Assembly: GCA_043803945.1 (NCBI GenBank) | Contig: JAZDJN010000080.1 | Span: 1 to 64,000 of the forward strand | Length of the DNA stretch: 64,000 nucleotides | Direction of reading: 5' to 3' | Source: a bacterium | GTDB lineage: Bacteria > Bacteroidota > Ignavibacteria > UBA10030 | Shown here: in pieces, positions 1 through 64,000 of the stretch | Numbering within the stretch: position 1 is the first letter of the stretch | How the letters are laid out: every line of letters begins with the position of its first letter | Program-made: the position numbers and the translations under genes | Notes under the pieces: generated by a model | The model's input: only the letters and a program-made list of their open reading frames with translations | What the model was told of the DNA's origin: nothing | The model's database searches: none

Positions 1-60
1 GAGTAATGGAAATTTAAATTAATTCAACAGTTTTTCCTTTATGTCCTTGGTGAACTTTTC

Positions 61-91
61 AGCCAGAGGCTGATGCGCCTTTGGTGCAGTG
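61..91. repeat. REP-like palindromic dispersed repeat, copy 1
   Basis: agccagaggctgatgcgcctttggtgcagtg matches 34249-34279 at 28/31 nt; internal palindrome CCAGAGGC..GCCTTTGG. Confidence 0.65.
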
Positions 92-274
92 GTTTGATTA
101 TGTTCTTAACTTTTCGGCCAGATCTCTAGGAGGTTGCTGAAAAACCCATTTTCAACGAAGGATTGTAATGAAATATATTGTATGATGGAACAATGGTGCA
201 GAGAAAATAATGTCGATTCATGCATCATCTCCGACTGATTCACTACGGAGCGGTTGAACTCTTCATCTTGGCTT

Positions 275-778
275 CTACGAAATCCATAACATCCTGTCCT
301 TCACAACGACCCACCGGTGATCGTTTCTCTGTACCGTATAGATATTGCCGGAAGCGCTTAATCCGCCTTCGAAGTATCCACCCTCTACTTCGACGACATC
401 ATTGCTCACTTGCTTAATGGATTCGATTCTGAATAGCAAACCACGTTCACCGGTTTCTTTGTCGAATACACCGTTTATGGACTGTATGCATTGCGAGACT
501 TTTTTTACCGGCGGTTTGCTACCGTGAAAGCGCGCCAGCAAAGTTTCGGCGATATCGAGGTAAGAGCCTTGTCGAACGGAATCGCCACGGCGATAGATAC
601 CGATGAAGTATGCAGATGCCTGCTGTTGCAGCCCGGAATAGTTGTGGAGGAACTGGTATTGGAAGACCGCTTCCTGAATGTCTTCTTCCAGGAGCGAGAG
701 CGGCGGTTCACTCCCAGAATCCTTACACCCCGGCACAGTCAGAGCGATGGAGATGAGGATGATAGATAGGATTTTCAT
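275..778 (-). CDS. Hypothetical lipoprotein
   Basis: Start moved to MKILSIIL (778); hydrophobic signal with lipobox VPGC. Confidence 0.7.
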   Translation of the reverse strand: MKILSIILISIALTVPGCKDSGSEPPLSLLEEDIQEAVFQYQFLHNYSGLQQQASAYFIGIYRRGDSVRQGSYLDIAETLLARFHGSKPPVKKVSQCIQSINGVFDKETGERGLLFRIESIKQVSNDVVEVEGGYFEGGLSASGNIYTVQRNDHRWVVVKDRMLWIS

Positions 779-1190
779 AGATGCTTGATCATTGTCAAGA
801 TGTCTCTCTACAGAAATTAGTGTACAAGATAAACACCATCGCCGGAACCAATCCATATGATGTACTTCTTTATCATGTTCACTTTGAGTCGTTGGCCCGA
901 ACGCAGTTTTGCCGGCGTCGTTTGCCACAGCGATCTCTTCGTTCGTACCAGCGCCTGCGAAGACTACTTTACTAAATATACGCTATCGTTCAGCGGACAG
1001 CAACAGGCTTTCCATTTCTACTTTCGTCGAACTTTTTGTCAACTCAAATGTGATCGAGCAGAATAAAACCGTATTTACTATTGTTCTTATCCTCAAATAA
1101 AAAATAAAAAAATCTTTAGTGTCGTATCGTCTTAACTGCTTCGTATGGGGCAGGGATCTCATCTATGAGGTTGCAAGTTCTGTTTAACTG

Positions 1191-2228
1191 TTATTTCCCG
1201 CTCGTTTCAAAAATATACTCTACCAGTTCATTCAACGGCACCGTCGCGAGACCGATTGCCGTATCACAACACCCGTAGTAGATCCACAAGAGACCATCCT
1301 TCACAACGTTGCCCGTCGGGAAAATGACGTTCGGAATGAAAAGGCCAAATTTTTCATAATACATCTCAGGTTCCATAATAAAGCCCGGTGCACGGGCAAG
1401 AACCTTCCTGGGGTCATTGAGATCCAGTATCATTGCACCCAACCGGTAAATGACGCGGCGAGTTACCGGATTGGTATTCTCCACCCCATGGTACAGCATG
1501 AGCCAGCCGCGATCTGTCCGCACCGGTGGTGTTGCTCCGCCGATTCTGTTGTCTTCCCACTTGAACGCCGGCTTGATCACAATCTCCGGATCGGTCCACG
1601 TCTTCATATCCGTCGAGTACGAAATCCGAATCGATGGATGCTCTTCGCTGTGTCCCGTGCCCGTATCAACGAACCCGATTGGTCGCCGCAGGAGAGCAAA
1701 ACGGCCGCCGATCTTCTCGGGAAATAAAATCACATCGCGATCGTCAATGTCATCAGGCGTCGCCCATCCAAAGAATTGCCAATGGATGCGATCGTTTGAA
1801 ACAGCAATACCGGATCGCGTCTGGTTCTTATCCGTCGATGGATCAAAGCTGGGAAACTGACTCTGGCTCGCCTCCGGCACACCGAGACCGGTCGGAGAGA
1901 TGCTCCACGCGAACCGACGGAAGGCAAATGTCATGTAGTAGGTATCTTCTATCTTGACAATGCGCGGGTCCTGGACACTCCCATATCGGAACCCTATCAT
2001 CTCGGGAGTCAAAACAGGTTTATCTGAGAGGTGCCTGAAATGAACACCATCCTCGCTCTCAAGCAATCCGATGCAGCAATGGTGCGGTCGCAGCGATCCG
2101 GCTGTCCGCTCATACAGATAGAACCGCCCATCTTCATAGAGCACAGCGGGATTGTAAACATTGCTCATCCGCCACTCCCATTTGCCCGGCCACACAATTG
2201 GATTTTCTGGACAACGCGTAATTTTCAT
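1191..2228 (-). CDS. GH130-family glycoside hydrolase/phosphorylase
   Basis: NP-AV, QDPRI, DRDVILFPEKIGG, GWLMLYHG, NVIFPTG and YYGCCD motifs. Confidence 0.9.
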   Translation of the reverse strand: MKITRCPENPIVWPGKWEWRMSNVYNPAVLYEDGRFYLYERTAGSLRPHHCCIGLLESEDGVHFRHLSDKPVLTPEMIGFRYGSVQDPRIVKIEDTYYMTFAFRRFAWSISPTGLGVPEASQSQFPSFDPSTDKNQTRSGIAVSNDRIHWQFFGWATPDDIDDRDVILFPEKIGGRFALLRRPIGFVDTGTGHSEEHPSIRISYSTDMKTWTDPEIVIKPAFKWEDNRIGGATPPVRTDRGWLMLYHGVENTNPVTRRVIYRLGAMILDLNDPRKVLARAPGFIMEPEMYYEKFGLFIPNVIFPTGNVVKDGLLWIYYGCCDTAIGLATVPLNELVEYIFETSGK

Positions 2229-2511
2229 AACTTGCAGACCTCCGATGTTTTCCCCCCGCTACAATCATAGAATAACCGGATACCATTGTCAACTATTTTC
2301 CATTTCTTAGAAGGAATGCGTATTTTAGCATCAAGCTGGAGAGATACATTCCATCTACCCGCAATTGTAAATCTTCATTTTTTTTAATGGGCAGAAAAGT
2401 GATATCGGTTGAATTTTGTTATCGTATGGAATTTTTCTCAACCCTTGTTTCTGTGAAGTCTTCATCATTGATTCAACACATCGACAATCTCAACATTCTT
2501 AGGAGGGCATC

Positions 2512-3321
2512 ATGAAAATATCGGCAGGGAATACAAGAACGTTTCTCTTCATCAGTATTCTTCTTCCCTTTTGCATTCAGTTCTCGATTGCTCAGGGGCA
2601 TAGCGAGACAGGATTCCTGAACCGCTCAATTACGGTAGCCGGACATACCTATCTGTACCAGGTCTATGTTCCTGCATCCTACACGCCGGACCGTCTATGG
2701 TCGGTTATTCTCTTTCTTCACGGGGCCGGTGAACGAGGCAGCGACGGTCTTCTGCCGACCCATGTCGGTCTCGGTGCTGCTATCCGCCAGAATCCTTCAC
2801 GGTATCCTGTCATCGCTGTCTTTCCTCAGGCTCCAAAAGATTCACTCTGGTCAAGTGTTCCAGCTCAAATGGCTATGGCAGCACTCGATGCAACCATGAA
2901 AGAATTTACAATCGATGTGAACCGTGTTTACCTGACAGGTCTTTCGATGGGTGGCAATGGGACATGGTATCTTGCGTATCGATACCCGTCAAAATTTGCC
3001 GCAATAACTCCAATTTGCGGCTGGGTGATCCAGTTCAATCCCTGGGCCAGCAAGGTCGAACCTGTCGTTCCAAGAGAACTATCTTCACCGCTCCAGTCTC
3101 TCGCGGATCAACTCAAGCAAACTCCTACCTGGATATTTCATGGCGAGGAAGACAATGCCGTACCGGTTGAACAATCGCGGCTGGTGGCAGAAGCGTTCAA
3201 GAAAGCAGGCATCGATGTGCAATACACAGAGCTACCGGGGATTGGACATAACTCCTGGGATGCAGCGTACGGATCAACGAAATTTGTGACCTGGCTCTTC
3301 GCCCAACGACGAAAGCCGTAG
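2512..3321 (+). CDS. Secreted alpha/beta hydrolase (predicted peptidase/esterase)
   Basis: Signal peptide; LFLHGAGERG, GLSMGG nucleophile elbow, FHGEED, GHNSW; AGGAGG RBS. Confidence 0.85.
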   Translation: MKISAGNTRTFLFISILLPFCIQFSIAQGHSETGFLNRSITVAGHTYLYQVYVPASYTPDRLWSVILFLHGAGERGSDGLLPTHVGLGAAIRQNPSRYPVIAVFPQAPKDSLWSSVPAQMAMAALDATMKEFTIDVNRVYLTGLSMGGNGTWYLAYRYPSKFAAITPICGWVIQFNPWASKVEPVVPRELSSPLQSLADQLKQTPTWIFHGEEDNAVPVEQSRLVAEAFKKAGIDVQYTELPGIGHNSWDAAYGSTKFVTWLFAQRRKP

Positions 3322-3705
3322 CAGGCGGCGTCATGACGGCATGGCACACCATAACAGCAGATATCGCTCTGGATGAATGGAGCAACAAATAAGTTCACCA
3401 TACTGGAAGTTCGTGGTGCCGTTTTATTCTCTCCTCCTCTTCTCGATTTGGGGGGTTGGCCGATGTTAAAGAAGTTCGGAAGAGAGAGTTAAACTGGTGG
3501 TTTAATGCTTTCATTGTTCCATGAACCGCTGGCAAAATTTCATCTCATTCTTTTCGCCCGTATATTGTTCAGGAATTACTCGAACGATCTGTGCATTGCT
3601 AGATTCCATCGACGATGAGATCAGCAAATGCTACACTCACTGCAGCGATGAACATCTGGAAGAAATCGACCAGGATCTCTGCACAACACCAACTTAAAGA
3701 GCACA

Positions 3706-5751
3706 TTGCATATGAAGGATGAATTCAAACCACTGACGTACGAAGAGGCCGACCACAAGGCCGAATCGATACTCGCACTCATGACGCTGGATGAAAAGAT
3801 TGCCCTTGTCGGCGGCGAGAGAGGATTTTTCATTAGACCGTTGCCAAGGCTGAATCTTCAAGAAGTCTATATGACCGATGCGACACAGGGTATAAACATC
3901 AGAAAACAATTTCGAGATGTTGATTTATCTGAATATAGCCTGGAACAATCGACGGCGTTCCCTTGCCCACTTCTCTTAGCCTCCACATGGAACCCCGGCC
4001 TCTGCTACCAGTATGCTGAAGCTATCGGTGAAGAATGTCGGGCCGGCGGGATTGGAATTTTACTTGGACCGGGTATGAATAGCTATCGTCATGCTCAATG
4101 CGGGCGCAACTTCGAGTACTTTGGAGAAGATCCTTTTCTCCGATCACGAATGATTGAAGCGTACGTGAAGGGAGTACAAAGCACCGGCACCATAGCTACA
4201 CTAAAGCACTTTGTCGCAAACAATACCGAGTTCTATAGGAGAAAGAGCAACTCAATCATCGATGAGCGAACGTTACACGAGATCTATTTACCCCCCTTCA
4301 AAGCCGGGATCGATGCAGATGCCAAAGCCGTGATGACTGCATATAACCTGCTCAACGGAGAATGGTGCGGGCAAAGTGAACGAGTGATCAACAACCTGCT
4401 GAGAACAGAGATCGGATTCAAATGGCTGGTCATGACAGACTGGTGGTCTGTCGATAATGGTGAACTCCTCGCAACCTCGGGTCAAGATTTAGAAATGCCC
4501 TATGCAGCCGCTCTCAACGATGCAGAGACGCTCATCAGTGAAGGGAGTGTAACCGTTGAAGAGATCAATAGAATGGCAGGAAGCATTCTACGAACATACT
4601 TTGCCATGAAACTCGATGAAAGAAAGAGAGAGATCCCCCAACCCAAGATGTACGAGATCCATGAGTCGGTAGCATTGCAGACGGCACGCGAAGGAATTGT
4701 GCTGTTGAAAAATGATGGTGACATTCTCCCTCTCGGTGAAGGGACAGAATCTATTTTATTAACAGGAGAGTATGTTGAGACACTGGCGGCAGGCAGCGGT
4801 TCTGCGGCGGTAAAGGGATATCATAACAGGCTAATGCTTGATGAGCTCAAGAAACAATTTGGCGAGAGAATTTTTTATCGTAAGAATCCAACACCTGAAC
4901 AAATCAGGTCTGCAGAAATTGTGCTCTGCAATGTCGGAACGATCGACAGTGAAGGCTGGGACAGACCATTTGAACTGCCGGCGGAACAGGAGAACAGAGT
5001 CAACGTATGCGTTGAGAATAATCCCAACACCATTGTGATCGTCACGTCAGGGGGCGGTATCCGGATGACGAACTGGCATGACAAGGTGAAGGCCCTCATA
5101 TATGCATGGTATGGAGGTCAGGTCGGCAATAAGGCACTCGCTGAAATTATCACGGGAATAACCAATCCATCAGGAAAATTGCCGATCACAATTGAACGAG
5201 AATTCTCAGATTCACCGGCATACGGCTACATTCCCGATGGAGAGGTACTCTACACGGGATGGCACGATGAAGAAGAAAAAGTACATCCAGTGTATGATAT
5301 CCATTACCATGAAGGAGTGTTTGTCGGATACCGCTGGTATGAGAAGAACAATATTGAGCCGTTGTACCCTTTCGGGCATGGTCTGTCCTATACGACGTTC
5401 GACTATAGCGATCTCGCCGTCTCAAAGGAAACGTTCCATGCCAGCGACATCCTGACCGTAAGTCTTACCGTTACGAACTCTGGAAGAACCAAGGGGTTGG
5501 AAACGGTTCAGTTATATGTTCAGGATAGTGAATGCTCTCATCCGCGCCCAATCAAAGAACTTAAAGGATTTGCCAAAGTGGAGTTGGAAGCAGGAGAGAG
5601 CAAGTCTATTTCATTCGAACTCGATCAAACAGCGTTTTCATTTTGGAATCCGGAAGCAAAGAATTGGACTGCAGAACTGGGAAAGTTTGTTCTTCACATT
5701 GGTTCATCCTTACAGAACCTCATGTTGAACAAGGAGATAGAGATACTCTGA
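3706..5751 (+). CDS. GH3 beta-glucosidase with C-terminal Fn3-like domain
   Basis: GRNFEYFGEDP, KHF, VMTDW nucleophile, YPFGHGLSYT, ELKGF. Confidence 0.92.
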   Translation: MHMKDEFKPLTYEEADHKAESILALMTLDEKIALVGGERGFFIRPLPRLNLQEVYMTDATQGINIRKQFRDVDLSEYSLEQSTAFPCPLLLASTWNPGLCYQYAEAIGEECRAGGIGILLGPGMNSYRHAQCGRNFEYFGEDPFLRSRMIEAYVKGVQSTGTIATLKHFVANNTEFYRRKSNSIIDERTLHEIYLPPFKAGIDADAKAVMTAYNLLNGEWCGQSERVINNLLRTEIGFKWLVMTDWWSVDNGELLATSGQDLEMPYAAALNDAETLISEGSVTVEEINRMAGSILRTYFAMKLDERKREIPQPKMYEIHESVALQTAREGIVLLKNDGDILPLGEGTESILLTGEYVETLAAGSGSAAVKGYHNRLMLDELKKQFGERIFYRKNPTPEQIRSAEIVLCNVGTIDSEGWDRPFELPAEQENRVNVCVENNPNTIVIVTSGGGIRMTNWHDKVKALIYAWYGGQVGNKALAEIITGITNPSGKLPITIEREFSDSPAYGYIPDGEVLYTGWHDEEEKVHPVYDIHYHEGVFVGYRWYEKNNIEPLYPFGHGLSYTTFDYSDLAVSKETFHASDILTVSLTVTNSGRTKGLETVQLYVQDSECSHPRPIKELKGFAKVELEAGESKSISFELDQTAFSFWNPEAKNWTAELGKFVLHIGSSLQNLMLNKEIEIL

Positions 5752-5861
5752 ATTAAACAGAGCACGACGTCCCGTAAATTCATGAAGTGATTGTCGAGCA
5801 CGATTCCAGCGATTTTCAAATCCTGGGCTTGCACCTCGTTTTACAACGAAAAGAAATGATC

Positions 5862-6478
5862 CTACTTCGCCGGCAGAGGCTGCCTCCACAAGGCATTGAT
5901 GATCTTCCACTCTCCATCTATTTTCACTAGATGAAGGTAATCATCGTAGCGAGCTGATGTCAATTTGACCGAGGCAACGTTCTCCATCACATCGAGCACG
6001 CTCACCTGCACATTCCTCTTCTCCTTTTCCAGAATTCCCAGTTTAGCCCCGGCCATCTCTATGAGCTGGGACGCTGTTGTTTTAACGAGCATCAACTTGC
6101 CGGTGCGCCGATGTTTGAGGGGAAGCACTTTATTCAGTTCAGGATGTACCGCTTTCCGCATTCGGTCGGCATTTCCCTCATATCCTCCTTCAGCGTAATC
6201 GGTGGTGCAATTAATCACTGCGTTCGATTCTGCCTGGAGAAGATTCTCCTTCGGCGCCGCCGGCGGGGGAATCCACAACACGTTGACAATTTTCCATTGA
6301 CCATCAAACTTTGCCACATGAAGGTAATCCCAGAAGCGGCTGAGAGGAATCCATCGGCATAATCCATCGCACATTTCGTGATGGTATCCCGATCCTCCTT
6401 CGTCATGGAGTTTTGCTGGGAGAGAAGACCCATTGAGCACAAGAGCAGACTCAGAACAACAGCCATTGTCATTTTCAT
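5862..6478 (-). pseudogene. Tandem NTF2-like (lumazine-binding type) protein, first domain deleted and frameshifted
   Basis: Signal peptide and DYADGFLS lie in one frame and join SRFWDYLH..WKIVNVLW in another near 6340; second domain intact. Confidence 0.7.
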
Positions 6479-6561
6479 TGTCAATTCCTTTCTTGTGAGC
6501 AATCGTTTTTTTTCATTTTCGGATATCCGGTCAGCCCTTGCTTCGCCGCGTTCATTTCTCC

Positions 6562-7329
6562 TCAACTGCCGAGCAAGTATTGAATTTTGACAAAGTACTG
6601 CCGGGCTGTCGTGGCAAAACCATTGGGTTCGTCATAATCCAGAAAGTCGTTCGTGATACCGGCATAGAAGGTAGTGAAAGCGTTCAACTTATAGTTAAAG
6701 AGGGGATAGAGATTGAGCGATTTGTCGAAGCTGTTATATTGTGCAATCGTCCGGAAGAATATCTCAGGGGTAAATTGGTAGATACCCACTATCCGGTAAA
6801 TATTGCCGTCATAGAGAAGTTCGCCGGATGCATCCTTCGAGAGCCGTGCACGGGAATAGGAGAGATTGAGTTGAAGCTTCGATGTGGGTTTCAGGGTGAC
6901 TGTTCCGCTGAAATTATGGCCACTCCCCTTTGCCGGTGAAGAAGAGCGGTAGATGAATTTTCCAGCCTGACCGTTCATCGACAGTGAGAGTTCATTCCAG
7001 GGCTGGGCATTCACGAAAAAGAGAAGTCGCCGAATATCGTCGAACCATACGCCGCGAAACATCTCATCATTGATGAGCAGATAATCCACCTGAACCTGCG
7101 TCTGCCCTTTCAATGTGAAATAGACACCCGGCTGAATTTCATAGGCGAGCTGGATTGGCTTTGCCTGCTTCCACAGCGGGTCGTCGAGTTTCCCGGTTAA
7201 TTGGAGAGGCCTGGGAATACGAACAGTCTGAAAGGCGGGTTTGACATCCTCCGTTGCCTGGAAAGCAATGGCAGGAGAACTCACGACTCCAAGCACGATC
7301 ATGAGACATTGAGCTATCCGTACAATCAT
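6562..7329 (-). pseudogene. CBM9-like/DUF5916-type outer-membrane protein with large in-frame deletion
   Basis: N-terminal GKLDDPLW..EIQPG joined directly to C-terminal beta-barrel strands ending YFVKIQYL; far shorter than expected for the family. Confidence 0.55.
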
Positions 7330-7737
7330 GGTCAACTCCTTGTGATTGTGGCAGGGTTAACGATTGGATTCTCGGCACAACAAACCAATCTTCCTTACGG
7401 ATATCCTCTACAGAATGTTGAGATTCTTCCACGAATCGTGTTATCGTGTGACAAACAGGCTTTTTTCAGACACGAACAGAGGGGGGTGGTTCCCTTGTCG
7501 TTTTCAATTTCAGCAGGCCGTGCCTGAATACGGTGAGCATTTTTTGCATGAACACTGATCGCTTTTGCTGCATCGTTGAAGAGAATCATCGAGGCAGGTA
7601 ACACTACGAAGTTGAATCCTGGGATGGGATCAACGCTCGAAGAAAGTTATGTACGAAATCCTGGTGCGGTCACACTGCTCTTGGTGACACCATAAGGGAG
7701 CGCGGAGCGGAATCTCTTCAAACCCGAACCGAGACCG

Positions 7738-8334
7738 TTACTTTCCAAGAAATTCCCTGAAGCCGTTTTTCTTCGCAATGGTCGAATAGTTCTTCTCGAT
7801 GCGCTTCACGTATTGCAGTGTTTCATCGCTTCTCCATCGATTGACTTTCGGTGCAATAGACTCAATGCTCTCCCACGCCATATAATTCAGTTGCTCTTCC
7901 TTTGCTCTATCCTGAGCACGAGAGATTGTTCCACGTCCAGCATTATAGCTGCCGAACATAAAACTCAACCGATGATCCGTATCCAGAATTTCTTTCCAGG
8001 ATTTCCAGAGTTTCCTGTTATACATAATTCCCGCTGCGATATTCCAGCGCGGCTCATTGATCTCCCGAAGTTCCGGATTTTCGCTCTGGATTTCCTTGTA
8101 GGTGTTCGGCATTAACTGCATAAGGCCCATGGCGCCGACCCAGCTTTTTGCTGCCGAATCAAGATTGCTTTCTGCCATGGCCTGTGCTTTGAATATCCGC
8201 CAGTCATAGCCAACACCGAAGTAGCGCTTTGAGTAGGCACGGAAATAGTCATCATAACGGTTTGCACTGCGCTGACCGAACACTGCTCCGGCACAACACA
8301 CTACGAGAAGGGTGAGCATAATGCGGCTGCTCAC
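7738..8334 (-). CDS. Lytic transglycosylase (SLT domain, MltF-like)
   Basis: AES catalytic motif, [20 protein letters not shown]; signal peptide. Confidence 0.88.
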
Positions 8335-8534
8335 TTTAATGAACCTCCAATGATCATGGCGATAGAAATGAACAACCCGGCGATAAAGATCGCCACAGCG
8401 ATGTTGCCATTTTTCAACTCGGCTTCAAAATCGATCTTTGGGGAAAGTTTATCAAACACCTTATAGGAGAGGAACATCAATACAACTCCAAGGGCCGCAT
8501 AAAGAAAATTGATACCGATAATTGTCCAATCCAT
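8331..8534 (-). CDS. DUF350-type small membrane protein
   Basis: Two TM helices around EL..GNIAVAI; stop overlaps the start of the SLT gene. Confidence 0.75.
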
Positions 8535-8625
8535 AGTGACTCCTTACGTTGTTTTATATCCTTATTCTTATTTTGAATCTCGTTTAATCGATGTTTCTTT
8601 GCTACACCTCTTCCACCGATCCCGG

Positions 8626-9321
8626 TTACTCCGGTTGATCGAGATTGAGCACCGGTAATCGTTGTTCCGGCGGTAGCGATTCATCATCCCCGGTAATTCT
8701 AAACGGCTTCGGGTGATAATAGGCATAGAACGCGAAGGCGACACCCGCAATCAGCGAGCCGATGCTGATGAGCAATCCGAGAAAATAGAAGAGGTCTGCA
8801 ACATCGCCGGCGGCATCGAGCATATTCCATCTCGTGAAGAGATTCCACCAATCGTGACCAGACCTGTGTCCACCAAGCAACGGTAATTGCCGTACAGGAG
8901 CATCCCTCATATAGAGACTCACATCGAGCATGTTCGTTCCGACCCAGAAGAGTGCAAACGGCGCCACGACGGTCGACCGTTTTCTTAATGCGATACCGAA
9001 CGAGATCAGAGGGAACATGATTTGCCAGAACGATCCACCCAGCAACTGAAGCGTTCTGCCAAAAAACATAAAGAGGCCATGCCCGCCTTCATGGAGGAAC
9101 AGAAAGATTCCATTGCGAATAATTAACAGCAGAAAAGGCCACGGTTCACCGGGCTTGTACTCATAAAATATTGTTGCTGCCTGATAGAGATAGAGTGTCA
9201 GGATTGCATACATCCCCAGCTTCAGCGAGATCGGCCCGAAGCGGTGGACCGCATCCAAATCCTCCGGTGAGAGTGGTTTTCTGAGCTTGATGATTTTCTT
9301 CTTTTGGAGGTCGAGTGCCAT
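8626..9321 (-). CDS. Membrane protein with HExxH motif (M50-like)
   Basis: LHEGGH, HDW, multiple TM segments. Confidence 0.6.
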   Translation of the reverse strand: MALDLQKKKIIKLRKPLSPEDLDAVHRFGPISLKLGMYAILTLYLYQAATIFYEYKPGEPWPFLLLIIRNGIFLFLHEGGHGLFMFFGRTLQLLGGSFWQIMFPLISFGIALRKRSTVVAPFALFWVGTNMLDVSLYMRDAPVRQLPLLGGHRSGHDWWNLFTRWNMLDAAGDVADLFYFLGLLISIGSLIAGVAFAFYAYYHPKPFRITGDDESLPPEQRLPVLNLDQPE

Positions 9322-9459
9322 GCAGAGAGAAGTTCTCAAAAATAGTTGATGGAATCAAGAGCGTGATACATCCTTCATTCCAATCCGCTGATATTATACG
9401 TAGTAATAATAGAAGCAATTAGCGCGTTTTATCGAGAGACGGTTTTGTGTGGGATATAT

Positions 9460-9492
9460 AAAAAAGGGGGAACCTTTGGAGGTCCCCCCTTG
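9460..9492 (-). terminator. Rho-independent terminator
   Basis: GGGGGACC..GGTTCCCCC followed by a T-run on the minus strand, downstream of the cytochrome gene. Confidence 0.75.
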
Positions 9493-9513
9493 CTGCAGGT
9501 AAGAAGTTTGATA

Positions 9514-10617
9514 CTATTTCAGAAGTGCCAATTTCCTGGTTGCAGAGAACCGTCCGGCCTGCATCCGGCAGAAATACGTGCCGCTTGAGACTTTTGAGCC
9601 CGCATTGTCCTTTCCGTCCCAATCAACCGAGTATCGGCCCGACTCGTGATGCTCCGATGCAATTAAATTGCGTACAATGCGCCCATGAACATCATAGACC
9701 GCAATGTCGACAGTGGCTGAAGCTGGAATAGAAAATTGAATCCGCGTCTGTGGATTGAACGGATTTGGATAGTTGTTCTCCAGGAGATAGTCAGATGGTG
9801 CGCCTTCAAGCTCTGTGGAACCGGTTGTTCCTTTTCTATGGTCGCCATGACACTGTGTGCACTCCATCTTCGCTGTAATTGTGGAACTGTGGCATCCTTT
9901 GCACTCCGCAATGATCGCCGGCGTAACAAAGAGCGGCGCGAATTTCGCTGCCAATTTATCGTTCAGGATCTTTGCAGCGTACGCGGCCACATCGCCCGTG
10001 AGACGAGCACATCGTTCCTTGCGCTCTGTTGAACTCTCGGTCAGTTTGGCGGTCTTGCACCATTCTGCGATTGATGCGTGACAGAGAATGGAGCCGGAGA
10101 TATTCTGGGTCAGAGCCTGTGTGTATTTGTTCTGGGTATATTTCTGTTGAACGCCGTAATCGTTGCTTATGTCCGTGGGGAATTTTGTCTGCGTGTACCA
10201 TCCAAAGAGCTCACTCTCCAGGGCAGAGGCGTCAGCTTTAGCGGTGACAAGTGCGATGAACGCCGCTGAACCCACCACTGCGCCACACGTTCCCCCCCAA
10301 CTTGCTCCACCGCCGCCACCGAATAACATAATTCCACTTGGGAAAGATGTATAGGGTTCTCCCGCAATGGCCGCGCTGGCATTCACGAGCGCAGCAAATG
10401 CTCCGTAGCAACATCCTCCGTATGTGGCGTCGTAGTACGCATCGTGACCCAGAATCCGAACTTTCTCAGGATCAAGTGCCTGATAGGGAAATGGCCATGC
10501 TGCATTGACACCAGCCATTGCTCTATTTGAGAGAGCATTCGCGGCAACGCCACCAATGACGGCCCCGGCAGCGTATTTCGTTCCTGAGTTGAGAAAATCT
10601 TTTCGTGAAATCTTCAT
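9514..10617 (-). CDS. Split-Soret cytochrome c-like (C-GCAxxG-C-C) protein with two CxxCH and a T9SS/FlgD-Ig C-terminal domain
   Basis: Tat-like SRKDFL; GCCYG, GTCGAVVG, LCH, ERC; CKGCH and CTQCH; NYPNPFNP..SGTYF; RBS AAGGAGG. Confidence 0.8.
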   Translation of the reverse strand: MKISRKDFLNSGTKYAAGAVIGGVAANALSNRAMAGVNAAWPFPYQALDPEKVRILGHDAYYDATYGGCCYGAFAALVNASAAIAGEPYTSFPSGIMLFGGGGGASWGGTCGAVVGSAAFIALVTAKADASALESELFGWYTQTKFPTDISNDYGVQQKYTQNKYTQALTQNISGSILCHASIAEWCKTAKLTESSTERKERCARLTGDVAAYAAKILNDKLAAKFAPLFVTPAIIAECKGCHSSTITAKMECTQCHGDHRKGTTGSTELEGAPSDYLLENNYPNPFNPQTRIQFSIPASATVDIAVYDVHGRIVRNLIASEHHESGRYSVDWDGKDNAGSKVSSGTYFCRMQAGRFSATRKLALLK

Positions 10618-10628
10618 GTAACCCTCCT

Positions 10629-11108
10629 TCACTTAATAGTTGGTTCGTGAGATAAAACTGTCTGAGTGTTTACATTTTTCCGTGCGACAGGGACCTCGTT
10701 TGAGGTGATTGTGCGGACACAACCCATAAATTGAGACCGTCGTTCTTCGGGGAGCAGTTCCAGAATGGCAGACGCAATTTCTTCGGCTCTTGACTGTGCT
10801 TTCTCGGCCAAGGCAATTCCCGCATCAGTGAGTGTCAGCCGCTCAGTCCGACGATCAGTATCACCGAGTGCCCGTTCAATGAGGCCTCGTTCTTGCAGCG
10901 CTGACAGTAATTTTGAGAGTGAACTTTTATGAATACCCAGTTTTTCGGCGAGACTACCTGCTGAGTCTGGATGATCGAGGTAGAGGATGAGAACACACTC
11001 TAGCTGATACACGGGGAGATTGACTTGCTTTGCCAACGCATTTTGGACCCGATGATTCCAGAACCCCAGTCGAATGATCTCTACCGCTGCTCTCCTGTAA
11101 TTGTTCAT
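10629..11108 (-). CDS. MarR-family transcriptional regulator
   Basis: wHTH, DRR..LT..G motif. Confidence 0.85.
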   Translation of the reverse strand: MNNYRRAAVEIIRLGFWNHRVQNALAKQVNLPVYQLECVLILYLDHPDSAGSLAEKLGIHKSSLSKLLSALQERGLIERALGDTDRRTERLTLTDAGIALAEKAQSRAEEIASAILELLPEERRSQFMGCVRTITSNEVPVARKNVNTQTVLSHEPTIK

Positions 11109-11292
11109 GAATCACTCCATAAGTAAACTGTAATACTATTGCAACTTTTGTTCCATACCAACAATTAGCGTTTTCTTAGGTTAATCGAAAATTACTGAAG
11201 ATTTTACTTGGTTTTTATGCTGATGATTTCAACAATTGTAGAAAAAATAAGCATTTCAACTGGGCGGTAATGCACCATGATCTATCAATAGA

Positions 11293-11589
11293 ATGAAGGG
11301 CTATGTGGAAAAAAGTCAAAAAACGAAGGACGAAAGTAATAATATTTTTTGGCTGATCCTGATCAATGTTGCCCTTGGGTTTGCAACATTGGTCCTTATG
11401 GCAATTATTGGAATGATGCTCTTTAAAGAAATCAGACAGAAGTTAAGGAATCGAAAAACCGGGTGGATCGATTTGGAAGGTCTCGGTATTACCATGTATG
11501 ATGGATGCAAAAAACTGGATGAGCAGAAACGAATTGACGAACGTCATGGGGCGAAGGATTCACCTGAACCACCATCAAAAATTGAATGA
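11293..11589 (+). CDS. Hypothetical single-pass membrane protein
   Basis: One TM helix followed by LGITMYDG. Confidence 0.5.
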   Translation: MKGYVEKSQKTKDESNNIFWLILINVALGFATLVLMAIIGMMLFKEIRQKLRNRKTGWIDLEGLGITMYDGCKKLDEQKRIDERHGAKDSPEPPSKIE

Positions 11590-11632
11590 GAGATTGTAGA
11601 AAAGTCGTCCTGGGCTTTTCTGTAACGGTATG

Positions 11633-12367
11633 TTATTGGGGTTTGTCGGCAGCCTCTTCTTTGAGAAACATCCAGAAGAGCGGTTCAAGTTCTTCCAATC
11701 CCGATTCAATAAAATATGGGATACCATCACCGAAGGAATGGAGAATCACTACAGCGTTTACACTCGCGTCTTTTTCCGCCGCATTCGTAATCCGTTCAGA
11801 CATTCCCTTGTTCACCTTATTAATTGCACGATAAATATCGACGAGTTTTTTCATCTGCCAGTCCGGTTCCTTGCCATGGCGTGCCTTCAGGAACTGGGCC
11901 ACCAAGTACGCCGAGACCGATCGGAAAAACGTTTCGAGCGAATTGGCAAACGGGAGGTGAAACCTCACCATAGGGCGCAGAGGGTCCATCACCGGACAAT
12001 TACTTGATACCATATAGATACCGAGGATCGAGCTGATTCCCTTTTGCAACGCTACTTTCTTATAATAGATGCGGTAGGCAGTTTCGACGGTTACATGGGC
12101 AGTTTCATAAGAAACATAATCACGAAAGGTATCAACGAGGCGGGACAGGTTCACGGCAACCGGACAATGGGTAACTGCGTCGGGCAACGGGCAATTATCA
12201 CACTGACAAAAATTCAATTTTGTCCATTCGGGCTTCTCCATTTCATCTGAATAGATCAAACCAAGGGTTTCACCTTCCAGCGTAATATCAAACTCTTTTT
12301 CAACCCCATTCTCGAATTTGAACCGATAGAGAAATCGTACTGTGGAATTATCGCTTATTACACCCAT
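11633..12367 (-). CDS. Conserved Cys-containing protein (DUF6901-like)
   Basis: WT.L.FCQC.NCP..HCP, CP..LRPM.RFHLPFA. Confidence 0.65.
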   Translation of the reverse strand: MGVISDNSTVRFLYRFKFENGVEKEFDITLEGETLGLIYSDEMEKPEWTKLNFCQCDNCPLPDAVTHCPVAVNLSRLVDTFRDYVSYETAHVTVETAYRIYYKKVALQKGISSILGIYMVSSNCPVMDPLRPMVRFHLPFANSLETFFRSVSAYLVAQFLKARHGKEPDWQMKKLVDIYRAINKVNKGMSERITNAAEKDASVNAVVILHSFGDGIPYFIESGLEELEPLFWMFLKEEAADKPQ

Positions 12368-12424
12368 CCGTACTGTTCTGCTTTCTGTCCTACCCTTAAT
12401 GCCCTTCGCCGGTAAGCGTATTCG

Positions 12425-13099
12425 TTACTGCAACCGGTCTTGCAACACTTTCAGTTTCTGTGCCAGCTCTTTTGGATTAAAGCTGCCGCTTTCTAACGTC
12501 GCTTTACCGAACTCTGTTTTGGAAAAATCAATCAGCGCCTGAAGCCGTTCAACCGTTTTCGCGTTTGCTTGTTTTGCCCTGGCGATCAAATCTTCGCGTT
12601 GAATTTTTTCTTTCTCCGTCTTGTGGCTGGCAATACGGTCGAGCATATCCTGAAGATCCTTTAGAGGCTGAAGGACTTCCGTCGCAAGCATCGCTTCATA
12701 TTGCCGCTGCACTTCGTACAGCGCTTGTTCTGACGACTTTGACCGAAGCAGGGAACGGAGCCGGGTAACCAATTCCGTAGTTTCAACCGGTTTCACAAGG
12801 TAATCTTTAGCTCCCATTTTCAAGCATTCGATCGCCGTGCTGAAATCGGCAAACCCCGTTAGCATGATCGCCTCCGTATTCGGGAAGTGCTGCCGCATCA
12901 ACGTCAGCGCCTCCGTACCGCTCATCCTGGGCATATTGATATCGAGAAGAACAACATCGTAGTTTTTCTCTTTCATTTTTTCTAGTGCTGCCTCACCATC
13001 CTCCGCGACCTCAACATCAAACCCTTCCGATTTGAGACGAAATTTCAGAGAAACACGAAGACTCTCCTCGTCATCAACAACTAACACCTTTTCGTTCAT
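12425..13099 (-). CDS. Response regulator (REC plus helical pseudo-DHp tail)
   Basis: VVDD, LLDINMP, T, KP. Confidence 0.85.
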   Translation of the reverse strand: MNEKVLVVDDEESLRVSLKFRLKSEGFDVEVAEDGEAALEKMKEKNYDVVLLDINMPRMSGTEALTLMRQHFPNTEAIMLTGFADFSTAIECLKMGAKDYLVKPVETTELVTRLRSLLRSKSSEQALYEVQRQYEAMLATEVLQPLKDLQDMLDRIASHKTEKEKIQREDLIARAKQANAKTVERLQALIDFSKTEFGKATLESGSFNPKELAQKLKVLQDRLQ

Positions 13100-13136
13100 A
13101 GAATCCTCTTTGAGATAGATAATGGTAGTAGTAATC

Positions 13137-14264
13137 TTATTCCGCTACTGGTAATGTAAAACTGAACGTCGTTTCTTTTCCTGGTATACTTTGAACTGCA
13201 ACTGTTCCCCCCTGGGCTTCGACGATGAGTTTACAGATCACAAGCCCCAAGCCTGTCCCTTTCGATTTTACTTTCCTCGCCGAAGAGGTTTGCTTATAGC
13301 GGGTAAACAAATTCTGTACTTCTTCCGGTTGCACACCGAGCCCCGTATCGGTAATGTTGATACGAACATATCGTTTCAACATCGACGCGTCGACCGGACT
13401 TTCCTTTGAGATCGACTCACCCGAGAGTACGATTGTCCCGCCGCTTGATGTGAACTTCAACGCGTTACTGATAAAGTTCATCACCACTTGTTCTGTTTTC
13501 GCAGAATCCGCAAGGACGTTGGGCAGATCGCTTGGGATCTGTTCTTCCAGGGTTACATTCTTTTGTCTGAATTGCAGCATCATCTGGCGCGTGACCGGTT
13601 CGATAAACCGGTTGACGGGCACGGCAATAATATCGAAGGAACTATTGCCCGCCTCATATTTGGAGACATCGAGGAAATCGCTTATCAGATCCAGTAATCT
13701 CACCGCCGATGTTTTCGCGGAACGTATCAACTCAAAGTAGTCCTCGTCAAGAGGCTGGCCTTTCGGCGATTCGAGAATCAATTCCACGACACTCTTCACG
13801 CCAATGAGCGGACTCCGCAGGTCGTGGACCATCATCGCCATAAAGTCGGATTTGGTTTGCTCCAGCTCTGCCTCGGCTTTTTTAAGACGGATGAGCATTT
13901 TGGTGCGAACCAGCAACTCCTCCGTATCGATAGGTTTTGTAAGATACTGATCTGCGCCTAATGCCAATCCTGTTGCAATACTCTCGGCGTCCTTTCGCTG
14001 TGCCGTTAAGAAGATAACGGGAATCTTTACACTGCGCGGATTTGTCCGAAGGCGCTTTAATGTCTCAAATCCATCCATCTCCGGCATTTGGATATCGAGT
14101 AAAATGAGATCCGGTTGAAATTCTTCTGCCATGGCCAAACACATTTTACCGCTTGTCGCCCGCAGCATCTTCACCGGCTTACGCTTCAATGCAAATTCAA
14201 GCAAGTCGAGATTATCTTCGGTATCGTCGACCACCAGGATGGTTGGCTCAAATTCTGTGCTCAT
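13137..14264 (-). CDS. Hybrid REC-HisKA-HATPase kinase
   Basis: REC domain; HDLRSPL; NALKF; GTGLGL. Confidence 0.9.
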   Translation of the reverse strand: MSTEFEPTILVVDDTEDNLDLLEFALKRKPVKMLRATSGKMCLAMAEEFQPDLILLDIQMPEMDGFETLKRLRTNPRSVKIPVIFLTAQRKDAESIATGLALGADQYLTKPIDTEELLVRTKMLIRLKKAEAELEQTKSDFMAMMVHDLRSPLIGVKSVVELILESPKGQPLDEDYFELIRSAKTSAVRLLDLISDFLDVSKYEAGNSSFDIIAVPVNRFIEPVTRQMMLQFRQKNVTLEEQIPSDLPNVLADSAKTEQVVMNFISNALKFTSSGGTIVLSGESISKESPVDASMLKRYVRINITDTGLGVQPEEVQNLFTRYKQTSSARKVKSKGTGLGLVICKLIVEAQGGTVAVQSIPGKETTFSFTLPVAE

Positions 14265-14287
14265 ACGTTGCCCTGTTTAGTGATGAA

Positions 14288-17164
14288 TTAATGACCGCCT
14301 GAAAGAATTCGCTTGATGGTGTTCGTCATTTCAGCGGTTGAGAATGAATCTTTCTTCATGTAATCGGTAATATGTAATGATAATTCCTTCTGCTCCTCAT
14401 CCGTTAATTCTTTCCCCGAAAGGATGATAACGGGAATTTGCTTCCATTGCGGATTTTTCTGCAATTCCCGTACGACCTGGAAACCATCCATGCCGGGCAT
14501 GATCAGATCGAGCAAAATGAGGGAAGGAATCGATTCCTGAATCACCTCAAGCGCTTTTTTGCCATCTGTCGCAATCTTCACGTTGAAGCCGTCCCGCTTC
14601 AGGAGGTCGCGAAATGCCAGGGCAAAATCTTCATGATCATCAACGACCAAAATGAATTGATCGCCCGATTTGTGGAATTGTCTGATCAGGTTCAGCAGCC
14701 GCCGTGGATCAGTGGGCTTTGTCATCACATCAACAGCGCCCAGCGACATCGCCAGCGGTTTATTTTCCACAATCGAGTGGATGATAACCGGAATATCCTT
14801 GGTCGCGTCGTTCTGTTTTAATTCTCTCAGTACCTGCCATCCATCTTTCTGCGGCATCATGATATCAAGGGTGATGAGCGCAGGTTTGGCTTTCGCTGCA
14901 AGCGAAAGGCCTTCCTCGCCCGAGAGTGCGCTGATGACCGAATATCCTTCAGGAATAAGATACTTTCTGAGAATCTCAATCACATCGGGATCATCATCAA
15001 TACAAAGAATTTGAATACCCTTGGTCGACTCCATCATTCTGGTCGTCGAGGGGGTCGTTGCCCTCACCGGTTTCGGCTGCACCACACGAACCTCGGCAGA
15101 CTTCGCTGTTGGTGTTTCCTGCTTCGGCAACACCGGCGGGATGGTAAGCGTAAAAATTGCTCCTTTGCCTATCTCACTCTCGAGGGTTATATCACCGCCG
15201 AGCAATCGGGCCAGACGCCGGGAGATTGGGAGACCAAGTCCGGTCCCTTTATACTTTCTCGTATTGCTGCTATCGACCTGCTTAAACTCCTCGAACACAA
15301 TATTAAAATTTTTCTTTTCGATACCAATGCCGGCATCCTTGACAGCAAACGAGACCATCCCATGATCTTCCCTCACTTTAATCGAGATATCTCCCTTCTC
15401 TGTGAATTTTGCTGCATTACTAAGCAGGTTGACAAGAATTTGCCTGACCTTAACGACGTCTGTGACCAGCGTAGGAAGATCCTGTGGAAGATCCTGAACA
15501 AGGTTCAAACCCTTCGACTTAATCAACTGCTCGACAATCATAATGGCATTCGACACCGTCGTCGGCACATCTTCACTCTCCACACTCAGCGTCATACGGC
15601 CCGACTCAAGTTTTGAAAGATCGAGTATATCGTTAATGAGCTGCAAGAGATGTTTGCCGTTTTTCAGGATTTTCTCCAGCGCCATTTTCTGATCGGGGGT
15701 CAGCGGATCGCCGGTTGGGCCGAGGAGCACCGAGCTGAATCCGATTATCGAATTTAATGGCGTGCGAAGTTCATGAGACATACTGGAGAGGAAGTCGGAC
15801 TTTACCCGGTAGGCGTTTTCCAACTCGTCGGTCTTCTGTGTTAATTCCTCATTCCGTTTTGCGATCTCCATAGAGAGCTTGCGTGTTGCATCATCATTAA
15901 TGGCATTGGTTATGGCAACGCTAAGCTGGGGAACGGAATTGTTGATGATCTCTTTTTCCATCTCGCTGAATTGCTTCATCGAGCCGAGGACCATCACGCC
16001 GATGACACGATCCTGGAAGAGTATCGGCACTGAGGTGATGTAATTCGGTACAAGCTCTACCAGGCCGGTGTCGATTGAGAATCCTGCATCAGAGGGAATC
16101 GATGCGACCTCAATGATTTTTTCTTCGAGGGCACATTGACCGGGGATTCCTTCACCGACCTTGAAGGATTTTATTAATGCTCCATTCTGTTTTAACGCAA
16201 ATCCGGCGGTCAGATCCAGCGTGTTATCCTCTTTGTTCAGGAGATACAGAGCACCGACCGAGGCACCGGTATGATGACAGAGCAATTGGAGGCTTTTTTC
16301 TTCGACCTCCTGCAACGATTCGAGATTATTCAGTGTTGTGACTAATTCAGAATATGCCTGCAGGCGGGTATAATTGCTTCCCAGCATGGCCGACATCTTA
16401 TTAAAATCATTGGCAAGCTGTCCCAGTTCATCCGATCGATGGAGCTCGATAGGCTCAAACTTTCCCACCATGATATTCTGAGTCCCTTGCTGCAAGAGCT
16501 GGATGGGTTTGGTGATCGACCGGGTTAAGATGAATCCCAATGCAATGGAGAAGAGCGCCAGCAGCACATTGATGATGGTAATAAACTTACCAAGGCCGGC
16601 ACTGTCGTTGGCAGCATTGGTGATACTCCGGGGCTGCGATGAAATTTTCAGTTGATGCAACTCCCGGATAATTTCCCGAGTTCTCGTTAACCAGCGCATC
16701 TGTGCTTCCAGTTCCGCGATAGCCTTGAGCTGGATTTCGAGGTCTGCGACCTTCTCCTTTCTTCTCATCCGCTCACCCAGTTCAATCTGCTTGTTGCCAA
16801 TATTTTGAACCCAGAGTGTGAAGAGATCGCGCAATTGCATAACGTTCTGTTGATTGACACTGTCGGGAAAATCGCTTTTCAGAGCACTCCAGAGTTGATC
16901 AAACTCTTCCGATTGCTTTGCATAGATATCAAATGAAGTGCGTGAGCTGGTCAAGGCATATTCCTGAGCAGATTGCGGCATATCGTTGACTGCGCGGCGG
17001 AGCTGTTCAATGCGCATCAGTGAATAAATGTTTTCGTTCGCGACAATGAAGTTTCCTTGAATCTTGTCGAGAATGTTCAATGTCAAAATAGTCATTGCTG
17101 TCAGAATCATGAGCAAGAGCGCAAAGTTTGCGAGAACTCTCCAGTATAATTTTGATTTCAGCAT
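14288..17164 (-). CDS. Membrane hybrid histidine kinase (sensor-HAMP-GAF-HisKA-HATPase-REC-REC)
   Basis: Two TM, DELGQLA HAMP, GEGIPGQCA GAF, SHELRTPL, two receivers. Confidence 0.92.
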   Translation of the reverse strand: MLKSKLYWRVLANFALLLMILTAMTILTLNILDKIQGNFIVANENIYSLMRIEQLRRAVNDMPQSAQEYALTSSRTSFDIYAKQSEEFDQLWSALKSDFPDSVNQQNVMQLRDLFTLWVQNIGNKQIELGERMRRKEKVADLEIQLKAIAELEAQMRWLTRTREIIRELHQLKISSQPRSITNAANDSAGLGKFITIINVLLALFSIALGFILTRSITKPIQLLQQGTQNIMVGKFEPIELHRSDELGQLANDFNKMSAMLGSNYTRLQAYSELVTTLNNLESLQEVEEKSLQLLCHHTGASVGALYLLNKEDNTLDLTAGFALKQNGALIKSFKVGEGIPGQCALEEKIIEVASIPSDAGFSIDTGLVELVPNYITSVPILFQDRVIGVMVLGSMKQFSEMEKEIINNSVPQLSVAITNAINDDATRKLSMEIAKRNEELTQKTDELENAYRVKSDFLSSMSHELRTPLNSIIGFSSVLLGPTGDPLTPDQKMALEKILKNGKHLLQLINDILDLSKLESGRMTLSVESEDVPTTVSNAIMIVEQLIKSKGLNLVQDLPQDLPTLVTDVVKVRQILVNLLSNAAKFTEKGDISIKVREDHGMVSFAVKDAGIGIEKKNFNIVFEEFKQVDSSNTRKYKGTGLGLPISRRLARLLGGDITLESEIGKGAIFTLTIPPVLPKQETPTAKSAEVRVVQPKPVRATTPSTTRMMESTKGIQILCIDDDPDVIEILRKYLIPEGYSVISALSGEEGLSLAAKAKPALITLDIMMPQKDGWQVLRELKQNDATKDIPVIIHSIVENKPLAMSLGAVDVMTKPTDPRRLLNLIRQFHKSGDQFILVVDDHEDFALAFRDLLKRDGFNVKIATDGKKALEVIQESIPSLILLDLIMPGMDGFQVVRELQKNPQWKQIPVIILSGKELTDEEQKELSLHITDYMKKDSFSTAEMTNTIKRILSGGH

Positions 17165-17226
17165 GGGATCCTATTCATTCTGTACTCTATGAATGTAGCT
17201 TTCAGGCATTTACAGCATGCCATCAG

Positions 17227-17601
17227 TTATATCTTGAGATGTTTTTGTATGAGTTGGAGCAGCTCTTCTGGATCCATCGGCTTGGCATAATGCTCCGCAC
17301 ATCCAATCTCTTTTGTCCGTGCTTTATCTTCCAGTTTGACCTGTGCCGTAAATGCGATGATGGGAATATCTTTCGTTCGCTCATCAGCCCTCAGAATCGG
17401 CACGGCTTTCCACCCATCCATGACAGGCATTTGCATATCCATCAAAATGAGATCCGGTTTTTTTCTGAAGGCTTTTTCAATCGCCTCCTCACCGTTCTCG
17501 GCAATTTCCAACTCGATATCCAGCCTGCTTCGTGCAATGACGAAACTGACAAGGTCGCGGTTATCTTCATCATCCTCTGCCAATAACAGCAGTTTGCTCA
17601 T
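17227..17601 (-). CDS. Single-domain response regulator (DivK/CheY-like)
   Basis: AEDD, LMDMQMP, KP. Confidence 0.88.
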   Translation of the reverse strand: MSKLLLLAEDDEDNRDLVSFVIARSRLDIELEIAENGEEAIEKAFRKKPDLILMDMQMPVMDGWKAVPILRADERTKDIPIIAFTAQVKLEDKARTKEIGCAEHYAKPMDPEELLQLIQKHLKI

Positions 17602-17671
17602 AGTATCACTCCTTTTCAACAATATTCAAAACTATCATTTTACTTTTTTATGTTCAATGACTCCTGCACAG

Positions 17672-19873
17672 TTATGCCATGGAAGAAATATACTCTCGCA
17701 GACGAGCAAGTTTTTCCTGCATCATGGCAACGATCTGCTCATACTCGATAGGAAGTTCGGTAACCCCTTCGTTGGGCCTCAGTTCCGATGAGCGCAATTC
17801 TTCGGTTTCCCCCGGCTCACTTAAAATAATAAATGGAATAAAATTACACTTTGGATTGATCCGGATCAGGTGCAAGAACTTCAAACCGCTCAATCCACCG
17901 GGAAATTGTGCATCGCAGAGGATGACATTCGGATTCACTTTTTCAATTTTTTCCAGAGCCTGCTCGGGGGTTTTAGCTTGAACCACGGCGTACCCAGTCG
18001 ATTTCAGACGCTGGGTGATGTCATATTTCGAACCGATAGACTTCGAGATATAGAGCACCGTTCCTTTATACTGATCGGCAACAAGGTCAAGCAGGAATTT
18101 CGATTCGTTCTCCAGATACTCTGCAATACTGATTTGATACACCTTTCTCAGCCATTCGAGTGTTGACGATGAGTTACGCAATAATTTTTTCTTGGCAATA
18201 ATTTCCTTCACCGCTCGGCTGTACATCTCAATCTTCACTTCACGCTGAACAGAAGCTTCAACCTCGGCTGGAATTTCCAGCGACCCGGCAAGATCATGGA
18301 TCGATTGTGCCACTTGATCCAGCGGTGCACCATTGACCCACGCCGCTTCGAGGGAGACGCGAAACTGCTTGACGGCCGTCTGGATCTGGCGTTTCGCTAC
18401 TTCTTCACGAGCCTTCTTTTCATTCTCAAGCGCACTCGAGAGTTCCTCAATCTGACGGCGCATCTCTGTAAAGCGTTTTTGCTCTTCTGCCGCCCGTTGT
18501 TCTACTTCAATGCGTTTTACTTCTTCAGCGGCGCGCTGAATTTCCTCCTGTTTGAGGCGTTCCTCTTCAGCAAGTTTGGCTTCCAATTCCTTACGACGGC
18601 GCTCCCCGGCGGTGATCCGTTCTACAAGTTCCTTTCGTTTCTTCTCTTCTTCTGCCTTCACTTCCTGTTCGCGCCGCATCTGCTCTTCAAGCAGGTGCTG
18701 TTCTTCCCGTTGACGTTGTTCTTCCCGAAGCTTTGCCTCTATTTCCCGCTTCATCTGTTCTTCAAGCTCTTTCCGGCGGCGCTCGTCTGCTATCTTTGCT
18801 TCCAGTTCAAGCCTCAGCCGTTCTTCCCGGACAATTTTTTCTTCGAGCTCTTTTCGCTTCCGCTCTTCCTCCGCTGCACGTGCTTCAAGCTCACGGCGTT
18901 TTCGTTCTTCTTCAGCGGCACGTTGTTCCAGGTCTTTTCTTTTGCGTTCTTCTTCGGCCAATAACTCTATTTCCCGGCGCTTTCGCTCCTCTGCAGCGAT
19001 TCGCAATTCAAGTTCTTTCCGCCGTTGCTCTTCCGCGTAAATGCGGTCTTCCAGTTCCCGCCGTCTTCGTTCCTCTTCTGCAGCGCGTTGTTCAAGGTCA
19101 TTTCGTTTCCGATCATCTTCGGCTGATTCAATATCTCTTCGCTTCCGTGTTTCGGATGCGATACGCTCTTCAAGCTCTTTCCGCTTCTTGCGCTCAGATT
19201 CCATTCTTGCTTCAAGATCTCTGCGTAACCGTTCTTCCGCTTGAGTGCGCGATTCAATCTCTTTCCGAATTTCCTCCTCAGCGGCATCCCATGCTTGAAG
19301 ATCTTGAGTTTGTTCATCCGCGGGCAACAGTTTTTTCGTTGTATCCTGAAGCGAAGCTTGGGGAGTCCTTATCTCGGCAATTTTTTGAATGGGAGAACTC
19401 TTCACTGCCCCTGAAACAGGCGGTGGAACCGGTTTCTGACCAGTCTGAGGTGAAGCGTGAGGTGCGGGTTGATGTACAGCTTGAGGTTGGGAATGAGCTA
19501 CAATGTCCTTTGCCGCTGGATGATGCTGAGCCGGCGTTTTTACCGCTTGAGGAGCGGGTACTGCATGAGCAGTCGATTTTTCTGCATTTACCATTTCTGC
19601 AGATTTGCTTTCAATCGTTGGCGGTGTTTCTTTCTTTTTTGCCGCTTGGACCGCTTTTCGTTGCTGCTCTTCGAAATACGTAATACGGTCCTGAAACGCA
19701 TAGATATACACATTCGACGGATCGAGCTGTTTTGCTTTATCAAGCTCTTCTTTGGCGGATGCAAACAGCATATCTTTCAGAAACTTATCGGCCGCAATAA
19801 GACATTGACGGGCCGCATCTTTCGATTCCGTTTGAAGGGAAGATTCCTGATTTTTTGCAATGGGTTTCGCCAC
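17672..19873 (-). CDS. Long coiled-coil protein with degenerate C-terminal receiver-like domain
   Basis: Pro/Ala/Gln linker, E/R-rich repeats, PNVILCD..IPFIILS. Confidence 0.75.
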   Translation of the reverse strand: MAKPIAKNQESSLQTESKDAARQCLIAADKFLKDMLFASAKEELDKAKQLDPSNVYIYAFQDRITYFEEQQRKAVQAAKKKETPPTIESKSAEMVNAEKSTAHAVPAPQAVKTPAQHHPAAKDIVAHSQPQAVHQPAPHASPQTGQKPVPPPVSGAVKSSPIQKIAEIRTPQASLQDTTKKLLPADEQTQDLQAWDAAEEEIRKEIESRTQAEERLRRDLEARMESERKKRKELEERIASETRKRRDIESAEDDRKRNDLEQRAAEEERRRRELEDRIYAEEQRRKELELRIAAEERKRREIELLAEEERKRKDLEQRAAEEERKRRELEARAAEEERKRKELEEKIVREERLRLELEAKIADERRRKELEEQMKREIEAKLREEQRQREEQHLLEEQMRREQEVKAEEEKKRKELVERITAGERRRKELEAKLAEEERLKQEEIQRAAEEVKRIEVEQRAAEEQKRFTEMRRQIEELSSALENEKKAREEVAKRQIQTAVKQFRVSLEAAWVNGAPLDQVAQSIHDLAGSLEIPAEVEASVQREVKIEMYSRAVKEIIAKKKLLRNSSSTLEWLRKVYQISIAEYLENESKFLLDLVADQYKGTVLYISKSIGSKYDITQRLKSTGYAVVQAKTPEQALEKIEKVNPNVILCDAQFPGGLSGLKFLHLIRINPKCNFIPFIILSEPGETEELRSSELRPNEGVTELPIEYEQIVAMMQEKLARLREYISSMA
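18500..19290 (-). repeat. Coding degenerate tandem repeat (about 14 aa, AEEERKRKELE-like)
   Basis: Recurrent units visible in the translation; boundaries approximate. Confidence 0.7.
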
Positions 19874-20058
19874 TTGACCTGATATTCTTATTCGTTTACT
19901 CTTTTTCCATCACTCGCTGTGTCGCATCCTGCGATATTCAAGATGTTGTCCTGATTACTTCTCTTTTCTGCGATAACCATTGATCTTCTTCTCCAGTTAA
20001 CCATTTGCCTGCTGACTAAAGGTAAAACCGGAGCACTCTCGCATTGATGAAAGTGAGA

Positions 20059-20604
20059 TTAAAAGGTCATCACTCGAGAGAATCGAAGCGTATCCTTTAA
20101 ATATCGTGAATGACTGACATAAACATCGATTCTTTTAAAAAAAGTCCGCCCGGAAGAATTCGATTCGGTATTGCTAAATGTTGTATAAAACACATTCGAC
20201 CAGACCGTAAAAGAGTCGGTCAATTGGATTGACGCTACCCTGCGTTGATACCCATCATAGTCATCGAAATCATCATAGAATGTTGTCGCAGTTGATTTGA
20301 ACGGTTTGAGATCCGGAAAGGGGCGAATCCCATCACGTTCTGCGCCGCCGTCCGGGCCAAGCTTATCCTCAGTTGTAAAAGACAATGCACTCCAGACATT
20401 GGTAGTCGAAACCGATACTTTTTCATCGAACCTTTTCGTCCTCGTTTCAATGAGAAGATCCTGAGCGAGCATGACGGCTTCATCAAACGCCTGCGTTTCA
20501 TACGAGAGTACCGCGCTTTCAATCATCATCCGGTTTACACTTATAACGGACAACATAACGAGCGAGAAAAATGCCGCACTAATCATTGTTTGGCCTAGGC
20601 CCAT
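20059..20604 (-). CDS. Pilin-like protein without a prepilin leader
   Basis: MGLGQT then hydrophobic helix, A..LA..L.E, DDFDDYDG, KRIDV.V. Confidence 0.6.
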   Translation of the reverse strand: MGLGQTMISAAFFSLVMLSVISVNRMMIESAVLSYETQAFDEAVMLAQDLLIETRTKRFDEKVSVSTTNVWSALSFTTEDKLGPDGGAERDGIRPFPDLKPFKSTATTFYDDFDDYDGYQRRVASIQLTDSFTVWSNVFYTTFSNTESNSSGRTFFKRIDVYVSHSRYLKDTLRFSRVMTF

Positions 20605-20635
20605 TTACTTCCTTTACAGTACTGTTTCATTGCCG

Positions 20636-21424
20636 TTACTCCTTAAGTGGAACAGAGTCCCCCGACTGTTTCTGGAGGTCTTTGATTTTTCCCGTCAAGG
20701 CTTCCTGGAGCTTCGATTCATAGCCCACCTCAGAGAAATTGCCATGCAGCACATTCGCCATGTTGAGCATGGATTTCACGGCAGAGGCGATAACACTGTA
20801 CTCCTGATTCATCTCGCCGAAGACCTTTTCGATCTGATCGCGGCCGATCTCGTTCATATACGGCATCAATTCCGTTTCGTGGCGCTTAATGTTCAGCGAC
20901 ACCAGCGAGAGGGAGTGGTTCACAATTTGGGCAATCGATGCCAGTGTACTATGGAATGTTTCCACGGCAACGAGACTTTTTTCCCGCTCGCGTTCAATTT
21001 GCTCCCGTTGTTCCTTTTCCTTTCGGAAGAGATACCGCTCATGAACGCCGGCAATGAGCAGCGAGATATGATCAACATCGATATGCTCCTTGCGGACATA
21101 ATCGTATGCCCCCAGCTTCATGGCCTCAACCGCAATGGTTTCCGTTCCTGCTGCTGTCAACATGACGACCGGCGTATCGATTTGCTTATCATTTTTCCAT
21201 TTGATGACATCCAGGCCGTTCATTCCCAGCATTTTATAATCGAGTACGACGACATCGAACTGATCCTCCTGCAGCGCCTTAATGGCTTCTTCGCCCGATT
21301 CACACGCTGTGACGTTTACGCGTCCGTTTGCCGACAGCACCTGTTTGAGTACCCCGCGAAACGAATCGTCGTCATCGACGATCAGAACTGCGTGTAATTC
21401 ATGGGAGTGTGGTTGCATCATCAT
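20636..21424 (-). CDS. Response regulator (REC plus pseudo-DHp)
   Basis: VDDDD, VLDY, AMKLGAYDY. Confidence 0.85.
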   Translation of the reverse strand: MMMQPHSHELHAVLIVDDDDSFRGVLKQVLSANGRVNVTACESGEEAIKALQEDQFDVVVLDYKMLGMNGLDVIKWKNDKQIDTPVVMLTAAGTETIAVEAMKLGAYDYVRKEHIDVDHISLLIAGVHERYLFRKEKEQREQIEREREKSLVAVETFHSTLASIAQIVNHSLSLVSLNIKRHETELMPYMNEIGRDQIEKVFGEMNQEYSVIASAVKSMLNMANVLHGNFSEVGYESKLQEALTGKIKDLQKQSGDSVPLKE

Positions 21425-21457
21425 TGGATCCCTCTTCCTTCTAGAGCACTAATCCTC

Positions 21458-22267
21458 TCACTGCTCCTTTGATTGCATGCTTTGTTTGTTTGAATTCTTC
21501 ATCGAATCAACCTCTATGGAAGAAAGCAGATGCTCCTGGATTGGACTTCCCCCAGGGGGCAACGCTGCGAGCGCTAGTTTAAAATTTCCCTCAAGAGTGT
21601 TTGCCATTTCCATAATGGATCGGATGGCAGAAGCCACCGCACCGTACTCCAACTGCAACGCCTTAAATGTCCTAGCAATCTGGTTCTGCCCGTTCGGATC
21701 ACTCGAGGCTTTCAACTCGGCCTCCCGCTGTGACATCTTTGATGAAATCACGGAGAGTGAATTGTCCACAATCTGCGCGATGGAAACCAGTGTGCTGTGA
21801 AACGTCTGAACGGCGACGTAATTTTTTGACTGTTCCTCGAGAAACCTACGATTCAATTCCCGCTGCAGGCGAAACAGGTAACGTTCGTAGACGCCGGCAA
21901 TCAGTACCGCCACGTGGGCCAGATCGAGACGTTCTTTGCGGACATAATCATAAGCACCCAGCTTCATCGATTCTACGGCGACAGTCTCATTCCCCGCTGC
22001 CGTAATCATGATGACCGGTGTATCGATTTTTTGTTCATGCATCCATTGCAGAACATTCAATCCAGAAACTCCCGCCATTCGATAGTCCAAGACGACAACA
22101 TCAAACCGGGTTTGTTTTAAGATCGCTATGGCCTCTTCACCGGAATGAACGCTTGTGACAACAAACCGCCGCTGCGTGGCCAGCGCCGCTTCAAATGCCA
22201 CACAAAATGGCACCTCATCGTCTGCAAGAAGAAGTGATAATCGTTGTTCCTGCTCATGTCTTTTCAT
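21458..22267 (-). CDS. Response regulator, tandem paralog of 20636-21424
   Basis: Shared IDTPV.M.TAAG.ET.AVE.MKLGAYDYVRKE and TFHSTL.SIAQIV. Confidence 0.85.
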   Translation of the reverse strand: MKRHEQEQRLSLLLADDEVPFCVAFEAALATQRRFVVTSVHSGEEAIAILKQTRFDVVVLDYRMAGVSGLNVLQWMHEQKIDTPVIMITAAGNETVAVESMKLGAYDYVRKERLDLAHVAVLIAGVYERYLFRLQRELNRRFLEEQSKNYVAVQTFHSTLVSIAQIVDNSLSVISSKMSQREAELKASSDPNGQNQIARTFKALQLEYGAVASAIRSIMEMANTLEGNFKLALAALPPGGSPIQEHLLSSIEVDSMKNSNKQSMQSKEQ

Positions 22268-22296
22268 GCTTATTTTCCGTCTCCTCCAGGAATTGT

Positions 22297-24108
22297 TTAT
22301 TCGTCTTCAACTGTCACTGCAGCAACTTCTTCGAGTGTTGTTGTTCCGTTCTTGACGAGTTCAAGGCCGGCAGCTCTCAGAGTATGCATTCCATGTTTCA
22401 AGGCTCCCTGGCGAATGGCATCATCGTCAACCATATCGCCTGAGAGCAGGATTTGCCGCCGGATATCCTTCATAAAGTAGAGTGCTTCATAAATTGCTTT
22501 GCGTCCTTTGTACCCTTTGATGCAAGCCGTGCAGCCTACCGGTTGGCAGAAGGTTCCGTGCGCGATTTCTTCCTCTGACATCCCGAGCTTTACTAAGGCA
22601 TCCGTGTCGATATCGGTCAGAGGTGATTTACACCGGTCGCAGAGTTTTCGAACGAGCCGCTGGGCGAGCACGATATTAATGGAGTAGGCGATTAAGAATG
22701 GTTCCACACCCATCTTATAGAGCCGGGAGATTGCACTGGCGGCGTCGTTCGTATGCAGCGAAGCCAACGTGAGGTGACCAGTATTGGCAAGCTTGACGGC
22801 GATTTCTGCGGTTTGCCTGTCCCGGATTTCGCCTACCATCACAATATCGGGATCATGGCGCAGAATGGCCCGCAGTGCGCCTTCGAAGTCGAGCTTGGGA
22901 TTGAGCTTCACCTGGCGAGCGCCATCGATAAAGTATTCAACGGGATCCTCAACGGTGATCACATTGAGTGATGGATCCATAATGGTTCGGAGTGCCGAGA
23001 ATAACGTGGTACTCTTCCCGCTTCCGGTTGGTCCCGTGACGATGATCATTCCATGAGGCTTCTGAATCGCCTTCCGAAACACCGATTCGGAGTATGGATC
23101 GAATCCCATATCTTCCAAGCGCGTACTAAACTTTGGCTCCTGGAGCACACGAATCACGATCGATTCATATTTACTTTTCAGCTCTCTCCCAACTGTCGGC
23201 AGGACGGAGACTCGGAAGCGCACAGTTTTTTTATCGACCACAAACTGGGCAAAGCCATCCTGTGCCATATTTCGTTCGAACCGATCCATATTCTGGGCTC
23301 GATCCTTCACGACAGCGGAAACAGCTTCGGCCCGGGTCTCTGCATTGGTGTACCAGAGGGTCAGTTTTCCATCGATACGGAAATAGAATTCGGTTTTCTT
23401 TTCACCCCGCGGCACAACGTGGATATCACTGGCTCCGACTCGGACGGCGTCTGTAAAGATGCTTTCAACCAGATTGACAAGTCCGCTGCGGCTAATTTCT
23501 TCCTGCAGCACTTGTTCATAGACATCGGCATCTTCTTCGTCTTCAAGCGCGTTATCCCTGGCATCTGTTTCAAGATCGGCATAGGTGGACCGACCGATGT
23601 TCACGCGTTGCCAGAGTTCTTGCCAATGCCCTAGCTTGACATAGCAAATTTCAAACTTTTGAAAACTGAATGAGCGGGCGATATCATACACCTCCCGGCG
23701 TGTTGGATCGGGCGTAATAACAAGTAAGCGGCCTTGACGCTCAGGGTCAGCTTTAAACGGCAGCACACGGAACTCAAGGGCCGCAGCACGCGTCGAGGGA
23801 GAGAGTATATTCAATTCTTTTCTCACAAATGCCAGCGCTTCGTCATCGATGACTTCGTTACTTAAATTGATTTTGCGGAATGCATAGTACTCCGCGATTT
23901 CCTGGTAGATTTTGTCATGATCAATCTTGAGGTCATCAACAAGTACCTGGTGGAGCTTTCGGCGGCGGTCCGTTGCCTCGCCGCTGAGAATGCCAACGGC
24001 TTCCAGAAGTTGTTCGGGTGTAATGATCGATTTCTCGATCAAGAGGTCGCCAAGTTCCTTCTTTTGCCGAGCCGGGTTGTTTGTTGTCATTACTTTGGAA
24101 TCCGCCAA
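22297..24108 (-). CDS. pilB: PilB/GspE-family assembly ATPase
   Basis: ASDIH, GPTGSGKS, EDPVE, LRHDPD.VMVGEIRD, TGH, tetracysteine CDRC/CTAC; degenerate MshEN-like N-terminus. Confidence 0.9.
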   Translation of the reverse strand: MADSKVMTTNNPARQKKELGDLLIEKSIITPEQLLEAVGILSGEATDRRRKLHQVLVDDLKIDHDKIYQEIAEYYAFRKINLSNEVIDDEALAFVRKELNILSPSTRAAALEFRVLPFKADPERQGRLLVITPDPTRREVYDIARSFSFQKFEICYVKLGHWQELWQRVNIGRSTYADLETDARDNALEDEEDADVYEQVLQEEISRSGLVNLVESIFTDAVRVGASDIHVVPRGEKKTEFYFRIDGKLTLWYTNAETRAEAVSAVVKDRAQNMDRFERNMAQDGFAQFVVDKKTVRFRVSVLPTVGRELKSKYESIVIRVLQEPKFSTRLEDMGFDPYSESVFRKAIQKPHGMIIVTGPTGSGKSTTLFSALRTIMDPSLNVITVEDPVEYFIDGARQVKLNPKLDFEGALRAILRHDPDIVMVGEIRDRQTAEIAVKLANTGHLTLASLHTNDAASAISRLYKMGVEPFLIAYSINIVLAQRLVRKLCDRCKSPLTDIDTDALVKLGMSEEEIAHGTFCQPVGCTACIKGYKGRKAIYEALYFMKDIRRQILLSGDMVDDDAIRQGALKHGMHTLRAAGLELVKNGTTTLEEVAAVTVEDE

Positions 24109-25487
24109 AGGATTGTGTCTTTTTCTGGTGCTGCTTGTTCGGTTTTCTGTTTCGGTTCAATTTTAATCGAGGCTGTCTCCGAGGAGAGCATCGTCAGAAA
24201 TACCATCGATGCCATGATCAGGATGGAGATGAAGACTTCAATCAGGTTCACAAGATTCTTCATGGCATACCGGTTTTCCATCTCATAGTAATCAGCAAGC
24301 TGCACGGCAGATGACTTGACCGTACCGGTTTCTGAAGCGGTGCGGAATCGGGAGACTGCAGCATCGGGAAAGAACGCCGTCATCTCCATCGCTTTTGCAA
24401 ACTCGGTTCCATACTTGAGCATCGTGGGTACCGCTACAGTCTTTATTTGTTTCTCAAAGTATGCATTTCGACTGGCTTCAGCGGCGTGCTGAATAGCATC
24501 GATATTCTCGCCTGAGGTGTACATAATTCCCAGCACCCGGCAGAACATCTCCACGCTCGTATTCCGCATGATTCTCCCGATATACGGTACGTTGACAATA
24601 AAGCGGTGAAATGTCACCCTCCCCGTCTCTGTTGCCAGCCAAGAATAAAATGCAACAAGCATTGAGACAAAGGCCAGTGTTAGGAGAATATAGTGCTCTT
24701 TAACAAAATCAGCGAACTCCAATGTATACATTGTCAACGGCGGAAGCGTGTCGATCATCGGGCCGAGCAACTCGATCATGCGGGGAAGAATAAAAAGGAC
24801 ATAGAACGCCAAGGCACCGACAAGTGCGAGACCCGTCACCGCCGGAAGAATCATAGAACTCACAAGACCCTTTTTAAAATCCGCCTCGCGCTCAACAAAC
24901 CGTGCGACACTCTCGAAAATGGATTTCATATCACCGCTTTTCGAAGCGATGCCAAGCATCAACGCAGTATCGTACCCGATGACTTTTCCCTGCCGGAGAA
25001 ATGCCTCACGGGAATCGAGACCTTCCTTAAGATCCTTGATGATAGCCTTTAATGCTCCTTTGAGCTGGCGATCGCGAACATTGCCCGCCATAATGTGGAG
25101 GATTTCGTTGTACGGAATTTTCTGTTCAAGCAATTTGGCGCTGGTACCGATGAACGTCACAATTTCCTGGCTCGATGCAGCAAATTTAATATCATAGAAT
25201 CGGCGAACGCTCTTTATCTCAAACCCCAGTTTTTTTAAAGCCGATGTTACTTCTTCTCTTGAATAAGCGCTTTGTGTACCTTCAATGGTATTGGCTCCGC
25301 GCCGTACTTTGTACGTGTAGATCCGTTTCCTTTTGATGGAATTTACTATCCAGCCATTCGTTTTTGCCAGCGATTTTGCACGGTCTCGCGCTGCGAACAG
25401 GGAGGTCGCTGTAATAAAGCGCTGCAACGTCCGTCCGGATTGATCGGTCGCTTGGATTCGATATTCAGAAGCGCTTAACTGTGGCAT
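24090..25487 (-). CDS. pilC: PilC/GspF-family inner-membrane platform protein
   Basis: Two T2SSF-like domains, ILP TM, LPPLT, ETG; adjacent to the ATPase. Confidence 0.85.
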   Translation of the reverse strand: MPQLSASEYRIQATDQSGRTLQRFITATSLFAARDRAKSLAKTNGWIVNSIKRKRIYTYKVRRGANTIEGTQSAYSREEVTSALKKLGFEIKSVRRFYDIKFAASSQEIVTFIGTSAKLLEQKIPYNEILHIMAGNVRDRQLKGALKAIIKDLKEGLDSREAFLRQGKVIGYDTALMLGIASKSGDMKSIFESVARFVEREADFKKGLVSSMILPAVTGLALVGALAFYVLFILPRMIELLGPMIDTLPPLTMYTLEFADFVKEHYILLTLAFVSMLVAFYSWLATETGRVTFHRFIVNVPYIGRIMRNTSVEMFCRVLGIMYTSGENIDAIQHAAEASRNAYFEKQIKTVAVPTMLKYGTEFAKAMEMTAFFPDAAVSRFRTASETGTVKSSAVQLADYYEMENRYAMKNLVNLIEVFISILIMASMVFLTMLSSETASIKIEPKQKTEQAAPEKDTILWRIPK

Positions 25488-25595
25488 GGTAATCGTTTAA
25501 TTTATTGTTTTCCTCTTGAGTAAACAGGCTACCCAGTCATCAATCTTATTTATTCTTACCCTAAAATGCAATGATGATATACTTTTCTTAGCAAG

Positions 25596-25826
25596 TTATC
25601 CAGCTTTCCGCTCTCCCTCTTCCAGAGAGGATGCCCTATAACCGCCCCCGCAATGATAACAGAATTTACCCTGTGGATGGAGGATGGGTCTTCCACAATA
25701 TATACATTGGTCCATAAGCTTCGTGCCACACAGAATACAGTAAAATTGCTCTTCAAGAACGTGGGAAAAGTTACCACACTGAGGGCACAACCGATAGCGG
25801 TTTGGCAGTGAGTTTGTTGTACTCAT
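25596..25826 (-). CDS. Zinc-ribbon protein
   Basis: Four CxxC pairs (CPQC, CILC, CIYC, CYHC). Confidence 0.65.
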   Translation of the reverse strand: MSTTNSLPNRYRLCPQCGNFSHVLEEQFYCILCGTKLMDQCIYCGRPILHPQGKFCYHCGGGYRASSLEEGERKAG

Positions 25827-25941
25827 CGATTTTCCTGTTGGAATTATTGAAAAATTCAATGATTAAGGATTGGGTTTTTTTGCCAAATATTAAGAAAATA
25901 CGGTGTTTGAGAGAGGGGGCCGCCGATTGGCCGATAGTGTT

Positions 25942-26271
25942 TTATGGTCGACGAGAAGATTGCACTTGTGTGTTTTGGTTTCTCTGAATCTCCTCAGAAA
26001 CTTCATTGATCCGTACAGGCGATATGCCAAGTTGCTCCCTCTCTGTTATAGGACTCATCCATCTCACCGGTTGGAATATCTGTCTGCTGTTTCCACAATG
26101 CTGGCAGTACCGGGCATCCGGATGCACAAGAGGACTTGAGCAATGGGGACACTCCTCTTCAAGTTTGATCCCACACCAAATACAATAAAGAATATCCTGT
26201 TGAATATAGATGGGATGGCTGCAATTTTTGCAGGTTTTATAGGTGTGCTCGAATTCTTCTCGTTTATGCAT
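25942..26271 (-). CDS. Zinc-ribbon protein (paralog)
   Basis: CKNC, CIWC, CPHC, CQHC. Confidence 0.65.
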   Translation of the reverse strand: MHKREEFEHTYKTCKNCSHPIYIQQDILYCIWCGIKLEEECPHCSSPLVHPDARYCQHCGNSRQIFQPVRWMSPITEREQLGISPVRINEVSEEIQRNQNTQVQSSRRP

Positions 26272-26282
26272 ATAGAGCCATC

Positions 26283-26714
26283 TTAAGGAGTTTGGGCATA
26301 TCCATAGACTCTTGTAAGTTTCCAACGTTCACGGTCACTCCATCCCAAAAGCCAAATCCAAACCCTTGAGTCTACAAATTCAAAATATGCCGTTGCATAA
26401 TATTTAATGCCATTTACACCAGAAACAGTGATCGAATATTTTGCCGAGCTGCCAGAAGAGTAGCTAATTTTTTGGTACGAGAGCGTATCGCCTCTGATTA
26501 TCCTGTTTCTGGATGGTGTGCCATCACGCCAGGCATACGATAAATCATCGATAATTAATTGCACACCTGCTCGCGCATTTTGTTCCAATTGGACAATAGC
26601 GCCGCGCTGGGCCACGGTCATAAAGGCATTTTTTTCGGCTCTTTTAATCCCGATTGAATAGATGCCGATGATGAGAGAGATGGCACCCGTTAATATTACT
26701 TTGGAACTTCCCAT
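26283..26714 (-). CDS. Minor pilin-like protein
   Basis: MG then hydrophobic helix, A.AG motif typical of PilX-like N-termini. Confidence 0.5.
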   Translation of the reverse strand: MGSSKVILTGAISLIIGIYSIGIKRAEKNAFMTVAQRGAIVQLEQNARAGVQLIIDDLSYAWRDGTPSRNRIIRGDTLSYQKISYSSGSSAKYSITVSGVNGIKYYATAYFEFVDSRVWIWLLGWSDRERWKLTRVYGYAQTP

Positions 26715-26733
26715 GCTTCCTTTATTCTCATTC

Positions 26734-27279
26734 TCAAAGATTGAGAGGGTAAACCCGAATAACCTGTTTTGTGGTTCGACTCAACGCGGAGCTCTCCCCC
26801 CGCAGCTCCGCAGTTGAATAGAACTTACTCGTTAACGTTATCTCAACAGATATCACATTTGCCGCTGTTGCGGTCACAGTTCCATTGACATCATAGTACG
26901 TGAACTGTATGCTCACCAAATCACTGCCAATCAGCATCAATGAACCCCCATTCACGGTGCGATAAAGCTTCCATAATTGGGTAGAGGCGTTATAGGTTCC
27001 ATAAATTTGCATTGTCTTCGGGACACCCCCATCGTTAATATCCCCGGAATAGGTCATACTCGTGCTGCTGATAGCCGTAAAAGCCGGCGATGCTCTTAAT
27101 CCGGCCAGCTTCAAATCTCGAGTAATAACTTCGCACGTTGTCGAGAGTATCTGCTTGGCGTTTGCTTGCGCTGTTGTTTCGTACAGTGCAATGTTGAGGA
27201 CGAGCCCGAGGTTCAATATGGCCAGCATCATTGCGCCTCGAATTATCATCGCCCCAATTATGTCCAGAACAACTGCCAT
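26734..27279 (-). CDS. PilW-like pilin-like protein
   Basis: LDIIGA hydrophobic helix, I.RDLK.AG, F.YYD..G, P.NL C-terminus. Confidence 0.65.
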   Translation of the reverse strand: MAVVLDIIGAMIIRGAMMLAILNLGLVLNIALYETTAQANAKQILSTTCEVITRDLKLAGLRASPAFTAISSTSMTYSGDINDGGVPKTMQIYGTYNASTQLWKLYRTVNGGSLMLIGSDLVSIQFTYYDVNGTVTATAANVISVEITLTSKFYSTAELRGESSALSRTTKQVIRVYPLNL

Positions 27280-27336
27280 TTCATCTACGAAAGTTATTGA
27301 ATGCAAGTTGTGAATTTTTAACGCTACATGATATAC

Positions 27337-27351
27337 GCAAATGTAATGCCA
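27337..27351 (-). promoter_or_regulatory. Sigma54 (-24/-12) promoter
   Basis: Minus strand TGGCATTACATTTGC matches TGGCAC-N5-TTGC with exact GG/GC spacing, upstream of the pilin-like genes and next to an NtrC-family gene. Confidence 0.8.
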
Positions 27352-27451
27352 GTTTACATTCCTTAAATATAATCATTTTTCGAGTGCTTTTGTACACTTC
27401 GTAGAAATTACAAAATCTGTTCTTATTTTTTCAGAAAAGGTTGAGACAGGA

Positions 27452-27468
27452 TTCCGAAAATTCCGGAA
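27452..27468. promoter_or_regulatory. Putative enhancer (UAS) for the sigma54 activator
   Basis: TTCCG-N7-CGGAA palindrome about 100 bp upstream of the -24 box. Confidence 0.45.
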
Positions 27469-27543
27469 AATTATAGTGAAGTGCGATAAATATTGCGTAT
27501 ATTAGACAAAAGGTGCTTTTTTGAAAATCTCTGGGAGAGATTA

Positions 27544-28923
27544 TTAATGTGATTTTTTTTTTGATAATTTTATTCCCAATTTGGAACACTTGTCATACAG
27601 CGTTTTTTCCGGAATACCCAGAATCTGAGCGCTTTCTCTGATATTCCAATCGGTCTTTTCTAAACAGGTGAAGATGGCCATTCGGGAAGCTGCCTCTTTC
27701 GCCTCTTTTTCTATTTGTGAAAGTGACTTTTCTCCAGTAAACGTGATCCGTTGTTCAAGTAATTCTTTCGGGAGGTGTTCCGGCTCAAGAGGTCTGCCTC
27801 CTGCAAGAAGAATTGCCCGCTGCAATACGTTCTCAAGCTCGCGAACGTTTCCCGGCCAATTATAGCTGGTAAGATATTCCAATGTCAGCAGATTTATTTT
27901 TGATACTGGTCGGCTAAGTTCCTTGCTGAATCGGCGTAAGAAATGATCGACGAGTTGAGGAATATCCTCTTTATGTTCACGAAGAGGGGGAAGGTGAATT
28001 GGATAGACATTCAACCGATAGAAGAGGTCCTGGCGAAATTCACCAGATTCAGTCCTTGCGGCAAGATCGCGATTTGTTGCAGCAAGCACGCGAACATTCA
28101 CCGGAATCGGGCTGCTGCCCCCAATCCGATCAATCTCTTTCTCCTGCAGAACACGAAGCAGCTTTACCTGGAGATTGATATCCAGATCTGCGATCTCATC
28201 GAGGAATATTGTCCCTCCATCCGCAAGTTCAAATTTCCCCAGCTTGGTATGAATGGCACCGGTGAAGGACCCTTTCTGATGGCCAAAGAGTTCGCTTTCA
28301 ATCAGGTCTTTCACCAGAGATCCGCAATTCACTGCGACGAATACACGCTGGTTTCTTCTGCTTGCTGCGTAAATTTCCCTGGCGACCAATTCCTTACCCG
28401 TTCCTGATTCACCGGTGATTAATACGGTGACATCGGTCATGGCAACTCGCTGGATTGATTCATAGACTCGCTGCATTGCCGGGCTCATACCAACAATTCG
28501 TCCAGAAACGCGTTTCACTTCTTCGCGCAACAATTCATAGTCGCGTTTCAACTCACGTTCGGCAAGTGCCTTCTCAACCTTGGCTTTCAGTTCTTCAATC
28601 TTGGGAGATTTAGAGATATAATCGTAGGCGCCGCAACGCATCGATTCAACGGCTGTTTCTACCGAGGCATAGGCGGTCAGCATAATCACCGGAAAATCGG
28701 GCATCATCTCTTTCACACGTTTCAAGACATCCAGACCATGAATCCCTTCGCTTAAAATCAGGTCCAGCAGCATGATATCGACTTTCTTGTCGCCCAGGAT
28801 GGAGAGGGCATCCTTCTCTGTCTGCGCAGTAAATATTTTAAATGACCGCCCCATTAAGGAAACGAAGTCATCTAAAAAGACTTTATTATCATCAAGGACC
28901 AGGACCGTTCGAAGTTGTTCCAT
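27544..28923 (-). CDS. NtrC/PilR-family sigma54-dependent response regulator
   Basis: REC domain; GESGTGKE; ESELFGH, GSFTGA; WPGNVREL; C-terminal HTH. Confidence 0.93.
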   Translation of the reverse strand: MEQLRTVLVLDDNKVFLDDFVSLMGRSFKIFTAQTEKDALSILGDKKVDIMLLDLILSEGIHGLDVLKRVKEMMPDFPVIMLTAYASVETAVESMRCGAYDYISKSPKIEELKAKVEKALAERELKRDYELLREEVKRVSGRIVGMSPAMQRVYESIQRVAMTDVTVLITGESGTGKELVAREIYAASRRNQRVFVAVNCGSLVKDLIESELFGHQKGSFTGAIHTKLGKFELADGGTIFLDEIADLDINLQVKLLRVLQEKEIDRIGGSSPIPVNVRVLAATNRDLAARTESGEFRQDLFYRLNVYPIHLPPLREHKEDIPQLVDHFLRRFSKELSRPVSKINLLTLEYLTSYNWPGNVRELENVLQRAILLAGGRPLEPEHLPKELLEQRITFTGEKSLSQIEKEAKEAASRMAIFTCLEKTDWNIRESAQILGIPEKTLYDKCSKLGIKLSKKKSH

Positions 28924-28985
28924 ATGCTCTTACACTTGAGATCGTTCGTTCAAGAGTTATTGGTATTGATCTGCATCGGTATCCC

Positions 28986-29855
28986 TCAGCGGATTATTCG
29001 TAACTGCAGGAGAACCGACATCCCCTTGATGTGACTGCTTTCCTTAAAACAAATGTCGCCTTCATATTTTCCGAGAATTGAAGGAATGGCAGAAAGCTCC
29101 TGCGATGAACCTGGATGCTCGGACTCACCAAAAATTCCATACCACTCTTCAGGATGAAGAGTGGTACCGGTATCTCGTACTTCAACAATGAATCGGTCAA
29201 TGCTTTGTTGAGCGATAAATAAGAGTGACCGTGTGCGCCCTTCAATCGGGTGTCCAACGGGATAGCGAAGCAACAGATCGATTGTTCTCTCCAGTTCATG
29301 TTCGGCTATTGCCACCGTGGGTGAGGTTCCTGTTTCAAGTAAAGAAGCCTTTTCGTTCTTCTCTCTCGCGGTTCCCGCATGCCGTTCAATGCATCGTTGA
29401 ATGACAACGATTGGATTACAGGAAAAAAAGGAGTAGACCCGATCCTTTAGTTGATGAAGCCCTAACAGGAGATGTTCAATCAGTTGCGTCAATTCATGCT
29501 CCGTGGATACGACCTCCTCGCTATTCAGGCGCCCTTCAAGGATTAGCCTGAGTTTCGCTGAAAGGGCCATCGCTTGGCCACCTAGTGCACAAACAACTTC
29601 ATCATCGCTTCCCAACGCTGTCATTGTTGACGTTATGTTGCCAAGAAGCTCATCAACTTTTTGAAGGTATTCCTGTATGGCAGAACGGAACCGTTCAAAT
29701 TGATTTTCCGAGAGCGATTCGGGTAAATTGCGGCTGAATAGCGCAAGTCGATTCAATGTAATATGTGCCCATGCCCCATGAGCGAATGGTTGAATCTCCG
29801 AAAGCAATTGTTCCTTCAGCAGTGCCTTGCGGGTTTCCCCCTCATAATCTTTCAT
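28986..29855 (-). CDS. Degenerate histidine-kinase-like protein
   Basis: C-terminal HATPase-like pattern (VEVRDTG) without N-box Asn or G2 glycines; start reset to MKDYE. Confidence 0.55.
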   Translation of the reverse strand: MKDYEGETRKALLKEQLLSEIQPFAHGAWAHITLNRLALFSRNLPESLSENQFERFRSAIQEYLQKVDELLGNITSTMTALGSDDEVVCALGGQAMALSAKLRLILEGRLNSEEVVSTEHELTQLIEHLLLGLHQLKDRVYSFFSCNPIVVIQRCIERHAGTAREKNEKASLLETGTSPTVAIAEHELERTIDLLLRYPVGHPIEGRTRSLLFIAQQSIDRFIVEVRDTGTTLHPEEWYGIFGESEHPGSSQELSAIPSILGKYEGDICFKESSHIKGMSVLLQLRIIR

Positions 29856-29871
29856 TACCTGTTCTCCCTGG

Positions 29872-32800
29872 TCAAACGTTGTGTTCCTTTGCGGGCGGCG
29901 GTGATTCTGAAAAAAGGATCTCATTCGATCGTGCTGTAAGAATGATACTGAACGTCGCTCCTTTTCCAGCATCACTCGCTACGGTGAGTTGATAACCGAG
30001 GAGCGCACAGAGCTTTTTAGAAATACTCAATCCCAATCCAGTGCCGCTGTATTTGCGTGCAGTTGTTCCATCGGCCTGTTCGAATGGTTCAAAGATTATT
30101 TTCTGTTGCCCCTGTGAAATCCCGATTCCTGTATCAACAACATCCACCCGTACGGGTTGCTGTGTAGCGGGATCGATTCCCACCCGGACAAGTACGCTGC
30201 CCTGTTCTGTAAACTTGATTCCATTTTCAACGAGATTAATCAGTATTTGCCTGAACTTTCGTGGATCAGTTTCAATCATCATGTCCGGATGGGGAAATTC
30301 GCATTTCAGCAGTACCTTCTTTCCAACCACCCGTCCCTCCAATTGCTCCAGCGTCTCCTGCACCAGTACATTCAACGAGAGTATTTCCTTCTGAACTTCT
30401 TCCTTGCCAGATTCAATGCGTGAGAGGTCGAGGACTTCTTCCATCAGGCTCAATAGGTGCTTTGCATTCTCAAGAATGCGGTCAATATAATTTAAATCTT
30501 GCTGGGTGAGATTTTGCGGTTTGTTCTTCCGGAGAAGCGCTGTAAAGCCAATAATGGAATTCATCGGCGTCCGCAGTTCGTGGCTGACATTGGCAAGGAA
30601 TTGCCCTTTGGCAAGGCTTGCCGCTTCTGCTTTACTTTTTGCCTGTTCAAGCTGCTTTGATTGTTCCTCAAGTTCTTGGAGCGAGGCATTGAGGTCGGTA
30701 TTGATTTGTGTCAACTGATTTTTCTGGAGAACAACTTCCTTCATCCCTTCTTCCACCCGAGCTTCGAGGAGTTTATTTTGTCGAACAAGATGCCGGGTAC
30801 GCCAGAAATACAAGGCTGCGGAGAGACCGACAACTCCGATTGCACAGAGCACATAAAAGATCGTTCGCTGATAAAAATAGGGTTCGAGAGAAAATGTAAA
30901 CGAAGCTCCCTCCTCGTTCCAGACACCTGATTCATTCGCCGCGATCACCCGAAAGGTGTATTCTCCGGGAGGAATATTTGTATAGAATGCCTCACGCCGG
31001 GAGCCCGCTTCAATCCAGGTGCGATCATAACCTTCAAGGCGGTATTGAAAAATCTGCCGTGATGGCGACGTGTAACTGAGGGCAGAATAACCAAAATAAA
31101 ATCGGTCGTTTCCCGGCGCCAGTGTTGTGCCGTTCTTTGTGTACTCTTCCCTCTCGCTCACTTTTAAATATTCAATGCTCACCGGAGGGGGGGGCGTATT
31201 CTTCTGCTGCAGATGGGGGTTATAGACAGCGATCCCTCTTACGGTAGCAAAAAGGAGCCGGCCATCACGGGTTTTCCAAGCCGACGGCTGAGACCCTCCG
31301 TTGCATTCAATTGCTTGCAGGCCATCACCTTTTCCATAGGTGACAGAGGAGATTGAGGAAATTTGGCGGGCAAAAAAAGCATTGAGTTCACTCTTTGCTA
31401 CTGAGGAGATCCCGCGATCTCCATTCAACCAGACCCTCCCATCGTTGTCTTCCATAATATGATAGATGATATCGTCATTCAATCCTTCATTCGATGTAAC
31501 GGTGCTAAAGCCGCCATTTCGGTAACGCACGAGCCCCTTGCCATACGTTCCAATCCAGAGTTCGCCTATCGAATCCTCAGACAGCGCCATAATGATGTTG
31601 CTGGGAAGTCCATCGCTTATGGTGAATGTAGAAAACCTCGATCCATCAAATCGGCTGAGCCCTCCGCCATGGGTACCGACCCAGAGTGCGCCAAGATGGT
31701 CTTCGAGTAAACAGCGGATTGCGCCGGCGCCCAATCCCTCGCGTACCGAATAATATTTTAATGCCTTCCGATTCCACCGATAGAGGCCGTTCTGGTCGCC
31801 AATCCAGAGATTCCCCGATCGATCTTCGAGGAAACAAAAGGCGAATTCTGGACCTTTTTCTTTCGGCAATCCCGTTGGAATAACTTTTCCGCCGCGTATC
31901 CGATTGATTCCATTTCCGTAGGTACCAATCCAAAGATCGCCCTGACGGTCTTCATAAACAGAACGAACAACATTACTGGCTAAACCATCCTTCGTTGTAT
32001 AAGAGATGAATCGTTTTCCCTTGAGACAATTCAATCCCCCCCCATTGGTTCCGGCCCAAATCTGGCCTTGCCGATCTTCATAGACACACCAGAGCACATC
32101 ATTCGTAAGGCCTTCCTGATTCGTATAGGTCGTGAACACTCCATCCTTAAACTGATTCAATCCATCCGCAGTACCAATCCATAAAGTCCCTTCTCTGTCT
32201 TCATAGATCGAGTGGACAAAATCATTGGAGAATCCGTGGAGTGAAGTAAATGATTCGAATTTCCCATTGATAAATCGATTGATCCCTCCCCCGCTGGTAC
32301 CAACCCAGAGTGTGCCGCGACTGTCTTCAAAGACGGACCTGATGATTTCATTGCTCAATCCGTTCCGTTGATCATATCGAGTAATCGTTCCGCCTTTCAT
32401 TCGAGCCAGTCCGTTCTGAGTGCCAATCCAACAACATCCATCTCTGCTAAAATTGATTGCCCTTGCCAGATTTGTCGGTAATCCATTCTGCGTCGAATAG
32501 AGGACAACTGTATCTTTACCGATCTTGATCACCCCCTGGCCAAGAGTTGCCAGCCATACAGATCCGCTTTGATCGACACTCATACCTCGGACCCTCGCCG
32601 TCGCAGCAACCCCATGGTCATTCACATGAACAAACTGATTTCCTTCTCTATAATAGAGGCCAGCCATGTCAATCCATATATAAATTCTCGCTGTACTGTC
32701 TTTTACGAGAGCGCTGATTAATTCTCCGGTGTTACCGTCGGTAAGGTGATGGGTGGTGAATTGATTCGCAGCATATTCCACCAATCCCGTTTCCGTGCCA

Positions 32801-33177
32801 ATCCAGAGATGGCCTTGCTGATCTTCAGCAAGTGTTGTTACCTTATTCGTGGTTAACGCGGGAGTATTTTTTGTGTTGAACTGTTTGAAGGATATTCCGT
32901 CAAAACGAAACAATCCCTCAGTCGTTGCAAGCCAGAGGTATCCTTCGGTGTTCTGAAGAATTGCAACGATCGCTCCCCGGAGCGGTGTTTTGCCCGAATT
33001 CCATATCTCATGAATGTACTGCGTCATCGCTTTTCGAGAATCTAATCCTCGTACAGACCGTATTTGCGAATCGGCAGGAAGAGAACTAACAAAGAGGAGA
33101 ACCAACGGCAGCAAGATTCTCAATGAGAACCGACCGCATCTTTTTTCGTCGCGTCCTATGGGAACTTTCTTTCTCAT
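29872..33177 (-). CDS. Beta-propeller/Y_Y_Y sensor histidine kinase
   Basis: Repeated ED..G.LWIGT..G; YRLEGYD..YTNIPPG; SHELRTP; GTGLGL. Confidence 0.92.
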   Translation of the reverse strand: MRKKVPIGRDEKRCGRFSLRILLPLVLLFVSSLPADSQIRSVRGLDSRKAMTQYIHEIWNSGKTPLRGAIVAILQNTEGYLWLATTEGLFRFDGISFKQFNTKNTPALTTNKVTTLAEDQQGHLWIGTETGLVEYAANQFTTHHLTDGNTGELISALVKDSTARIYIWIDMAGLYYREGNQFVHVNDHGVAATARVRGMSVDQSGSVWLATLGQGVIKIGKDTVVLYSTQNGLPTNLARAINFSRDGCCWIGTQNGLARMKGGTITRYDQRNGLSNEIIRSVFEDSRGTLWVGTSGGGINRFINGKFESFTSLHGFSNDFVHSIYEDREGTLWIGTADGLNQFKDGVFTTYTNQEGLTNDVLWCVYEDRQGQIWAGTNGGGLNCLKGKRFISYTTKDGLASNVVRSVYEDRQGDLWIGTYGNGINRIRGGKVIPTGLPKEKGPEFAFCFLEDRSGNLWIGDQNGLYRWNRKALKYYSVREGLGAGAIRCLLEDHLGALWVGTHGGGLSRFDGSRFSTFTISDGLPSNIIMALSEDSIGELWIGTYGKGLVRYRNGGFSTVTSNEGLNDDIIYHIMEDNDGRVWLNGDRGISSVAKSELNAFFARQISSISSVTYGKGDGLQAIECNGGSQPSAWKTRDGRLLFATVRGIAVYNPHLQQKNTPPPPVSIEYLKVSEREEYTKNGTTLAPGNDRFYFGYSALSYTSPSRQIFQYRLEGYDRTWIEAGSRREAFYTNIPPGEYTFRVIAANESGVWNEEGASFTFSLEPYFYQRTIFYVLCAIGVVGLSAALYFWRTRHLVRQNKLLEARVEEGMKEVVLQKNQLTQINTDLNASLQELEEQSKQLEQAKSKAEAASLAKGQFLANVSHELRTPMNSIIGFTALLRKNKPQNLTQQDLNYIDRILENAKHLLSLMEEVLDLSRIESGKEEVQKEILSLNVLVQETLEQLEGRVVGKKVLLKCEFPHPDMMIETDPRKFRQILINLVENGIKFTEQGSVLVRVGIDPATQQPVRVDVVDTGIGISQGQQKIIFEPFEQADGTTARKYSGTGLGLSISKKLCALLGYQLTVASDAGKGATFSIILTARSNEILFSESPPPAKEHNV

Positions 33178-33189
33178 GAGAAAACGTAA

Positions 33190-33576
33190 TTACTCCTGAT
33201 GTGGTTGTTCAATGTACTTCTGTATTAGCGCAAGAAATGCCTTTTCATCAATAATGGGTTTCGCGACATAACCGTCGAAGCCACTTGAGAGATATTTTTC
33301 CCGATCACCAAGCATTGCGTGTGCAGTCAATGCGATTACCGGAATATCTTGAAGGGAGACACTTGCCCTTATGCGAAGCAGGACTTCAGGACCATCCATT
33401 CCGGGGAGAGAAATATCGAGAATCACCAGGTCTGGATGCCGCTGAGAGATTCCCTCCAGTGCTTCATAACCATTTTGATATTCATGAACCTGATAGAACT
33501 CTCTCAATAACTCCGTCATGATCAATCGGTTATCTCTGTTGTCTTCAATGACTGCGATTAATTTAAGCGGTTGCAT
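33190..33576 (-). CDS. Single-domain response regulator
   Basis: IEDN, LDISLP, ALTAHAM.GD, KP. Confidence 0.85.
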   Translation of the reverse strand: MQPLKLIAVIEDNRDNRLIMTELLREFYQVHEYQNGYEALEGISQRHPDLVILDISLPGMDGPEVLLRIRASVSLQDIPVIALTAHAMLGDREKYLSSGFDGYVAKPIIDEKAFLALIQKYIEQPHQE

Positions 33577-33747
33577 ATCAAGTACAGTACGGTGAGTCTC
33601 CAACATTGCCTGGAAATATAGCGTTCTTACTTTCTCTTTGTCAAGTATAAGGGGAAAGGGCTCAAAGTGCAATATGAGAGGTGTGTTGGAAAATCGGGTT
33701 TGTGAATGGTGAAAAGGCGGAAAAACTGACTTGAAGGAGGTGGTTTG

Positions 33748-33822
33748 TGGACGCTGCTGGGATCGAACCAGCGACCTCCGCCTTGTAAGGGCGGCGCTCT
33801 GAACCAGCTGAGCTAAGCGTCC
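33748..33822 (-). tRNA. trnV: tRNA-Val (TAC), CCA not encoded
   Basis: GGACGCT acceptor stem, AGCTCAGCTGG D-arm, CCGCC-CTTACAA-GGCGG anticodon arm, GTTCGAT T-loop. Confidence 0.95.
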
Positions 33823-33881
33823 GGAAAATTCACTCAGGTGCTATCAAACGTTTGCACATCAGGCTTGAATAAACTTTATTC

Positions 33882-33889
33882 CAAATATA
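33882..33889 (-). promoter_or_regulatory. Bacteroidota-type -7 promoter box upstream of tRNA-Val
   Basis: TATATTTG (TAnnTTTG) on the minus strand. Confidence 0.45.
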
Positions 33890-34248
33890 ATTTACAAAAA
33901 TCGCAACCGAGAGGCAACGAGGAAGAATGAGCAATATACCGCAGAGGCAAAGCGGTCAATCTTCAGGAGCTTGACAGCAATAACAGGTGAAGTGAGAGGC
34001 GGTTTTGCTAGGCGCTGTTTCAAATTCAAAATCTCACACAATCGTTATCTTCCCTTACATGAGTTGATCTCGCTGTAAATCATTTTTTACAGTCAGATAT
34101 TGACCTGAGCTCTTCAACAACATTGAAGAATTCATCTGGGAAGAAGGTTGCTCTATCACAGACCAGTATCTTGGTAAGAAATTTTCTCCTTGTCTAGTGT
34201 TTCGTACACTCCAGACAACTTAATGTCTCCAGCCTTAGGTTTCTTTTG

Positions 34249-34279
34249 AGCCAGAGGCTCATCCGCCTTTGGTGGAGTG
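34249..34279. repeat. REP-like repeat, copy 2
   Basis: 28/31 identity with 61-91. Confidence 0.65.
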
Positions 34280-34603
34280 CCACTTTCTTTCCGAAAGAAA
34301 GTGGCAATAGTACACCAAGTCCAGCGACTGTAGATAATACTTTTCCCTTGTATTTTGGATATGTGTGATAATAATCTAACAATAAATATCAGTTATTTAC
34401 TTCAAAACAGCCAATTCTTTAATTGGATTGACTACAATCATAGGAAAAATCCTACTCTCAAATCCAATATTCTCCGATATGTTTCCGTTATGATCCATGG
34501 TAATTTTGATATGGAATTTTACACATAAGATATGTTTGGTCGATATCATAAGGAGATAGGCCGGATAAAAATAAATTCTATTGCGGGGTTAGGAGGGTTT
34601 ACG

Positions 34604-36247
34604 ATGTTACACTTATTACGAAAATCACTTCGTGTGCGATTAATCGGAATATTCACTATTCCATTTCTCGCCACATTCCTCTTCGGAGTCATTTACTATC
34701 CGATCAATCAGCGTGCCGATGGGATTACCGCTGCAACACAGAATGCACAACTTCTTTCCGAGATGCTGTCGTTCTCTATCGGTGCTGGTTTAAGCGACAA
34801 TGGATTCGATCTCGTCCAAACGGCATTTAACTGGGCACTGAAGGATACGAGCGTTGCCTATATCCATGTCATCGATGAATCGAACAACACCATTGTCGAG
34901 CACAATCCCCGGAAGTTGACCTTCGATACCAAAGACATCCTTCAGAAGGTACAGCGGGGTTCGTTTGCAGAGCACCTCGGCGATTTTATTATCGCCGTCA
35001 GCCCGATTGAATATAAAGGGAAGAAACTCGGCACAACGGTTATTGCCCTCTCCATGGAAGATGTCCTGACTGGAATCAATCGACAAATATGGCTTTCCTC
35101 GTTTTTCAATATTCTTATGGTAGCGTTCGGTGTGGGAATGGTTGTGCTTGTCTCCGGCCTGCTGATTAAACAGATTAAAGCTATTCAGGTAAGCATTGAC
35201 ACGGCCGATCTCAATACACAATTTAAAAGTCCCCGTGAAGATGAAATGGGACAGTTGCAAAATTCCTTCAACCACTTTGTTGCTTCCATTCGCGATACCT
35301 TGCTTGAAGTGATGGAGTCCGCGAACTCTGTTGCAAGTGCCAGTGCGGAAATCAGTGCAAGCACTGAACAGATGGCTGCGGGAGCTCACGAGCAAACCGC
35401 TCAGGCCGGAGAGGTGGCAAGTGCCGTTGAAGAAATATCAAGAACCATTTTCGAAAATGCACGCAATGCCAACTCCGCTTCCGAGACTGCCAAGAAAGCA
35501 AAAGGGGCAGCCGAACAAGGAGGAAAAGTAGTAGAAGATGCCGTCGGCGGTATGCGTCGCATAGCCGATGTTGTTCTCGAGTCTGCCTCGACAGTACGCG
35601 AGCTCGGAAAATCGAGCGACCAGATTGGAGAAATCATTCAAGTGATTGATGATATCGCCGATCAGACCAACCTTTTGGCACTGAACGCAGCCATTGAAGC
35701 AGCGCGTGCCGGTGACCAGGGCCGGGGATTCGCCGTCGTGGCCGATGAGGTCCGGAAACTGGCTGAAAAAACAGCGAAATCGACAAAAGAAATTGCCGAG
35801 ATGATTGCCAAGATCCAAACCAATACACAGTGTGCAGTTTCCTCAATGGCTGAGGCCACAAAAGAAGTTGATGCAGGGATTCTCCTTGCCGATAAAGCCG
35901 GCGATGCACTCCAGGAGATTGTCAGAATCTCTCAGCAGGTGACTGATGTTGTTTTCCAGATTGCCGTTGCCAGTGAACAGCAATCCAATACAAGCCAATT
36001 GATCAGCAGGAGTGTTGAGGGGATCACTTCCGTAACGCAGCAAACATCTTCGGGGGCACAACAGATTGCGCAAACAGCGGAGGATTTGAATCGCTTAACG
36101 GAAACCCTCCTGAGCCTGGTCAGCCAATTCAAGTTGACTCCAAAAGAATTCACCGATATGACACAGGCCAAGGAAACGCCAAGGCAAAAGAGTTCTGAGC
36201 AATCGCAATACGCCGTCCGCAGTAATGGTACGGTGATCAAAACCTAA
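34604..36247 (+). CDS. Methyl-accepting chemotaxis protein
   Basis: Two [39 protein letters not shown]; RBS AGGAGG. Confidence 0.93.
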
Positions 36248-36358
36248 GATATTCCGTTCCGCGCCAGGCATCGGCCCGTGTTGGCGATGCCTGGTTCACC
36301 CTCCTGGAATAATGCTTCAGTCTCTTAGCGCTATAGGGCAAGTGAGCAGGACAAGAAG

Positions 36359-37318
36359 TTGACAATCCAACTGCTTGCATTTGCACGAAAGCAGATTATC
36401 AATCCCGAGATCGTTTCACTCAACACGCTGATCACCTTATTTCAGCCGTTTCTCCGTCAACTGATAGGGGAGGACATCGATCTTCGGATCACTCTTCACC
36501 CCGGTCTCTGGAAAGTAAAAATAGATCTCAACCAGTTTGAGCAGATTATTCTGAATCTTGCCGTTAATGCGCGCGACTCCATGCGGTCCGGCAGCAAGCT
36601 CATCATCGAGACAACGCTTAGCCATCTCGATGAATCCTACAACACCTTGCACCCCAACGTCCATCCCGGACACTATGCGATGCTTGCGATCAGCGATACT
36701 GGGAACGGCATGGATAAGGAAACCGTACAGCATATCTGGAACCGTTCTTCACAACGAAGAGGATTGGCGAAGGTACCGGATTAGGGCTGGCGACAGTATA
36801 CGGCATTGTGCGGCAAAATAACGGTTACATATGGGATCTATAGTGAAACCGGCAAGGGAACAACCTTTAAAGTATATTTTCCGCACACCGAAGGGATCGC
36901 AGTGTACACAACGCCTGCCGACCAGGCGACCCTGCCGGAGGGCGAGGAAGTAATCCTCCTCGTAGAGGATGAGCCGATGGTAAGAGAACTCGCTGTGGAG
37001 ACATTACGTGGATTGGGATATCGAATTATTGAAGCGGGTGATCCGGTCGCGGCTATTACACTTGCAAAGGAATATCCCGGGATCATTCATCTCTTGCTGA
37101 CCGACGTAATTATGCCGGCAATGAGCGGAAACCAGCTTGCCAGGCAGTTATTAACAACTCACCAGACCATGAAAGTACTCTACACTTCGGGGTACACCAA
37201 GAATATGATTGCTCACTATGGTGTGCTTGACAGCGGAATAAATTTTCTCCCCAAACCCTATACGACAAAGGAACTCTCAGAGTGTGTGCGTGATGTGCTT
37301 GGCCGTCACTCTCAGTAA
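36359..37318 (+). pseudogene. 5'-truncated, frameshifted hybrid kinase (HATPase plus REC)
   Basis: QLLAFARKQ..NLAVNARD..DTG.GM in one frame; PFFTTK..GTGLGL region shifted near 36740-36810; REC follows; no H-box. Confidence 0.8.
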
Positions 37319-37344
37319 CGGGTTTCGTGAAATTCCGGCACGTC

Positions 37345-39198
37345 TTATCCCCGCTCTTCCACGATCTCCACCTTTTTCTTACTCATCCTGTTCCGCTCGT
37401 TATGGTCGAGATACTTCTTGCGTAATCGGATGGATTGCGGTGTTATCTCGACATATTCATCATCACCGATCCATTCAATAGCCTGTTCAAGTGTCATAAT
37501 TCGGGGTGGCTCCAGCCGGATCGCATCATCGGTTCCGGATGCACGCATATTCGTGAGTTGCTTCATTCGGCAGGCATTAATGACCATGTCGTGTTCGCGT
37601 GAATTTTCCCCGACAATCATACCAGCATACACTCTGGTTCCCGGTTCAACGAAAAAGGTCGACCGGTCTTGGAGTTTTCCCATTGCGTACGCGACAGCAT
37701 TGCCATGTTCCAGGACAATGAGGGCACCGCGATTTCTCTGGCTCATTTCGCCCTTGTAGGGTTCATACCCATGAAAGTTATGATGGAGAATGCCAGTTCC
37801 TTTTGTTTGTGTCATAAATTCGGAACGGAATCCGATCAGCCCGCGCGCAGGCACAATGAACTCTAACCGCGTGTTTCCCTGGAATTGGAGCATGTGCCTC
37901 ATCTCTCCTTTGCGGCGTCCAAGATTCTCAATCACCGTACCAACATGTTCATCGGGAACATCGATGATAACATGCTCCATCGGTTCACACAACACATCAG
38001 CGATGCGTTTATAGATGACTTCGGGCCGGGAGACTTGAAGCTCGTATCCTTCGCGCCGCATCGTCTCAATGAGAATCGCAAGGTGCAGCTCTCCCCGTCC
38101 GCTCACTTTAAACACATCAGTCGAGTCCGTCAGCTCAACCCGCAGCGCAACGTTGGAACGCAGCTCCCGAGCCAGCCGCTCACCCAGATGACGCGAGGTG
38201 ACATACTTTCCCTCCAGCCCTGACAACGGCGAGTTGTTGACCATGAAGTTCATAGAGAGCGTCGGTTCTTCGATGGAGACAAACGGAAGCGGTGTGGGGT
38301 CGCTTGCATCGGCAATGGTATTACCGATATCGACATCTTCCATCCCCGCCAGTGCAATGATGTCTCCCGCGCTTGCTTCCGGCACTTCCACACGTTTGAG
38401 CCCCTCGAACGCATAAATCTTTGTCACGCGTGCATCCTCGGCCATTCCTTCCGGATGAATAATTTTCATCGGTCCACCAAGGCGAATGGTACCCCGGACA
38501 ATGCGGCCGATTCCAAGGCGACCCAAATAATCGTTGTAGTCGATTGTCGTTACAAGCATTTGAAAGGGTAGATCGGCATCGCCGGGAGGAGCGGGGACGC
38601 TCTCCACGATCGATTCGAATAGAGGTTCGAGGTTCTCTCCTGGGTCGTCGAGTTCCCGTTTGGCTATCCCCTGCTTCGCAATACAGTAAATGGTGGGAAA
38701 ATCGAGCTGCTGATCGTTTGCACCAAGCGAAAGGAACAGTTCGAAGACTTCGTCGAGCACTTCATGCGGACGAGCATCTTTACGATCGATCTTGTTGATG
38801 ACGACAATGGGTTGAAGGTTCAACTCGAGCGACTTCTTGAGGACAAACTTTGTTCCGGGTAGCGGACCCTCCGCAGCATCGACCAGCAGGAGGACACCGT
38901 TTACCATCTTGAGTGTCCGTTCCACCTCGCCGGCAAAGTCGGCGTGACCCGGCGTATCGACAATATTAATTTTGATAGTACTGTTATCGCTCCGCCGTTT
39001 ATAAAAAACGGAGGTGTTCTTTGCGAGAATGGTAATTCCCCGTTCCCGCTCTAAGTCGTTAGAATCCATCACACGCGTGATCATTTCCTGGTTTGCCCGG
39101 AATGTTCCGGTTTGCCGAAGCATATAATCCACCAGGGTTGTCTTTCCATGATCAACATGCGCAATGATGGCAATATTTCGAATATCGTCTCTTCTCAT
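37345..39198 (-). CDS. typA: Translational GTPase TypA/BipA
   Basis: [40 protein letters not shown]. Confidence 0.97.
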
Positions 39199-39342
39199 AG
39201 CAGTTCAACTAGTGATCAATGATACATCTTGAGAAAAAAAATGCCTCGGAATCATTATATCGATCTGAGGCGGAACTTACTGGTGGTTATCCTCACTACA
39301 GCACTAAGATACGGCTAATTTTGATGAGAGAAAAGGAGGATT

Positions 39343-39699
39343 TCAAGAGGGGTGCTCAAGAAAGCATAACGCCCATTCTCTCACTCCAGAAAAAAACTTA
39401 GATGGCAAAGAAATGGGCGTTCTACTATCAGGGGTGGACAACTGCCAATAGGAAACACTTGTCGGAGCACCTGCCCCATCAGTCACAATTGTTACATAGC
39501 TGCGACTCTTATCAAAAAACGAATAGGTATACGCTCTTGTGTTAAATCCAAAGATAGATGTTGATAATTTCAATCGACTCCGGAGGCATGGAAATGTTCC
39601 TTCTGGTGTTGTGAGGCTCCCCTCACCGCCGATAAGGTAATCATAGGTGACGGTCGTCGCAAGCACGAGTGTTATAAGCCAAATGGCCTCACAGATCAA
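39343..39699 (-). CDS. Hypothetical protein, possibly a gene fragment
   Basis: ORF only. Confidence 0.3.
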   Translation of the reverse strand: MICEAIWLITLVLATTVTYDYLIGGEGSLTTPEGTFPCLRSRLKLSTSIFGFNTRAYTYSFFDKSRSYVTIVTDGAGAPTSVSYWQLSTPDSRTPISLPSKFFSGVREWALCFLEHPS

Positions 39700-40312
39700 G
39701 GTGTAATCCGATCTTTAAAACCGGGAATATCAACTGGCGATCTTTTTCGCCGGAGAATCCTCCGCGAGATATGCCTACCAACCATAGGAATCCAATTCCT
39801 CGACCTTCGATCGAATCATGACCGATAGTGACTTCTAGTGATGTGGCACCGCCCTTCCCGGTTGCAAGGAACGACTCCTCAATGTTCAGAACGTTTAAGG
39901 ACAATAATGTTCCTTTGCCCGTACGGTCAAAGAAATATGAACCTTTAAAGCCACCTCCAGCGCCCCCCTGCGGAAGATCATGTCCGGCGACCAATGCAAC
40001 ACCCGCCTTCACGCCAAAAGCGAATTCATCATTGATTTGGTACTGAACGCCGAAAGCTAACAGTTCAAAAAAGCCTAGTCCTGTGTAGATTGAGACTGTT
40101 CGCGTGGCCACCCTCTGCGCCGATGATTGTTCATAGTTTTGCCCCCTGCCAACACTAGCGGGTGTATCTTGGCTCCTGATTGCTGATGCGAAAGACTTTT
40201 CCGAATCTGCAACTTGATTCTGAGGGGCATAGGGAGATTGCTGTTGAGAATACCCAACTGTGACGAGAATGAAAGAGAGAAATATCGCTTTAAGTTTCGC
40301 TCTTGTGAGCAT
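39689..40312 (-). CDS. Hypothetical secreted protein, beta-barrel-like
   Basis: Signal peptide, alternating beta-strand pattern, AGGAG RBS. Confidence 0.55.
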   Translation of the reverse strand: MLTRAKLKAIFLSFILVTVGYSQQQSPYAPQNQVADSEKSFASAIRSQDTPASVGRGQNYEQSSAQRVATRTVSIYTGLGFFELLAFGVQYQINDEFAFGVKAGVALVAGHDLPQGGAGGGFKGSYFFDRTGKGTLLSLNVLNIEESFLATGKGGATSLEVTIGHDSIEGRGIGFLWLVGISRGGFSGEKDRQLIFPVLKIGLHLDL

Positions 40313-40534
40313 AAGATTGTCTCCTAGAATTGTAAGCGTGAGATTATACAGCTACGAGCGCTATGTGCAATGTTAAGTTTCAAGCCATGATCATTTGCCG
40401 TGTTATGCGAAGAATTCACTCGCTATTCTCCATCGGCTGTGATAACAAACGGATCTTCTCGTAGACCTGGAGAAACAATATCGTCAGTTGCAGTGAGTCG
40501 CGTTGCGGGCAGCCTGAAATTTCCCGATTTGATC

Positions 40535-41044
40535 CTATTGTTTTTCTTTCGCATCTGAGTCTCTCGAAAGTTGGTATTCATAGGTGTGTCCTATGATGAG
40601 ACCGGCAATAGCACCGGCAGGGACCCCAATGAGAATCCCATAGATAGCTCCAACCAAGACGAGGACACCCGGCTCGACTTTTGGCATCTTAGACAACACG
40701 GGTATCATAACTACGGAGCCAGCCAATGCTCCAATCCCCGCCCATTCGACCATTGCTTGAAGTCGACCTGTATACCGGATGCTGAACACTTGTGAGAATT
40801 GAACGGACTGCCGCGAACTTCGCCATGGTTGAAAAATAATGGAATCACGGCGTACTTCGTGAATCATCCCTGAAACGATGCTGTTCTTCAACGTGATGAT
40901 CGCGTTCTCGCCTTCGACGGCATCCCGAAGTTCTTCGAACGAGACCGTATTGCCAGTCTTCATACCCGAAGGAACGTCGACAAGTTGATAGGATGAGGTG
41001 CAACCGGTAAAAAAGATGAGGAAGAGTAATATAGCTTTTCTCAT
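40535..41044 (-). CDS. Hypothetical lipoprotein with glycine-zipper-like C-terminus
   Basis: FTGC lipobox; GIGALAG..GAIYG..GAIAG. Confidence 0.65.
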   Translation of the reverse strand: MRKAILLFLIFFTGCTSSYQLVDVPSGMKTGNTVSFEELRDAVEGENAIITLKNSIVSGMIHEVRRDSIIFQPWRSSRQSVQFSQVFSIRYTGRLQAMVEWAGIGALAGSVVMIPVLSKMPKVEPGVLVLVGAIYGILIGVPAGAIAGLIIGHTYEYQLSRDSDAKEKQ

Positions 41045-41135
41045 GAGATGATCCTTTGGAGATTCGATTCGAAAACTAGTGGCGCTGCAATCGTGCGGCG
41101 ATGTATTCTACGACATTCCACGTACAATCATTTGT

Positions 41136-42495
41136 CTAAAAAAGAGGCTCGATTTCCCATTCCCATTCGATACCAAGCTTTAATTGTAAGTACGCTGGAG
41201 TGTAACCCGCGAATATAATATTGTAGTCTGCGGCAACGTTAAGTCTCAGCTTATCACCGAGGAACATTCTATAACCGACATTTGGTGAGATACCCAATTG
41301 AGTATATTCACTGGGGAGGTCGCCACCGGCAATGAAATAACCGATGGTCCCGCCGATATACGGGCTGCTTTTACCATAAAGAAAGTAGTATTCAATGCCG
41401 CCTGTAATAGGCAAGTAAGAGCTCTGGATATTGAAGTTGTTCCCAACCGACTTCTCGCCGAACTTGATATACCCAATAGCAATTTGGGCAGCAAGGTTGT
41501 AGTTGAGCATGTAATTGAGATTTATTCTACCCCCTGATCCAGGTTCAGCGAATTGGCTGAGATTACTAGAGGAGAACGCTGTGCCATAATTAGCACCCAC
41601 TGACAGTTGTTGCGCAACTACGGGAGATTGTAAAGGGATTATTAAAAGAAATGAGATAAGAGCAAGCTCCGCGTTTGAGAGCGTTCGGTTATAAACGAAC
41701 ACCTCATCGATCACGCCGTCGAAATAATGCTGGTTGTTGCCGATGCCTTTGCCGAGGGTTGGATTCTTCAACAAGTTTGTCCTCCCGATTCTGATGGCCC
41801 CGAAAGCCAGTTGACCTGTCTGCTGGCCATTCATGTAGACTCGAATGGTTGAGCCATTGTACGTAAACGCAATGTGCGACCAGGTGTTCAGCGGAGCCAA
41901 CTGAGAGCCCACAATCCGATTTTGATTTCCGTTTTCGTCGAAGATGAGACCCGTCGCTTGACCATTCACCAGGAGAAGATTCCAGAATTCATCGCGCAGC
42001 ATCACTCCGGCTTCTTGTTTGTACGAACGAGGCTTCACCCATACCGCCACAGAAACTTCTTTCTCTATTGCACGAACCGATGGCGATTCGGCAAAATCGA
42101 TGTAGCCGTCGGTGCCATTAAAGTCGTACGCACGTCCGAATACTCCGAAGCGGTCTGCAGCAGATTGTACTCCGTTCCGGAGCGTGCCATTATTGTCGTT
42201 GCCTGCAAAATCATTTGCGTTTCCGTTCAGCGGAAAATATGCGACAAGTCCATCGTTTAGATTATTTCCCGCCGTGCGGAACCGACGTGTCTCTGACCAG
42301 GTACCCGCAGAAGAATCTTTTGCAGCGCGGACCCGCCAGAAGAAGGTCGTTCCTTGTGCTAGTGTATCGAGCTGGACTTGGTTTGATTGAGAAACTGTGC
42401 GGCTGTAGACAACCGTCGAGAATGAAGATTTCAGCGCTACCTCCACCGAATAGCCCGTCGCCCCCGCCACGGGATTCCAACTAAGGACAGGTGCT
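41136..42495 (-). pseudogene. Chimeric ORF: truncated FN3+LamG fused to an OMP beta-barrel gene
   Basis: LSWNPVAGATGY; GLVAYFPLNG..FDGVIDEVFVYNR; then signal remnant ALISFLLIIP..AQ and barrel strands. Confidence 0.6.
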
Positions 42496-42741
42496 CGACT
42501 CAGTCCTGCACATTGCCGGATACTCCTTTAACATCTAAACTATTGGTGTAGTTCCTTTCTTGCGCATTTTCCATTCAATCCGCACTCAAGCTGAAGATAA
42601 ATGTGCATGATTGGCTTCCTCCAATCAAGAACCCAACTCCAGATGGAAATCGTGTATCTGATTCCAGGCTATTCTCGGTTTCCATAATTGCTTCCTGATC
42701 GGGTGATTCATGATGGAGATCTGGGTTAGATGGATGATTAC

Positions 42742-42824
42742 TAGGGCGTCACGAACCACTTCGTGACGCAAAATGCGAAAAACATTCAGTTTTAGTGTGT
42801 CACGGTGTGGACCGTGACACCCTT
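42742..42824. repeat. Inverted pair of REP-like hairpins (REPIN-like)
   Basis: GGGCGTCACGAA-CCAC-TTCGTGACGC and, reverse-complemented, GGGTGTCACGGT-CCAC-ACCGTGACAC. Confidence 0.7.
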
Positions 42825-42905
42825 GGCGTACTTTTTAGTCAACGTTTTTTCCTTTTGGACGACTTCTGATCTAATCGTTTCTCCTTATCCCAGCATCATT
42901 TGATA

Positions 42906-44693
42906 CTATTTCACCAATGTAACCTTTCGTGTTTGCGTAAATGAACCGGTACGAAGTGTTGCGAAGTAGGTGCCGCTTTGTTGATTGGTCGCATTCCATT
43001 GAACACTGTATTGACCGGCCGGTAGTTCTTGGTCGACAAGTGTTGCAACTTCTTTCCCGATCACATCATAAATCTTCAACACTGCCATGGAGTGTTGTGG
43101 AATACTGATCTGAAAACTCGTCGATGGATTAAACGGATTGGGATAGTTCTGTCCAAGAGAAAAACTGCCAGGAAGGCATAAGGGTCCCTCTCTCTCGAGA
43201 GATGTCGTGGTATTATCTAACTTCACGATAAATAGATCATAACTATTCACATTGGGATTTCTTGTTAGTGTCAAACTGCCGAACGCCACGGAAGGACTTG
43301 TGAACGCCCCTGTGAGTACTAATTTGCTGCTTGCATCAATTGTGAGGGCGTAACCGTATTCATTCGAAGTTCCCCCGGCACTTTTTGCCCAAAGCAGGTT
43401 GCCCGCTACATCGTATTTCACAACGAACATATCGGAATAGTTTATTGTTGTAGTATTTGTCAAAGTCGTGGTGCCAAACGTAATAGTGGTACTGAAGAAA
43501 TACCCCGAAACATAACTGGCCCCGCTGGCATCAGTGCGAATACAAGTACCATTATCTTCAGTATTTCCCCCGGCGCTTTTTGCCCAAAGCACAGTACCCG
43601 CTGAATCATATTTTGCAACAAACATGTCGCGGTTGCCGTTGGTAGTTGTGTTGGTTAAGGTACTGCTCCCAAATGTCAGGCTCGTGCTGCTAAACCATCC
43701 TGTAACGAAGACATTCCCCTGGGCATTGGTACTTATGCTGTTACCCTCATCATTATCGGTCCCCACAGCACTTTTCGCCCAGAGAGCATTGCCGGAAGCA
43801 TCATATTTTGCTATAAAAAAATCATCGGAGCCACCTGTATTAGTTAAGGTCGTGCTGCCAACAGTAAGTGTTGGACTGTTAAATCGACCTGTAATAATAA
43901 TATTTCCTTTTGAATCAATACTGATGCTGTTGCTCTGATCAACATTGGGCCCCCCAACTTTTTTCGCCCAGAGGACATTGCCCGAAGCATCATATTTCAC
44001 GATAACAATATCGCGGCTACCAGAAGTTGTTACCGTGATACTTCCAAACGTAATGGAAGGGCCATTAAAATATCCGGTGAGATACACATTACCACTTGCA
44101 TCCACACCGATGCCTCTGCCATCCGCTTGAACCGCTGCCCCGGCACTTTTTGCCCAGAGTATATTGCCCGAAGCATCATATTTCGCAATAAAAATATTCG
44201 CCGTGAAACCAGAGTTGTCTGTATTGGTCAACGTCGTAGTCCCAAATGTGATTGTAGGGCTTTGAAAAAATCCCGTTACATACGCATTGCCGCTTGCATC
44301 CACACAGATGCTGTTGCTATTATCGTCATTGGGCCCGCCTGCATTCCTTGCCCAGAGTACATTTCCTGATGCATCGTACTTCACGACAAAAATATCAAAT
44401 GAAGAATTGCTGGTAAACGTTGTGGCGCCAAACGTAATGGAAGGACTACTGAAATATCCTGTTACATACACATTGCCGTTAGCATCCACGCTGACGCTTT
44501 TTCCATAATCCGCTCCAGTGCCACCTGCGCTTTTTGCCCAGAGGTAACCGGGGGATTGTGCGTTTGCCTTGTGGCTCCAACCTCCTAGAAAGGCGGAGAG
44601 AACGATTGTGAAGAGTACAATGTGTGATGAGTTCATAAGTTTCCTTAACGAATAAACCAATGAGATAATTCTCATGTTCAAATTTTCCTCCAT
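42906..44693 (-). CDS. SBBP-type beta-propeller repeat protein with T9SS CTD
   Basis: Repeated KYDASGN.LWAKSAGG; NYPNPFNP CTD. Confidence 0.88.
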   Translation of the reverse strand: MEENLNMRIISLVYSLRKLMNSSHIVLFTIVLSAFLGGWSHKANAQSPGYLWAKSAGGTGADYGKSVSVDANGNVYVTGYFSSPSITFGATTFTSNSSFDIFVVKYDASGNVLWARNAGGPNDDNSNSICVDASGNAYVTGFFQSPTITFGTTTLTNTDNSGFTANIFIAKYDASGNILWAKSAGAAVQADGRGIGVDASGNVYLTGYFNGPSITFGSITVTTSGSRDIVIVKYDASGNVLWAKKVGGPNVDQSNSISIDSKGNIIITGRFNSPTLTVGSTTLTNTGGSDDFFIAKYDASGNALWAKSAVGTDNDEGNSISTNAQGNVFVTGWFSSTSLTFGSSTLTNTTTNGNRDMFVAKYDSAGTVLWAKSAGGNTEDNGTCIRTDASGASYVSGYFFSTTITFGTTTLTNTTTINYSDMFVVKYDVAGNLLWAKSAGGTSNEYGYALTIDASSKLVLTGAFTSPSVAFGSLTLTRNPNVNSYDLFIVKLDNTTTSLEREGPLCLPGSFSLGQNYPNPFNPSTSFQISIPQHSMAVLKIYDVIGKEVATLVDQELPAGQYSVQWNATNQQSGTYFATLRTGSFTQTRKVTLVK

Positions 44694-44727
44694 AGATTAT
44701 GATGTGCAACCTGTTGTGTTGATACAG

Positions 44728-46581
44728 TTATTTCATTAAAGTCACTTTTCGTGTTTGGGTCAGCGAACCGGTACGAAGCGTTGCAAAGTAGATGCCGCTT
44801 TGATGATTGACAGCATTCCATCGCACATTGTACTGACCGGCCGGAAGTTCTTGTTCAATAAGTGTTGCAACTTCTTTCCCGATCACATCATAAATCTTCA
44901 ACACCGTCCTGGAGCGTTGCGGAATACTGATCTGAAAGCTCGTCGATGGATTAAAGGGATTGGGATAATTTTGACTCAGGCTGAACTCCAATGGAAGTGC
45001 GTCGCCTATAGCTTCCACAGATGTTGTCGTTATCGTTTTGAAGCTCCGAGCTTCTGAGAACACCCCGAGCCCGCTGGCGCCATTAGCATTAACTCTCCAG
45101 TAATAGAGCGTGTTGTTTGAAAGCACGGTTGGTGCATAGGAAGTACCCGTTAGCACGTTTTCACTTACCAACAATTGCGTAAAGGTGGCATTGGTAGAGA
45201 TTTGAACCTTGTAGAAGGTCACCCCAGCAACGGCGCTCCAGCTTAGCGTTGTATTCACCGGTACATTCGTTGACGCGTCAGCCGGCGATAAAAGCGTTGG
45301 AGGTGGTGGTCCGACAAGAGTAGTAAAGAATGCGTTCGTTGTTGAATAGGCACTCGTACCGGAAGCATTTGTTGCGCTCACACGCCAGTAGTAGCTTGTG
45401 CCGTTTGCCAACCCGGAAGCGGTAAACAATGCTGTCGTGATGCCGCTTTGATTCACGGCGAAGGTTGCAAAGGTCGAGCTTGTTGAAATTTGAATTGTGT
45501 AGGATGTCGCTCCACTTACAGGGCTCCAACTGAACGTCGCAGGGACTGAGACAGTTGTCGAATTGTTTGCAGGAGAAGTAAGTGTTGGTATCGACGGCCC
45601 TGAAGTTGCGGCGCCAACAGATGTGCGATAAACACCAACTGCTGGTATGGTTGCAGAAGCAGGGTATGTTCCGCAAATGACATACGATCCACTGAGAATG
45701 GCACATTGTGCTTTCACGTTCTGCCAGATATAATATGCATATACTGGAAAATCTTTAGTAATATTTGTCCATGTGTCGCCGGCATCGGTTGAAAGAATAA
45801 TCGTTTGTGCATTCAGAGCGATCACATTATTGCCTTCAGCATCGAGAGTTGAAAAATCTGTTGTTCCAGCAATACTGACCGGCAATGTCTTTTGAGTCCA
45901 ATTATCTCCACCGTTGGTCGAACGAAATATATTTCCGCCGGTAAAAGCAATTAACGAGGTATTACTGGCTACTAATCGGTCAGTTTGCAGAATAATACCC
46001 GTCAGTCCGTTGTTCACCGTCGTCCACGTAGTACCCAAATCTGTCGATTTAATAACACCGCCGAAAATTCCCACATATAATGTTGTACCAATTTTAGCAA
46101 ATTTTCTTGCACCCGAACCATTCTTTGACTGCCACGTATTCCCGTTATCCGTTGACACATACACCCCGCCTAAGATATTCGCGGCAAAGAGGGTACTGCC
46201 AATAACGTCGAGGTCGATAATGTTCACTGTTGCGGGAAAACCGCTCGCATTCGTCCAGGTTTTTCCATCGTCGGTAGAGTAAACGACACCGCTGCCCCCG
46301 TTTCTTCCGGCAAAGAGCCTTCCGTTATATTCCAGATAACAATTATAGGTGCCCGTTGAAGGTAAGAGTGTCCACTGGTCTCCATTGTTCGTAGAGCGAT
46401 ACAATCTTGGAGAGACACCACCGGTGTTAGATGATTGAAGCAACAGGCTTGAATTTGCCCCCCGTTCAAGAAGCGAAAATGTTGTCTGATCAAACGGAGT
46501 GGTAATTCCGGAATTCACGGCACTCCACTGAGAATAAGCGATTGATGACATCGCGAACAAAAGCACAATTATTTTTTTCAT
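44728..46581 (-). CDS. Asp-box (BNR) propeller plus two FN3-like domains and T9SS CTD
   Basis: S.D.G.TW repeats; P.L.SP..W..V.GA..Y..Q; CTD. Confidence 0.88.
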   Translation of the reverse strand: MKKIIVLLFAMSSIAYSQWSAVNSGITTPFDQTTFSLLERGANSSLLLQSSNTGGVSPRLYRSTNNGDQWTLLPSTGTYNCYLEYNGRLFAGRNGGSGVVYSTDDGKTWTNASGFPATVNIIDLDVIGSTLFAANILGGVYVSTDNGNTWQSKNGSGARKFAKIGTTLYVGIFGGVIKSTDLGTTWTTVNNGLTGIILQTDRLVASNTSLIAFTGGNIFRSTNGGDNWTQKTLPVSIAGTTDFSTLDAEGNNVIALNAQTIILSTDAGDTWTNITKDFPVYAYYIWQNVKAQCAILSGSYVICGTYPASATIPAVGVYRTSVGAATSGPSIPTLTSPANNSTTVSVPATFSWSPVSGATSYTIQISTSSTFATFAVNQSGITTALFTASGLANGTSYYWRVSATNASGTSAYSTTNAFFTTLVGPPPPTLLSPADASTNVPVNTTLSWSAVAGVTFYKVQISTNATFTQLLVSENVLTGTSYAPTVLSNNTLYYWRVNANGASGLGVFSEARSFKTITTTSVEAIGDALPLEFSLSQNYPNPFNPSTSFQISIPQRSRTVLKIYDVIGKEVATLIEQELPAGQYNVRWNAVNHQSGIYFATLRTGSLTQTRKVTLMK

Positions 46582-46667
46582 CTGTACTCCTGGTAAATGG
46601 TTATGTGTTTTTACTTTTGCTCTATGGATAAACTAAATTGTTTTATCCCTGTTGATACTTCTTCGTA

Positions 46668-48911
46668 TTACTTCTGAAATACCATCTTCTTTGTCGAGAT
46701 GAAGCTTCCGGCTTGCAGTTTATAGAAGTAAACACCACTGGAAAGTTTGGATGCTTCAAAATTCACACTGAAGCTTCCAGCCGGTTTGTATTCATTCACA
46801 AGCGCTGCCACTTCCCTGCCGAGAATATCAAACACTTTGAGCGACACAAACCCGGGATTTGAAATTTCAAACCGTATGTTCGTTGAGGGATTAAACGGAT
46901 TGGGATAGTTTTGAGAAAGATTAACCTGAGAGGGGATGATTCCTTCAGCGTTCTTCACTGAAGTTAGCGTTGTTAATGTTCTTCTGAACATTGAATACTG
47001 GTATGATGAAAAATCAAAAAGCGGAAGGAATACCTCGGAACCAACTTGATACACATCTTTTATCAATCCTACCGTATATGTTGCCGGAATATTTCCGGTG
47101 AGATCCGTCCACGAATCTCCTCCATCTGTAGAATTAAAAACAGCAGTCTTTAAAAATAATCCGCCGGTGACTGCAAATAAATTATTACCCAAAGCGCCAA
47201 TCGTCACCGGGCCCACACCAAGAATACCTGCATCGGCGTACGGCGCTTTTTTTGTCTTTCTCCAAACAATGCCGTTATCATCACTATAATAGACGAAGCT
47301 GGCTACTCCATAATTAGCCCCGGTTCCGGCGAACAAACGAGTGCCAATGGCTGTAACATTATTGACGCGACTATTTCCAATTGAATCCTTTGAAACCTGA
47401 ATCCATGCTTTGCTGGTATCAGTAAACATAAATAATCCCGCTGCACTATAATAGAATAATCTGTTATTAAACATTCTCAAGCCAAGACTGTTTTGAGTTA
47501 ATCCGGTATTCGAAATTGTCCAGGTCACTCCGCCGTCGGATGAAACTCTCAATCGTTCGGCTGAAGAGAGAGCAGCATAGAATTTACCATTCCAATACGC
47601 CAATCCTTGAACGTCTCCAGGGTCTGAGGTGGAGGTGGATATTCTATTCCAGGTATTTCCTTTATTGGTGCTTTTAAAAAAACCTTTGGCGTTCGTTCCG
47701 GCATAAATTGTATCTCCTCTCATAATCAGCGCCTGGAAGTTCGCGCCTGCTGCTCCATTTGCATATTGGTTCCATGAATTACCATTATCGGTACTTTTAT
47801 AGAATGAATATCGATTTGCGCCAAGGTATAACGTTGTACCATCTTTAAGAACCTGATTAATTCCAAGAGCGGCGGGAAATCCTTTGCTTCTTGTCATCCA
47901 GGTAGTTCCGTTATCCGTCGATTTTATTATTCCATTAAGACTTAATCCCATAAAAATATTTGCACCAACGACTTTGAATGAAAGAGATTTCCTATCATAC
48001 CAATTCAACATTTGAGGAATACTGTCCCACGTTGTGCCATTGTTCGTGCTGGTAATAATATTGTATCCATAAAAACCATCGGTATGTACTAAAAATATTT
48101 TGCTGTCGTTAAAAAACATGTTGGTCGGCGTCATCGTGTTCGGGGAAGGGAGCGTGTTGACAATGTCTGTCCATGTTTTTCCATCATCGGTGGAACGGGC
48201 AAGTTTCATAAAATAGTTACTCTGAGCGGAATAGATATCCGTTCCAAATAACGTTGTGGCATTTCCCCACACTCGTGCGCCGTAATTCCTGCTTTGAAAT
48301 GTCCACGTTGCCCCTTCGTCCGTTGAAACAAAGAGAGAATCTCCTCCAACAAATATTTTGTTTCCTGCTTGAAAGAATAAGGAATAGTTTGCATTGGCTG
48401 ATTTCACCAACGTCCAGGTTTGTCCGCCGTTGATAGAGCGATAGACCGCTCTCCCGAGTCCTGAAAGCACTGTATTGGGAGTTACAAGAATATGCGTGGG
48501 CGGAGCGGCAACCGCCCCAGACCAGGTGCTGCTCGCGGTACTGTTTACCTGTACCCATGAAGATCCACCGTTGACACTTCGATAGATTTTTTGCAAAGCA
48601 TTGTTCGGATCAAGATAATTTATATACACCGTATCATTCTTGCATGCAACGCTGTGAACAAACCCGAGACTACCCTGATATACCGGAAACCCGGTGTTCA
48701 CCGTTGCCCACGATTCCCCATTATCGGTGGATTTATATAACCCGGCGCCATAATTACCGCTGTTGAGCGTTGTACCTGCGTACATCGTACCGTTTGCACT
48801 GACAGCAATTGATGTAATGGTCATTTCGTAGGGACCTGTTTGCGACCACTGTGCAATAGAGGTCATTGCGGCGGATAATAATAAAATCGATATGGTAAAG
48901 ATTGTTTTCAT
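46668..48911 (-). CDS. Asp-box (BNR/VPS10-like) propeller protein with T9SS CTD
   Basis: Many STDNG..W repeats; signal peptide; CTD. Confidence 0.88.
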   Translation of the reverse strand: MKTIFTISILLLSAAMTSIAQWSQTGPYEMTITSIAVSANGTMYAGTTLNSGNYGAGLYKSTDNGESWATVNTGFPVYQGSLGFVHSVACKNDTVYINYLDPNNALQKIYRSVNGGSSWVQVNSTASSTWSGAVAAPPTHILVTPNTVLSGLGRAVYRSINGGQTWTLVKSANANYSLFFQAGNKIFVGGDSLFVSTDEGATWTFQSRNYGARVWGNATTLFGTDIYSAQSNYFMKLARSTDDGKTWTDIVNTLPSPNTMTPTNMFFNDSKIFLVHTDGFYGYNIITSTNNGTTWDSIPQMLNWYDRKSLSFKVVGANIFMGLSLNGIIKSTDNGTTWMTRSKGFPAALGINQVLKDGTTLYLGANRYSFYKSTDNGNSWNQYANGAAGANFQALIMRGDTIYAGTNAKGFFKSTNKGNTWNRISTSTSDPGDVQGLAYWNGKFYAALSSAERLRVSSDGGVTWTISNTGLTQNSLGLRMFNNRLFYYSAAGLFMFTDTSKAWIQVSKDSIGNSRVNNVTAIGTRLFAGTGANYGVASFVYYSDDNGIVWRKTKKAPYADAGILGVGPVTIGALGNNLFAVTGGLFLKTAVFNSTDGGDSWTDLTGNIPATYTVGLIKDVYQVGSEVFLPLFDFSSYQYSMFRRTLTTLTSVKNAEGIIPSQVNLSQNYPNPFNPSTNIRFEISNPGFVSLKVFDILGREVAALVNEYKPAGSFSVNFEASKLSSGVYFYKLQAGSFISTKKMVFQK

Positions 48912-48966
48912 AGCTACTCCTTTTATTCGTTTACTAATAAGTTGATAAAGAGGGTATGCAAATCAA

Positions 48967-48982
48967 TACCCCTTACGGGGTA
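48967..48982. promoter_or_regulatory. NarL-like 7-2-7 palindrome (alternatively a hairpin terminator)
   Basis: TACCCCT-TA-CGGGGTA about 55 bp upstream of the 48911 start. Confidence 0.55.
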
Positions 48983-49072
48983 TTTTTATTTGCTAGATCT
49001 CTTTCAGAATGATTATGATCTTTGGAGCCGATCCTGCTGTAATGGATTGACGTTACAATGCCATGTTCTGAT

Positions 49073-50725
49073 TCAATGCAAATTCCAAATTGCCGTGTAG
49101 CCCAGCTCCTTTTCTTTTGCTTCCTGCTCTTTCAATGCTTTTTTCATTGCAGTCATCATATCATCTTTACGAATGATCCTGTTGAGTGCGTTGATATCTT
49201 TGAACTCAGACTCACTGAACGGGACACCTTTTTCATCGTGAACAACACCTTGCGCATAGACCGTTGGTCCGGCTATGTATCCGTTCGGAGGTCCGGTAAT
49301 CCGAAATGCCATTCGTGGAGCCAGAGTAACTTCCTGGCGATCGGTAGGCAGAGCGAGATCGACCGTAACCGCAATAAGTCCGTCAACTCCTAACTCGCGC
49401 ATTAACCGCGCCTCCGGTCTATCAGATGCAAATGTTGATGAAATAGATTTCACAATATTACCAAGCCGCGTTGGCAGAAGATTTTTTGTTCCTTTATAAC
49501 TGCGTGATATTTCAACCTGTGTATATTCATCCTTGATCTCTTCGAGTTCTTTATAGAGGGGAGAACTTACGACCTGTTCAATTGGAATAATTGAAATCCC
49601 ATATTCATTTTTACATACTGTGGTAATATCTTTGTAAAGATTATCAAGAACTCGATCCCAATACTCTACCGGCACTTTTGGAAATTGCCATGTTCTCGTT
49701 GTCGTCGTTGTCGTTTTAATATTTCCGGTCGTTGTTGAAGAGCTCGATTCTTCTTGATGATACAGCGTTCCCCGAATTGAAAGAGAGGCGATTGCGAATT
49801 TTTTACCTTTGGAAAGAGGCTTTCCTGTAAATGCATTCGGTTTGCTTGCATTATATTCCATTTCACCATTCGCAGTAGAGATTTTTCCATCGACACTGAA
49901 TCCCGGACTTGTCGAAACTTCACCTGTTACAGTGACCGGCATCCAGCTCCAACCCAACGATAAATTCTGTGAGGCGCCAACTCCCGGAATCCGAGCTGCG
50001 GCCACATCGTACCGCTCGACAAGAACATAATTCGAACCCGTACTGATCGACACAACACCCTGTGCACTCGCGGACACTAAGGTGTTCACAAAGGCAGCGG
50101 CGGGAATTTGAATAGTTTTCGCGAGTTTAAAAACACCGATATCACTGAATGAACGGATCCCGAGAGTATTAACGATCATCGAAACACGGATGTAGGCATT
50201 TTCATCTGGCGCGTTCTCAAACCCAAGCGTCATATCCTTTGTTACATCGACCGACGCGTTTGTTGAGGCGCCGTTGACAGAAACAAGTTTTACCGGTTTC
50301 GGCGGTTGAATCGTGAATTGCGCCTGCTGTCCGCTGCTTGTCGTAATGTTTATTGTCCTTGGTTTGTTATCGCTTTTTTCAAAATACGTTGAGTAGACAC
50401 CGTTTGCGAGATATTGCAGGGTATCTCCGTCCAGTGTAACCGCTCCATCTATCTGGTAAAATCCCAATCCCTCCCTCTTATAGAAACTCACTGCGACACC
50501 TGATTTCCCTTCACTCCATTGGTCGCCGACATAATCCATCTCTATTGTTTTGGTATCACGTGGGTATAAATTGGAAATGTACATCCCCTGAACCGCACAA
50601 ACAGATAAGTCAGATGTCGTGGAAGTCATCATTCCCGCAGCAAATTTACCGAGCATTGCGCAACCACTTATCAGCGCAAGACTAATAATCAAAATAATGA
50701 GAACTGTATACTTAGTGTTTTTCAT
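49073..50725 (-). CDS. Hypothetical lipoprotein
   Basis: LISGC lipobox; 550 aa ORF. Confidence 0.75.
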   Translation of the reverse strand: MKNTKYTVLIILIISLALISGCAMLGKFAAGMMTSTTSDLSVCAVQGMYISNLYPRDTKTIEMDYVGDQWSEGKSGVAVSFYKREGLGFYQIDGAVTLDGDTLQYLANGVYSTYFEKSDNKPRTINITTSSGQQAQFTIQPPKPVKLVSVNGASTNASVDVTKDMTLGFENAPDENAYIRVSMIVNTLGIRSFSDIGVFKLAKTIQIPAAAFVNTLVSASAQGVVSISTGSNYVLVERYDVAAARIPGVGASQNLSLGWSWMPVTVTGEVSTSPGFSVDGKISTANGEMEYNASKPNAFTGKPLSKGKKFAIASLSIRGTLYHQEESSSSTTTGNIKTTTTTTRTWQFPKVPVEYWDRVLDNLYKDITTVCKNEYGISIIPIEQVVSSPLYKELEEIKDEYTQVEISRSYKGTKNLLPTRLGNIVKSISSTFASDRPEARLMRELGVDGLIAVTVDLALPTDRQEVTLAPRMAFRITGPPNGYIAGPTVYAQGVVHDEKGVPFSESEFKDINALNRIIRKDDMMTAMKKALKEQEAKEKELGYTAIWNLH

Positions 50726-50742
50726 GTGTTTTACCTTGTTCC

Positions 50743-50918
50743 TTATTTGACCACCATGAGTTTTTTTGCAGCAGTGAAGTATTCAGTTTGCAGTTGATAG
50801 AAGTAAATATCACTCGAGAGATTTGAGGCACCAAAATTAACATTGTAGCTTCAGGCCTGTATATATTCATTTACAAGCACCGCCACCTCTCATCGAGAGA
50901 AAAGAATATCACACTTCT
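50743..50918 (-). pseudogene. Orphan degenerate T9SS CTD remnant
   Basis: Reads DILFSR*EVAVLVNEYIQA*SYNVNFGASNLSSDIYFYQLQ..KKLMVVK* with two in-frame stops. Confidence 0.75.
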
Positions 50919-50937
50919 TGTTTTATAATATACTTTA

Positions 50938-51363
50938 TCATTGAGTGAACTCTTTGAATCCTGTCGTGCCATCCAATCGCGAAATAGAAATCCGATACTG
51001 AACACCAACAGTGAGTGTTCGTTCCGTGACCGCAGTTTCAACGGATCCGGCGGGAGTAGTCCCGTTCGTAACGGGCGAGGCTATCCCGTTTTGCCCCGGA
51101 GTTGCAAGCCCCCACACCACAACCGTCTGATTAGTTGTGCGCACGATACTGAGACTGAAGACATTCCCGCCGCTCCACGAGTATTGCGGCTTTGTCCCGC
51201 TGCCGATGGTGATCGCAATCTGAGAAGCTTGTGTGTTGCCCGCATCTGCCGGATTGTTTTCATCCTTTTTACAACCACCGATCAGCAACAGAACGATAAT
51301 CGAAGAAATCAAAATGCAAAGTGACAAAGTAAATTTTTGGCGTGTCATCTCTCTGTCTCTCAA
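50938..51363 (-). CDS. Hypothetical lipoprotein
   Basis: LIGGC lipobox followed by KKDENNP. Confidence 0.75.
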   Translation of the reverse strand: MRDREMTRQKFTLSLCILISSIIVLLLIGGCKKDENNPADAGNTQASQIAITIGSGTKPQYSWSGGNVFSLSIVRTTNQTVVVWGLATPGQNGIASPVTNGTTPAGSVETAVTERTLTVGVQYRISISRLDGTTGFKEFTQ

Positions 51364-51365
51364 TA

Positions 51366-52616
51366 CTATTTTGTGAGAATCATTTTTTTTGTTTGAATAG
51401 TATTTCCTGAATGGAGTGTATAAAAATAAATTCCGCTTGATAATCTGTGCGCATCAAATGTCGTTTGATATGTTCCAGCTTCCATACATTCGTCTACCAG
51501 CGCTGCCACTTCCCTGCCGAAAACATCAAATACTTTGAGTGATACAACTCCTGCGCTTGGAATGTGAAATTCGATCTTCGTTGTGGGATTGAACGGGTTC
51601 GGATAATTCTGAGACAGGGTATACTGGTACGGCAGATCAGCAGCGGTTTGAGCAATGCCGGTAGCACTGGCATATTTATACATCGATAATGAACTCCCTG
51701 CAATAGTCTGCAAATATGCCGAGCCATCTGACGTGGCAAAAAATTGTCGTACGCCTGTGGTACCGCTTAATCCAAGTCCGGCTGATACATCAGTGAATGT
51801 ACTTCCGTAATCGCTCGAAACCTTTACGTAACTTGTACTCCACGTAAAAAGGCGATTACTCATGTCGACAAAAAATGGTCCAGGGGAATTTGTGTTACTC
51901 CAGGTTGTTCCACCGTCTTTTGACACATACAAAACGGAACGATCATAATCCGATGCATAGACGAAACCATTAGGCCCTCCCAAAATTTTGGAGGAGTTAA
52001 AAGTGGAAGTGAGCGAACTCCAGCTTGTTCCACCGTCTTTGCTTTTCATTAACTTGTTATCACTTGTTGCTGCATATAACGCTGTTCCAGCATACGTCAT
52101 ACACTTAGGAGTAATTGCGGTGGAGGGTTTGCTCCAGGTAAGTCCATCATCAACCGTTTTGACGGGATTGGCGAGACCTGCAAAATTATACAGATAAAAA
52201 GTTCCTGACGGCCCCTCAAATCCGGCAACATTTGCCTGCAGGTTGGCAGCATCATCCACATCAGTCCATGTTGCTCCCTTGTCGGTACTCCTCATGATGT
52301 AGTATTTCATTGGAGAGTAATTCAATCGGTAGCCGATGAGGGTTCCGCTATTCAACACCCATAAACCATAGAAGCCACCAAGGGGCCAAGTTGTCAGGCT
52401 CGTTGTGATCGCAGACCATGAACCTGAACCCGATCTGCGTTGAAAACTTAATATCGAACCGATTACTCCATTGTGGGCATAAAGATCGGAGCCGGTGGCA
52501 GAAGCGGCAAAGTAACTGACGGTTGGTGGTGAGTTTAAATTGGTCCATTGTGCCTTTAACGTACTGCTCAAAGAGCAAATCGTGAACAGAATGAGGTACG
52601 GTATAAAACGTTTCAT
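51366..52616 (-). CDS. Asp-box propeller protein with T9SS CTD
   Basis: S.DGG..W repeats; signal peptide; NYPNPFNP. Confidence 0.85.
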   Translation of the reverse strand: MKRFIPYLILFTICSLSSTLKAQWTNLNSPPTVSYFAASATGSDLYAHNGVIGSILSFQRRSGSGSWSAITTSLTTWPLGGFYGLWVLNSGTLIGYRLNYSPMKYYIMRSTDKGATWTDVDDAANLQANVAGFEGPSGTFYLYNFAGLANPVKTVDDGLTWSKPSTAITPKCMTYAGTALYAATSDNKLMKSKDGGTSWSSLTSTFNSSKILGGPNGFVYASDYDRSVLYVSKDGGTTWSNTNSPGPFFVDMSNRLFTWSTSYVKVSSDYGSTFTDVSAGLGLSGTTGVRQFFATSDGSAYLQTIAGSSLSMYKYASATGIAQTAADLPYQYTLSQNYPNPFNPTTKIEFHIPSAGVVSLKVFDVFGREVAALVDECMEAGTYQTTFDAHRLSSGIYFYTLHSGNTIQTKKMILTK

Positions 52617-52811
52617 ATATTTTTCTCCTGGGGTGTATGGTTATGAACCGTGTTAAAGATTATGTTTAGTCGTGAACGTATCGATGTCTTTGGAGGGTGC
52701 ATCAAGAAATTCATTTTACCGGACAGCTCGATTGCATCCATCGTCCCCTTATGTGAATCGCGGAGTGCAATATCTCTGTCGTTAATTTGATATTACTGGT
52801 TTCCGAATCAA

Positions 52812-52827
52812 TACCCCTTTCGGGGTA
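52812..52827. promoter_or_regulatory. NarL-like 7-2-7 palindrome, copy 2 (alternatively a terminator)
   Basis: TACCCCT-TT-CGGGGTA with the same AATCAA and TTTT flanks as 48961-48987. Confidence 0.55.
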
Positions 52828-52830
52828 TTT

Positions 52831-53505
52831 TTAGATGAGATTTTTCTGGAGCGCTACGCGGACGGCATTTGCGCGGGAATGAACATGGAGTTTTTTGTAG
52901 ATATTTTTGATGTGTGTTTTTACGGTATGCGGACTAATGAAGTTCTTCTTTGCCAGGGATCGACAGGTTTCACCATTCACAAGTCCTTGAAGTATTCCTT
53001 TTTCCCGATCGGAGAGTATAAATTCCACCGGAGATGACTCTGCGGAAAGGGAACCTGCCCGTTGTTGAACATGTCTTCGCGTAAATTCTAGAATTATTTT
53101 TGCAACGCTTTGTGACATCGGGGCACCGCCTTTATACAGCGAACGAACTGCGTCTACCAGGCTGTCAGGCGAATCATCTTTCAATAAATATCCAGAGGCT
53201 CCGGCTTGTATGGATTGAAAGATTTTTTGTTCGTCCTCGAACACCGTAAGCATGATCACTTCGATGTCTGGATATAATTCCTTCACAGCAATGGTCGTTT
53301 CTATGCCGGACATTTTTGGCAGAGCAATATCCATAAGAATGATATCGGGAATTCTGCTCGGTGGTAGTTTTTTTAACCCATTTAACGCTGCTTCTCCCGT
53401 AGCATACGATGCGATCAATTGAATGTCTTTGTAAAACCGGAACATTTCTTTGAAACGGCTTCGAAGGGAAGCAACATCTTCAACAATGGCGATTTTTATT
53501 TTCAT
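52831..53505 (-). CDS. NarL/LuxR-family response regulator
   Basis: REC domain; LSDRE..ISPHTVKTHIKNIYKKL. Confidence 0.92.
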   Translation of the reverse strand: MKIKIAIVEDVASLRSRFKEMFRFYKDIQLIASYATGEAALNGLKKLPPSRIPDIILMDIALPKMSGIETTIAVKELYPDIEVIMLTVFEDEQKIFQSIQAGASGYLLKDDSPDSLVDAVRSLYKGGAPMSQSVAKIILEFTRRHVQQRAGSLSAESSPVEFILSDREKGILQGLVNGETCRSLAKKNFISPHTVKTHIKNIYKKLHVHSRANAVRVALQKNLI

Positions 53506-53559
53506 GGTTCATAGAACATACTTGACAGCATATCAACCGCAATCCCCCAAACGGGGTAA

Positions 53560-56500
53560 TTAACGATTTACTTGTAACGGTATGTGTACACTGACACACG
53601 CGCCAGCTCCAGATTGATGGGAATAGTGCATTGTACCGTTTAATTCTTTTGCGCGCCGTTCCATATTTGACAACCCTTGGCCGCTTAACAACGCTTTTTC
53701 TTTTGATTTTTTTGTTGTTCCGTCATCTTGAATAGCGACATCGAGTGCGTTTCCTTTCACACATATTTCTATCACAAGGTGTTTTGCATTCGAATGTTTA
53801 ATGACATTCGCCACCGCTTCCTGCACGATTCTGAACAGATTCAAAACCTGAATTGGTGTGAGAAGCCTTGTGTCCTTCTCATGGAACAGCATCTTGAATT
53901 GCAGGGTTCGCTTGTATTGCACTTGATGAGTGATGTATTCACGGACGGTTTCCGCAAACTGCGCTGTACTCATGGTATTTGTTTTCAAAGCCCAGATTGT
54001 TTCCCGGAGCTGTGCTATGCTTAATCGGGCATCTTTGGTCAGCGAACGCAATATGCGCTTTGTTTTCAACGGTGATTGACCGAGATGTTTTTCCGCCACA
54101 TCTAACCCAGTGATAATGCCGGCAAGGTTTGCGCCTGTACTATCGTGCAATTCGCGGGAGATGCGTTCCCGATCCGATTGGAGCTGTTGCTGATATTTTA
54201 TCTCGATCAGTTTTTGCTTTAACTTACGATTCGATAACTGTCTTGCACCGAAAACAGTACATGCAAATGCGAAACTCACCGTAATTCCAACGAACCATAT
54301 TTCATTCCAAAATGGAGGATGGACGAATATCGGTATGCGAAGCCTGTCGTCACTCCACTTGCCATTCTTCATTTTTGATCTCACAACAAACATATATTCC
54401 CCGGAGGAGAGATGTGTATAGTGCGCAGTCCGCTGATGTTCTGGAGGATATACCCAGTCATTATCGAACCCTTCAAGACGATATGTGTATTGCGTTGTCT
54501 TTTGCGCGCGATAGTTGAGAGCAATAAAATCGAGCGTTAATGCCTTATGCTCATAGGTAAGGTGAATTTCTTCCGGTAACGAGAATGAACCAGTAACAAT
54601 AGTTGTGTCTGAAATCAGAAGCGATTTGTAATTAATTTTTATGTCGGTAAGCATAAACGGCGGTTCCTCTGACGGGAAGTGAACACTTTCCGATTGAACC
54701 ATGAGAAGGCCCTTCACACCTCCAAAGAATAAATCACCCGCTGAATTTCTAGCATAGGCGTTTTGGGAAAATTCGGTAAACGATAAACCATCTGCAGCAC
54801 CAAAATTATAGAATTGTTCTTCGTCAGGATGCAAACACGAGAGCCCATCGTTTGTGCTCATCCAGAGATACCCGCGGTTGTCTTCGACAATCCCGTAGAC
54901 AACATCATCGATAAGCCCTTGCTGTGTTGAAAACCTTTTAAAACTGCCGGTGCCTCTGTCATATTTATTAATTCCGTTTCCGAGCGTTGTTACCCACATC
55001 CGTTGTTTTTTATCCTCATAACACGAACTGACAATATTGTAACTTAAACTCGACTCATTCTCTGACTCCGAGGTATACATTCGTTGTGAATGATTTTGCC
55101 CATTGACCACAATGACACCATACGAGGTGCTAACCCACATCTCCTTGTGAGAATCTTCTAAGAGGCTAATGATATACTTAATCTCTCTGGTTCGAGACAA
55201 ATTGTATAACCGCACGCGCTGAAATCTTTGACTCTTCGAATCGAACGTACAAAGTCCCGTTGTTGTTCCAATCCATACTGTCCCATCGCGGGATTCATAC
55301 ACAATGCTGATCTCGTTGCCGACCAAACTTGTTGAATCCCCGGCATCATGCAGAAAGTGTTTCCATTGCTGTGTTTTCAGGTTCAATACAAATACACCAT
55401 GGGGTCTTGTACCAATCCAGAGCTGACCTGTTCGATCCTCGATAAGTGAAGTAATCCGTTTGTCATCCAACTGGGGATGATGAAATTGCGATGCGGTAAT
55501 GCACGAAGTGTCGCCAGGATAGTTTGCCTTCCGTCGAGTATTCTTGCTGCAATGCATCATGAATAATCCTTTGCTCGACCCAACCCATAGCGTTGTATTG
55601 TGGTCTTCAAGAATTGACCACACCATTGCGTTGTTCTGCATGATATTCTTATTCATCGTACGAAATGCTTCAGCATACGTATCATAAATATTCACATCTC
55701 CATATAATGTTCCAATCCAGAGCAAACCGGATTGATCATTATAGAACGTCAGCACTTTATCGGAACTGAGCCCGTCTGGATGCTGAGGATCTTCACGCAA
55801 ATGAATCGTCTCTCCATTGGCCTGAAGAATAGAAACGCCTTTATTTGTCGCCAACCATATTCTTCCTTTTCCGTCTTTACAAAGCGCATTGATGGATACA
55901 TTGTTATTATGCTTCAACGCGGTTTTTGTGAACTGCTTGATTTGACGGTTAAAGGACCAAAGGCCAGAGTCCGTGCCAAGCCAATAGGTATTACCATCGG
56001 GAAGAATGGAAATGATTTTTGAGAACACAGGTAATGTATAGTGTGATTCGACCGCCTTCTGCGATACAACATAGAGAGCGTTCCCTTTGCTGACAATAAT
56101 ACACTCATTCTTGTCGTATGCAATACATGACACTGAATCACTAAGAAGAGACTGATGAATTTGATAATCATCAAAGGAATAAAGAACATAGCAATGATTA
56201 TCTGTCGAAAAATAAACCTCACCGGATGGCATACAGATTACCTGATGGATTCTCTGATGAAAAGAGTTTATTGCAATATCTTCGAAGAAAAAGTGGCGAA
56301 ACGTTTGTGTTTTTTTATCAAAGCGGTTTAATCCGTGCCGCGTACCGACCCAAATGTACCCGCTGGAATCTTCAGCAAGCGAGATGATAAAATTGTCGGA
56401 GAGTGAGAGGGAATCATTATGAATATGTTTGTAAGCTTTACAGCGTTCCCCGTCGTACCGGTTCAACCCACCCTGCGTCCCGATCCACATGAATCCTTCA

Positions 56501-56655
56501 CGGTCTTTGAGTATTGCATAAACGGAATTTTCAGAGAGACCGTTCGCGGCAGTTACGTGATTAAAGACAAAATCTTGTGCGCGGGAAGGAGTGCAGAGAA
56601 AACAGAACAGAAATATTTTCCAACACTTCGTATGAAGTGTACCGCTGTAATGCAT
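53560..56655 (-). CDS. Beta-propeller/Y_Y_Y sensor kinase of HisKA_3 type
   Basis: Propeller repeats; RERISRELHD; QEAVANVIKHS; GQGLSNM. Confidence 0.92.
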   Translation of the reverse strand: MHYSGTLHTKCWKIFLFCFLCTPSRAQDFVFNHVTAANGLSENSVYAILKDREGFMWIGTQGGLNRYDGERCKAYKHIHNDSLSLSDNFIISLAEDSSGYIWVGTRHGLNRFDKKTQTFRHFFFEDIAINSFHQRIHQVICMPSGEVYFSTDNHCYVLYSFDDYQIHQSLLSDSVSCIAYDKNECIIVSKGNALYVVSQKAVESHYTLPVFSKIISILPDGNTYWLGTDSGLWSFNRQIKQFTKTALKHNNNVSINALCKDGKGRIWLATNKGVSILQANGETIHLREDPQHPDGLSSDKVLTFYNDQSGLLWIGTLYGDVNIYDTYAEAFRTMNKNIMQNNAMVWSILEDHNTTLWVGSSKGLFMMHCSKNTRRKANYPGDTSCITASQFHHPQLDDKRITSLIEDRTGQLWIGTRPHGVFVLNLKTQQWKHFLHDAGDSTSLVGNEISIVYESRDGTVWIGTTTGLCTFDSKSQRFQRVRLYNLSRTREIKYIISLLEDSHKEMWVSTSYGVIVVNGQNHSQRMYTSESENESSLSYNIVSSCYEDKKQRMWVTTLGNGINKYDRGTGSFKRFSTQQGLIDDVVYGIVEDNRGYLWMSTNDGLSCLHPDEEQFYNFGAADGLSFTEFSQNAYARNSAGDLFFGGVKGLLMVQSESVHFPSEEPPFMLTDIKINYKSLLISDTTIVTGSFSLPEEIHLTYEHKALTLDFIALNYRAQKTTQYTYRLEGFDNDWVYPPEHQRTAHYTHLSSGEYMFVVRSKMKNGKWSDDRLRIPIFVHPPFWNEIWFVGITVSFAFACTVFGARQLSNRKLKQKLIEIKYQQQLQSDRERISRELHDSTGANLAGIITGLDVAEKHLGQSPLKTKRILRSLTKDARLSIAQLRETIWALKTNTMSTAQFAETVREYITHQVQYKRTLQFKMLFHEKDTRLLTPIQVLNLFRIVQEAVANVIKHSNAKHLVIEICVKGNALDVAIQDDGTTKKSKEKALLSGQGLSNMERRAKELNGTMHYSHQSGAGACVSVHIPLQVNR

Positions 56656-56925
56656 AGTGCTCTTTTCGAATTAGTTCTCAATGATATAATTGCTACAAAA
56701 TCTTTAATGCACAGAGAATGTTGATGTTATTGAATTAAATGAATCTCTTAGTGACTCTGTGCTTGGGTGACTGTGCTTTTTCAGTGAGAACGAATTAGAT
56801 GCCTTTGTCTAAAGTAGAGAGCTCTGGTATGATTAGCAAGGAAAGAACGCTGAAATATGAAGATTCTTTCCTGAGTTTTGATTGTCGCTCGCTCTCGTCG
56901 GGGTTGAAGATGTTCGGATGTCACA

Positions 56926-57270
56926 TCACTTGTTCCTATCAAAGTGAGGAAGTTCAAAGGGAATCGGAAGACTCAACTCCACAAATCCCTTATAGAGTCC
57001 GTTCTCGAACCATGGCGACTGGTAAATAAATTTCTTCGCACCCTGTTTTTCGATGGTGTAGACATTGGGCTTTCCCGATTGAAGGAGCTCCATTAATTTT
57101 ATACGCGCCGGCAGCGGGTGGCAGTCCAGTACGTTCGTGCCGATCAGTTTCTCACCGCCATCCTCCCGGAATGTTTCAACTGAATGCTTATTCATTTCAA
57201 TGATGATGCCATTGGTATCGCAGACGGTGATCGCAGCCGGGAACTCTGTTATCCATTGATGTGAGGCCAT
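56926..57270 (-). CDS. Standalone PAS-domain protein
   Basis: AITVCD..G.I..MN, LIG.NVLDCHP, NVYTIEK. Confidence 0.75.
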   Translation of the reverse strand: MASHQWITEFPAAITVCDTNGIIIEMNKHSVETFREDGGEKLIGTNVLDCHPLPARIKLMELLQSGKPNVYTIEKQGAKKFIYQSPWFENGLYKGFVELSLPIPFELPHFDRNK

Positions 57271-57280
57271 AGTGACTTTC

Positions 57281-58174
57281 TTAGATGATGTATAATCGGT
57301 TTAAGGTTTTCAAGTTCTCTTTTGTAGTTATTGGTTGATCACTCGGTTCAGGCTCTGTCTCCTTATTTACGTTATGCTTGAGTTCATTTTTATCTCGGGT
57401 GTCGCTCCAACTCTTCCATACCTTATTAACATCATAAACAGTGTTTAAATGTTGTGATATGTTCCATCCCTTCGAAGCATTCTGAAATGCCCTTTTGACA
57501 TCTTCTGAATTCGCCATGACCATCCATCCTCGATCATCAATGTCTACAGTCGAGGCAAACTGTAACGCCGCTTCACGAAGCTCCATCAATCCGCAGTTTG
57601 CACAGTCACAGAGAATGCCAGCTAAATAGTCCTCGGGAAAGTCCGCTGGTTCTCCTAATAATCTCCGAAGGAAAGCCACAGCAGCATCTCTGCTCGATGG
57701 ATGAAAACGGTGCATCTGAATGATACCGCGGATGACGGCATCACGTGCAAATTTATCTACCGATGTGTCTTGTATAAACTTCCACAAGTCATCGAAGTAC
57801 CCGCAACCCAATCGCGCAAACGAAAGCCATATATGCTCTGTTAACGCATCAGCATAGAGATATCTCAAACTCGTTTCTGGCAGCCGGAGGCAATTGAGCA
57901 AATCTGGTATGATGGAGGAATCTTCCATCTCGGTTAAGAGAAAGATTGCATGGGAATCTGTTGCATCGAGAGGTTTTTCCAGATCTGGGTTACAACCCGT
58001 CGTTGCTCGGCGGGACAGTGCATCCCGCAGATACGGTTGAAAAAAATCTTTTTGCGAGAGTATCGCCTGGATTTCTTCTACGGTGAGATACCATCGAGTC
58101 CGTAGCGCATTACATAATTCTGTTTGTGTCATGGTATCGTGGTTTCTCTCTATGTCATTTATTGGTTGAGTCAC
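57281..58174 (-). CDS. Helical protein, DUF1186-like
   Basis: HAIFLL.E, D.LTE, V..FAR pattern. Confidence 0.5.
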   Translation of the reverse strand: MTQPINDIERNHDTMTQTELCNALRTRWYLTVEEIQAILSQKDFFQPYLRDALSRRATTGCNPDLEKPLDATDSHAIFLLTEMEDSSIIPDLLNCLRLPETSLRYLYADALTEHIWLSFARLGCGYFDDLWKFIQDTSVDKFARDAVIRGIIQMHRFHPSSRDAAVAFLRRLLGEPADFPEDYLAGILCDCANCGLMELREAALQFASTVDIDDRGWMVMANSEDVKRAFQNASKGWNISQHLNTVYDVNKVWKSWSDTRDKNELKHNVNKETEPEPSDQPITTKENLKTLNRLYII

Positions 58175-58539
58175 ACGTTCTTGAAACGAATATAATAAAA
58201 TGTTTTTAGAGTACTTATTATTGTTTAGCTATCACTCCTTTTCATCGTTGCTGTATTCATTGCTTCTCCTTCGCCTTTTCCTTAGTTTTACCCACCCTGA
58301 TTGTGCCGCATAGAGCGGTATAGTCGGGGTGAGGTGTTTTTTGTCGCGGAGAAAATCTGTTGAAATACGGAATGGGGAGTGTTAAATGGGAAACAGTCAG
58401 GCACGGAAGTTTTTCCAAGCGGAAATATTCCATGAGATGCATTGACAATTGTCGAGTGTCAAATGGCGATTGAACAACTACGTAACTATTTCCAATCGTC
58501 AATCGCACATCGGCAATCGGAAATTAAATCAGAATTACT

Positions 58540-61500
58540 ATGATTGAGACAATACAGAAACAAATCTTTTCAACTGAACAATTCCAGAAGCTCCGGGCGG
58601 CAGCGACAGGACACACAACGACCGAGCCGATCCAGATTACTGGTGTGAACGGTTCGTTGATGGCATTTTTAGCTGCATTTCAATTCCACGAGCGGCATTC
58701 CCAGGTTGTTCTCGTTGTCTCCGATGATAACAAATCGGAACAACTCCGTGACGACTGTGCTCTGCTCTGCGGCGATTCCGCAGTCCGGCTGTATGCCCAC
58801 GGCTCTGAACACAAAGCGGCACTGCTTGATATGACAGCTCCGGTGTCGCAGATCGAAACCCTGAAGGCTCTGACCAATAACAGCCAGGTCATTGTCATCT
58901 GCTCTGCAGAAGCTCTTGTCAGACAAATTCCACTGCCGAAAGAGTTCATCGCGAGATCCATTGAACTGGAGACGGGTAAAGACTATCCCTTTGAGACAGT
59001 ATTACAAACGCTCGCAACGTGGAGTTTCGAACGAAAGGATTTTGTTGAAGAGTATGGCGACTATGCTGTGCGTGGAGGGATCCTGGATATTTTTCCTTAT
59101 GTCGGCGAGAATCCTATTCGAATTGAATTTTGGGGCGATTCAATTGAATCAATCCGGGAGTTTGATGTCCTCTCACAGCGCTCGATTCGGGAATTACAAT
59201 CGGTAAGTATTGTTGCGAGTTTGGCAAGCTCCTCGCCCGATCAAGAATCAGGATCAACAACTCATCCGCCGCATTCTACCGCTTCTCTCTTCGACTACCT
59301 GAAGCCAAATGCACTGGTTATCATCGACGAGCCTCTCCTCATTCAAAAAGAAATCGACGAGCTCTTTCACGAAGGGCTTCAGCACATCCACGATTGGCGT
59401 CATCTGGAACAGGAATCCAAACGCTTCCAAATCATTGCTCATTCGACTTTTAATAGCCAATCGGCCACGATCGATTTTCGTTCCACGCCGCAGCCGCCCG
59501 TTCACGGCACTATTAAACTTCTCCTCCACCATCTTTCACGCTATACTGCCGATGGATGCTCTTCCTGGATTGCCTGCGATAGCGAGGACGAAGCGAAGCG
59601 AATTCAGGAGTTGATCGAAGAGGAGCTTACCACACCAGACGCACCTCAACCGGGTGAAGAATCACACTCCGCCATTCAACAATTGCCAATCATTGACTAT
59701 TCCATTCTCCAGGAAACTTTTCATTCCGGATTTGTGTATCCTCCAGCCAATCTGGTTCTCCTTACCGAGCATGAAATTTTTGGACGGTTGAAACGACGTG
59801 GCACTGCTCGAAAAAAGAGGTTTAAGGGATTCAGTCTCAAAGAGGCACATCAACTGCAGCGCGGTGATTATGTGGTTCACGTTGACCATGGCATCGGAAA
59901 ATTCACCGGACTGCAGAAGCTGAAAATCCATGGCGTTGAACAGGAAGTGATGCGGGTAAACTATGCCGAGAATGATGTGCTGTACGTCAATCTGAATTTT
60001 GTGAACCGTGTCCAGAAATATGCTTCGCAGGAAGGGCATGTCCCCAAGCTTTCCAAGCTCGGTGCGCCCGATTGGGACCGGTTGAAGTCAAAGGCACGCA
60101 AACACATTCAGGATATTGCGCGGGACCTTATTGCACTTTATGCACGGAGAAAGCTTGAGCAGGGATATGCCTTTGCACCCGACACACACTGGCAGAAAGA
60201 GATGGAAGCTTCATTCATGTATGAGGATACTCCCGACCAGGCAAAGGCAACGATTGATGTGAAGCTTGATATGGAGCAATTGTCGCCAATGGACCGCCTT
60301 ATCTGCGGCGATGTCGGGTTTGGCAAAACCGAAGTCGCCGTACGGGCTGCGTTCAAGGCTGTTATGAGCGGCAAACAGGCAGGCATTCTGGTACCGACAA
60401 CAATTCTTGCCCAGCAGCATTACAATACCTTCATTGACCGTCTTGGACGGTACTCTGTTCGTGTTGAGTCACTCTCACGATTTAAATCGAAGTCGGAACA
60501 AAAGGCAATCCTGGCCGGCCTGAACGATGGGAAAGTTGATATCCTGATCGGAACGCATCGATTGCTCTCAAAGGATGTCGAGTTCAAGAATTTTGGACTG
60601 CTCATTATCGACGAAGAACATCGGTTCGGTGTCTCTGCGAAGGAGAAGCTTCGGCGTCTGCGGGCAACGGTCGACACGATGACGCTTACGGCAACACCCA
60701 TCCCCCGCACGCTACAGTTTTCCCTGATGGGTGCGCGTGATCTTTCGATCATCAATACGCCGCCGCGTAACCGGCTGCCGATCATAACAGAGATTGCTCA
60801 ATTCGAATTTCCACTGGTTCGCGAGGCCATCCTCAAAGAGCTCCACCGCGGAGGCCAGATTTATTTTATTCATGACAGGATTCACGATATAGAAGAATGG
60901 CAGACCGTGCTTTCCCTCAGAATTCCCGAAGCCCGATTCCATGTTGCCCATGGCCAGATGAAGGGGCATGAATTGGAAAAGGCAATGATGGATTTTCTTG
61001 AAAAGAAATTCGATGTCCTGCTCTGCACCAAGATTATCGAGTCAGGAATCGATATTCCAAGCGTCAACACAATTATCATCAATCGTGCCGACCGGTTTGG
61101 GCTGGCTGAGCTTTATCAACTGCGCGGACGCGTGGGCCGCTCGAATGAACAAGCCTATGCCTATCTGCTGACCCCGCCGTTATCCAGTCTGCCGCGACAA
61201 ACATTGCGAAGGCTTTCGGCTATCCAGGAATTTACCGAGCTGGGTTCCGGATTTAATCTTGCAATGCGTGATCTGGAGATCCGCGGTGCCGGCAACCTGC
61301 TCGGCGCTGAGCAGTCAGGATTCATACTGGAGATGGGGTTTGAGATGTACCAACGCATTGTGGAAGAAGCGGTAGCGGAGCTGAAAGAAAAGGAATTTGC
61401 AGGGACCTTTGAAGGAGAGGCGGGAGATGGTAGAAGGGAAACGGTAGAAGGTAAACGAGAAAAAGAGACGATTATTGAAGCGAACATCGAGGGCTACATT

Positions 61501-61971
61501 CCTGATCTCTACATTGAATCCGATGCCGAGCGGCTGGATTTCTACCGGCGGTTGTATCGAGTTCACACGCTTGAAGATGTTCAATCGATGCGGGAAGAAT
61601 TGCGTGACAGGTTCGGCGAGTACCCTGAGGAGGTTGAGAATCTCTTTGGCATCGTTGAACTGAAAACCATCGCCGCAAAGCTCGGTTTTATCAAAGTCGA
61701 ATTACAGCAGGATCAGTTGAAGCTGCACTTCCCTCCATCAGAAACAAAAGAGTTTTATGAACGGTGGGATGGAACAACAGCTCCCTTCCAGGCAATCATG
61801 GCAAAAGTAACGGAGTTAAAACAATACCGGGCACACCTGAAGCAGGATGGGAAACAGTTGAAGCTGGTAGCAAGAATAAAGCCAAGTGAAAAGCCGGCAG
61901 AGCGGCTGGGGGATGCGAAGTATTTCTTAACGATGCTGCTGGCAACGCTTTCAGAAACAATTACCCATTGA
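58540..61971 (+). CDS. mfd: Transcription-repair coupling factor Mfd
   Basis: GDYVVH.DHGIG, GDVGFGKTE, DEEHRFG, TATPIPR, QLRGRVGR, DLEIRGAGNLLG. Confidence 0.97.
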   Translation: MIETIQKQIFSTEQFQKLRAAATGHTTTEPIQITGVNGSLMAFLAAFQFHERHSQVVLVVSDDNKSEQLRDDCALLCGDSAVRLYAHGSEHKAALLDMTAPVSQIETLKALTNNSQVIVICSAEALVRQIPLPKEFIARSIELETGKDYPFETVLQTLATWSFERKDFVEEYGDYAVRGGILDIFPYVGENPIRIEFWGDSIESIREFDVLSQRSIRELQSVSIVASLASSSPDQESGSTTHPPHSTASLFDYLKPNALVIIDEPLLIQKEIDELFHEGLQHIHDWRHLEQESKRFQIIAHSTFNSQSATIDFRSTPQPPVHGTIKLLLHHLSRYTADGCSSWIACDSEDEAKRIQELIEEELTTPDAPQPGEESHSAIQQLPIIDYSILQETFHSGFVYPPANLVLLTEHEIFGRLKRRGTARKKRFKGFSLKEAHQLQRGDYVVHVDHGIGKFTGLQKLKIHGVEQEVMRVNYAENDVLYVNLNFVNRVQKYASQEGHVPKLSKLGAPDWDRLKSKARKHIQDIARDLIALYARRKLEQGYAFAPDTHWQKEMEASFMYEDTPDQAKATIDVKLDMEQLSPMDRLICGDVGFGKTEVAVRAAFKAVMSGKQAGILVPTTILAQQHYNTFIDRLGRYSVRVESLSRFKSKSEQKAILAGLNDGKVDILIGTHRLLSKDVEFKNFGLLIIDEEHRFGVSAKEKLRRLRATVDTMTLTATPIPRTLQFSLMGARDLSIINTPPRNRLPIITEIAQFEFPLVREAILKELHRGGQIYFIHDRIHDIEEWQTVLSLRIPEARFHVAHGQMKGHELEKAMMDFLEKKFDVLLCTKIIESGIDIPSVNTIIINRADRFGLAELYQLRGRVGRSNEQAYAYLLTPPLSSLPRQTLRRLSAIQEFTELGSGFNLAMRDLEIRGAGNLLGAEQSGFILEMGFEMYQRIVEEAVAELKEKEFAGTFEGEAGDGRRETVEGKREKETIIEANIEGYIPDLYIESDAERLDFYRRLYRVHTLEDVQSMREELRDRFGEYPEEVENLFGIVELKTIAAKLGFIKVELQQDQLKLHFPPSETKEFYERWDGTTAPFQAIMAKVTELKQYRAHLKQDGKQLKLVARIKPSEKPAERLGDAKYFLTMLLATLSETITH
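61723..61942 (+). repeat. Direct repeat copy A (mfd 3' coding segment)
   Basis: 220 bp matching 63392-63611; 61741-61871 identical to 63410-63540. Confidence 0.92.
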
Positions 61972-62049
61972 TCTATCTCCCTTTGCATTGGACGGAGTGA
62001 ATGAATTGTAATTCCTTCGCCATTTCAATATATTTATTCAAGCAATCGA

Positions 62050-62934
62050 ATGAAAAAGGAGATAATAATATATTCACAATTCTCGGAGGAGACCTGGATC
62101 CAATTTCTTGAATCCAAACGGCTTCAGAAGAATTATATTATAGCATTACTCGAGATTGAGATTGACCTACAGTTTATCCAGACATTTCAAATTGTTTCCC
62201 TTGCCTGTCTTATTGAGGAATATTCTCAAGCTGGTATTCCAATTCGTTTTATAAGAAACAATTCGCTTGCAGATGAATATTTGAGATACATTCACTTCTT
62301 TGACTACTGGACACAGGGATTCGATAGGAATGCCTTCACTCGTTCTGGAAAAAATACCACATTGGCTCTTTGGAAGATTGATCAGAGCAGGATTACCACA
62401 TATGCAGATGAATCGCAAAAGTACTTTGAGAATTTATTCTTCATAGGTAAAGACCTCTCTTCGCTTCACATTGCATTGATGGAGGTGTTCAACAATATTT
62501 ATGATCATGCCCAATCGGCAATAGAAGGGTTTGCCTTGACTCAATATTACCCCAAAACACAACGGATGAATATTGCCATTTGTGACTTCGGGGTGGGAAT
62601 TCCGACAAAGATCAATACAATTTGGGCGAAACAATCGCGAAAGCCAATGAGCGATCAAGATGCATTACGTGCCGCTTTTTTCAATCGCTTATCAACACAA
62701 ACAACTCCACAGAACAGAGGTTTTGGACTTTCCAACTTGTTGGGAAACATTCGGAACATCAAAGGCGATTTGAGTGTTTATTCCAATAGAGCGATGATTC
62801 ATTTCATCAATAGCAATGTGAACTACCGTGGATTAACAGCATATTTGCAAGGGACTTTGGTTCGCTTTTCATTCGATCCAAACAACTTACCCGAGATCGA
62901 ACCAGCAATTGACAATGAGGAGTATTTTTTCTAA
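62050..62934 (+). CDS. HATPase (GHKL, anti-sigma kinase-like) protein
   Basis: EVFNNIYDHA N-box, ICDFGVGI G1, RGFGL G2. Confidence 0.8.
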   Translation: MKKEIIIYSQFSEETWIQFLESKRLQKNYIIALLEIEIDLQFIQTFQIVSLACLIEEYSQAGIPIRFIRNNSLADEYLRYIHFFDYWTQGFDRNAFTRSGKNTTLALWKIDQSRITTYADESQKYFENLFFIGKDLSSLHIALMEVFNNIYDHAQSAIEGFALTQYYPKTQRMNIAICDFGVGIPTKINTIWAKQSRKPMSDQDALRAAFFNRLSTQTTPQNRGFGLSNLLGNIRNIKGDLSVYSNRAMIHFINSNVNYRGLTAYLQGTLVRFSFDPNNLPEIEPAIDNEEYFF

Positions 62935-62952
62935 GCTATAGATGTTGAATTT

Positions 62953-63258
62953 ATGAATGAGAGAATCACAGATATTGATCTTATGCAAGCCTCGCAGGGG
63001 ACTTCGACAAACGCCCAGGGGTACGCGTTGTACGTAGTACTGAAGCAGTCCATGCTCAATGATGGAAAAATTCGCCTTTCCTTGAAAGGTGCTTCCCCTA
63101 TGTCCTCTTCCTTTTTGAATTCTTCCTTGGGGGAGTTGATAGATGAGTTTGGCATTGACCGGGTAAAATCCTCGCTCTCACTGGTGAATTATACAGCTTC
63201 ACAAGCAAGAATATTGAAAGAGTATTTAACCACCTACCAGAAATATGCTAAGAAGTAA
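62953..63258 (+). CDS. STAS-like (DUF4325-type) protein
   Basis: QG..LY, I.LSLKG..MSSSFLN..LG.L. Confidence 0.8.
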   Translation: MNERITDIDLMQASQGTSTNAQGYALYVVLKQSMLNDGKIRLSLKGASPMSSSFLNSSLGELIDEFGIDRVKSSLSLVNYTASQARILKEYLTTYQKYAKK

Positions 63259-63281
63259 AATATTTTATCTACGATATAAAC

Positions 63282-63306
63282 AAAAGCCGCTTCCAAAGCG
63301 GCTTTT
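63282..63306 (+). terminator. Rho-independent, possibly bidirectional terminator
   Basis: AAAAGCCGCTT-CCA-AAGCGGCTTTT. Confidence 0.8.
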
Positions 63307-63391
63307 GTGTTTGATGAGTGTACCGCTGCGATGAAGCTCAACTACGGGTCTAACATCTCTTCGGGAGCGGAACTCCCACAGAGATCGGGAT

Positions 63392-63622
63392 CTGCACTTC
63401 CCTCCATCGGAAACAAAAGAGTTTTATGAACGGTGGGATGGAACAACAGCTCCCTTCCAGGCAATCATGGCAAAAGTAACGGAGTTAAAACAATACCGGG
63501 CACACCTGAAGCAGGATGGGAAACAGTTGAAGCTGGTAGCGAGAATCAAACCGAGTGAAAGACCGGTTGAACGCTTGGGGGCTGCGAAGTATTTGTTAAC
63601 GATGCTGCTGGTAGGCCAATGA
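63392..63622 (+). repeat. Direct repeat copy B: orphan alternative mfd C-terminus
   Basis: Open frame LHFPP..KYLLTMLLVGQ* with no start codon of its own. Confidence 0.9.
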
Positions 63623-63660
63623 AGGTAAATGCAATTGAATATATGTTGTCCGAAGCAATG

Positions 63661-64000
63661 TTAGCAACATAACCTTTGCCTAAGCAGGTTCCATTCTTTT
63701 CCCTTAGTCATTATGAAAAGGCATTTTCCGTCACTTTCTGCTTCCCAAAACTGTCCGATAAATCGTTTTTCTTTGGAATCATCATTACTAAATGCTACCT
63801 CAGATTTGTATTCTACGACGAGAATTTTACCACTTTTAAGTTTAACAATAAAATCCGGATAAAATTTATCTGTTGATGTCTGTAGCCAGAACGTATGCAG
63901 TTCTTGCCTGTCGAGGTTTCTGATCCAGAATTCGACATTTGAATGGCTGTCAATAATATAAGCACATTCAGATTCTTCGCCATTCATATCACCCACCAAT
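63661..64000 (-). CDS. C-terminus of a type III restriction Res-like endonuclease (truncated by window edge)
   Basis: WIRN..FWLQTSTDKFYPDFIV..VEYK PD-(D/E)xK motif. Confidence 0.75.
   Translation of the reverse strand, partial: LVGDMNGEESECAYIIDSHSNVEFWIRNLDRQELHTFWLQTSTDKFYPDFIVKLKSGKILVVEYKSEVAFSNDDSKEKRFIGQFWEAESDGKCLFIMTKGKEWNLLRQRLCC

Follow-up and report, generated by a model that had tools for sequence, protein, structure and literature searches.

The 3' end of the repair gene mfd was found to carry a two-gene cassette, encoding a GHKL ATPase and a small STAS-like DUF4325 partner, which lacks an integrase and was most likely put there by the recombination machinery of the cell itself. 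The locus lies in a 64,000-nt stretch of DNA, analysed as a whole and hereafter called the window. Genomic islands are normally attributed to integrases or transposases, and the mfd case constitutes a clean natural example of an essential-type repair gene that houses a small accessory unit in its end and is kept intact. Further, the GHKL-DUF4325 module, which is unstudied, leaves related footprints at other loci; if this is general, conserved gene ends would represent landing pads for recombinase-free gene flow. The finding also highlights a widespread, uncharacterised kinase/STAS-like pair as a subject for functional work.

Anatomy of the mfd end and of the inserted DNA

The identity of Mfd was established by TIGR00580 (997 bits) and by Pfam matches to TRCF, DEAD, Helicase_C, UvrB_inter and CarD_TRCF_RID. 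The features of the locus, in window coordinates, are the following:

58540..61971, plus strand: mfd, full length (1143 aa), with repeat copy A and tail A at its 3' end
61723..61942, plus strand: repeat copy A, mfd codons 1062-1135, alignable in the Mfd proteins of relatives
61741..61871, plus strand: identical core (copy A side), 131 nt, the same in both repeat copies
61872..61971, plus strand: diverged tail A, unlike copy B at 13/71 nt and, beyond that, unrelated up to the mfd stop
61972..62049, plus strand: AT-rich spacer, 78 nt, with one promoter-like match
62050..62934, plus strand: GHKL ATPase, 294 aa, from a weak Pfam HATPase_c match and fold prediction
62953..63258, plus strand: DUF4325 STAS-like partner, 101 aa (PF14213, E 8e-7)
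63280..63312, plus strand: intrinsic terminator of the cassette (-19.3 kcal/mol, z -5.8)
63313..63391, plus strand: spacer up to the abrupt copy B junction, with no likeness to mfd in the mfd frame
63392..63622, plus strand: repeat copy B, tail B and stop codon, an mfd relic truncated at its 5' side
63661..64000, minus strand: res gene (Type III restriction), 3' end, with the gene continuing to contig position 66276

A sequence-only reading of this DNA had described a 220-bp direct repeat around an identical 131-bp core, with alternative tails that differ by silent and replacement changes and stay in frame, and our analyses confirmed each of these elements. The two copies (61723-61942 and 63392-63611) are offset by 1669 nt and display 94% identity. 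One of their 14 mismatches is at 61740 and the others fall within 61872-61926, a split of 1/149 nt vs 13/71 nt (Fisher p 1.9e-6, with the split point picked post hoc from data already seen). Twelve codons differ between the copies, namely 8 synonymous and 4 replacement changes, and 7 of the synonymous ones are located in the diverged far end. The onset of homology is abrupt at 61723/63392, and homology fades past 61942/63611. The 131-nt core is likely the site of the crossover or of a later homogenisation, and tail A may have come in together with the cassette, which would make one of the two tails foreign. The search for further tail copies beyond the window, which the same reading had recommended, returned just the two copies of the block in the whole genome (blastn); likewise, no third mfd relic was found within 61972-70000 by relaxed tblastn, and no attP-like third copy of the 220-nt block occurs on another element of the assembly. 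An integrase att pair would account for the anatomy of the mfd repeat just as well.

Tails A and B comprise 22-28 aa and have no Pfam match. Since Mfd tails differ in length and sequence among relatives, and the swapped segment falls past the Pfam TRCF match, nothing suggests a functional swap. For the tails of relatives, tail A was the better-scoring match in 49/82 cases and tail B in 17, the other 16 being tied, a comparison biased by the greater length of tail A.

As originally noted, the unit between the repeat copies is AT-richer than mfd (GC 0.33-0.43 vs 0.46-0.57) and has its own terminator; the latter, downstream of the second gene, is a 13-bp hairpin followed by a U tract. Promoter-like sites in this region are no more frequent than expected from shuffled sequence. 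The proposed HATPase and STAS content was borne out by the two Pfam matches listed above, and so was the lack of a recombinase: none was found by Pfam in the two cassette genes, and PF00589 has no match on the 101-kb contig, with the 10 PF00589 matches of this genome all being located on other contigs. The next gene is, as anticipated, Type III restriction-like; res is followed by a mod gene reaching contig position 67972, and the Type III R-M assignment is given by PADLOC (REase_III, E 1.5e-143; MTase_III, E 3e-172) as well as by Pfam.

Comparison with relatives delimited the inserted DNA. In 44 of the 83 relatives whose sequence extends 600 nt or more past mfd, a conserved neighbour lies at most 400 nt from this gene; for instance, mfd is followed by GIY-YIG in one genome (G018), and by MarR and FMN_red in another (G021). 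In the genome under study, the GIY-YIG/MarR genes sit 6.8 kb beyond mfd. As mfd adjoins GIY-YIG or MarR in relatives, positions 61972-68764, which include the cassette, the relic tail and the Type III R-M genes, correspond to inserted DNA. Only three distinct accessory inserts (L098, L108 and L121/L124) were found after mfd among the 83 relatives. The sequence-only reading had also called for mfd 3' neighbourhoods to be compared for cargo flanked by tail copies, and a second tail was present in none of the 98 mfd loci of relatives with a complete 3' end (0/98). The nearest relatives have Mfd C-termini 70-75% identical to this one and none belongs to the same genus; neither an empty site nor a donor for the cassette was found among the relatives compared.

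A GHKL ATPase and its DUF4325 partner

In the structure model (pLDDT 85.7), the C-terminal domain of the ATPase (approximately residues 101-279) displays a SpoIIAB/RsbW-like fold, and the N-terminal part forms an alpha/beta domain of about 100 aa. The best fold match was 1l0o_A (Z 11.3, rmsd 2.8 over 134 residues), with further matches to 8ih8_C (Z 9.2) and 6m36_A (Z 9.0). Residues E145, N148, N149, D179, G181, G183, G224 and G226, which we take to be N-box or G-box residues, are invariant in the ATPase alignment, as are Ser53 and Asn56 in that of the partner. A relationship between the N-terminal domain of the ATPase and DUF4325 was considered and rejected (hhalign probability 0.45%, not significant).

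Modelling supports the binding of the two proteins to each other. The predicted complex scored 0.70 vs 0.00 for the best control, a mark reached by 116/157 solved complexes and by 2/215 mismatched pairs; the runs had at least 81% of contacts in common, with partner pLDDT of at least 85, and the predicted interface includes partner residues 48-53. This score may partly reflect likeness to known complexes, because SpoIIAB-SpoIIAA and RsbW-RsbV have been solved. The pair probably forms a partner-switching module, in which kinase-substrate chemistry would take place at Ser53 of the partner. Neither a sigma factor nor a PP2C phosphatase was found inside the 1.67-kb unit. Regarding a role as a catalogued anti-phage defence system, PADLOC gave no full-length match to components of a known system: the sole match of the pair aligned ATPase residues 137-271 with positions 138-266 of the 1750-position DrmA model (E 1.2e-12), and the DUF4325 partner had none. 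A titles-level search of the literature on STAS/HATPase defence systems yielded nothing on the GHKL-DUF4325 pair; at the same level, DUF4325 is mentioned in three papers.

Distribution of the cassette family and footprints at gene ends

The ATPase has 78 homologues in the search made with it. A single-protein scan of genomes gave no relative, and an alignment-based scan recovered the family. The distribution is patchy, and close orthologues occur in just 2/277 genomes of the order. The genes around the 73 family loci are heterogeneous; the usual position is directly downstream of conserved housekeeping genes, or within R-M islands, and neighbours include an icmF-like mutase gene (5 loci), gltX (5 loci), sufD, secA, mnmE, pth and rpoD. 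None of the 73 loci lies beside mfd. An integrase is the nearest downstream gene in 3/73 (L061, L069 and L084). The non-coding ends of the cassette displayed no conservation between the window and locus L022.

Gene-end duplications accompany the same family at two other targets. At L065, a sugar-transferase gene has its 3' part repeated (242 nt, 90% identity) with no further copy in the genome; no empty site was found, its relatives being too distant. At L022, the repeat covers 149 nt at the 5' end of a DUF4159 gene and is a mirror-image mosaic: 24 differences fall within 93 nt and only 2 within the following 53 nt, which adjoin the abrupt junction; the DUF4159 gene is single-copy in 30/30 relatives. 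The left flank of L022 is interrupted by a multi-copy 79-nt repeat.

A different footprint was found in two Flavobacterium genomes (L040 and L042), where the gltX gene upstream of the cassette is mosaic: compared with 7 cassette-less relatives, identity is about 85% over alignment columns 1-810 and 52-66% over columns 811-1530, a segment over which the cassette-less relatives keep 70-90% identity to each other. This test covered the gltX group only, in which L071 has a native gltX beside the cassette and L068 was uninformative; L041 has locus coordinates identical to L040. At one icmF locus, L024, the insertion is clean, between stop codon and start codon.

Most family loci have no duplication, and the notion that flanking direct repeats are a general hallmark of the family is only partially supported. 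Repeats in a tight geometry were detected by blastn in 5/55 testable loci, vs 5/500 random sites of the genome under study and 5/324 other sites within the same loci; by tblastx, flanking repeats were detected in 11/63 family loci vs 6/147 controls. The repeats of L074 and L064 are dispersed multi-copy sequences (an SRAP gene in L064), and that of L048 is a 46-nt terminator. The repeats of L037, L043, L053, L057 and L059 are unclassified. The repeat of L045 is located directly 3' of a tRNA-Leu gene. An Rfam search of 11 repeat-bearing loci detected two tRNAs and nothing else.

Routes of integration and comparison with known systems

The explanation that best accounts for these findings, and in which we have moderate confidence, is integrase-free integration by host recombination, anchored by mfd homology and with the tail swap as a by-product. 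A horizontally acquired two-gene cassette would have entered the 3' end of mfd and duplicated codons 1062-1135. The upstream copy would complete mfd, which is intact and has a chimeric tail; the downstream one would persist as a truncated relic. A circularised fragment bearing an mfd end may have integrated by single crossover, or homology may have facilitated a one-ended event on replicating DNA, and in neither case would a dedicated integrase be required; recombination between the 131-nt cores would then remove the cassette and leave tail B. The mfd locus displays one-sided homology with an abrupt non-homologous joint on the opposite side, and a donor/recipient mosaic in the anchor gene is present in both the mfd repeat and the gltX genes of L040 and L042; homology-driven integration in a gene end fits both. 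According to PMC3240628, single crossovers of recircularised DNA gave lacZ-end duplications of 109-950 bp, and the usual outcome of homology-facilitated illegitimate recombination (HFIR) was deletion rather than duplication. As the outcome at mfd is a duplication, the single-crossover form would fit better than HFIR proper. A single crossover with a diverged donor predicts mismatches throughout the repeat, and the identical core thus needs an extra step, which might be subsequent gene conversion, previous cycling within the same population, or duplication in situ.

A tyrosine integrase acting in trans, or the decay of a larger island that left a remnant minus its integrase, is a less probable origin and the main rival explanation. 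The 220-nt block would then be an att identity block, with an element-borne part replacing the mfd end; such an integrase-less unit is known as a cis-mobilisable element. The layout is the canonical one, with a sharp boundary, an identity block and a diverged replacement end up to the stop codon, and direct repeats built from the end of the target gene, expected of an island, are present. At icd and tRNA genes, identity blocks reaching about 250 bp, together with replacement sequence, are described in PMC10111431. The 10 PF00589 matches on other contigs and the three family loci with an integrase nearest downstream also speak for this origin. Conversely, the repeats enclose no integrase and the 101-kb contig has none, no third block copy that might be attP occurs in the assembly, and the roughly 700 nt of gltX replaced in L040 and L042 far exceed an att block. 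The family occupies many unrelated targets, and reuse of the target by related elements or genomes is absent (0/73 cassette loci, 0/98 mfd loci). We consider it improbable that the assembled path is not one molecule, but a chromosome with mfd-tail B together with a 1669-bp circle or tandem array, or a mixture of strains. In this draft assembly of 118 contigs, the exact 131-nt repeat permits both graph solutions, but similar duplications occur in independent assemblies (L065 and L022), and junction 63391|63392 links cassette-side DNA to mid-mfd sequence, which is possible only if the DNA is duplicated or circular; therefore, the insertion is real under either path.

The sequence-only reading had gone further, and proposed that cassettes bearing an mfd tail integrate in mfd and that this gene is a hotspot for accessory or defence cargo. 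The first proposal stands in part, as the inserted DNA and the homology in the gene end fit, and fails as to recurrence (0/98, 0/73). The second is weak in view of the same counts and of the conserved neighbour in 44/83 relatives. A dedicated hotspot with selected tail swapping, resembling Rhs/CDI orphan C-terminal arrays, appears very improbable: the pattern of a variable tail after a conserved core does occur twice, three distinct inserts occupy the junction between mfd and GIY-YIG/MarR among the 83 relatives, and Type III R-M genes adjoin the relic, but no relative has a second tail, the genome holds two copies only, the tails are short, domain-free and of a kind that varies among relatives, and no family member other than this one sits beside mfd.

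Returning to host recombination, a broader and more tentative extension, which we regard as unlikely, is that the GHKL-DUF4325 pair constitutes a minimal recombinase-free hitch-hiker on core genes, installed by host RecA alone. The module would persist and cross species by sitting at the ends of highly conserved genes, often carrying a substitute gene end along; replacement would produce a mosaic anchor gene, and a single crossover a gene-end duplication. If so, the mfd, sugar-transferase and DUF4159 footprints would reflect the lifestyle of the module and not coincidence.

Elements such as e14 and phage 21 insert in icd of E. coli. As described in PMC10111431, prophages and islands in icd and tRNA genes likewise keep the target gene intact, supply it with a substitute end, and are bordered by direct repeats that can reach about 250 bp, with a boundary that is sharp on one side; the mfd unit differs in lacking an integrase, in its size of just 1.67 kb with two genes, and in belonging to a family found at many different targets. 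The single-crossover integration in E. coli conjugation reported in PMC3240628 also involves no dedicated recombinase and duplicates a gene end, with the 220 nt at mfd falling within the 109-950 bp range; unlike that laboratory construct with identical homology, the mfd repeat is 18% diverged at its far end and results from a natural, unobserved event. The HFIR that PMC5361080 proposes to explain Rhs orphans and T6SS effector-immunity arrays shares the single homologous anchor in a conserved upstream gene, the non-homologous far end and the displaced downstream relic; that process typically pairs insertion with deletion, whereas mfd displays a duplication, and the cassette has no evident toxin/immunity logic. 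Unlike Rhs/CDI orphan arrays, mfd has tails without a functional domain and only two copies rather than several orphans. Finally, the encoded pair resembles SpoIIAB-SpoIIAA and RsbW-RsbV in its GHKL-fold kinase (Z 11.3 and 9.0) and in its small STAS-like partner, whose conserved serine falls within the predicted interface, but the ATPase carries an extra N-terminal domain of 100 aa, the partner belongs to DUF4325 and not to the canonical STAS family PF01740, the unit contains neither sigma factor nor PP2C phosphatase, and the module is solitary and patchily distributed.

The duplicated mfd end and the DNA beyond it

The final 220 alignable nucleotides of mfd (copy A, ending in tail A) were found again 1669 nt further downstream as a relic with a tail of its own (copy B, tail B). 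The window spans the opening 64 kb of a contig 101 kb long, from a draft genome of 118 contigs, and a whole-genome search for further tail copies beyond the window, as the sequence-only reading had suggested, returned no third copy. The ATPase and DUF4325 genes between the copies are referred to as the cassette.

Features of the mfd end and its surroundings
58540-61971, + strand: mfd, 1143 aa (TIGR00580, 997 bits)
61723-61942: repeat copy A, within mfd
62050-62934, + strand: ATPase gene, 294 aa, co-oriented with its partner gene
62953-63258, + strand: DUF4325 gene, 101 aa
63392-63611: repeat copy B
63661-67972 of the contig (2661-6972 of comparison locus L001; 63661-64000 in the window), strand opposite to the cassette: complete Type III restriction-modification pair, res 871 aa and mod 529 aa

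The copies differ at 14 positions, at 61740 and within 61872-61926, so that a 131-nt core (61741-61871) is identical and 13 of the differences fall in the 71 nt after it, a clustering with a Fisher p of 1.9e-6 for a split point picked after inspection. Both copies are in frame, with 8 of the 12 differing codons synonymous. Homology starts abruptly at copy B, the sequence 5' of 63392 being unlike mfd in that frame, and peters out about 30 nt short of the copy A stop codon. The interval between the copies is AT-richer than mfd, carries a strong hairpin terminator and encodes no recombinase. Each element of the original observation was thereby confirmed: the repeat, its 131-nt core, the in-frame diverged end, the AT-rich recombinase-free cargo, the terminator and the type III gene. 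As a mechanical consequence, recombination between the two cores would remove the cassette and leave tail B; the proposal of a functional swappable tail found no support, given that these tails lie outside the recognised TRCF domain, and tails of this sort vary freely among relatives.

The Type III pair sits between the mfd relic and a GIY-YIG gene, which is followed by MarR, FMN-reductase and YceI genes. These same genes directly adjoin mfd in family-level relatives (mfd then GIY-YIG in genome G018; mfd, then MarR and FMN_red, in G021; mfd then YceI in G007). In 83 relatives, 600 nt or more of sequence was available downstream of mfd; the neighbour within 400 nt was a GIY-YIG homologue in 36 of them, MarR in 7 and YceI in 1, and none of these was found in 30. 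Because the genes beyond the Type III pair adjoin mfd in relatives, 61972-68764 consists of accessory DNA in two units, one formed by the cassette and tail A, the other by the relic, tail B and the Type III system; since the GIY-YIG gene is itself a neighbour of mfd there, the Type III pair makes a further accessory unit, distinct from the cassette, at the mfd/GIY-YIG junction. The 790-nt spacer from mod to the GIY-YIG gene (contig 67973-68764; L001 6973-7764) displays several GC-rich palindromes or hairpin-like stretches.

The mfd junction in relatives

Our comparison took in 98 mfd loci whose 3' end is complete, 19 of them from species-representative genomes and 79 from metagenomes, the nearest mfd relative displaying 70-75% identity over the C-terminal 283 aa. 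None of the 98 carried a second tail copy, locus L164 having merely a 26-nt match. The mfd-GIY-YIG/MarR junction holds three distinct accessory inserts among relatives.

Accessory inserts at the mfd junction
L098: 762-aa DNA methyltransferase-like gene, CapP-like M78 peptidase and HTH gene (peptidase/HTH pair at 4155-5139)
L121/L124: gene of no known kind and the same peptidase/HTH pair (L121 7568-8552)
L108: PIN, HTH and a 595-aa HATPase_c_3 protein

L098 and L121, with the peptidase and HTH genes between mfd and GIY-YIG, are metagenome relatives. From these three inserts and the lack of second tails it follows that the junction serves defence-like cargo occasionally but rarely, and never with tail duplication; the variable cargo anticipated in relatives was found, but not the flanking tails. 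Relatives of the cassette ATPase were recovered at 73 loci, chiefly in Bacteroidota, none of them adjoining mfd, and close orthologues in the window's order occur in 2 of 277 genomes (the present genome, G000, and G030). Both counts of zero speak against mfd as a hotspot for such cassettes. In 12 of 81 relatives scanned (L125, L129, L130, L133, L135, L140, L143, L144, L147, L148, L149 and L215), the first gene after mfd encodes a canonical STAS-domain protein (PF01740, ~112 aa), which is curious, as the window's cassette carries a STAS-like gene.

The cassette family and its proteins

The nearest neighbours of the family define two settings, as cassettes lie either after conserved housekeeping genes or inside restriction-modification, defence or integrase islands.

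Settings of cassette-family loci
Directly 3' of a fused icmF-like mutase: L024, L026, L033, L051, L075
Directly 3' of gltX: L040, L041, L042, L068, L071
Directly 3' of sufD, secA, mnmE, pth, rpoD and others
Island with HsdR or HsdS: L029, L073, L085
Island with Type ISP: L035; ResIII: L094; MvaI/BcnI: L074
Island with D12 methylases: L057, L076
Island with AbiV and integrase: L061; integrases: L069, L084
Island with reverse transcriptase: L055; nSTAND3-Mrr: L059

In 46 of 64 loci the neighbour upstream has the same orientation as the cassette, and in 22 its end lies at most 84 nt away. This kinase/STAS-like pair, itself unstudied, is recurrently tied to conserved gene ends, and in that tie lies the wider interest of the family.

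The 294-aa protein gave weak Pfam HATPase matches and nothing else, and its structural model is confident (pLDDT 85.7, alignment of 31 homologues). In this model, residues ~101-279 resemble the anti-sigma serine kinases whose partners are STAS antagonists (SpoIIAB, 1l0o_A, Z 11.3; 8ih8_C, Z 9.2; RsbW, 6m36_A, Z 9.0; the Rv1364c RsbW domain, Z 8.8; SiaB, Z 7.9), with which Foldseek concurs. The first 100 residues make up a small alpha/beta domain, with no significant likeness to DUF4325 in profile comparison. The 101-aa protein matches DUF4325, a family described as 'STAS-like'. An ORF lies downstream of the ATPase gene in 67 of 73 loci, and nearly all loci with enough sequence have a small one there with a conserved SSSFLN motif, visible by eye in most; in the DUF4325 partner, Ser53 and Asn56 are invariant (34 sequences). 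Complex prediction for the pair scored 0.70 against 0.00 for the best control, a mark that 116 of 157 solved complexes attained, as did 2 of 215 mismatched pairs; runs had at least 81% of contacts in common and a partner pLDDT of at least 85, with partner residues 48-53 placed against kinase residues 137-148 and 225-229. The prediction supports binding between the two proteins, and may owe its pass partly to likeness to solved complexes, because those of SpoIIAB-SpoIIAA and RsbW-RsbV have been solved. The cassette encodes no sigma factor or phosphatase, and PADLOC returned just a partial match to the N-terminal part of the long DrmA model.

Integration footprints and mechanism

Footprints at other targets vary. 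At L065, the 3' part of a sugar-transferase gene is copied on the cassette's far side (242 nt, 90% identical) with its own short tail, and that genome holds no further copy. In L022 of G030, the closest homologue (61% aa identity, same order), the duplication covers the promoter of a DUF4159 gene and its first ~40 codons; all 30 relatives compared have that gene in single copy and free of a cassette. The L022 repeat mirrors the window's mosaic, with 2 differences in 53 nt by the abrupt junction and 24 in 93 nt at the far end, for a split point chosen post hoc. The contig of L022 opens (1-79) in a 79-nt sequence with at least 9 places in that genome (92-99% identity), probably a mobile or repeated element at which the assembly broke, immediately 5' of the duplicated gene start.

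In the gltX group, empty sites were seen in cassette-less Flavobacterium relatives. The gltX of L040 and L042 is ~85% identical to that of seven such relatives over columns 1-810 and 52-66% over columns 811-1530, where the seven share 70-90% among themselves and L040 is closer to L042 (54-83%). Because identity drops after column 810, the cassette appears from this alignment to have arrived together with ~700 nt of foreign gltX end, by crossover within gltX; the mosaic gene (L040 4417-5952) is full-length with an intact anticodon-binding domain. No such break was seen in L071, and L068 had no close relatives for comparison. L024 is a clean insertion with no duplication, the unit taking the place of 14 nt of spacer between the stop codon of icmF and the start codon of the next gene; at the same icmF-P450 junction, one relative, G366 (C542, ~6963-9048; partly in L237), has a different insert of ~2.1 kb that matches neither GHKL nor DUF4325.

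Direct repeats flank loci of the family somewhat more often than control sites (blastn, 5/55 against 10/824 controls; tblastx, 11/63 against 6/147) and are mixed in class, two cases being dispersed multi-copy repeats. The 183-nt repeat of L074 (5741-5923, 7424-7606) is one of a dispersed intergenic family that has many copies in G041 and related genomes and no Rfam match; the L064 cassette lies between two diverged copies (4597-5529, 7310-8240; 84% identical) of an SRAP-family gene with multiple copies in that genome, and of these two the downstream one is broken.

The simplest account of the duplications, the mosaic gltX and the clean insertion would be a module spreading by host homologous recombination, with the neighbouring conserved gene as anchor. 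Homology on both sides would lead to replacement and a clean or mosaic anchor gene, and homology on one side only to an anchor whose end is duplicated. An integrase acting in trans is the main rival: identity blocks at att sites, as long as ~250 bp and with a replacement gene end, are an established finding (PMC10111431), and the genome has ten PF00589 matches on other contigs, but none is present in the unit or on its contig, the family occupies many different targets, and the replaced gltX segment spans 700 nt. The assembly may also represent a circle plus an empty site instead of the integrated form, but junction 63391|63392 demands a duplicated or circular form under either solution. Recombinase-free, homology-anchored integration is retained from the earlier interpretation as the best reading, to which we give an even chance, in contrast to its mfd hotspot and functional tail. 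For the identical core beside the abrupt joint and the diverged far end after it, three explanations stand on an equal footing: both cores could be recipient-derived, by duplication in situ as far as the crossover; earlier rounds in this population could have homogenised the mfd piece carried by the element; or gene conversion could have followed integration. Duplications of a gene end are known from E. coli, where single crossovers of recircularised DNA led to lacZ-end duplications of 109-950 bp, as described in PMC3240628.
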